Source of the DNA: Thermotogota bacterium
GTDB lineage: Bacteria; Thermotogota; Thermotogae; Petrotogales; Kosmotogaceae
Assembly: GCA_034660555.1 (NCBI GenBank)
Contig: JAYEJL010000147.1
Span: 1 to 38,572 of the forward strand
Length of the DNA: 38,572 nt
Direction: 5' to 3'
Position 1 is the stretch's first letter. Every line of letters begins with the position of its first letter. Below are positions 1 through 38,572 of the stretch, in pieces. The notes below the pieces were generated by a model. That model made no database searches. It was not told the origin of the DNA and was given only the letters and a program-made list of their open reading frames with translations. The position numbers were made by a program, and so were the translations under genes.

Positions 1-230
1 CCATTGGAGTGATATTCTCTCGCTTCTTTTGACCTCTTTGGTTCCAACAGATAAACCCTTCTCTCTTTTTGTAATAAATAATCGCTGATCCTGTTGAAAG
101 TTTCCTCAATTACAAAAACAGCATCTTTTGTCACTGTTTCTAGTAATTTCTCAAAACCTTCTACATTATCTGTAATCTTAAATGATTTCTCTTTCTCCAT
201 AGAATAGCAAGCATGAAAGTACTTTGACCA
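1..230 (-). pseudogene. IS110 family transposase, N-terminally truncated fragment (partial at window edge)
   Basis: Manual translation: WSKYFHACYSMEKEKSFKITDNVEGFEKLLETVTKDAVFVIEETFNRISDYLLQKERRVYLLEPKRSKEAREYHSNG. This fits the IS110 pattern (GID)WSK..H, ..N...GFEKL, V.IE, VY...P. There is an in-frame TGA at 245-243, no GID motif, and no start codon or RBS before W. Confidence 0.75.
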
Positions 231-233
231 AAT

Positions 234-413
234 GAGTACAGTTCAATTGATGTAGCGTTCCTGGGTTTCCCCGGATATCCCACTATAGGTCCTTTTGTAC
301 TCCCAGAAAGGAAGAGGGAGAATGAAGGCAAGTCACTCATTGGTGAATCTCAAGGAAGTTCCTCTCTTTCTTCTGACTGCCTCCTCTATTGTACTCCTAC
401 ATCTCTAGAGGAG
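234..413 (-). ncRNA. Putative IS110 bridge RNA (three consecutive stem-loops)
   Basis: Inverted-repeat pairs: 381-388/406-413 (perfect 8 bp); 360-375/304-321 (long, imperfect, closing a large loop); 296-302/234-240 (perfect 7 bp, closing a large loop with an apical hairpin at 259-275). The region lies directly upstream of an IS110 transposase. Confidence 0.6.
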
Positions 414-510
414 AATATAATAGCGAGAAGCCGAGAAGGTTTTAAATATTTTGTTATTGGTGATTCAGAAGCAATAAGGAATAGTGTACATTGATTAGAA
501 ATGTATTAAC

Positions 511-545
511 AAACCCTGTATCTTTTTAGGATACAGGGCATTTTT
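511..545 (-). terminator. Rho-independent terminator after the ade-xdh-PLP operon (possibly bidirectional)
   Basis: CCCTGTATC (514-522) / GATACAGGG (530-538) 9-bp stem, followed by TTTGTT on the minus strand and CATTTTT on the plus strand; about 20 nt after the stop at 558. Confidence 0.75.
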
Positions 546-557
546 ATGGAAGTATTT

Positions 558-1937
558 CTAATTTTCCTTGCGATATTCCAGCAATAGTTTATCGATTTTT
601 TGTACTTCGTTTTGTTCTTTTTTCCAGAATTCTTTGGTTTTTTGTGAATCGAGTTCTTCGACGGTTTTATTTTGCTGCTCTACCCATGTATAGTACTTTA
701 AGTTGTGCCAGCGTTTTCTGTTGTCCATGGTGCCCTCAAATATCCAGTCTGTTTTTGCATCAAGGAACATTGATTCATAGCGGTGTTTTGCTTCACTTTC
801 AGTTAATTCTCCGTAATCCTTTGTCAACTGATCCATTACCGTTCTGTAGCGATCAATATTATCTGTTGCGATGGTTACAATATTGTCTTCAGAGGTCATG
901 TTGTAGTATTTTGCCATTTTTATTGCGCCGATAATGTTAGCCACACTTGAGATACCAAGTGTCTTTGATAATACTTCAACATCTTTATCCTTAAGAAGTT
1001 TCTTAAGGAATGTTTTTCCAACAGGATCTGTTAGAACCTGAAGCATTTTCTTTGATTCAATGTCATCAACGGCGACAACTGCGTCATTATTCATTACATT
1101 GTGTATCCATGTGACATGCTTGTCTCCAATACCCTGTATATCATGTCCTCCGTAGCCATTAAGTGAAATCGTGGGACACTGTATTGGTTCAAGGGCTACG
1201 TTTTTTGTGTCGGGAAAAACTTCTTTTATTCTGTCTCCACAGGCAATGGTTCCACCGGAACCTACCCCGGCTACAACAGCAGCTATTCGACCATTACCGA
1301 GTTTCAGCTGTTTCATTAATTCCAGTATGGTATTTCCCGTAACGTAATAATGGAACCTATAGTTTCCAAATTCGGAAAACTGGTTGAGTATCCTGACACG
1401 ATCGGGGTCTGCAGCCTTCAGTTCCTTTGCTTTGTCATATATTTCTTTAACATTGGATTCGCAACCGGGTGTTGCTATTACTCTGGCTCCATATTCTTCA
1501 ATTAAATCAAAGCGTTCTTTAGACATTTCTTCCGGGAGAATAACTACTGTGTCAAACTTCATCCTGCATCCTACCCAGGCTCCACCGATGCCGTAATTTC
1601 CAGTAGAAGGCCAAATGAGAGTATGGTAGCTGGGATCAACTTCCCCTTTTAGAACAAGTTCCATCAAAATGGAATATGTGGCACCCACTTTATGACTTTC
1701 ACTTGGAAATTCAGAACCATAAAGGTAAATTATATTTGCCTCAACGCCGGTTAATTCTTTTGGTAAAACGACGTAATAAACCTCATTATTGACATTTTTC
1801 CATGTAATGTTGTAAAGATTAATCGGATCGAGAGGATCCTTATTTCGCATTTCCCATGCCTTTTTACGAATATCTGGATTAATTTTTTCAGGATGAAGCA
1901 TTTCTTCAAATGTTGGTCCTAAAACAAATTTCTTCAT
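558..1937 (-). CDS. PLP-dependent enzyme, fold type II (cysteine synthase/tryptophan synthase beta superfamily), extended form
   Basis: SHKVGATY (PLP lysine), PSTGNYG, NQF, GVGSGGT phosphate loop, IQGIG. The ATG overlaps the xdh TAA (TAATG). Confidence 0.85.
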   Translation of the reverse strand: MKKFVLGPTFEEMLHPEKINPDIRKKAWEMRNKDPLDPINLYNITWKNVNNEVYYVVLPKELTGVEANIIYLYGSEFPSESHKVGATYSILMELVLKGEVDPSYHTLIWPSTGNYGIGGAWVGCRMKFDTVVILPEEMSKERFDLIEEYGARVIATPGCESNVKEIYDKAKELKAADPDRVRILNQFSEFGNYRFHYYVTGNTILELMKQLKLGNGRIAAVVAGVGSGGTIACGDRIKEVFPDTKNVALEPIQCPTISLNGYGGHDIQGIGDKHVTWIHNVMNNDAVVAVDDIESKKMLQVLTDPVGKTFLKKLLKDKDVEVLSKTLGISSVANIIGAIKMAKYYNMTSEDNIVTIATDNIDRYRTVMDQLTKDYGELTESEAKHRYESMFLDAKTDWIFEGTMDNRKRWHNLKYYTWVEQQNKTVEELDSQKTKEFWKKEQNEVQKIDKLLLEYRKEN

Positions 1938-4231
1938 TAACTATCCTCCTTAATTAATTTTAGTATGTATTCTGAAGTAGCAGGTATTCTTTTGACACGT
2001 TTCCCAATAGCTCTGGAAATTCCATTCGCTATGGCTGCAGGTGTGGGCATCAATGAAGGTTCGCCAATACCCTTTGCTCCATAGGGGCCCTGTGAATAAG
2101 GATCTTCTACAATATCTACTTCAAGAATTTCCGGAATATCCCTTATTGTGGGAATAATATATGTATTAAAGTTGTCAGTCATAATCTTTCCATTTTTTAT
2201 CTTTAAATCCTCATAGATTGCATAACCCATTCCCTGAACAAATCCACCCTGAATTTGTCCAACGACGCCTTCTGGATTGAGTGCTTTTCCAACGTCATGA
2301 CTTGTGAAACCCTTAATCACGCTGGTTAATCCTGTGATCATGTCTACCTCAACAAGCACTATCTGACTGGCGTATGAATAGACAATGTATGCTTCTCCCT
2401 GACCGGTTTTTTCATCCCAACGTAAACTGGGTGTTTTGTACCAACCTGTTTCAACAAGTTTCACATTTCTTTTCGAAGCTTCAGTAATCAGTTCGATGAA
2501 GGATAATTTGTTTCCGTTGTTGTCGTAATAATAATTGTCAGAGTAAATAATATTTGATAATTCCGAACCAAACATATTCGAAAACAATTCTAATAATCTT
2601 GTTCTTAAGTCAATACATGCCTGTCTAACTGCATTTCCTGAGTATATTGTAGTACGTGAGGCAACGGTTGGTCCGCTGTCAGGAACAAAGGCTGTATCGG
2701 GCTGGTGCACATTGATAAAATCTGTATCTATTCCCAGTTCTTCAGCAGCGATAAGTGCAATAACTGTTTTTGCACCCTGCCCCATTTCTGTACCACCAAT
2801 TCTTACATTTACCGTTCCATCTGAATCTAACTGCACATGGCCCCCAGAAGCGTCAAGGTGTTGACCACCAGCACCCAGACTCACACCGTAAAAGATATGA
2901 GAAACTCCCAGTCCTCTTTTCCTGTCATCATTTTTATCATTGAATTCTTTAACCTCTTCTTTTAAGTGTTCCCAGTTTGATATCCTGGACACATTCTTCA
3001 AAGTCTTTTCAGCACCAACACTTTCTTCTAACAACTGGTTTGTTGAAGTCCTACTCGCTTTTTTTAATGTGTTTTTTAATCTTAAATCTATGGGATCAAC
3101 ATTAATTTTCTCAGATATTTCGTCCATCATTGATTCCACAGCAAATAGAACCTGCGGACTTCCAAATCCTCTGAAAGCGCCACATGGAATTTTGTTTGTA
3201 TAAACACCGTATATGTCCACAGAAACGTTTGGTATCTCATAGCTTCCTGCTGCGTGAACCAGTGATCTAAAGATTACAATGGGTGAAAGTGTCGCATATG
3301 CTCCCATATCCATATATGCTTTGATTTCCATGGATTCCAGTTTACCATTGTTATCTACGCCGATTTTATAGTGAGACTGTATGGGATGTCTTTTTGAAGT
3401 GGTTTGAATATCTGTTTCACGAGAATATATTAGTTTTACGGGTCGATTTGTTTTGTAAGAGGCAACTGCTGCGTAAGTTGCGACATATGATGGAACGTCT
3501 TCTTTGCCACCAAAGGCTCCACCGGTTTCGGATTGTATAACTCGAATATGATTGAAAGGTTTGTTGAGCACTCTTGAAACATGCTTTTGAACATAATAAG
3601 GGCACTGCATTGTACCATAAACTGTATATCCATAATCAATATCTGGAACAACAACAACTCCCTGCGTTTCCAGATAGGCGTGTTCCTGGTAAGATGCATA
3701 GAAATCATCTTCGAAAATATGAGACGAATTCTCGAATCCTTCATTTATATCACCTTTTCGAATGCATTTATGTATAGCAATATTTGTATTCTCATGGATT
3801 TTAATCTTGTTATCTACACCCTGTTCAAGTGTAAAAACAGGCTCCAAATCTTCTACATCTACTTTTACTTTTCTTGCTCCTTCTTCAGCTGCTTCACGTG
3901 TTTTTGCAACAACTATGGCTACAACATCGCCATAATAACGAACTTTACCTCCAATGGGAACAATACATGGCATATCGTCAAAAACTTCTCCAATCTGGTT
4001 ATCTCCGGGGATATCTTCATGAGTAATAACGTCTACAACTCCATCAGTGCTCAGAGCCTTTTGATAATTCAGATCTTTTAAAATTCCGTGAGCAGTTTTT
4101 GCAAGTACGAGACAGCAATGAAGCATTCTATCGAAGTGAAGATCATCTGCAAACAGTGCGATCCCCTTTGCTTTCTGTAATGAATCAACTCTTTTTGTTT
4201 TCTTACCTATAACAGTTGAATGTTTCCCCAT
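1937..4231 (-). CDS. Xanthine dehydrogenase family molybdopterin-binding subunit
   Basis: 764 aa with QEHAYLE, GGAFGGK, AFRGFG, EMGQG, SRTT, GQIQGG and GAKGIGEP (catalytic Glu) motifs. Confidence 0.92.
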   Translation of the reverse strand: MGKHSTVIGKKTKRVDSLQKAKGIALFADDLHFDRMLHCCLVLAKTAHGILKDLNYQKALSTDGVVDVITHEDIPGDNQIGEVFDDMPCIVPIGGKVRYYGDVVAIVVAKTREAAEEGARKVKVDVEDLEPVFTLEQGVDNKIKIHENTNIAIHKCIRKGDINEGFENSSHIFEDDFYASYQEHAYLETQGVVVVPDIDYGYTVYGTMQCPYYVQKHVSRVLNKPFNHIRVIQSETGGAFGGKEDVPSYVATYAAVASYKTNRPVKLIYSRETDIQTTSKRHPIQSHYKIGVDNNGKLESMEIKAYMDMGAYATLSPIVIFRSLVHAAGSYEIPNVSVDIYGVYTNKIPCGAFRGFGSPQVLFAVESMMDEISEKINVDPIDLRLKNTLKKASRTSTNQLLEESVGAEKTLKNVSRISNWEHLKEEVKEFNDKNDDRKRGLGVSHIFYGVSLGAGGQHLDASGGHVQLDSDGTVNVRIGGTEMGQGAKTVIALIAAEELGIDTDFINVHQPDTAFVPDSGPTVASRTTIYSGNAVRQACIDLRTRLLELFSNMFGSELSNIIYSDNYYYDNNGNKLSFIELITEASKRNVKLVETGWYKTPSLRWDEKTGQGEAYIVYSYASQIVLVEVDMITGLTSVIKGFTSHDVGKALNPEGVVGQIQGGFVQGMGYAIYEDLKIKNGKIMTDNFNTYIIPTIRDIPEILEVDIVEDPYSQGPYGAKGIGEPSLMPTPAAIANGISRAIGKRVKRIPATSEYILKLIKEDS

Positions 4232-4232
4232 A

Positions 4233-5963
4233 TCAATCCCCTTCTACGAAAAGTGAAACAAATTTTCCTTCAGTAACATTCACAAGACCGTTTGTTGTTA
4301 TTTTGAGTTCAGGGATAACCGAGAGCTGAACAAATGAAAGAGCCATGAAAAGATCGGGTAAAATACAGCCATAGCTCTCCAAAACATCTTTTAGTTCTCC
4401 TAGTTTTTTTGCGACTTTTTTACCGGAAAATTCGGACATCAACCCGGCAATAGGTAAAGGCAGTTCTTCAATTATTTTTCCAGATTCCGCAATAACGAGA
4501 CCGCCCTTCAAATCGATTACCCTGTTTGCTGCAGTTGCCATATCTTCTTCATTGACGCCCATAACGGATAGATTATGCGCATCATGTCCAACAGAGGTTG
4601 CTACAGCACCTTTTTTGAGACCTGTACCGCTGACAAGCCCCATAGTGTATTGTTTTCGTTTGCTGTATCTGCAAATTGCTGCCAGCTTAAGGATATCTCT
4701 ATCAAGATCAGTGACGATATTTCCATTGTTGACCGCTGGTTCTTCAATTCTCTGATGTGTAAAAACCTGTTCACCCTGCAATTCAATAACACGTACAGGT
4801 TTATCCTTAGATTTTACTACAAAATCGCTGGATTCAAAATGAGGGCATCTAAAAACCTCTACATTGCTATCTGCCTTAACTTTATCGCCAATATCTTTTA
4901 TTAATTTTCCATCCTTAGCTACAATTTGTGAATCTTTCATAACAAATGATACATCAAATTTATCTAAGTCGTTTACGATAAGTAAATCTGCTTTATATCC
5001 AGGTGCAACAGCTCCCATTGACCTCAAATTGTAATGTCGTGCTGTGTTGATCGTTGATGCTCTTATTGCAGTAATTGGATCTAAACCCCATTCGATGGAC
5101 TTTCTTATCATGTAGTCTATATGTCCTTCATTCAAAATATCATTTGGCTGTTTATCATCAGTACAGAAAGATATAAAGGGATATGTTTTTTCATTAACTA
5201 AAGGCAGCAGTGGTAGAAGGTTTCTGGCTACACTTCCTTCTCTTATAAGGATCTGCATACCTCTGGAAAGTTTTTCCTTTGCTTCATCTACGGTTGTGCA
5301 CTCATGATCAGATTTAATAAAAGCGGTTATATATGCATTCAAATCTTTACCCTTGATACCTGGTATATGACCGTCTATCTTTTTGTATTTATGTCTTAAT
5401 AGTTCAATTTTTGCTATTGTGGCTTCATCACCGTTTATTACTCCAGGATAGTTCATTACCTCACCAAGACCAAGAACACGGGGGTGTTTTTCAACAAAAC
5501 CTATCATGTCCATAACAGAAATTGATGCCCCGCTTGTTACCATACCTGACTCGGGAACAGCTGAGGGAAGCATGATGTATAAATTAAGCGGTATTCCTTC
5601 TGTTGACTTTAGCATATACTCAACACCATCAAGGCCGAGAACATTTGCTATTTCATGAGGATCAGCAATAGCTGTTGTCGTACCTTTTGGAAGAACAGTA
5701 CGCGCGAATTCTACAGGAGATAGCATTGAAGATTCAATGTGTAAATGGCCGTCTATAAGTCCTGGAACAACATAGGCACCATTAACATCGATTGTCTTTT
5801 TGCCATCATTGTAATCACCGATTCCAGCAATACGTTTTCTAAAAAGAGCAATATTGTTTTTCTCAATTTCTCCGCTAAAAACATTTACTATTCTGCAGTT
5901 TTTTAGAATGATGTCTGCGGGTACTTTGCCCCTTGCTACTGGTAATATGTCGATTATATTCAA
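4233..5963 (-). CDS. ade: Adenine deaminase
   Basis: DGHLHIESS, DPHEIANV, GLGEVMN, DGH, DHE, TDD and HDAHN motifs; TTG start with a GGGGG SD. Confidence 0.95.
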   Translation of the reverse strand: MNIIDILPVARGKVPADIILKNCRIVNVFSGEIEKNNIALFRKRIAGIGDYNDGKKTIDVNGAYVVPGLIDGHLHIESSMLSPVEFARTVLPKGTTTAIADPHEIANVLGLDGVEYMLKSTEGIPLNLYIMLPSAVPESGMVTSGASISVMDMIGFVEKHPRVLGLGEVMNYPGVINGDEATIAKIELLRHKYKKIDGHIPGIKGKDLNAYITAFIKSDHECTTVDEAKEKLSRGMQILIREGSVARNLLPLLPLVNEKTYPFISFCTDDKQPNDILNEGHIDYMIRKSIEWGLDPITAIRASTINTARHYNLRSMGAVAPGYKADLLIVNDLDKFDVSFVMKDSQIVAKDGKLIKDIGDKVKADSNVEVFRCPHFESSDFVVKSKDKPVRVIELQGEQVFTHQRIEEPAVNNGNIVTDLDRDILKLAAICRYSKRKQYTMGLVSGTGLKKGAVATSVGHDAHNLSVMGVNEEDMATAANRVIDLKGGLVIAESGKIIEELPLPIAGLMSEFSGKKVAKKLGELKDVLESYGCILPDLFMALSFVQLSVIPELKITTNGLVNVTEGKFVSLFVEGD

Positions 5964-5981
5964 AGGAATCCCCCCTAATTA

Positions 5982-6009
5982 ACAAATACCTCCCGCACGG
6001 GGAGGTATT
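5982..6009 (-). terminator. Terminator-like hairpin immediately after the thrS stop
   Basis: AATACCTCCC (5985-5994) / GGGAGGTATT (6000-6009) 10-bp stem with a short T-rich tail on the minus strand. Confidence 0.6.
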
Positions 6010-7943
6010 CATTCAAATATTGAGTGTGCTTGCTTATTTTCTATTTCGGTCAACAACTTCTCAACAAATTCTGAAAAACCAATACCTGATAAATTTTTTC
6101 CACTTCGCAATCGAACCGTAAGATTTTCATTTTCGACTTCATTATCTCCAACAATAACCATGTAGGGAATTTTCTTCAGCTGCGCTTCACGTATTTTGAA
6201 GTTGGTTGATTTCTGTCTGTCGTCAACTTCTACTCTGATGCCCTGTGAAAAAAGCTTTTTGGCAGCGTCGTTACAATAATCTATATGTCTATCTGCAATG
6301 GGCAAAAATGCTACCTGAGTTGGTGCAATCCAAGTTGGAAAAGCACCACCGTAGTGTTCTATTAGGATTCCCAAAAATCGTTCAAGAGAACCAAAAATCG
6401 CCCTGTGAATCATAACTGGCCTATATTCTTTGTTATCTGATCCGACATAAGTAAGATCAAATCTTTCTGGCATTAGAAAATCTAGCTGAATTGTTGCACA
6501 CTGCCACTCTCTACCCAGTGAGTCCTTTATATGAAAATCAATTTTTGGGCCGTAAAAAGCACCTTCGCCTTCATTGATTACATAATTTAAATCAGTTTTA
6601 TCAAGAGATTCTTTTAAAGCTTCTGTAGCTATATCCCAAATTTCTACTTCTCCCATATAATCTTCAGGCCTAGTACTCAATTCAGCTCTATATTCAAAAT
6701 TAAACGGGCTGTATATTTTGTCGACAAACTCTATTACTCCACTGAGTTCATCTACCAGTTGATCGCGAGTACAGAAAATATGAGCGTCATCCTGAATAAA
6801 TCCTCTTACTCTGAACAATCCATGTAACACGCCGCTTCTCTCATATCTGTGTACCTTGCCAAATTCAAACATTCTTATAGGAAGATTCTTATAACTAACG
6901 GTATCTGCATTGTAAAGCAAGATGTGTCCCGGACAATTCATGGGCTTAACCGCATATTCTTGCTCTTCCTTTTCTGTAAAAAACATATTGTCTCTGTAGT
7001 GATCCCAGTGACCTGATTTTAACCAAAGTTCACGGTTCATTATGTGAGGTGTGGTCACTTCTTTGTAACCATCTTTCTTGTGCATTTCTCTGGAAAATTC
7101 CATAAGTTCGTTTAACATAACCGTTCCGCCATACTGAAACAGTGGCATGCCAGGGGCGTATTCATGGTTAATTAAAAACAGCCCGAGTTGTGGCCCAAGC
7201 TTTCTGTGATCTCTTTTTTTAGCTTCTTCAATCATCTTAAGATAATCTTCAAGCTGTGATTTTTTTGAGAATGCAACACCATATATACGCTGTATCATCT
7301 TATTTCTTTCATCGCCTCTCCAATAAGCGCCTGAAACGGAGATCAGCTTAAAATATTTTATTGAGCCAGTAGAGGGCATATGAGGGCCCCTGCACAGATC
7401 AATGAACTCGCCCTGTCTGTAAAAGCTAACCGTTTCTGCATCAAGATCTTTCACAAGCTCAATCTTGTAAGGTTCATCAAGCTTTTCTAAGTATTCTATG
7501 GCTTTTTCCTTGTTCATTACTGTGCGCTCAATTGGAAGATCCTCTTTGATAATTTTATTCATTTCTTCTTCGATATTCTCCAAATCTTCTTCCGAAATGC
7601 TTATTTCACCAAGATCGAAATCGTAATAGAAACCATTTTCTATAACAGGGCCAATACCAAGCTTTACATTATTGTCCCCGTAGATTCGCTTAACTGCCTG
7701 GGCGAGTATATGTGACATTGTATGTCTGTAGAATTCAGCAGCTTCGTTGTCGTTATCCAATATGAGTTTAACTTTGGATCTTTCAGGCAATTCTCTATTT
7801 AAATCCCATAATGAATCATTAACTTTTGCGCCAATTGCCCTTTTAGCAAGACCTTTGGAAATTTCAAGGGCAACATCTTTTGGTGTAACCTTATGATCAA
7901 ATTCCATTATCGAACCGTCTGGTAATTCAACTATATAGTTCAT
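6009..7943 (-). CDS. thrS: Threonine--tRNA ligase
   Basis: TGS domain, editing motifs HTMSH and [46 protein letters not shown]. Confidence 0.98.
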
Positions 7944-7961
7944 TTTACTCCTCCTTACGAT

Positions 7962-8342
7962 CTAATCTTCAATAACAGCTGTGGCTTCAATTTCAATTGG
8001 TGCATTTTTTGGTAATTCTGAAACTCCTATCACAGCTCTGGTAGGTCTATGATTTCCAAAATACTGTTTGAATATCCTGTCTACCTGTGAAAAGAGACTT
8101 ATGTCGGTTATATATATTTTAACGTTGATAATTTCATTTAATGATGAACCACCTGCTTCAACAACAGCTATTATATTGTTTAAAGCCTGTTTGCAAGCAC
8201 CTTCAAAATCTTCCTTCAAAGTACCTGTAGAAGGGTCGAGGGGTATCTGGCCAGAGACAAACATCAGTTTATTATAAATTATACCCTGGCAGTAGTGACC
8301 AACTGGAAGAGGAGCTTTTTTGGTTTTGACTTCCCTCAACAC
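7962..8342 (-). CDS. ridA: RidA/YjgF family reactive intermediate (enamine/imine) deaminase
   Basis: APLPVGHY, VSGQIP, RPTR (catalytic Arg), LPKNAPIEIE; GTG start with a GGAGGTG SD. Confidence 0.9.
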   Translation of the reverse strand: MLREVKTKKAPLPVGHYCQGIIYNKLMFVSGQIPLDPSTGTLKEDFEGACKQALNNIIAVVEAGGSSLNEIINVKIYITDISLFSQVDRIFKQYFGNHRPTRAVIGVSELPKNAPIEIEATAVIED

Positions 8343-8365
8343 ACTATCACCTCCATTTTTCGTTT

Positions 8366-8374
8366 ATTATACCA
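8366..8374 (-). promoter_or_regulatory. Extended -10 promoter for ridA-thrS
   Basis: Minus strand reads TGGTATAAT, about 25 nt upstream of the ridA start. Confidence 0.55.
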
Positions 8375-8427
8375 TTTTAAAGAGTCTATTAAATAAAAAA
8401 TCATGGCATTTAATGCAAAAATTTCAG

Positions 8428-8436
8428 TGCTATAAT
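8428..8436 (+). promoter_or_regulatory. Extended -10 promoter for the ferritin-like pseudogene / Prx-NTR unit
   Basis: TGCTATAAT followed by a GGAGGAGG SD and ATG at 8467. Confidence 0.55.
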
Positions 8437-8466
8437 TGTATAAATACTTTTGGAGGAGGTTGAGAA

Positions 8467-8891
8467 ATGATCGACATTAATGAGTTGTTGGAATCGCACT
8501 GAAGGTTGAAGGTACGGGTTACTCATTTTACAAAAAACTGGCAGACAGAACGGAAGGAGAAAGAAAAGAACTATTTAACAGACTTGCAGAACAGGAAAGG
8601 GAGCATGGTGAAACATTCAGGAAAATTCTTGGAAAATTTGAGTCAAATGAAGAAAATACACGATTTGATGATGAAGTTGCCGGTTATTTAAAGAGTCTGG
8701 CAGAAGTTTCCGTTTTTTCTAAGAAAGATGCGGAGAATCCTCCAGAAAAATTGGAAGATACAGTTTGTATAGCCATAAATGTCGAGAAAGATAGCATTGT
8801 ATTTTATTCTTAATTGATTGATTATGTACCAGAAAAAAGCGCCCTTAAAAGAGTCATTAATGAGGAATAAACACACTTGAGGGCCTTTTGA
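8467..8891 (+). pseudogene. Ferritin-like/rubrerythrin-family protein pseudogene
   Basis: ATG 8467 with a strong SD gives MIDINELL. After a frameshift near 8491 the sequence continues IALKVEGTGYSFYKKLA...LFNRLAEQEREH...IAINVEKDSIVFYS*...VINEE*TH. In-frame TAA codons lie at 8811 and 8868. Both diiron E...ExxH repeats are recognisable. Confidence 0.88.
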
Positions 8892-9905
8892 ATGAATTTA
8901 AGAGATAAAGGTGTTACCGGTTTATCTAGAGTGTCATTTGATTTTACTTTAAAAGATGAAAACAGTAAGACAATCGATAGCGAATTTATAAAAGGTCGAT
9001 ATTCTTTAGTTATTTATGTTAAAGATCTCGATTCAAAAAATAACAAAAAAATGCTGGGTTGTTTTGATAAAAAAATCGATATTTTAAAGAAAAATGATAT
9101 TCAGATTTTTGTTATCACTGAACTGCCACCAGAAAATATTTCACATTACAAAAATTCGGAAGAACTATCATTACAATTTTATTCATGGAGAAAGCCTGAT
9201 GAATTAAAACATTTATTAATTGATGAGAGCGGTGTAATCGATAATATGGTATTACTGTTCGATCGCTGGGGAGTAAAACGTGGTTACTGGAAATCTGTTA
9301 ACAATGAGAAGCGGGTTGTTGAAATCACCAAAACAGCAGACAGACTTGTCATAAGTGACAAACTATTAAGTAGGACCATATCTTTAAGGCGGGCACGAAG
9401 ATCCTTTAGAGAAGAAAAGGTTCTAAGAAAGGATATTGAACGGTTAATAAAGGCAGCCCATTTAGCACCATCGTGCTTCAACAAACAACCATGGCGTTTT
9501 GTTGCAGTGGATGATATGGAAACACTTGAAAAGCTTCATGAATACATTCCTGATGGAAATAAATGGATGCATAAAGCGCCGGTTTTACTTATTGTTTATT
9601 CAAGACAGGAAGATGACTGTGATCTCAGTGACAACCGTAGCTACTATCTTTTTGATACAGGACTTGCTGTAGGAATGTTGCTCACCCAGGCTACAAAAAT
9701 GGGTTTATTGGCACATCCCATTGCAGGGTATAAACCAAAAAAGTTTGAGAAAACTCTTGATTTACCTGATGATTCTGTTTTGATAACAGTAATAGCAACT
9801 GGTTATCAGGGTGAATCTTCGTTACTCGATGAAAAGAGTCAAAAAGGTGAAATCACAGGCAGAAAACGCAAACCCGTTGAAAGTGTATTCAGCTGGCATA
9901 AATAG
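8892..9905 (+). CDS. Peroxiredoxin(BCP)-like/nitroreductase fusion protein
   Basis: N-terminal FDFTLKDEN...GRYSLVIY...LLFDRWG thioredoxin-fold segment; C-terminal RRARRS, AAHLAPSCFNKQPWRF and DTGLAVG nitroreductase motifs. An alternative start is GTG 8931. Confidence 0.88.
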   Translation: MNLRDKGVTGLSRVSFDFTLKDENSKTIDSEFIKGRYSLVIYVKDLDSKNNKKMLGCFDKKIDILKKNDIQIFVITELPPENISHYKNSEELSLQFYSWRKPDELKHLLIDESGVIDNMVLLFDRWGVKRGYWKSVNNEKRVVEITKTADRLVISDKLLSRTISLRRARRSFREEKVLRKDIERLIKAAHLAPSCFNKQPWRFVAVDDMETLEKLHEYIPDGNKWMHKAPVLLIVYSRQEDDCDLSDNRSYYLFDTGLAVGMLLTQATKMGLLAHPIAGYKPKKFEKTLDLPDDSVLITVIATGYQGESSLLDEKSQKGEITGRKRKPVESVFSWHK

Positions 9906-9923
9906 TTTGTTTTGATTTCTTGT

Positions 9924-10892
9924 TTATCCTAATATTATACTGTTGTAAATGTAATATATGTAAATCGAAAATAAAATTATGCCACCAATTCGTCCCAGTT
10001 TTTTTCTTTTGAAGCTGATAACAGGCAAAAGAATGACAAGGGATGTAGCAATAACTATATCTATCAATACAGGTCTATCAGCCTGTATTGTTTTTATTGA
10101 TGAAGCTGTTCCCAAAACAAGAAGCAGATTAAATACATTTGAGCCGAGAATATTACCAACTGCAAGATCCTGCGATTTTTTGATGGTTGCTGCTATTGAA
10201 GTAACAAGTTCGGGAAGGGATGTTCCTACAGCGATTATAGTTACACCTATTAATGTTTCACTGACGCCAAAACTCTGAGCCAGAAATGTACCTGAATTTA
10301 CTACAAAATTTCCACCTGATACAACAGCGATTATTCCACCGATGGTTGACAACCAGGCCAGAGCAATATTTTTTTCCAGTCTGGAGAGATCTTCTTTGTC
10401 AACACCCTGCGAAACCAGATCCTTTTGAAATTTTCTGTCTTTTTTTGCCATACTGAAAAGGTAGTCCATGAAAATGATAAAGAAAGCAAGGAGAACAACA
10501 GCTTCAAACCTATCAAGGATGTAGTTATCATTGAGCAAAAGCATACCTGTTGCAATCGAAGTGAGAATAACGAAAGGTATTTCTGATCTAAAAGTTGATT
10601 TTCGAAAAGAAATTGGGGAAAAAATTGCTGTGAATCCCAATACCAATGCGATATTTGCAACATTAGAACCAAGAACATTTGCTATTGCGATTCCACCTGA
10701 TCCTTTGAGTGAAGCACTTACACTAACTGCGAGTTCCGGTGCGCTTGTTCCAAAGGCGACGACAGTAAGTCCAATGAATAATTCAGAAACACCTAACTTT
10801 TTGGAAATTGCGGCTGAACCCTCTACTAAATAATCAGCACCTTTTACAAGCAATATTATTCCAACTAATAATAAGATGATGTTTAGTATCAT
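9924..10892 (-). CDS. Calcium/sodium antiporter (YrbG/CaCA family)
   Basis: Alpha repeats GTSAPE..GSNVAN and GTSLPE..GSNVFN. Start reassigned to ATG 10892, which has a GGAGGA SD. Confidence 0.92.
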   Translation of the reverse strand: MILNIILLLVGIILLVKGADYLVEGSAAISKKLGVSELFIGLTVVAFGTSAPELAVSVSASLKGSGGIAIANVLGSNVANIALVLGFTAIFSPISFRKSTFRSEIPFVILTSIATGMLLLNDNYILDRFEAVVLLAFFIIFMDYLFSMAKKDRKFQKDLVSQGVDKEDLSRLEKNIALAWLSTIGGIIAVVSGGNFVVNSGTFLAQSFGVSETLIGVTIIAVGTSLPELVTSIAATIKKSQDLAVGNILGSNVFNLLLVLGTASSIKTIQADRPVLIDIVIATSLVILLPVISFKRKKLGRIGGIILFSIYIYYIYNSIILG

Positions 10893-10926
10893 GTGTCCTC
10901 CATTTGTACCTATTGATAATTTACTA

Positions 10927-10961
10927 AAACACCTTGCAGAATAAAATCCTGCAAGATGTTT
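10927..10961 (-). terminator. Long hairpin between kbl and the antiporter (terminator or operator)
   Basis: Minus-strand RNA AAACAUCUUGCAGGA-UUUUA-UUCUGCAAGGUGUUU forms 15 bp including G-U pairs. Confidence 0.5.
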
Positions 10962-10964
10962 ATA

Positions 10965-10994
10965 ATGATAACTACATAATAAACAATATGTCAA
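10965..10994 (-). promoter_or_regulatory. Sigma70-type promoter for the antiporter
   Basis: Minus strand TTGACA (10994-10989), 18-nt spacer, TATCAT (10970-10965). Confidence 0.5.
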
Positions 10995-11024
10995 ACAATA
11001 CTAATACTAAAAGTTAAATAACGG

Positions 11025-12206
11025 TTAAATTACTTCCAGTTCTTTTCCAATCTTTTCAAATCTTTCTATAGCGTAATCAAGATCATCTTTTGAATGTGCT
11101 GCGCTTATCATGACCCTGATTCTTGCTTTATCTTTTGGTACTGTTGGATAGCCTATTGACTGCGCAAAAATACCCTTATTAAAGAGTTTTGAGCTGAAGT
11201 CACTTGACAACTTTGCATCGTATAGCATAACAGGTGTAATAGGTGTTTCGCTGTGACCGGTATCAAAACCAAGTTCTTTCATCTTTGTTTTGAAATATTT
11301 AGCATTGTTCCACAATTTTCTAACGAGTTCATCGCTTTCGCTTAATGTTCTGACTGATTCAAGTGCAGCAGCTGTTTCAGCTGGTGAAAGTGAACTGCTA
11401 AACAGGAAAGGTCTTGCCCTTTGTCTGAGGAAATCAATAAGGGTTTTACTTCCAGCAACAAAGCCACCTACAACGCCGAAAGCCTTGGATAAGGTACCCA
11501 CCTCAATGTCTACATCTTTATTTACACCAAAATGATTGGCTATACCTCTTCCATGGCTACCCAATACTCCTTCGCCATGGGCGTCGTCTACCATCAATAT
11601 GGCGTTATATTTTTTGCATTTCTCAGCTAACTCTGGAAGCGGAGCCAGGTCTCCATCCATTGAAAATACGCCATCTGTAATAACCAGTAATTTTTTTGCT
11701 CCAGCATCTTTTGCTTCCTTCAGTTTGGATTCAAGATCGTTTGCATCTCTATGTTTCCAGACATAACGACTCGCTTTAGATAATCGTACACCGTCGATAA
11801 TACTGGCATGATTAAGTTCGTCAGATAGAATTGCATCTTCTTTTGTTGTGATTGCTGGAATCACTGCCTGGTTTGCGTTGAAACCTGTTTGAACAACAAG
11901 GGTATCTTCAACTTCTTTGAATTCAGCAAGAGCTTTTTCGAGTTCTTCGTGGATTGTCATTGTTCCTGCAATTGTACGAACTGCACCTGGACCGACACCC
12001 CATTTGTCTATTGCATCTTTTGCTGCTTTCTTTAACCTTTCGTCATAAGCCAGTCCTAGATAATTGTTGGAACAAAGGTTCAGAACCTTTTTCCCATTTA
12101 CTTTCAACCATGCGCCCTGAGGGGTTTCAAGTGTTCTGATTCTGTTTAATAAGCCGCTTTCTTCAAGTTTTTTCAGTTCTTCTTTAAATTCAGTGAATTG
12201 AAACAC
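11025..12206 (-). CDS. kbl: Glycine C-acetyltransferase (2-amino-3-ketobutyrate CoA ligase)
   Basis: [36 protein letters not shown] (PLP Lys); directly downstream of tdh. Confidence 0.92.
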
Positions 12207-12224
12207 AGTAACACCTCCAGTTAT

Positions 12225-13271
12225 TTATTCTATATCAAGAACTACTTTACCAGCTTTTCCATCAAGCATTTTTTTTATGCCTTTTTCCCAATCTTCAAAT
12301 TTCAATTCATGGGTAACAATAGAGGATAGATCAACACGGTTGTTTTTTATCAATTCAGTAGCTATCTGCCAGGTTTCAAACATTTTACGTCCGGTAATCC
12401 CAAAAAGCTTGATACCCTTAAAGATAACCAGAGAGTTTATGTCAAAGGTGATTTTTCCGGGGAAAACGCCAAGAATAGATGCGGTGCCACCATTTGTTAG
12501 CGATTCCAAACCTTGAATGAGAGCATTTTCATTACCAGACATTTCGAGCAAAATATCTGCTCCATTGTCATTGGTAAGTTGTTTGACTGAACTCGTTATA
12601 TCAGTTTCAGTTGGGTCTAATACATAATCAGCTCCTGATTGTTTGGCTAGTTCTTTTCTGTATTCCATTATTTCTGTAACAATTATTTTCGCCGCGCCTG
12701 CTGCTTTAGTGATTGCTGCTGCCATACATCCTATTGGTCCAGCACCGGTGATCAGAACATTTTTTCCGGCCAAATTTTCTACAAAGCATGTATGTATTGC
12801 ATTGCCAAAGGGTTCCATGATTGAAGCGTATTTTTTTGGAAAGTTTTCAGGTAGCTTCCATAACACAATTTCTGGAACCTTAATATATTCTGCAAAAGCC
12901 CCATCTCTATGCACTCCAAGAATCTCCAGATTTTTACAAATGTGCATTCTGTTCGTTTTGCATTGAAGACATTTTCTGCAGGGAATATGCGTTTCAGATG
13001 TAACAATGTCTCCTACTGAGACAAGCAAAACATTACTTCCGGTTTTAATCACTTTTCCGGTGAATTCATGTCCTGCAATCTGGGGAGGTTTGATATTTTG
13101 TTGAGCCCATTCATTCCATTCATATATATGAAGGTCGGTACCACAGATAGAAGCCTTGTTAATTTTTACAAGGGCTTCATTTGGTGCAAGATCATCAGGA
13201 ACTGGAACATCTTTCATTTTGAAGCCTTTACCAGGTTTCTCCTTAACTATGGCTTTCATTGTATTGGCCAA
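12225..13271 (-). CDS. tdh: L-threonine 3-dehydrogenase
   Basis: ICGTDLHIY, GHEF, ETHIPCRKCLQC..C, EPFGNA, GAGPIG, GITGRKMFETW; TTG start with a GGAGG SD. Confidence 0.95.
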   Translation of the reverse strand: MANTMKAIVKEKPGKGFKMKDVPVPDDLAPNEALVKINKASICGTDLHIYEWNEWAQQNIKPPQIAGHEFTGKVIKTGSNVLLVSVGDIVTSETHIPCRKCLQCKTNRMHICKNLEILGVHRDGAFAEYIKVPEIVLWKLPENFPKKYASIMEPFGNAIHTCFVENLAGKNVLITGAGPIGCMAAAITKAAGAAKIIVTEIMEYRKELAKQSGADYVLDPTETDITSSVKQLTNDNGADILLEMSGNENALIQGLESLTNGGTASILGVFPGKITFDINSLVIFKGIKLFGITGRKMFETWQIATELIKNNRVDLSSIVTHELKFEDWEKGIKKMLDGKAGKVVLDIE

Positions 13272-13369
13272 AGATAACTACCTCCTTTTGTATTGTCATT
13301 AAGAGTTTAAAACAAATAGTAATTTAAAGGAAATTTTAATATTTGCAACTAAAGGCTTCTGGCTTGTTT

Positions 13370-14317
13370 CTAGTTTGAATTCCTTTTTATATCGTTGATG
13401 TACTTTGTTAAAAACTTACTTATTTCTTGAAGTGTATTAAGTGTCATATATTTTGCACGCGCGACTCTGCTTTTTTTTAAACCTTTAGTATATGCAGCGA
13501 AATACTTCCTTGATTCAAAAATGCCCTTTCTCTCGCCAAACAAATCTATTAGCATATTTAGCTGTTTTCTAAAAACAATAATTTTTGTTTCATCTTCAAC
13601 GGGTTTATATTGTCCTTTTTTTAGTAGTTCCTTAGTTTGATGAAAAATCCAGGCATTACCGATTGCACCTCTTGCTACAATAACACCATCTACGCCATAT
13701 TCATTCAAAGAAATTTTAATGTCTTCGGGTGTAAATAGATCACCTGATCCATAAATCTTAATACCGGAATCTTCTAAGAGTCTTACAGCTTTTTTTATTG
13801 AGTCCCAGCTGGATTTGCCATAAAATCTCTGTTTCGAGGTTCTTCCGTGAATAAAAAAAGCATCCGGATGTTCTTCTGCAAGCTGTGTAACGATCCACTC
13901 AATCTCATCCTTATCCCAGCCTAACCTGATTTTTACAGATACCGGAACATCAGCTGAGTTTTTAAGATTTTTCAGCATTTTCTTCAGTCTATCAAGATCC
14001 TTCAATAATGCACTACCAGCACCTTTTTTTATTACCTTTTTTACAGGACAAGCTGCATTTATGTCAAACCATGTTGCAATATCCTTGAGTTTTTCAGCAG
14101 CTTTCCCGATGCAATCAGGATCACCGGTGAAAAGTTGTATCCTGCATGGTTTTTTGGGTATGATTTTTAAATTGCTAATATCACCCCGTAATATACTCTC
14201 ACAACTTATCATCTCGCTGAATACAAAATCAGCACCATACCCTAGAGCCAGTTCTCTCATAGCTTTATTAGTATAACCAGCTAAAGGTGCCTGCCCTATT
14301 TCATAGCTTTTCTTCAT
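13370..14317 (-). CDS. dusB: tRNA-dihydrouridine synthase (DusB type)
   Basis: APLAGYT, SEM, IQL, DINAACP (catalytic Cys), VSVKIRLGW, HGRT, ARGAIGN. Start taken at ATG 14317, overlapping the nadD end. Confidence 0.88.
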   Translation of the reverse strand: MKKSYEIGQAPLAGYTNKAMRELALGYGADFVFSEMISCESILRGDISNLKIIPKKPCRIQLFTGDPDCIGKAAEKLKDIATWFDINAACPVKKVIKKGAGSALLKDLDRLKKMLKNLKNSADVPVSVKIRLGWDKDEIEWIVTQLAEEHPDAFFIHGRTSKQRFYGKSSWDSIKKAVRLLEDSGIKIYGSGDLFTPEDIKISLNEYGVDGVIVARGAIGNAWIFHQTKELLKKGQYKPVEDETKIIVFRKQLNMLIDLFGERKGIFESRKYFAAYTKGLKKSRVARAKYMTLNTLQEISKFLTKYINDIKRNSN

Positions 14318-14888
14318 AAAACGTAACAACTTCTTTGCTAATCGAGCATGGTATCATGCCAAGGACACTTTTTTTGTTTATAATGCGTTTGCGGATCAAA
14401 GATGATGAAATATCAATTGACGGTGCATCAAAGAAAATAACTGTTTTATGTTTTTTTTGTTTGGTACTGTTTGTGTGTGTTCTTCTCGGATATACACATA
14501 TTGTAGTTGAATCAAGGATTTCTTCATTTTTGTACCAGCTTTCCAGATCATTGTAACTATCTTCACCAATAATCAAAAAAGGTTTAGTACTGAATTTTTC
14601 ACCGAAGTGCTTCACCGTTTTTACGGTGTATGATGTGTTCGAATTCCTTCCTTCATAATCATCTACTTCAATTTCATCAAAGTCTGAAAAAACTGTGTTC
14701 AGCCACTGCAAACGCGTATTGTAAGGAGCAAATGTGCCTTTTTTATGTGGGGGGGTATAGGCGGGAACAATAAACAGTTTGTCTAGTTGAAAATATTCTA
14801 TTGCATAAGAAGCAATGATTAAATGACCGTTATGAACGGGATCAAAACTACCTCCAAATATTCCAATTTTATTATTCCTTGAATTCAT
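14301..14888 (-). CDS. nadD: Nicotinate-nucleotide adenylyltransferase
   Basis: GIFGGSFDPVHNGH, PPHK, SYT, IGEDS, ISSSLIR; follows obgE. Confidence 0.95.
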   Translation of the reverse strand: MNSRNNKIGIFGGSFDPVHNGHLIIASYAIEYFQLDKLFIVPAYTPPHKKGTFAPYNTRLQWLNTVFSDFDEIEVDDYEGRNSNTSYTVKTVKHFGEKFSTKPFLIIGEDSYNDLESWYKNEEILDSTTICVYPRRTHTNSTKQKKHKTVIFFDAPSIDISSSLIRKRIINKKSVLGMIPCSISKEVVTFYEEKL

Positions 14889-16194
14889 ATTCTTTATCAT
14901 TTATTACCACCGTATCTCCTTCTTGAATGCTTTTTTTCTTGAGCTCTTTAGTGAGTCCATGATGTTCTAATTTTCTTATAATAAACTCTTCTCTGTTTTC
15001 AGGAATGTTGAATTTTTCAGTGTAATATTGTACTAAAGGTCCTTCAACAACATAATAACCCTTTGAGTTTTTGGTAATATTTATTACATTTCCTTCAGGT
15101 ATAGTCCTTGATACTGGTTTGACCTTAGGTTTCACAACTTCAGGGAAAGAGTACTCTCGAAATCTCTGATAAAAAGATTTGGTTTTTTTCAGATTCTCTA
15201 TGATTTTCTTTTTTAACTCTTCGATATTGTATCCAGTAACCGCAGAAATCGGAGTGACTTCTTTCCTTATTTCTTTCTCTAATTTATTTATTATTTTATT
15301 CATTTCTTCTTCAGAAAGAATATCAGATTTATTTGCCACGACCAATTCATTTTTCTCTGAAAGTTTCTTACTGTGGGCCTTCAATTCATCTCTTATATCA
15401 AAGTAATCCTTAAAGGCTTTCCTGCCTTCTGATTGAGATAAATCTACAAGATGTAAGAGCAAACTGCATCGTTCCACATGTCTTAAAAAAGTGTCTCCAA
15501 GTCCAGCGCCCTGATGAGCTCCTTTTATTAAACCGGGTACATCAGCAATAATATAACCGGTATGAGCTGAAACCTTTACAACACCAAGATTGGGAACAAG
15601 TGTGGTGAAATGATAATTGGCTATTTTTGGTTTTGCATTGGAAATTCGAGAAATTAACGTGGATTTGCCAACATTGGGAAAACCTATTATACCGACGTCA
15701 GCAAGCAGTTTAAGTTCCATATAAAGCAACTTTCTTTCACCCGGATCCCCCTTTTCAGAGATTTTGGGAACCTGATTAACGGCATCTGCAAAATGGGTGT
15801 TCCCTCTGCCACCTTTGCCACCACGAGCAACACAAATTATTTGATTGGGATCCTCAAAATCTGCAAGTTGTTCACCGCTTTTTTTGTCGAAAATCACGGT
15901 GCCCACAGGAACATTAATGATGATGTCTTCTCCATCACTACCTGACATTTTTGCACCCTTTCCATTTTTGCCTTTTTCTGCTTTGAAATGTTTCTTATAT
16001 ATGAATTCATTTAACGTATTTTTTGCAGTTGTTGACCTGATAAAAACATGACCGCCATTTCCTCCATCTCCACCATCTGGACCACCATGGGGTAGGTATT
16101 TTTCCCTTCGGAATGAAACAGCGCCATCGCCGCCTCTGCCAGCCTTTACGGTGATTTTTGCAGTATCGATAAGATTCTCACTTCTGAAAGCCAT
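14872..16194 (-). CDS. obgE: GTPase ObgE/CgtA
   Basis: Gly-rich Obg fold (FRREKY..GGPDGGDGG), GFPNVGKST, YHFTTLVPNLG, DVPG, NKSD. Start reassigned to ATG 16194 (GGAGG SD). Confidence 0.97.
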   Translation of the reverse strand: MAFRSENLIDTAKITVKAGRGGDGAVSFRREKYLPHGGPDGGDGGNGGHVFIRSTTAKNTLNEFIYKKHFKAEKGKNGKGAKMSGSDGEDIIINVPVGTVIFDKKSGEQLADFEDPNQIICVARGGKGGRGNTHFADAVNQVPKISEKGDPGERKLLYMELKLLADVGIIGFPNVGKSTLISRISNAKPKIANYHFTTLVPNLGVVKVSAHTGYIIADVPGLIKGAHQGAGLGDTFLRHVERCSLLLHLVDLSQSEGRKAFKDYFDIRDELKAHSKKLSEKNELVVANKSDILSEEEMNKIINKLEKEIRKEVTPISAVTGYNIEELKKKIIENLKKTKSFYQRFREYSFPEVVKPKVKPVSRTIPEGNVINITKNSKGYYVVEGPLVQYYTEKFNIPENREEFIIRKLEHHGLTKELKKKSIQEGDTVVINDKEYEFKE

Positions 16195-16219
16195 AATACA
16201 CCTCCAAAATGCCTTCATA

Positions 16220-16232
16220 TGTTATAATAACA
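16220..16232. promoter_or_regulatory. Overlapping divergent extended -10 elements between obgE and the remA-like gene
   Basis: Plus strand TGTTATAAT (16220-16228) and minus strand TGTTATTAT (16232-16224), in a 64-bp divergent gap. Confidence 0.45.
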
Positions 16233-16258
16233 CTGTTTGCTGAAGGGAGGAAGACATC

Positions 16259-16528
16259 ATGCCAAAGATAGTTAATATCGGTTTTGATTCCTTCATAATA
16301 ACCGATAAAATACTTGCCGTTTTACCCATTGAGAATTCAATTGTGAAACGTCTTAAACAGCATGGAATAGAAACCGGAAAAACAGTTAACTTAACCTTTG
16401 GGAAGAGGACAAGATCGGTTCTGATTACAGACAGCGGTCATATAATGTTTTCTTTTCTTCCTCCAGAAAAACTCATTGAAAAATTATTCAACGATGAAAA
16501 TGAAGATAAAATAGACCGGGAGGTTTAA
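16259..16528 (+). CDS. RemA/DUF370 family protein
   Basis: VNIGF, KRL, TFGKRTRSVLITDSGH pattern, 89 aa; GGGAGG SD. Confidence 0.85.
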   Translation: MPKIVNIGFDSFIITDKILAVLPIENSIVKRLKQHGIETGKTVNLTFGKRTRSVLITDSGHIMFSFLPPEKLIEKLFNDENEDKIDREV

Positions 16529-16534
16529 TGAAAG

Positions 16535-17155
16535 GTGGATGTAAAAAATATGCCAGTAGTACCTTATGTAGTAGAGAACAAAGGAAAGGGAGAAAGAATT
16601 TACGACATTTTCACGAAATTACTTAGCGAGCGAATAGTGTTCCTGGGATGGCCTATTGATGACGAAATATCCAATATTATAGTTGCGCAGCTTTTGTTTC
16701 TTGAATCTGAAGACCCAGAGAAAGACATAAGCATATATATAAACACGCCGGGTGGTTCTGTGAATCCAGGACTGGCTATCTATGACACAATGCAGTATGT
16801 AAAATCTGATATTGCAACTATATGTATTGGAACAGCTGCTTCAATGGGAGCTGTCATACTTGCTGGAGGAAGCAAAAATAAACGTTTTGCACTCCCTCAT
16901 TCGAGAATCATGATACATCAACCCTGGGGTGGTTCCGAAGGAACAGCAAGAGATATTGAAATAAGAACAAAGGAACTACTTACCATAAAGGATCAATTAA
17001 ATAATATTCTTAGCCTTCACACAGGACAGGATAAGGAAAAAATTGAACGTGATACTGATAGAGATCTTTATATGAGCTCTGAAGATGCTGTCGAGTATGG
17101 GATTATTGATAAAGTCATTGAACATCAAAAATTAAAGAGCTCAGCAAAGAAGTAG
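16535..17155 (+). CDS. clpP: ATP-dependent Clp protease proteolytic subunit
   Basis: [20 protein letters not shown] (Ser), MIHQP (His), DRD (Asp). The start may instead be ATG 16550. Confidence 0.97.
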
Positions 17156-17173
17156 TTAGTTGAATAATGATCT

Positions 17174-17197
17174 GCCGGCGCGTGGTGCCGGCTTTTA
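17174..17197 (+). terminator. Rho-independent terminator after clpP
   Basis: GCCGGCGC-GTG-GTGCCGGC followed by TTTT. Confidence 0.65.
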
Positions 17198-17218
17198 TCG
17201 TTATTTTGGAGTGTTAAC

Positions 17219-19696
17219 ATGAGCGAAAAATTAACTCCGATGATGGAGCAATATCAAAATATAAAAAATAAATATGAGGATGCAATTCTGTTGTTCAGGC
17301 TTGGTGACTTTTACGAAGCTTTTTTTGAGGACGCGAAGTTGCTTTCGGAAGCAACGCAGATTGTTCTTACCTCTAGAAATGGGTATCCCATGGCCGGGGT
17401 CCCCTATCATTCACTTGATCAGTACTTAAAGAAATTGATTGATGCCGGATATAAAATTGCTATTTGTGATCAGATTGAAGAAGCTTCAAAAAGCAAAAAA
17501 CTTGTTAAGAGAGAAGTTACCAGGATAATAACGCCTGGAACAATAATAGAAGAGAATCTTTTAAACTCAGAAGTTAACAACTATATTCTGCTTGCTTCAT
17601 TTTTAAACGATCAATACATACTTGTGGCTGCTGATATTTCAACAGGAGATATGGGGATTGCTTCATCTGAAGATTCTGAAGATATTTCTGATATCATAAA
17701 CAAATTGAATCCTTCACAATTGATATTGCAGGAAAATCTAAAAGAGCAGAGGAAATATATTGTACCTGCTAACAGTGATATATTTACAGAATACCTTGAG
17801 GATTGGAATTTCGCTTATTCATCAAGTGTCGAATATATAAAGAGTTTTTATGACATAGTTTCTCCAGATTTCCTTGAGCTTTCTAAAGAAGAAATAATAG
17901 CTCTTGGCGCTCTTTTCAAGTATCTTGAGGGAACCCATCTTGATGTGTTAAAGCATTTGAACTATCCTCGATCGTTAATGGGCACAGACAGTATGTATAT
18001 TGATAGTGATACTATTGAAAATCTTTCTCTATTTCCATCCAGGAAAAAAGGCTCATTGTACAGTTCAATTAAAGCAACATTAACTTCAATGGGTTCACGT
18101 AAACTTAAAGAATGGCTGCTCAATCCACTAAATGACCGGAAGAAAATCGAGAAAAGACTTGACTACGTTGAAGCACTGTTTCATGACGGTGATATTTTAA
18201 ACAACATAAGAAGCTGTCTTAAAGAGGTATATGATATTGAACGTATCGTATCAAGGCTTGCAACGGGTAAGGCTATTCCCAGAGACTTGCATTCGTTGAG
18301 AAAGACACTTCAAATACTTCCAGAAATTACGGAGCAACTTAGCTCAATGAGCGTTTTTGATGAAATAGTAAGTAATTTTCCAGATACACTGGAAGAATTG
18401 TCTTTGCTTGAAAATGGAGTAATGGAAAACCCTTCATCAGTTGTGGGAAGTGGTGAAGTTGTTGAATATGGATTTAACAAGGAACTCGATGAGCTCAGGG
18501 AATTACTAAATAATTCAAAGAAATGCTTGAAGGAATTTGAAAGAGAGGAAAAAAGAAAAAGTGGCATAAATAATTTGAAGGTTAAATACAACAAGGTTTT
18601 TGGCTATTTTGTGGAAGTTCCCAAAGGACAAACTGATAGAGTGCCAGATTATTATACGAGGAAACAGACGCTTGTTAATGCAGAGAGGTATATTACGCCT
18701 GAGATAAAAGAATTCGAAGAAAAAGTACTAGGTGCAACAGAAAGAATAGAAGATCTTGAACGTGCAATTTTCAACAATTTATGTGATGAACTGAATAAAT
18801 CATTGAAGAAGTTCAAGCAAATTTCTGAACTGCTATCAGAATTGGACGTTTATCAATCCAACGCTTATATTGCAAGAAGAAGCAAATACTGTAGACCATT
18901 ATTCACGAAAGAAAGAAACATGTATTTGAAAAATTCCAAACATCCTGTTGTTGAAAACTTTGTTAGTGATTTTGTAAGCAACGATATTTACTTTGATAAG
19001 GAAAACTCCTTTTACATTTTAACGGGGCCAAATATGAGTGGTAAATCGACCTTTATAAGACAAGTGGCACTCAATGTCATAATGGCTCAGATGGGTTCTT
19101 TTGTTCCTGCTGAAGACGCTGTCATGCCGGTGTATGATAGAGTTTTTACCCGTATAGGTGCTCGTGACGATCTGGCTGGAGGAGTATCAACATTTCTTGT
19201 AGAAATGATGGAAACTGCGACTATATTATCTAAAGCCACTGAAAACAGTCTGGTTGTGCTTGATGAAGTAGGAAGAGGTACAAGCACATTCGATGGTATA
19301 AGTATTGCATGGGCAGTTTCCGAATACATATATGAAGCTATTGGGTGCCACACTGTATTTGCAACGCACTTTACAGAATTGACAGAGTTGTCTTCTATGT
19401 ATGAGAATATCAATAATTTAACCATAAAAGTAGCTGAAAGAAATGGGGAAATCATTTTCTTGCACAAGCTAAAAGCAGGAGTTGCAAGCAGGTCTCATGG
19501 TATAGAAGTAGCAAGACTTGCAGGTATACCTGAGTTAGTATTAGAAAGGGCTTCAGAGATACTGAAGGTGATTGTAAAAACCAGCGCCATAGACAAAACT
19601 GTCAAAGTGTTGTCAACAGACGAGCTAACAAAAATAAAGAAGAAAAAGAAAAGGAAAATGCACAGGGATCAAACAACATTGTTTGACAATCAATGA
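17219..19696 (+). CDS. mutS: DNA mismatch repair protein MutS
   Basis: TPMMEQY, FRLGDFYE, TGPNMSGKST, STFLVEM, DEVGRGTST, FATHF. Confidence 0.98.
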   Translation: MSEKLTPMMEQYQNIKNKYEDAILLFRLGDFYEAFFEDAKLLSEATQIVLTSRNGYPMAGVPYHSLDQYLKKLIDAGYKIAICDQIEEASKSKKLVKREVTRIITPGTIIEENLLNSEVNNYILLASFLNDQYILVAADISTGDMGIASSEDSEDISDIINKLNPSQLILQENLKEQRKYIVPANSDIFTEYLEDWNFAYSSSVEYIKSFYDIVSPDFLELSKEEIIALGALFKYLEGTHLDVLKHLNYPRSLMGTDSMYIDSDTIENLSLFPSRKKGSLYSSIKATLTSMGSRKLKEWLLNPLNDRKKIEKRLDYVEALFHDGDILNNIRSCLKEVYDIERIVSRLATGKAIPRDLHSLRKTLQILPEITEQLSSMSVFDEIVSNFPDTLEELSLLENGVMENPSSVVGSGEVVEYGFNKELDELRELLNNSKKCLKEFEREEKRKSGINNLKVKYNKVFGYFVEVPKGQTDRVPDYYTRKQTLVNAERYITPEIKEFEEKVLGATERIEDLERAIFNNLCDELNKSLKKFKQISELLSELDVYQSNAYIARRSKYCRPLFTKERNMYLKNSKHPVVENFVSDFVSNDIYFDKENSFYILTGPNMSGKSTFIRQVALNVIMAQMGSFVPAEDAVMPVYDRVFTRIGARDDLAGGVSTFLVEMMETATILSKATENSLVVLDEVGRGTSTFDGISIAWAVSEYIYEAIGCHTVFATHFTELTELSSMYENINNLTIKVAERNGEIIFLHKLKAGVASRSHGIEVARLAGIPELVLERASEILKVIVKTSAIDKTVKVLSTDELTKIKKKKKRKMHRDQTTLFDNQ

Positions 19697-19706
19697 AGAG
19701 GCTGAG

Positions 19707-19715
19707 TGATATAAT
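19707..19715 (+). promoter_or_regulatory. Extended -10 promoter for the aminopeptidase P-efp run
   Basis: TGATATAAT about 35 nt upstream of the ATG at 19751. Confidence 0.5.
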
Positions 19716-19750
19716 TTAGTATGTGTTGACAATATTGATGGAGGTTAAAA

Positions 19751-20833
19751 ATGGAAAGAAGATTGCAGAATTTAAGAGAAAAGATGAAAAAAGAAAAACT
19801 TGATGCGATTTTGATTTATAATTTCGAAGGCAGTAACAGAGCGACAACATGGTATTTATCTGGATTCTCAGGATCATTCGCAGTTTTATTTATTACATTT
19901 GACGGGGAATATGTAATAACTGATTCCAGGTATTTCACACAGGTTCAGGAACAATCAGATTTTGAGCTTATACCCTATACAGATGGAAAAGAACAGTTGA
20001 AAAAAACGTTATCAGATCTGTTCAGAACAAATAAAGTTTCAAGAATTGGATTTGAGTCAGAAAGAATAACTTACAATCAGTTTCAGGAATATGTCGAAAA
20101 TCTTAACTCAGAAAAAATTGAAATTGACGAGATCATTAAAAATATGCGCTCTGTTAAAACAGACGAAGAAATAAAAAAGATTAAGAAAGCTGTAAAAGTA
20201 GCAGAGGAATCTCTTGAGTCTTCTTTGGAGTATATTAAACAAGGTAATACAGAGAATGAAATTGCTGCCAGAATAAATTATGAAATCTATAAAAGGGGTG
20301 GAAAGCCTTCTTTCGAAACCATTGTTGTGTCAGGTAAAAGAAGTGCACTAGTTCATGGTATGCCATCTGACAAGAAGGTCGAGAACGGAGAGTTTGTACT
20401 CATTGATTATGGCGCTATGGTCGATGGATACTGCTCTGATATTACAAGAACCTTTCTGGTTGGTGAAGCTACTCCCAGGATGGAGAAGGTTTACAAGATT
20501 GTGCAAACAGCCCAAAAAAAGGCAAGAGAAGCGGCAAAAGCTGGACTCAGAGGTGTTGAATTACATAATGTTGCAAAGAAGATAATCGAAGATGAAGGCT
20601 TTGGTGAGTATTTTGGCCACGGTTTAGGTCACGGCCTTGGAATGGAGGTTCACGAAAGTCCTGGTGTCAGTACAAGAAATGAAGACCCCCTACCGGAAAA
20701 CGCTGTTATTACGATAGAACCAGGAATATATATACCGAATGAATTTGGTGTGAGAATTGAAGACGATGTTGTTATAAAAAAAGGATATTGTGAAGTTCTC
20801 ACATCGCTTGATAGGAATCTGAAATCATTGTAG
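19751..20833 (+). CDS. Aminopeptidase P / Xaa-Pro peptidase (M24B)
   Basis: TDSRY, DYGA..YCSDITRT, HGLGHGLG.EVHE, TIEPG, GVRIED; upstream of efp. Confidence 0.93.
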   Translation: MERRLQNLREKMKKEKLDAILIYNFEGSNRATTWYLSGFSGSFAVLFITFDGEYVITDSRYFTQVQEQSDFELIPYTDGKEQLKKTLSDLFRTNKVSRIGFESERITYNQFQEYVENLNSEKIEIDEIIKNMRSVKTDEEIKKIKKAVKVAEESLESSLEYIKQGNTENEIAARINYEIYKRGGKPSFETIVVSGKRSALVHGMPSDKKVENGEFVLIDYGAMVDGYCSDITRTFLVGEATPRMEKVYKIVQTAQKKAREAAKAGLRGVELHNVAKKIIEDEGFGEYFGHGLGHGLGMEVHESPGVSTRNEDPLPENAVITIEPGIYIPNEFGVRIEDDVVIKKGYCEVLTSLDRNLKSL

Positions 20834-20851
20834 CGGTTTGGGGGTATAAAT

Positions 20852-21409
20852 TTGATAGATGTTGGTTCAATAAAAAAGGGTATGGCCCTGATTATAGACG
20901 ATGAAATATATATTGTGCTTGATGTTAATAAGCACTTTACAGCTCGTGGAAGTGGAATAATAAGAACTAGATTGAAAAATGTAGACACCGATTACGTTAG
21001 AGAGTATAAATTTAACAGTGGAGACAAAATTGAAGAAGCACAATTAACATTAAGATCAGTACAGTATCTGTATAAAGATGGAAAACTCTACTATTTTATG
21101 GATTTGGAAACTTTTGAGCAGCACCCAGTTGAAGAAGAAATGGTTGGAGATAGTATTTATTATCTTAGAGAAAATATGGAGCTTTATCTTCAACTACATG
21201 ATCATAAACCCATTAATGTTGTTCTGCCAAATACCGCGGTACTTGAAGTAGTTGATACAGCACCGAATTTCAAAGGTGATACTGCTTCAGGTGGGGGAAA
21301 ACCCGCAATATGCGATACAGGTTTAAAAGTTACCGTACCCTTTTTTGTTGAAAATGGAGATAAAATTAGAGTAAATACCAAAACTGGAGAGTATGTAGAA
21401 AAGGCATAA
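20852..21409 (+). CDS. efp: Elongation factor P
   Basis: [46 protein letters not shown] start. Confidence 0.97.
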
Positions 21410-21432
21410 AATATAAGTATTTTTAAGGAGGA

Positions 21433-21819
21433 ATGGATATGAAATATGGAGAAAATGAACTGGGAAAGATTGAAATTTCTGATACTGTCATAAAGGATGT
21501 AGCCATACATGCATACATGGAGTTCAATGGACTGGATACCAATAATCAGAAGAAGAAAAAGGAAGCCCGGGGAAAGATTGAGGTTGAAACTGATGAAGGA
21601 GAAGAAGGAATAAACGCAATTAAAATCACAGTAAATACACGTGTGAAATATGGTGAATCTATACCTGAGTATTGTAGACAGCTTCAAAAGAAAATAAAAG
21701 AAGATGTTGAGAATTTTAGCGGAATAAAAGTCGATGAAGTATTCGTAAGGGTTTCTGATATATTTGAAGAAGTTGTTGAAGAGCAGGAACCATCAGAAGA
21801 GGAGGAAACAGAAGAGTAA
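21433..21819 (+). CDS. Asp23/Gls24 family protein (YqhY-like)
   Basis: GKIEISD.VI..VA, VKYGESIP, IKEDVENFSG; located between efp and nusB. Confidence 0.88.
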   Translation: MDMKYGENELGKIEISDTVIKDVAIHAYMEFNGLDTNNQKKKKEARGKIEVETDEGEEGINAIKITVNTRVKYGESIPEYCRQLQKKIKEDVENFSGIKVDEVFVRVSDIFEEVVEEQEPSEEEETEE

Positions 21820-21837
21820 GTATTCTGATGAAAGTTT

Positions 21838-22290
21838 ATGAACTATAATAGGGGACGAATGTACGGCAGAAGAAGAATGCGCGATATAGTTTTTAGGGCA
21901 ATATATCAGTATGATTTCCACAATGACATTGATATTACCAACAAATTCCTTGATGATGAAATTTCGTATTGCCTATTAAGTTCTGATCTCGTTAGTTTGG
22001 CTAAAAGGTATTTGATAGGGATAATTGACAACAAAAGCCATCTGGACCAGATAATTGATGAGTCGCTTTCTAATTGGACGTTGAACCGTCTGGCCTCAGT
22101 CGATAAAAATGTGTTGAGACTGGGAACCTATGAACTAATTTATGAGGATGATGTTCCAATAGAAGTCACACTAAATGAAGCCATCGAGATTGCAAAGATG
22201 TACGCCACTCAGCAGGATGGAAAATTTGTGAATGGTGTTCTGGATAAAATTGCCAAAAAGTACGCAAAGGAAGAAAAAAGGAAACTCTAA
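21838..22290 (+). CDS. nusB: Transcription antitermination factor NusB
   Basis: RRRMR, W.L.RL..VD.NVLRLG.YEL, NEAIEIAK.Y, FVNGVLD. The start may be ATG 21859. Confidence 0.96.
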   Translation: MNYNRGRMYGRRRMRDIVFRAIYQYDFHNDIDITNKFLDDEISYCLLSSDLVSLAKRYLIGIIDNKSHLDQIIDESLSNWTLNRLASVDKNVLRLGTYELIYEDDVPIEVTLNEAIEIAKMYATQQDGKFVNGVLDKIAKKYAKEEKRKL

Positions 22291-22301
22291 GGAGGGTTTA
22301 C

Positions 22302-23972
22302 ATGGAAGATATTGAAATAGCGCAAAAAGCCACGTTAAAACCTATAAAAGAGATCGCGAATAGTTTGGATATTCCAGAATCATCGTTAACACTGCATGGC
22401 GATTACATAGCAAAGGTATCTCATCGATTACTCCAGAATCTCAATCAAGAAAAAGACGGAAAGCTCATACTGGTTACTGCCATGAGTCCTACTAGTGCAG
22501 GCGAAGGAAAAACCACAAATTCAATAGGCTTGAGCATGGCTCTGAATAAATTAGGCAAAAAATCCATGGTAACGCTTAGAGAACCTTCTGTAGGTCCAAT
22601 AATGGGCATAAAAGGTGGAGCAGCAGGAGGAGGATATTCTCAAGTTTTGCCCATGGAAGATATTAACCTACATTTTACCGGTGATATGCACGCCATTTCA
22701 TTGGCCCATAATCTTTTATCTGCTGTTATCGATGCGCATATAAAATTTGGAAATGAGTTGGGACTTGATCCTACAAGAATATATTGGCCACGAGCCATGG
22801 ACATGAATGACAGAGCTTTGAGAGGGATTATTATTGGACTTGGCGGACATTCAAATGGTTATCCACGTGAAGACAGCTTTATCATCACAGCTGCTTCTGA
22901 AATAATGGCCATATTGTGTCTCACAACAAGCATAAGTGATCTTAAAAAGCGACTCGGAGACATCGTGGTAGGAAGGAATTACTCAAGAGAATTCGTGAAG
23001 GCAAAATCGTTAAAAGTGCATGGTGCTATGACTGCTCTTTTAAAGCATGCTTTAAATCCAAATCTTGTTCAGACTATAGAAGGAACCCCTGCTTTTGTTC
23101 ATGGTGGACCTTTTGCAAACATTGCCCATGGAACAAACTCACTTATAGCTACCAAACTTGCTTTAAAACTCAGTGATTATGTGGTAACAGAAACAGGATT
23201 TGGTGCAGAACTTGGAGGAGAAAAATTCCTTGATTTTGTAAGCCAGACTGGCAAATTCGAACCTTCTGCGGTAGTTTTAGTGGCTTCGATGCGTGCACTT
23301 AAGTCTAACGGTGGAGTTTCTGATAAAGAACTTGATAATGAAAATATCAAGGCGTTAGAAAAAGGTTTCGGGAATTTGCGTATTCACTACGAAAACGTGA
23401 GAAAATACAATATTCCAGTTATAGTTGCTTTGAATAAATTTGATAATGATACAGAAAATGAAATAGAAGCATTCTCAAAGTTATGTGAAGAAAATAATAT
23501 AGTTTATGAAAAATCAGATGTATGGAAAAATGGTTCAAAAGGTGGAACTGAATTAGCTCAGAGAGTTGTAGATGAAATAGATAGTAGTAATGAAAAGAAT
23601 TTCAGACCGCTATTCTCACTTGATGAACCAGCTGAAGAAAAAATTGAAAAACTGGCAAAAGAAATTTATCGAGCAAGTGAAGTCAATTACGAATCCTCAG
23701 CGAGAAAAAAATTAAGGTTATTCAAAAAACATGGTTATGGAAATCTACCAGTGATAGTCGCAAAAACACAGTATTCCGTCACTGATAATGCAGACATTAA
23801 GGGTGCTCTTGGTGAATATACATTTAACATCAGGGATCTTACCCTATCTGCTGGTGCAGGATTTATTGTGGCTGTGGCTGGAAGTATTCTCCTTATGCCA
23901 GGATTGCCAAAGATACCGGGAGCTACAAAGATTGACGTTGATGAAGATGGGACAATCAGTGGATTGTTTTGA
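22302..23972 (+). CDS. fhs: Formate--tetrahydrofolate ligase
   Basis: GEGKTT, KGGAAGGGYSQV.PMEDINLHFTGD, HGGPFANIAHG, AKTQYS, MPGLP. Confidence 0.98.
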   Translation: MEDIEIAQKATLKPIKEIANSLDIPESSLTLHGDYIAKVSHRLLQNLNQEKDGKLILVTAMSPTSAGEGKTTNSIGLSMALNKLGKKSMVTLREPSVGPIMGIKGGAAGGGYSQVLPMEDINLHFTGDMHAISLAHNLLSAVIDAHIKFGNELGLDPTRIYWPRAMDMNDRALRGIIIGLGGHSNGYPREDSFIITAASEIMAILCLTTSISDLKKRLGDIVVGRNYSREFVKAKSLKVHGAMTALLKHALNPNLVQTIEGTPAFVHGGPFANIAHGTNSLIATKLALKLSDYVVTETGFGAELGGEKFLDFVSQTGKFEPSAVVLVASMRALKSNGGVSDKELDNENIKALEKGFGNLRIHYENVRKYNIPVIVALNKFDNDTENEIEAFSKLCEENNIVYEKSDVWKNGSKGGTELAQRVVDEIDSSNEKNFRPLFSLDEPAEEKIEKLAKEIYRASEVNYESSARKKLRLFKKHGYGNLPVIVAKTQYSVTDNADIKGALGEYTFNIRDLTLSAGAGFIVAVAGSILLMPGLPKIPGATKIDVDEDGTISGLF

Positions 23973-23981
23973 GGTGGTATT

Positions 23982-24818
23982 ATGAGAAGAATTCTGTCCG
24001 GAAAAAAATTGGCAGATTCAATATATCAAAAAATTGAAGAAGCGATAAAAAAGCTTGATAAAAAGCCAAAAATGGTTATTTACACAAGCGAGCCAGATAA
24101 AGCCACAAAGTCATATATGAAAAGTATAAGTAAACAGGGTGAAAAGCTCAATTTCGAAATTATTGAACGAGAAGCGTCGAAGGAACCGGAAAGAGATATT
24201 GAAGAGCTTAATGACGACGATTCAATTGACGGGGTTATGGTAATGCACCCACTGAAAAATGTTCCCCACGATCTAATAGCTGAAAAGCTAAATGCTGAGA
24301 AGGATATTGAAGGAAGAACAGCAAAAAATTTTGGCTGGCTAGCACTTGGTAAACCAATTTTTAAACCACCAACTGCTGAGGCAGTTATGAAGATATTGGA
24401 TTATTATAATATTGATCTCAAAGGCAAAGACGTGACAATCGTGGGGCGTTCAACAACAGTAGGAAAACCCCTGGCATTGTTGATGTTAAAAAAAGGTGTG
24501 GATGCAACAGTAACTGTTTGTCATTCAAGAACACAGGATATTGAAAATAAAATGAAAAATTCGGACATACTTATTGTGGCTGTTGGGAAGGCGTATTTTG
24601 TTTCTGAAAAGGAAGTAAAACGTGAAGCCACAGTAATCGATGTTGGTATAAATTTCTTGAATGGTAGAATGGTGGGAGATGTTAACTACGATCAGGTAAA
24701 AGATAAAGTGAGCAATATAACACCTGTACCTGGTGGTGTTGGAACTGTTACAACAGCACTTTTGTTTGATCATCTTGTAAAAGCTGCTTTAAGGAATTTT
24801 GGTGATGATGATGGGTAA
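23982..24818 (+). CDS. folD: Methylenetetrahydrofolate dehydrogenase (FolD family)
   Basis: KDIEG, GRSTTVGKP, ATVTVCHS, IDVGIN, GDV, TPVPGGVG. Confidence 0.93.
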   Translation: MRRILSGKKLADSIYQKIEEAIKKLDKKPKMVIYTSEPDKATKSYMKSISKQGEKLNFEIIEREASKEPERDIEELNDDDSIDGVMVMHPLKNVPHDLIAEKLNAEKDIEGRTAKNFGWLALGKPIFKPPTAEAVMKILDYYNIDLKGKDVTIVGRSTTVGKPLALLMLKKGVDATVTVCHSRTQDIENKMKNSDILIVAVGKAYFVSEKEVKREATVIDVGINFLNGRMVGDVNYDQVKDKVSNITPVPGGVGTVTTALLFDHLVKAALRNFGDDDG

Positions 24819-26706
24819 TTTAGAAGAACCTTTATTCGAAAGGCTGAAGAAGTATTCATATGCAGAACTCAATGCTCTAGCAGATAACTTTAGGGACTAC
24901 ATCATCAAGGTGGTCTCAAAAAACTCAGGTCATCTGGCTTCCAATCTGGGAACAATTGAGTTAACCATTGCTTTGTATAGAGTTTTCGATCCATCTAAAG
25001 ATATTATTATATGGGATACAGGGCATCAGGCTTATACACATAAGCTTTTGACTGGAAGATATCATTCGTTCAAAACCTTAAGGCAAAAGAATGGAATAAG
25101 CGGATTTGTAAAACGCGATGAAAATAAATACGATGTTTTTGGCACAGGACATGTTGGAACGGGTATCCCAGTAGCGCTGGGTATAGAAAAAGCTCTTGAA
25201 ATGGATAGAGATTACAGAAGGATTATAGTTGTGGTTGGCGATGGAGCGTTAACATCTGGCTCCAGCCTTGAAGCTTTAAATCAAATGAGTGAAATGAATT
25301 CAAAAATTATTCTTGTAATAAATGATAACGGTATGAGCATTAGCAAAAATGTGGGATTATTGTCCACTAAACTTGATGAGTTACGATTGAACCCCTTTTA
25401 TAGAGAAATCAAGGAAGAAATTAGAGAATCACTTGAGACGATGAAACTTAAAGGCATTGAACAACTTCTTTCAAATCTCAAAAGTGGAGTAAAGCATGCT
25501 GTGCTGGGTAGAAACATATTTGAAGATTTTGGATTGAATTATCTTGGACCCGTTGATGGCAATAGAATAAAAGATTTGATTGATATTTTTGAATTAGTGA
25601 AAAAATTTGATGAACCTTTTGTAGTGCATGCAGTTACAAAAAAGGGTAGAGGCCTTGGATATGCTGAGGAAAAACCTGATGCGTATCATAGTGTATCAAA
25701 ACTTGATCCAGAAACGGGAATGAATATTAAGGATCATAACTTTGTGTCGTATAGCGAAATTTTTGGTAAAACATTGAAAGAACTCGCAAAAAATGATCGA
25801 AGGATAGTTGGAATAACGGCCGCGATGCCTGATGGCACTGGAATAAATTATTTTGCTGATGAATTTCCTGGACGATTTTATGATTTAGGTATTACGGAAC
25901 AACTGTGTACTAACTTTGCTGCAGGATTGGCAACTCGAGGGTTTCGACCAGTTTTCGCTGTGTATTCTACATTTTTGCAGAGAGCTTATGATCAGGTTAT
26001 ACATGACATTGCTTTACAAAAATTACCCGTAATATTTGCAGTAGACAGGGCTGGGATAGTCGGTAAAGATGGTCCCACTCATAACGGGATATTTGATATC
26101 TCATATCTTAATGCGGTTCCCAATATAAAACTTTTAGCTCCTTCAGGACTGCAGGAGCTTTCAGATATGCTTTATTCGATACTTAGTATGGGAAAAATAG
26201 ATGGCCCCATATTTATTAGATATCCCAGAGAAACAAAAAAGGGAAACCCTGATGAGATAATATCTGGAATGAAAAAGATGGATGTGTTTAAATGGAATAA
26301 AATTAATGAAGCCAGCGATAAAACTGAAACGGTGATACTTGCCACTGGAAGCATGGTAGATAGAGTACTGCCAGTAAGTAAAAAACTCGACATAACCATG
26401 TATAATTGCAAGTCAATAAAACCACTTGATACAGAAGCGCTTAATGAAATTGGTAGAAATTACAGTCAAATTATTACTGTTGAAGAAGGAACAAGATTGG
26501 GTGGATTTGGTAACGCTGTGATGAACTATTTTAGTGACAATGGAATAATAGTAAGAGTGACAAACATTGGAATAGATGATAAATTTTCAGAACAGGGCAC
26601 TCGAGAAGAGGTTTTAAGAGATCTTTCACTTGATTGTGATAATCTCGAAAGAAAGATAAAAGAATTGCGAGGTGAATTCCGTGTTAATAACAACAGAGTA
26701 CGGTAA
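24805..26706 (+). CDS. dxs: 1-deoxy-D-xylulose-5-phosphate synthase
   Basis: GHLASNLG, WDTGHQAY.HK, GDGAL, NDN.MSI, ITAAM, GITEQ, YSTFLQRAYDQ, DRAG.VG.DG.TH. The exact ATG (24805/24808/24811) is uncertain. Confidence 0.97.
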   Translation: MMMGNLEEPLFERLKKYSYAELNALADNFRDYIIKVVSKNSGHLASNLGTIELTIALYRVFDPSKDIIIWDTGHQAYTHKLLTGRYHSFKTLRQKNGISGFVKRDENKYDVFGTGHVGTGIPVALGIEKALEMDRDYRRIIVVVGDGALTSGSSLEALNQMSEMNSKIILVINDNGMSISKNVGLLSTKLDELRLNPFYREIKEEIRESLETMKLKGIEQLLSNLKSGVKHAVLGRNIFEDFGLNYLGPVDGNRIKDLIDIFELVKKFDEPFVVHAVTKKGRGLGYAEEKPDAYHSVSKLDPETGMNIKDHNFVSYSEIFGKTLKELAKNDRRIVGITAAMPDGTGINYFADEFPGRFYDLGITEQLCTNFAAGLATRGFRPVFAVYSTFLQRAYDQVIHDIALQKLPVIFAVDRAGIVGKDGPTHNGIFDISYLNAVPNIKLLAPSGLQELSDMLYSILSMGKIDGPIFIRYPRETKKGNPDEIISGMKKMDVFKWNKINEASDKTETVILATGSMVDRVLPVSKKLDITMYNCKSIKPLDTEALNEIGRNYSQIITVEEGTRLGGFGNAVMNYFSDNGIIVRVTNIGIDDKFSEQGTREEVLRDLSLDCDNLERKIKELRGEFRVNNNRVR

Positions 26707-27022
26707 GGTCGAAATTTCCTTACAGGTTATAACATCAATAGTAAAGAAAGTTGTAGCTGAGTCTTACGGTCCAGTGAATGTTGGCACTACCCAGCAAGGA
26801 TTGCTCTCACGTCTTTTTGGTTCAGAAGAGAGACATGGGATAAAAGTGAACGAAGAAATCGATGGTTCTTTAATTCTTGATATTGAGCTTGTGCTTGAAT
26901 ATGGGGTTAATATTCCGGTAGTTGCCAAAAATATTCAGGAAAATGTTTTTCACCGTCTGAAGGAATATATAGAAGCGACGGCAGTAAAAGTTAATGTTTA
27001 TGTAGTTGGAATTCAGGACTAG
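26681..27022 (+). CDS. Asp23/Gls24 family protein (YloU-like)
   Basis: TEYGKVEIS, ESYG, LEYGVNIP.VAKNIQ, VNVYVVGI; GTG 26681 after a GAGGTGA SD; precedes the DAK2 gene. Confidence 0.88.
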   Translation: MLITTEYGKVEISLQVITSIVKKVVAESYGPVNVGTTQQGLLSRLFGSEERHGIKVNEEIDGSLILDIELVLEYGVNIPVVAKNIQENVFHRLKEYIEATAVKVNVYVVGIQD

Positions 27023-27035
27023 GAGGATCATTGAG

Positions 27036-28706
27036 ATGAAAAGGCTCAACGGTAAGTTTTTTATATTGGCTTTTCGAAAAGCCGCTGAGCGTTTACTTGC
27101 CAATAAAGATGAAATAAATGCTCTTAATGTATTTCCAGTACCGGACGGTGACACAGGATCAAATATGTCAGCTGCCATACTAGAGGCTGTTGAATACCTT
27201 GATAAGGCAAACAGTGATGATCTCCCAGAGGTCGTTAACGCTGTAAAAATGGGTATGTTAATGGGTGCCAGAGGAAATTCTGGAGTAATACTCTCTCAAA
27301 TATTCAGAGGATTTTCAGAAGGTGTAAATGGCAGAAAGATGCTTTCAACTAAAGCATTTACAGAATGTCTCGAAGAATCGCGAAAAGTAGCTTATAAGTC
27401 AGTTATGAAACCAGTAGAGGGAACCATGCTTACAGTAATCAAAGAACTGGCAATACAGGCATCCGAAGAGCTTGAAGGGATAGATGAATTTACAGAGTAT
27501 TTCAAAGGCCTTTCAAGAATCGCGAGAAATACTGTTGAAAGAACCCCACAGTTGCTTGCAAAGCTACGAGAAGCAGGAGTAGTGGACGCAGGCGCCAAAG
27601 GATTGGCATACATAATTGAGGGTTTTGAACTGGCAGCAAAAGGTGAAACCGATGTTGAATTGCTGGAATTATCAACGGAAACAGGTACAACTTCGGCTGA
27701 AAAACTTGTCGATATTGTAAAAGAAGAACTCAAATATGATTATTGCACTGAACTGATAATTGGATTTGGGAATAATGAAAAGAGCAAAGAAGAGATTACA
27801 AAAGAATTGAAGGAATACTTTAATGATATTGGTGACTCAATAGTGATGGTTAATCAGGATAGTATTTTAAAGATACACATTCACACAAATCATCCCGGTG
27901 ATGTAATTGAAAAATTACTTAATTATGGGTCACTGCAAAAGGTAAAAATCGACAATATGAAGGTTCAACATGAGCATGTTGTAGACCTGGTTGAATCTCC
28001 AAAGAAAGAAGTACCAAATACAGCAAAAGGAAAGAATCATGGTTTAATATCTGTTTCACCAGGAGAAGGATTAAGTGAAATAATGATCAGCCTGGGTACG
28101 GATTCGATAATTAAGGGCGGACAAACCATGAATCCCAGCATGAAAAATCTTCTGAGTGCTATGGAAAGAATACAGAGTTCATCTGTAATAATATTGCCAA
28201 ACAATCCGAATATTATTCTCACCGCCAGGGAAGCTGCGCGAAACGTCATGGAGAAGAATCCCTCAAAAGATATTACCGTTATTCCAACAGAAACGGTTCA
28301 GGAAGGAATTGCTGCGCTTACTGTTTACTATGATGAGCTTGGATTGGATGAACTGGTTGAGGAAATGAAAGAGGTAATTGAAACAGTTTATCCGATTTCT
28401 ATAACTCATTCAATTCGTGATTCAAGTATTAAAGGTAGAAAAGTAAAAAAAGGTGAATACATTGCCATGGGCAGAAACGAGTTAATTGCCAGTGGTAGAC
28501 GATTGGAAAAAGTAATAATTGAATCATTGAAAACAGCTGTAGAAGATGATGATAAAGAAATTGTAACTGTTTTTTATGGTTCAGACATAAAAAAAGAACA
28601 AGCAGAGAAGTTAATTGATTCATTATCTGATAAATTTGAGGATCTTGAGTTTGAACTTCATAAGGGTAATCAACCCTACTATTATTATCTCATTTCTGTA
28701 GAATGA
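27036..28706 (+). CDS. fakA: DAK2-domain protein, fatty acid kinase catalytic subunit (FakA/YloV family)
   Basis: INALNVFPVPDGDTGSNM, GARGNSG, KPVEGTMLTV, VVDAG, YCTE, HIHT..PG, GGQTMNPS, LPNN.NI; ATG 27036 after AGGAGG. Confidence 0.9.
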   Translation: MKRLNGKFFILAFRKAAERLLANKDEINALNVFPVPDGDTGSNMSAAILEAVEYLDKANSDDLPEVVNAVKMGMLMGARGNSGVILSQIFRGFSEGVNGRKMLSTKAFTECLEESRKVAYKSVMKPVEGTMLTVIKELAIQASEELEGIDEFTEYFKGLSRIARNTVERTPQLLAKLREAGVVDAGAKGLAYIIEGFELAAKGETDVELLELSTETGTTSAEKLVDIVKEELKYDYCTELIIGFGNNEKSKEEITKELKEYFNDIGDSIVMVNQDSILKIHIHTNHPGDVIEKLLNYGSLQKVKIDNMKVQHEHVVDLVESPKKEVPNTAKGKNHGLISVSPGEGLSEIMISLGTDSIIKGGQTMNPSMKNLLSAMERIQSSSVIILPNNPNIILTAREAARNVMEKNPSKDITVIPTETVQEGIAALTVYYDELGLDELVEEMKEVIETVYPISITHSIRDSSIKGRKVKKGEYIAMGRNELIASGRRLEKVIIESLKTAVEDDDKEIVTVFYGSDIKKEQAEKLIDSLSDKFEDLEFELHKGNQPYYYYLISVE

Positions 28707-28718
28707 ACGGAGGAAAAA

Positions 28719-29576
28719 ATGTTTTTACAGGATGTAATAGCTAATCTCAATGCTTATTGGGCCAGTAAAGGATGCATTATTGATCAACCATACGACATGG
28801 AAATAGGAGCAGGCACCTTTCATCCTTCCACTTTCCTGAGATCACTTGGAAAAGAACCTTGGAGAGTCGCATTTGTTCAGCCATGTAGAAGACCCACAGA
28901 TGGCAGATATGCGGAAAATCCAATGAGAACCCAACGCTATTTCCAGTATCAGGTATTGATTAAACCTTCACCTGAAAACTCTCAGGAGATTTATCTTGAT
29001 TCATTGAAGGCTCTCGGTATTAATCCGAAGAAGCATGATATTCGTTTTGTTGAGGATAACTGGGAGTCCCCAACACTTGGAGCCTGGGGAGTTGGCTGGG
29101 AAGTCTGGCTTGATGGAATGGAGATTACTCAATACACGTATTTCCAGCAGGTAGGAGGTATACCAGTTGATAAAGTATCCCTTGAAATCACATATGGTCT
29201 TGAACGAATAGCAATGTATCTTCAGAAAACAGACAATTTTTTTGATGTTGACTGGAATGAACATATCAAATACGGTGATGTTTTCATTGAAAATGAAAGG
29301 CAATTTTCATCATATAATTTTGAATTTGCCGATACAAAAAAACTCTTTAAGCTTTATGAAATGTTCAAAGATGAATTTAATATATGCTTGAATAAAAAGC
29401 TCATATTACCAGCATATGATTATCTTATGAAATGTTCACACGCGTTCAATTTGCTTGATGCGAGAAATGCGATAAGTGTAATGCAAAGACAAACATATAT
29501 CAAATCTATAAGAGATATGGCCAAAAGTGTGGCATCTGAATACCAAAAAATGAAAGAGGATGAATATGAAAAGTAA
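28719..29576 (+). CDS. glyQ: Glycine--tRNA ligase alpha subunit
   Basis: [51 protein letters not shown]. Confidence 0.98.
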
Positions 29577-31623
29577 CGCTATATTAGAGATCGGTGTAGA
29601 GGAACTACCAGCAAGTGAAATCCAATCGATAGTAAAACAGATAAATGATAGACTGCCAGAATTGCTTAAAATAGAAAGACTTGTTTATTCTGAATTTGAA
29701 GTGTTTTATGCCAGTCGAAGGATGGGAGTGATGATCTATGATTTGTCCAGCAAACAAAAAGACACGATAGAGGAAAAAAAGGGCCCAGCAGAAAAAATTG
29801 CGTACAAAGATGGTGAACCAACAAAAGCATTGAAAGGATTTATGAAAGGTAATAATGCCAAACTTGACGATATTGTAGTTAAAGAAGAAAATGGTGGACG
29901 ATATGTTTTTTTAAGACGAAATATTGAAGGTAAAACTTCTGAAAATATTCTTCCCGAAATATTCAAAGAGGTCATTACCAACCTTGAATTCAAAAGACCA
30001 ATGCGATGGGGAAATGGAAATTACAAATTTGTAAGACCGGTGCGATGGGTAGTAGCGATGTACGGGGATAAAGTTCTTGATCTTACTCTTTTTGGTAAGA
30101 AAGCTGGTTCTACTTCTCGTGGTCACAGATTTTTCTATGATGAAATTGAAGTAAATCCAGACAATTATTTTGAAAAACTGAAGGAAGCACTTGTTATTGC
30201 AAAACCATTGGAACGTAAAGAAAGGGTTATAAATGAACTGAATAGAATAGAAAAAGAAAACCAGTTGAGCATTCCACGTGACTCCCATCTTATTGCTGAA
30301 ACAATTGCGATAACAGAGTATCCACAAGCAGTGATGGGAAAATTTTTGTCAAAGTTTCTTGAACTGCCAAAGGAGATAATAATTGTAACAATAAAGCATC
30401 ATTTAAGAACATTTCCCGCTTACAGTAAAAACAAAATAGACAAAACGTTTGTTGCCTTTCAGGATGGACCTGAAGATCCAGAAGGTAATGTAAGATCAGG
30501 TTATGAAAAGGTTATCAACGCGAGACTTGAGGATGCTCATTTTTACTTTGAAAAAGATCTTTCCAATTCCCTTGAAGATTATGTTGATTCTTTGAAAGAA
30601 ATGGTTTTTCAAGCTGGTCTTGGTACATATTACGAAAAAATGCAACGCACAAAAAAGCTATCTTATTTGATTTATAAGGAGTTGCAAAACAATTCAATTG
30701 ATGAGGATTTAAGAAAAAATATTGAAAGAACAGCCTTGCTTTCAAGGGCTGATCTAGGAACCATGGTAGTTTATGAGTTTCCCGAACTTCAGGGCATTAT
30801 AGGAAGAATATATGCGAAGGTATCGGGAGAAAATTATGTAGTATCAATGGGTATCCAGGAATTTTACAAACCATTAAAAGAACATTTTGAAACTGTTACT
30901 GGTGCAGTAACAGGTGTTGCAGACAGAATCGATACACTTGTTGGTAATTTTGCACTTGGTAATATACCCACAGGTTCAAAGGATCCTTATGCATTGCGCA
31001 GAAAGACTAATCATATATTCAAAACCGTAACGAATATGGGTTGGGATATTGATCTAAAGATGCTTTTCAAGAAAGCTTCTAACTTACTTGAACGTCCTTA
31101 TGATGATTTTTCGGAACAACTGGAGAATTTTGAAGAGTCACGTTACGAAGCGTTTTTAATGGAGAATGATTTTTCGCTTGAAGTTGCCAGGGCGACAAAG
31201 CAATGGTGGTATAAACCTTATCCTGGCGATTTGATGGCACGTTCATTGACTTCAATATTTAAGAGTGAAGACTTCGAGAAATTACTCATTGCGTATCAAC
31301 GCGTTCATAATATAAGCAGAAAACACGATTCAACAAAATACGATGGAAAGTTATTTGTAGAAAAAGAGGAAAAAGACTTATTTAATGCTTATATTAATGC
31401 CAAAAACAAAATTCATAGAGCACTTGAAGAGAGAAAGTTTGATTTGATTCTTAATGAGCTCATCAATTTGAAGGAACCCATTGATAATTATTTCGATAAT
31501 GTTTTTGTAATGGATAAGCACACCGATATAAGAATGAATCGTTTATGTTTTTTAAAGGCACTGGATCAGTTGTTTTTGAGCATTGCAGATCTTTCTCAAT
31601 TGCTTTCAGGCACTGAAAAATGA
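29566..31623 (+). CDS. glyS: Glycine--tRNA ligase beta subunit
   Basis: LEIG.EELP, MRWG...[30 protein letters not shown]; overlaps glyQ. Confidence 0.96.
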
Positions 31624-32546
31624 ATGATATAAAAAATGATATAAAACAAACATCAGGAACAGTTACAGTAGTGGGAAAACCCAATGTGGGCAAATCAACA
31701 TTAGTCAACTTTTTAGTTGGTGAAAAGGTAGTAATAGTTTCTGATAAAATCCAGACAACCAGAAATAGGATTGCCGGTATTCTGACAGATGAAAAAGGTC
31801 AGATAATTTTTTATGACACCCCGGGAATACATAAACCACTCCATAAACTGGGCAACTATTTGGTGAAAATCGCGGTAGGTGCCCTTCAAGGATCTGATTT
31901 GATTGCTGTTATGCTGGATATTGTTGATGGTATAAGAAAAACCGATAATTTGGTTTCAAAATATGTTAATTCATCTAAAATACCGATAATACTTCTAATA
32001 AATAAAGTAGATTGTATTGAAGACAAGGACAAAATCAGAGAATTTAGAGTTAAAGCAGAAGAAATGTTTGATAATATTATTGATACTGTAGAGATGTCTG
32101 CAAAAAATGGAACGGGAACAGATAAATTTTTAGACATTTTATACGATAAACTTCCAGAGGGAAAACCGCTATATCCTGAAGACATTATTACTGATAGATC
32201 GTACCGATTCATGGCTTCTGAAATCATCAGAGAAAAGATACTTTATTTAACGGAAAAAGAAGTTCCCCATTGTATCGGAGTAGAAATAAAGGATTTCATC
32301 GAAAAAGAAAATGGTATTACCTTAATCAGGGCTGATATTGTCGTTGAAAGAGATTCTCAAAAACCTATTATTATCGGCAAACATGGCAGAATGATAAAGA
32401 AGATTGGGACGCTTGCAAGAAAAGATATAGAATACCTTTTTGATCAAAAGGTCTATCTTGAATTATTTGTAAAAGTAAGAAAGAAATGGCGAGAAAAAGA
32501 CAATTTCATTATGAACTTCACTAACTTAAAAGAAGATTTTCAATAG
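31620..32546 (+). CDS. era: GTPase Era
   Basis: GKPNVGKST, QTTR, DTPG, NKVD, EIIREK, VERDSQK.IIIGK.G KH domain. Confidence 0.98.
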   Translation: MNDIKNDIKQTSGTVTVVGKPNVGKSTLVNFLVGEKVVIVSDKIQTTRNRIAGILTDEKGQIIFYDTPGIHKPLHKLGNYLVKIAVGALQGSDLIAVMLDIVDGIRKTDNLVSKYVNSSKIPIILLINKVDCIEDKDKIREFRVKAEEMFDNIIDTVEMSAKNGTGTDKFLDILYDKLPEGKPLYPEDIITDRSYRFMASEIIREKILYLTEKEVPHCIGVEIKDFIEKENGITLIRADIVVERDSQKPIIIGKHGRMIKKIGTLARKDIEYLFDQKVYLELFVKVRKKWREKDNFIMNFTNLKEDFQ

Positions 32547-32579
32547 ATTTTTTGATATTTATAGAGGGGAAGGTAGAAT

Positions 32580-33881
32580 ATGGGTGTAAAATTAACAAGG
32601 ATTTTACTATTCCTGATGCTATTGATGATGGTTTTATTGAATGCCGATCAAATGGTTATGTCTCCAAATATTGGTATGATCGAAGAAGAATTTGGGATTA
32701 CTGATAGACAAATTGGCTATATAGCAGGTTCTTTTACAATCATTGGGGCAATAATAAGTCTGGTGTGGGGCTATCTCAGTGACCGATTCAGTAGAAAGAA
32801 CCTGCTTTTGTTCGCAGTACTTGTTGGTGAAATTCCATGTTTTTTGACTGCCTTTGCTGCTAGCTATACCCAGCTTTTTATTCTAAGAGCTTTAAGCGGT
32901 ATAGGAATAGGTGCCCTTTTTCCCGTCATATTCTCATTTACTGGCGACACCTTCGGTGAAGAAGAAAGACCTAAAGTTAACGCTATGCTTTCTACTGCGA
33001 TTTCTCTTGGTGCAATTGTTGGTATGGTAATAGCAGGCTTTCTGGGAGGAACTTACGGATGGCGTTTACCCTTTATTTTGGTTTCTGTACCAAATGTGTT
33101 TTTGGCAATAATATTCTTTTTGATAGTAAAAGAGCCCGAAAGAGGCGCTTCAGAGATCGCTGTAGGCGAATTAGTTGAAAAGGGATACAAATACACTGCG
33201 AAAGTTCGTTTTTCAGACTACATGGTTTTATTCAAAAATAAAACAAATCTGATTCTTTTCATACAGGGTTTTCTGGGAACAATACCATGGGGAGCAATAC
33301 CTTACTTCCTTGTTGAATTCCTGAAAAGAAATAGAGGATTTACTGCCAGCGAAGCTACAATGATTTTTATCTTTTTTGGGATAGGCAATGTGCTTGGAAT
33401 TTACTTCGGTGGAATTATTGGTGGCAAACTGTACAAAAAGAATCCAAGATACATGCCACTTTTTAGTGGTATTAGCACTGCTGTTGGAGCGGGATTTGCA
33501 TTACTCGTTTTAAATATAGAAGTACAGCCTGATATATCGGGTTTCATAATACTATCATTACTGGGTCTTGTAGCTGCAGCTTTAGCCTCAATTACTGGAC
33601 CAAATATGAAAACGATGCTGATGAATGTCAATGTACCTGAAAACAGGGGAAGGATATTTTCAATATTTAATTTGACAGATTCGCTTGGTACTGGAGCTGG
33701 AAAATTCGTGGCAGGTAGTATTTCAACAGTTCTCGGTTCACTTGGAGCCGCAATGAATGTTTCAGCTATGTTCTGGTTACCATGTGCAGGTGTGCTGCTA
33801 ATCTCAGTATTTACGTTACCCGGTGATATAAAGAAATTACATGTTAAAATGAAAGAAGTAGCAGATACCATGATAAAATAA
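32580..33881 (+). CDS. MFS transporter
   Basis: About 12 hydrophobic segments, motif A GYLSDRFSRK, RALSGIG, GWR.PF. Confidence 0.92.
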   Translation: MGVKLTRILLFLMLLMMVLLNADQMVMSPNIGMIEEEFGITDRQIGYIAGSFTIIGAIISLVWGYLSDRFSRKNLLLFAVLVGEIPCFLTAFAASYTQLFILRALSGIGIGALFPVIFSFTGDTFGEEERPKVNAMLSTAISLGAIVGMVIAGFLGGTYGWRLPFILVSVPNVFLAIIFFLIVKEPERGASEIAVGELVEKGYKYTAKVRFSDYMVLFKNKTNLILFIQGFLGTIPWGAIPYFLVEFLKRNRGFTASEATMIFIFFGIGNVLGIYFGGIIGGKLYKKNPRYMPLFSGISTAVGAGFALLVLNIEVQPDISGFIILSLLGLVAAALASITGPNMKTMLMNVNVPENRGRIFSIFNLTDSLGTGAGKFVAGSISTVLGSLGAAMNVSAMFWLPCAGVLLISVFTLPGDIKKLHVKMKEVADTMIK

Positions 33882-33986
33882 AAAGCGTGTCAAGCCAGTT
33901 AAATTGAGTCTATGTGCCTTGTATAAGTAACAGGTGTCCAAGTTATTAGTATAATTAGAATGCTGAAGTAACCCTCAGACCGCTTC

Positions 33987-34017
33987 GCTGCCCTCGAAAA
34001 GGGCAGCAATTTTTTTT
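33987..34017 (+). terminator. Rho-independent terminator between the two MFS genes
   Basis: GCTGCCCT-CGAAA-AGGGCAGC, then AA and T8. Confidence 0.75.
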
Positions 34018-34099
34018 ACAAAATCACCATCAAATGCAAACAAAAAAGTTAGGAAAAATCCTTATCATGAGAAGTTGTAAGTCTATAGGGGGATTGGAT

Positions 34100-35479
34100 T
34101 TGGAAGAGCAATATTCTAAAACAAAAAGATTATCCCTGATTGAGAGTGTTTTTTATAACAATTCTTTTATACTCACTCAGGGTTTTCTTTTAACGGGCCT
34201 TGCATTACAATTTGGTGTTACGGAAAGTATTCTGGCAGTTTTGGGAATGCTTCCAGTCATGGCTCAGGTCTTTCAACTGGGTGTTCCTCTGCTTTTAAGA
34301 AAAATTGGAAGCAGAAAATCTGCGATGATTTTTTCAGCTTCCATATCACGTCCAGTCCTGTTGCTTCTACCAATATTAATTCTTCTTGGATGGAAAAATC
34401 AATATATACTTGTTGGTATTCTAGCAGTATTTGCAATTTTTAATGGATTTACAGGTAATTTCTGGATTTCGTTGATGAGGGATATAATACCAAATGAAAA
34501 ATCAGGAAGATACCATGGTCTGAGAAACCTTCTGATTTCAATATCCTCTATGGCTATGCTTTTTCTTTATTCTTTAACGCTTGATACATTTAACGAATCA
34601 TTGGGCTTTCTTATTGTGTTTATAATTGGAGCCTCCTTTTCCTTAATAACCTATTTTATTCTAAGAAGATTTGAAGACCCTCCGCGGAAGCAATATCAGA
34701 GCAAAAAACTTTTTAGTGTTGTACTTAATGATTGGAATTTTAAGAGATTTCTTGTATTTTCTTTTTTCTGGAATTTTGCAATTGCAATTGCAAACCCATT
34801 TTTTCCTTATTTCCAGCTGGTTAATCTTAAGTTATCTTACTCTTATCTGAGTATTATGAGTATTATTGCTGGTGGTGTTTCTATAATTTTTTATTTTATA
34901 TGGGGAAGGTTATCAGATAAAATTGGTCATCAGAGTGTTGCAGAATTTGGAATATTTTCTGCAGCTTTCACTGCTATTATGTGGTTATTTGTTAATCAAG
35001 CCACTGTGCAAACGTTATTACCCGTTGATGCGATTCTTACAGGGGTTAACTGGAGTGCAATCAATCTAGCGTTATTTACGATAATGCTTAATATAGTTGA
35101 TCCAGCACTTACTGAAACGTACTTTGCAGTTCTTGCCTTCGTTAATGGAATGGGCGCACTTGCAGGAGCTCTGGCAGGCGGCTTTGCAGCAACTTACTTG
35201 AAAGAAATAAACTTTGAGTTATTTGGTATACCTTTTTTTGGAATACAGATTCTCTTTATAACTACTGGAATCTTAAGAATGTTTTCCTGGCTTTTGTTGA
35301 AAAGAGTAAAAACAAAGAAGGTTATATCCGTATCTCGTTTTGCATTTAACGCTATATCGGTACTCGGACGTCGAGGCCCTGTAAGACCATATGAGAATTC
35401 ATTGATCATATCTAAATTAAAGAGCCTGCTCGTTAAAAGATCCAGGGGGAAAAAAGGAGAAAGAAAAAGAGATCGGTGA
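34100..35479 (+). CDS. MFS transporter
   Basis: About 12 TM segments, WGRLSDKIG motif in the second half. Start reassigned to TTG 34100 after a GGGGG SD. Confidence 0.88.
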   Translation: MEEQYSKTKRLSLIESVFYNNSFILTQGFLLTGLALQFGVTESILAVLGMLPVMAQVFQLGVPLLLRKIGSRKSAMIFSASISRPVLLLLPILILLGWKNQYILVGILAVFAIFNGFTGNFWISLMRDIIPNEKSGRYHGLRNLLISISSMAMLFLYSLTLDTFNESLGFLIVFIIGASFSLITYFILRRFEDPPRKQYQSKKLFSVVLNDWNFKRFLVFSFFWNFAIAIANPFFPYFQLVNLKLSYSYLSIMSIIAGGVSIIFYFIWGRLSDKIGHQSVAEFGIFSAAFTAIMWLFVNQATVQTLLPVDAILTGVNWSAINLALFTIMLNIVDPALTETYFAVLAFVNGMGALAGALAGGFAATYLKEINFELFGIPFFGIQILFITTGILRMFSWLLLKRVKTKKVISVSRFAFNAISVLGRRGPVRPYENSLIISKLKSLLVKRSRGKKGERKRDR

Positions 35480-35498
35480 CAACAATAATATTTAATTA

Positions 35499-37445
35499 TT
35501 ATGCAATATCACCAAGTTCATACTGCAATTTATAAAGGTCAGCATAAATTCCACCTTCTTTTATAAGCTCCTCGTGATTTCCTTCTTCCACCAGTTTACC
35601 TTTATGTATTACTAGTATCCGATTTGCCCCACTAATTGTTGATATTCTGTGTGCTATTGTAAGCACTATTTTCTGCTTGGAAACTCTTTCCATGGCTTTT
35701 TGTATAAGAGTTTCCGTTTCAGTGTCTATGTTGGCTGTGGCTTCATCAAGAATTAATATGTCAGCATCATAAAGAACTGCTCGTGCCAAAGCTATAAGCT
35801 GCCTTTCACCTGCAGAAATAGTGACTCCGCGTTCGAGTATTTCTGTATCATAACTGTTTGGAAAGCGCTTTATGAATTTATCAGCATAGACATAATTGGC
35901 TGCTTTAATAACATCTTCACGGGGGATTTCTTTATTAAATAATCTGATGTTGTCAAGAATTGTGCCCGAAAATAGAAAAACATCCTGTAGGACTATACCT
36001 ATTCTTTTTCTCAAAGCCTTTAAATTATATTCATAAATAGATTTATTATCTATTTTTATATCTCCCTTCTGTATACGATAAAGGGCATTGAGTAAGCTAA
36101 CAACAGTAGTTTTTCCCGCGCCTGTCTCACCAACGAATGCAATTTTTTCTTTTGGGGATACTTTGAAATTGATATCTTTTAGTACAGGGTTTTCTTTTTC
36201 ATAGGCAAAGAAAACATTTTCGAAATAAACATTACCTTTAACCCTACTGATTTCTGGAAGCTTTTCATTATATTTTTCTTCCTTTTCATCCATTAATTTG
36301 AATATCTTTTCAGCGGATGCAAGAGCATTTTGAACGATATCATACTTTTCTGCTATATCCCTTAATGGCCTAAAGAACATTTCAATGTAACTCACAAAAG
36401 CATAAAGGACACCAAACTGTAGAGTTTCATTGAAGATTCCTTTAGCTCCATACCATAGAAGAACAGATATTGCAAAATAGTACAGAAAATCCATCAAAGG
36501 TCTAAATATCGCAAAAACAATCAGCTGTTCCTTTAAACTTTTTAAGTGATAATCATTTACTTCGTCAAATTCATTTGCTTTATTTTTCTCCTGATTGAAC
36601 AACTGAATTACGGACATACCTGAAATATGTTCTGCTAAATAAGCATTAATTACAGCGAGTCGAGTACGCACTTTACGGTAAGCAATTCTGTCAAAGTATC
36701 TAAAAATCAAGGTGCTTGCCACAATCAAGGGAAAAATCAAAAGAGCGATTGTCCCGAGATATCTTGAGAGACTCAGCATTACTATTATTATTCCAACAAG
36801 CAATACAACGTCTTTTACAATTGATGCGATAACACTACTAAAGAACTCTGAAAGATTTCTTGTATCGTTAGCAACTCTGGTTGCCAGTCTACCGCTGGGA
36901 TTTGTGTCAAAAAATTTCATTGGTAATTTGATTATGTGCTTAAATAAAGCGTTACGGATCCTGTGAGTAACTTTTTGCGCAAGATAACTCATTGAATAAA
37001 CCTGCATATACATTACAAAAAACATGGAGACAAGAAGCGATAGCAAAAACAATGACATACGGGTAACACCTGCAAGATCCCCCTGACGGAGGTTCTGAAG
37101 CTGTTCATCTGTTACATCGTATTTTGTTTCTCCGTTGCTTATAACATATGACCCATCTTCCTGTTGTTGTAGAGTAAATTTACCTTCTTCATTTTTAGTG
37201 AAAACAGGATTTCCATTTTTCATCTCAACTGTATAATGATGTTCGGCGTTAATATAACTATCAATTGTTATTTTTTGAATATAAGGTATAGCAAGGTCTA
37301 TACCTGCTGTTATCATTATAAGAAAGATACCCAATATGAGAAGAGGCCAGTAAGGTTTGGCATATTTCCAAAGTCTGAAGATGACTTTCCAGTCTTCGAC
37401 TTTTACCTTTTCTTCTTCTTCAGAATAAGTTTCATACGCAGCCAT
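35499..37445 (-). CDS. ABC exporter, fused permease/ATP-binding subunit (heterodimer subunit with consensus Walker B)
   Basis: TMD plus GETGAGKT, ISAGERQ, ILILDEAT, IAHR. Confidence 0.95.
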   Translation of the reverse strand: MAAYETYSEEEEKVKVEDWKVIFRLWKYAKPYWPLLILGIFLIMITAGIDLAIPYIQKITIDSYINAEHHYTVEMKNGNPVFTKNEEGKFTLQQQEDGSYVISNGETKYDVTDEQLQNLRQGDLAGVTRMSLFLLSLLVSMFFVMYMQVYSMSYLAQKVTHRIRNALFKHIIKLPMKFFDTNPSGRLATRVANDTRNLSEFFSSVIASIVKDVVLLVGIIIVMLSLSRYLGTIALLIFPLIVASTLIFRYFDRIAYRKVRTRLAVINAYLAEHISGMSVIQLFNQEKNKANEFDEVNDYHLKSLKEQLIVFAIFRPLMDFLYYFAISVLLWYGAKGIFNETLQFGVLYAFVSYIEMFFRPLRDIAEKYDIVQNALASAEKIFKLMDEKEEKYNEKLPEISRVKGNVYFENVFFAYEKENPVLKDINFKVSPKEKIAFVGETGAGKTTVVSLLNALYRIQKGDIKIDNKSIYEYNLKALRKRIGIVLQDVFLFSGTILDNIRLFNKEIPREDVIKAANYVYADKFIKRFPNSYDTEILERGVTISAGERQLIALARAVLYDADILILDEATANIDTETETLIQKAMERVSKQKIVLTIAHRISTISGANRILVIHKGKLVEEGNHEELIKEGGIYADLYKLQYELGDIA

Positions 37446-37447
37446 CC

Positions 37448-38572
37448 TTATTCCTCCTCGATCTTTTCCTCAAGTAGCTGTCGTTCATACATCTTTTTAT
37501 ACAATCCCTTGTTTTTAATCAATTCTTCATGTTTTCCGCTTTCTATAATTTCCCCGTTATGAAGAACATAAATCATGTCAGAATTCATAATTGCTTTTAA
37601 TCTGTGAGTGATAACTATTACAGTTCTTGCTTCGTGCTCTTTCTGAAGACTGTTTAGAATAGCAGCTTCAGTTTCCGTATCAACAGCTGATAAACAGTCG
37701 TCAAGAACTATTACTGGTGTTCTTCTAATTAATGCTCTCGCAATGGCTATTCTTTGTTTTTGACCCCCAGATAAAGTTACGCCTCTTTCTCCAACTTTAG
37801 TTTTGTATCCTTTATGAAAATTCTTAATATCTTCGTGTACGGAAGCTATCTCAGCAAAATTTACTATTTCCCCATCAGTGTAATCCTCTACTCCAAAAGC
37901 GATGTTGTTTTTTACAGTTTCAGTAAAAAGGAAGGTCTCCTGAGGAACATAAGAAATATACTTTCTAATCAGATTTGGGTCTAATTTGTTTATATCCACA
38001 CCATCAATAAATATTTTGTTGTCAGGTACCGGATACATCCTTGCGATAAGTTTAGCAATCGTAGTTTTTCCTGAGCCTGTTGTACCAATAATTGCTGTTT
38101 TCGTTCCAGCTTTTAAGTCAATATTAATATTCTTAATTACAGGTTCATTTGATGTTTCATATTTAAAAGTCAAATTGTTGAAAAATATGTCTCCGTTTAT
38201 TCTATCGAGTTTTACAGATTCTTCAGTCCTAATATTTGATTGCGTATTAATAATATCTAGCAGACGTTCATAAGAAGCTCTACCACGCTGTATGATGTTA
38301 ATTAACCAGCCAACTGCCATCATTGGCCACACAAGCATCCCAAGATAAGTTGTAAAGGTTACAAATTTTCCCAATGTTATCTGCTGTAAAATAACTTGTT
38401 TTCCACCAAAGAATAAAGCAAGTACAAAACCAAAAGAAGCAAGAAGTTGAACAAGAGGAAAGAACATACCCCAGATTTTAACTAGAGACATATTTTTATT
38501 TACATAATCATTGGATTTATCTTCAAGCATTTGACCACGAAGATTTTCAATACCATAACTCTTAACTACTCT
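37448..38572 (-). CDS. ABC exporter, fused permease/ATP-binding subunit (partial, 5' end outside window)
   Basis: Frame is open to the window edge (RVVKSYGIENLRGQMLEDK...); GTTGSGKT, LSGGQKQR, VLDDCLSAVD, ITHR. Confidence 0.95.
   Translation of the reverse strand, partial: RVVKSYGIENLRGQMLEDKSNDYVNKNMSLVKIWGMFFPLVQLLASFGFVLALFFGGKQVILQQITLGKFVTFTTYLGMLVWPMMAVGWLINIIQRGRASYERLLDIINTQSNIRTEESVKLDRINGDIFFNNLTFKYETSNEPVIKNINIDLKAGTKTAIIGTTGSGKTTIAKLIARMYPVPDNKIFIDGVDINKLDPNLIRKYISYVPQETFLFTETVKNNIAFGVEDYTDGEIVNFAEIASVHEDIKNFHKGYKTKVGERGVTLSGGQKQRIAIARALIRRTPVIVLDDCLSAVDTETEAAILNSLQKEHEARTVIVITHRLKAIMNSDMIYVLHNGEIIESGKHEELIKNKGLYKKMYERQLLEEKIEEE

Follow-up and report, generated by a model that had tools for sequence, protein, structure and literature searches.

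A probable bridge RNA in the noncoding left end of an IS110-group element from a Thermotogota lineage

The window analysed here, a 38,572-bp stretch of DNA, forms the start of contig C147 in the genome assembly of a Thermotogota bacterium (G000, 188 contigs). A gene for a PLP enzyme (558-1937, minus strand, Pfam PF00291) ends in a terminator hairpin at 513-539, and about 110 nt beyond this terminator, at 403, begins sequence that is common to many loci and extends to the contig start. Two minus-strand features lie in this shared sequence. The first, at 403-234, is very probably the noncoding left end of an IS110-group element of about 1.5 kb and encodes its bridge RNA, and the second, at 3-230, is the remnant of a recombinase gene that covers residues 8-83 of a 429-aa protein and is truncated by the contig start. 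The nearest related records are metagenome-assembled genomes of Kosmotogaceae, Petrotogales and Thermotogaceae.

The recombinase was identified through its full-length relatives. By itself, the window's 66-aa frame (3-200) gave no IS110 match and no PF01548 in Pfam, and a PF01548 search across the source genome returned one 19-bit match on contig C114, below the cut-off. Searching 61 related genomes with the 66-aa fragment gave matches in 11, including the source genome, and revealed open frames of 423-457 aa in seven genomes besides it, with 88-95% identity over the fragment. PF01548 and PF02371 scored above their cut-offs in all four representative full-length relatives, and the NCBIfam model NF033542 (“IS110 family RNA-guided transposase,” cut-off 140 bits) matched both relatives tested with 162.7 and 175.4 bits. 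Since these domains are carried by relatives of which one (locus L007) is 94.7% identical to the window over residues 8-83 (tblastn), the gene beside the RNA is that of an IS110-family recombinase. The PF01548 domain that the first-pass annotation named as a condition for the adjacent frame is found in the full-length relatives (4/4) and not in the fragment alone. A profile search of the genome contigs with the protein alignment recovered only the four loci known from the genus.

The relatives fall into four sequence subgroups, with A comprising the window's genus, B comprising genomes G007 and G011 and two metagenome contigs, and C and D comprising 3-Mb genomes plus most metagenome contigs. 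Alignment with the genus copies and with four copies in the complete genome G007 places the start of conserved element sequence at GATGTAGG (window 403), while at the other end identity ceases with ...TTGACATAGT(G/A)GGTGA. Elements of groups A and B measure 1491-1515 bp, with about 215 nt of left end preceding the start codon and about 20 nt of right end following the stop codon. This corresponds to the layout of the IS110 group (long noncoding left end, short right end), and by eye the two ends show no long terminal inverted repeats. Where contigs from public sequencing runs diverge from the window, the divergence lies at 403-405 and at 358, the start of the variable loop described below.

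Outside the element, identity among copies ends at 403, and the host flank at 404-439 (minus strand) represents one half, the left, of a REP-like repeat of the host. The pattern of this repeat (ATTCTCCTCT, a 3-5-nt loop, AGAGGAG, then a GC hairpin and AGGTGTGT) has 13 matches in the source genome vs 1 in a reversed-sequence control, and the final 36 nt or so of the left flank recur elsewhere in the genus, often close to contig ends. An orthologous empty site was identified in genome G004 (locus L036), where the repeat runs uninterrupted as ...TTCTCCTCTAGAGA|GAAGTGTCACG..., which indicates that the element was inserted in the loop of a host REP-like hairpin. The empty-site comparison proposed in the first-pass annotation thus supplied the target, and the alignment of copies supplied the boundary. 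Other copies of the lineage occupy different repeats, such as CCGAGAA-type tandem arrays in G007.

This boundary changes the reading of two features that had been assigned to the RNA and its promoter. The hairpin CUCCUCUA/UAGAGGAG, previously taken as the 5' unit of a three-unit RNA, has its 5' arm at 413-406, in the host flank and outside an element that starts at 403. The CUCCUCUA arm is present in 1 of 10 distinct group A/B junctions, namely the window's own. The apparent hairpin is the orphaned left arm of the host hairpin, in chance pairing with UAGAGGAG inside the element. The TATTAT at 422-417, proposed as a -10 box, also lies in host flank, and a promoter scan found 2 promoter-like sites there vs 1.1 ± 1.0 in shuffled sequence. 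For annotation, the consequence is that the hairpin and -10 at 406-422 belong to a host repeat and that the window copy is a defective element.

Within the element, alignment to a covariance model reveals four helices arranged as two stem and internal-loop modules. The target-binding module is closed by outer stem 1 (helix 1, 375-361 with 318-304, minus strand) and carries an inner hairpin, UCAC-CAAUGA-GUGA (helix 2, 346-333); the donor-binding module is closed by outer stem 2, GAGUAC/GUACUC (helix 3, 302-297 with 239-234), and carries an apical hairpin, UCC-GGG-GAAA-CCC-A-GGA (helix 4, 275-259). The GUACUC arm at 239-234 is the final conserved structural element of the RNA. Helix 1 comprises 14 pairs, of which 8 changed on both sides, with 99.8% of cells paired; the window has a single A.C mismatch (369 with 311) where relatives have G-C. 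In helix 2, three of four pairs changed on both sides and one pair samples AU, GC, CG, and UA, while the outermost pair fails to form in 25 of the 33 sequences. The six pairs of helix 3 are 100% paired, and two of them switch jointly (AU to GC and CG to UA) in group D. Helix 4 is 99.5% paired, and groups C and D have longer stems of different but still paired sequence.

The covariance model (R1) was seeded with 9 group A/B sequences from a set of 19, with the structure read from the sequences; a MAFFT alignment misplaced gaps of the first stem in groups C and D, and the seed was therefore limited to A and B and the other sequences were aligned by the model. R1 gave full-length matches at E ≤ 3e-8 in 50 of 53 sources; 49 of these matches adjoin the recombinase gene on its upstream side, and the one in L055 lies near the far end of its locus. 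The three exceptions are L027, whose 5' half is replaced, L074, which is cut by the end of the locus, and L064, in which the protein match begins at residue 84. Across the 49-row alignment (33 distinct rows), 97.2% of 973 cells are paired in the true register vs 36.4-53.2% in a control that shifted the partners by 1-3 columns. Both bases have changed in 14 of the 30 pairs (covariation score 0.416 vs 0.06-0.08 in the shifted control). These counts all come from an alignment that the model fitted to the structure and hence favour that structure. These observations were further supported by RNAalifold, which on a plain MAFFT alignment of the 19 sequences returned parts of all four helices (19 pairs, 6 compensatory) and on the 49-row alignment returned the same four helices unprompted (30 pairs, 15 compensatory).

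The structural support is comparative and not thermodynamic, since the single-sequence fold suggested as a check is at chance level (minimum free energy -55.1 vs a shuffle mean of -57.5, z +0.53, with 134 of 200 shuffles folding at least as well). The support comes instead from the search for homologous copies and the covariance model. The long stem read by eye at 360-375 with 304-321 is placed at 375-361/318-304, where it closes a loop of about 42 nt, and this stem, the GAGUAC/GUACUC stem, and the apical GGG-GAAA-CCC hairpin are all conserved and covary among the 33 distinct homologous sequences. Two of the three units first described are thus conserved modules, while the third is host DNA. 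No Rfam family matched; the five hits returned (E up to 10) are unrelated and far below their gathering scores, and the library may lack a bridge-RNA family. The 5' stem-loop of the published bridge-RNA consensus is absent as well, with no conserved pairing predicted between the TACAAT at 393-388 and the first stem. Only about 12 nt separate the -10 box from the first stem, which leaves no room for a 5' stem-loop in this lineage.

The pattern of variation also bears on whether the region might encode a small protein. A 59-aa frame at 161-340 on the minus strand appears in a mechanical list of open frames; this frame spans the junction of a 53-bp deletion at 231 (discussed below), the 53 extra bases of the relatives are not a multiple of three and break it, and variation in the region is compensatory in stems and not codon-like. 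A coding role for this frame is scarcely credible.

The two sides of each internal loop could be assigned to DNA by comparing copies. In the target-binding loop, the 5' side lies at 360-347, with the left-target guide at about 356-348 (TCCTTGAGA), and the 3' side, the right-target guide, lies at 332-319 (reverse complement AGAATGAAGGCAAG; both minus strand). In groups A and B, the 5' side of this loop reproduces the left flank of the copy that carries it together with the first bases of the left end, reading CTCTTGA-GAT in L009, GAGAACC-GAT in L010, AAGAACC-GAT in L054, GAGAATCC in L007, and GAGAGTCC in L018, with L008 matching at 7 of 8 positions. The mean longest common substring between left flank and loop side in these groups is 8.1 for cognate pairs vs 4.44 for non-cognate pairs. 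None of 5000 permutations reached the observed sum in groups A and B, and 202 of 5000 did so in group D, while group C gave no significant signal for left guides (811/5000), all of these permutation figures overstating independence in that the copies are kin. Two variants of the loop, GAGAACC and GAGAGTCC, occur within genome G007, and each of them adjoins its own matching flank.

On the 3' side of the same loop, the reverse complement reads TGA, and the bases behind it tend to agree with the right flank beyond ...GGTGA. With the same overstatement of independence from kinship, this right guide shows a clear signal in group C (mean 1.83 vs 0.50 non-cognate, 15/5000 permutations), a weak signal in groups A and B (mean 2.30 of 4 vs 1.71, 182/5000), and no signal in group D in the register used (2924/5000). 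The window's own guides fit the site of their copy poorly. The left guide matches its flank at 6 of 9 positions, and none of the 7 in-register positions of the right guide agrees with the right side of the G004 empty site, where a 4-nt match (GAAG) arises only after a shift by 2. A perfect cognate target was not found in the source genome, where 620 sites have at most one mismatch to the 9-nt left guide and the best perfect-left site matches at 6 of 9 positions on the right; a site on contig C157 matching at 8/9 and 8/9 is at about chance level (about 0.8 expected by our estimate).

The donor-binding loop corresponds to the element's own ends. Its 5' side (296-276, minus strand) contains the left-donor guide ATAGTGGG at 286-279, and its 3' side (258-240) contains the right-donor guide CTACATC at 255-249. 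The 5' side equals the subterminal right-end sequence in every subgroup, namely ATAGTGGG in A, ATAGTAGG in B, TATGATAAG in C, and ATAGTAGAA in D, and the right end of the source genome's copy on contig C60 reads CATAGTGGGTGA. On the 3' side, the reverse complement of CTACATC, GATGTAG, equals left-end bases 1-7 in groups A and B; the corresponding reverse complement is GTTGTAG in group C, whose left end starts GTTGTAG, and CTGTTTTG for GTTGTTTG in group D. Both sides of this loop therefore co-vary with the element ends across the four subgroups.

These correspondences separate a guide RNA from a cis-acting 5' leader that would control translation or stability of the recombinase mRNA and have no guide role. 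The structure does lie directly upstream of the coding sequence, with no terminator-like site before the gene in a scan of the window or, by eye, before the relatives' start codon, and small RNAs were once proposed to modulate recombinase expression in the case of ISPpu9, as mentioned in Durrant et al. (PMC11208160). Such a leader would have no reason to carry loop sides that copy flanks and element tips and change with them, and the loops as well as the stems are informative parts of the RNA. We consider this explanation very unlikely. The bridge-RNA reading proposed in the first-pass annotation for a Thermotogota IS110 left end is upheld by the relatives' domains, the two-loop architecture, and the loop-side matches.

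Comparison of guides and junctions further suggests where strands would be exchanged. A probable core dinucleotide GA, at 403-402 (minus strand), comprises the first bases of the conserved left end and would mark the crossover point. In bridge RNAs as described by Durrant et al., each of the four guides includes the core dinucleotide. Here GA stands at both junctions of group A/B copies (flank-GA-TGTAGG..., ...GGGT-GA-flank), both 3'-side guides contain it when read as reverse complements, and so do those left guides that are contiguous (L009, L010, L054, and the window). At 4 of 10 distinct A/B junctions (L007, L008, L018, and L045), AT replaces GA in the 5'-side guide, giving CC-AT for DNA CC-GAT, and the left-donor guide likewise reads ...GGG-AT vs DNA ...GGG-TGA. 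From these sequences we infer the GA core and its register for groups A and B. No single core register could be fitted to all groups; in group D the left junction has GT and the right junction has GC.

A promoter formed on circularisation would fit both ends of the element. The TACAAT at 393-388 (minus strand) is the likely -10 box of a junction promoter, its T-A-n-A-A-T being invariant in 19 sequences, and in the integrated copy a promoter scan of the window found no -35 hexamer upstream of it. In groups A, B, and D, a conserved TTGACA is found 10 nt short of the right-end tip, and TACAAT lies 8 nt after the core in the left end. Arithmetic on these sequences, counting one GA, gives a circle-junction spacer of 18 nt between TTGACA and TACAAT (17 in copies whose left end is 1 nt shorter). 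A promoter reconstituted from right-end TTGACA and left-end TACAAT is thus predicted and fits the known IS110 junction promoter (PMC11208160); no circle junction was found among the loose ends of the public-run contigs.

By analogy with IS621, excision would join the right end to the left end at the GA core and thereby place TTGACA 18 nt upstream of TACAAT. Transcription would begin a few bases downstream, near 381, and pass through the two stem and internal-loop modules. In the first (375-304), the 5' side of the target-binding loop (about 356-348) has the top-strand sequence of the left target and would pair with the bottom strand, whereas the 3' side (332-319) would be complementary to the top strand of the core plus the right target. 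In the second (302-234), the donor-binding loop would recognise the element's two ends in the same manner, through ATAGTGGG at the right-end tip and through CTACATC, which is complementary to the GATGTAG that opens the left end. A DEDD/Ser recombinase bound to both loops would then be expected to exchange strands at the core.

The state of the copy in the window requires separate consideration. The RNA is complete, scoring 200 bits over the full model length with four helices and both donor guides intact. Relative to all close relatives, a 53-bp deletion has its junction at 231 (230-232, minus strand, 1-nt microhomology). The missing segment starts three bases after the last stem and comprises the AGGAGG ribosome-binding site and, from the ATG on, codons 1-7 (MEVVGID), which include the invariant Asp7, the first catalytic Asp. 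The earlier description of this locus as apparently intact therefore holds for the RNA and fails for the recombinase gene as assembled, whose start and first catalytic Asp are missing and whose frame runs off the contig; this bears on whether the element is active and not on its family membership. With such a gene, any activity would need a recombinase from another copy. Contigs from all four public runs are undeleted at 231, and none of the pieces listed shows the deleted junction. The deletion, which lies within about 230 nt of the contig end, may be private to the window copy or may be an error near that end.

Elsewhere in the assembly, no complete IS110 recombinase gene was found. Two fragments are present, with the C-terminal 42 residues and a right end located at the end of contig C60, and contig C12 bears a truncated left-end remnant that keeps only the -10 box and the target-binding module. 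Contigs C147 and C60 were considered as two sides of one insertion, and this pairing found no support. The C60 flank (GGGCATTAG...) is unlike the right side of the G004 empty site, and a blast search with the 381 nt downstream of that site gave only dispersed repeats, none of them on C60.

These findings allow for the possibility that the RNA family is real while the window copy is a dead relic, its RNA and protein both now inactive. Such a state is suggested by the deletion of the ribosome-binding site, ATG, and Asp7, by the one A.C mismatch in the outer stem together with a left guide matching its own flank at only 6 of 9 positions, and by a source genome with no complete recombinase gene assembled and a second, truncated left-end remnant on C12. 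Conversely, all helices and donor guides have survived at full length, undeleted copies exist in public runs holding this stretch, so that recombinase could come in trans, and the deletion, being near a contig end and absent from the other-run pieces listed, may be an assembly error. Taken together, we regard a dead relic as a serious possibility, although not the favoured one, and 403-234 as very probably bridge-RNA-encoding sequence in either case.

The RNA and its element closely resemble described systems. Durrant et al. (2024, PMC11208160) predicted a bridge RNA for 85.7% of the elements in the IS110 group, and in the strand pattern described there for IS621 and its orthologues, the 5' loop sides match the top strand and pair with the bottom strand over 8-9 nt, while the 3' sides are complementary over 4-7 nt. 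As in the published description of IS621 and the IS110 group (PMC11208160), the RNA lies in a long left end upstream of a DEDD/Tnp recombinase gene with a short right end, and it consists of two stem modules, each with an internal loop, of which the first varies and the second is conserved. Its 5' sides likewise carry left-target and left-donor top-strand sequence and its 3' sides the complement of the right target and of the right donor, the predicted -35 and -10 boxes are split between right and left ends, and the target is a repeated extragenic hairpin. Unlike IS621 as described there, this RNA is without a 5' stem-loop, and the probable core is GA here and CT in IS621. The recombinase, at about 429 aa, also differs in that the NCBIfam model spans residues 3-371 and leaves a C-terminal tail of about 58 aa. 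IS1111-group bridge RNAs share the recombinase family and the guide logic according to the same paper, and differ in being encoded in a long right end with long subterminal inverted repeats. The present RNA comes from the left end, and only about 20 nt of right end follow the stop codon.

Two further reports offer comparisons of target and of RNA length. ISPpu10 of Pseudomonas putida is described as inserting at a conserved intergenic repeat with a GC-rich stem-loop beside the RNA-matched site (bioRxiv 10.64898/2026.03.19.712850), and the element in the window likewise has a repeat as its target, with a GC hairpin adjoining the insertion point. Unlike ISPpu10, which is reported at one conserved repeat, copies of this lineage also lie in other repeats, including the CCGAGAA-type arrays of G007. 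CazIS110-1 of Caloranaerobacter azorensis is an IS110 element with a bridge RNA for which a role is reported for a truncated RNA with the target-binding loop only (bioRxiv 10.1101/2025.10.25.684509); by its description, this RNA is like the remnant on contig C12, with its -10 box and target-binding module, which may be debris.

One might speculate that the lineage represents a naturally minimal bridge system. Such a system would work without a 5' stem-loop, in about 150 nt from transcript start to last stem, and with a left guide that tolerates or uses a skipped core base (CC-AT for CC-GAT), as the donor guide also does. The sites of such a system would lie in the loops of REP-like hairpins, with DNA structure possibly gating insertion as proposed for ISPpu10, and its target loop would be rewritten within single genomes to follow different host repeats. 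We consider this extension rather unlikely.

Across the genomes of the phylum that were sampled, the RNA model is confined to one family. R1 matches 10 of the 24 further genomes from the family to which the window belongs, and 126 genomes drawn from ten other families gave no match. Literature searches for IS110 in Kosmotoga, Mesotoga, Petrotoga, or Thermotogae gave no bridge RNA in the titles or abstract starts among the matches listed, of which PMC5398504 was the only one to pair “IS110” with a Thermotogae term. At least three Thermotogae proteins are included in Supplementary Table 1 of PMC11208160, and the two rows compared by eye are unlike this recombinase.

Given that bridge RNAs are widely predicted and that REP-type hairpin targets are known, the RNA adds to a known class and does not constitute a new one. 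The candidate new recombinase scaffold seen in the first-pass annotation stands as a very probable bridge RNA, while a usable scaffold would need to be taken from intact relatives such as L007, L009, or L010. What is added is a lineage-restricted bridge-RNA subfamily with guides, ends, and likely core mapped, hosted by bacteria from brine, oil-field, and subsurface metagenomes, and the overall picture of these elements is unchanged. The subfamily provides 33 distinct natural variants, including copies in the same genome with differing target loops that match their own flanks, and these variants are useful for comparing guide-register rules and for choosing orthologues.

The host sequence flanking the element at window 404-439 belongs to a REP-like repeat comprising two hairpins and following the pattern ATTCTCCTCT-N3-5-AGAGGAGTACCGCG-N3-4-CGGGGAGGTGTGTG, of which further examples are located on contigs C2, C8, C22, C46, C73, C76, C159, C176, and C188 of the source genome (G000). 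This pattern was matched 13 times, compared with a single match in the reversed control. Copies of the repeat in related genomes were also observed near contig ends, as would be expected if the element had often inserted in such repeats. In the host hairpin repeat, the right arm (AGAGGAGTACC; compared at loci L037 and L040) has AGGAGTAC in common with bases 4-13 of the element's left end (GTAGGAGTAC, window 400-391), and the right side of the donor thus resembles the right side of the usual target. A separate repeated sequence follows the PLP-enzyme gene, where a 23-nt stretch of its terminator region (window 524-546) recurs elsewhere in the source genome at 91% identity. In several contigs (C31, C76, and C80), the recurrence lies ~320-350 nt from an end, and other contigs carry it internally.

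The recombinases of the relatives (L007, L009, L010, and L011) are ~429 aa long, with residues 3-371 covered by the IS110 model, and their end (...TVSGSLSP) retains the same residues across group A, the genus of the window, and group B, which includes the complete genome G007. The codons for these residues lie directly upstream of the right-end tip bearing TTGACA, the candidate -35 of a proposed junction promoter, and the stop codon abuts or overlaps this box; the conservation may act at the DNA level. In a close relative (L008, G001:C52), the recombinase frame ends after 325 aa and no right end was found in a search downstream, and this locus is a further defective copy within the genus.

The left end takes a different form in group C, where it is ~40 nt longer and begins with GTTGTAGATATA (L012, L013, L020, L021, and most group C metagenome loci). 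Within this longer end, a TTGAAT precedes TACAAT by 18 nt, and the element itself thus holds a complete promoter-like pair. The group C RNA may be independent of circularisation.

Partial and altered forms of the RNA-encoding region were also observed. A truncated left-end remnant (L076, G000:C12:21791-21926, minus strand) retains the -10 box and the entire target-binding module, diverges beyond them, and has no recombinase gene after it. This remnant may be mere debris; according to the preprint on CazIS110-1 (bioRxiv 10.1101/2025.10.25.684509), RNAs with the target-binding loop alone do have a role. In a group D copy (L027, G021:C1, ~2.80 Mb), unrelated sequence has replaced the first half of the RNA, namely the promoter region, first stem, and left guide, while the remaining RNA and the gene are retained.

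The target loop itself varies among the copies in G007 (L010, L018, L023, and L026), whose left flanks are, in all four cases, tandem arrays of 7-8-nt units (CCGAGAA or CCGAGAGT), and the matching loop variant is found in the copy that follows a ...GAGAGTCC unit. These loop variants, matching different units, constitute natural retargeting inside one genome.
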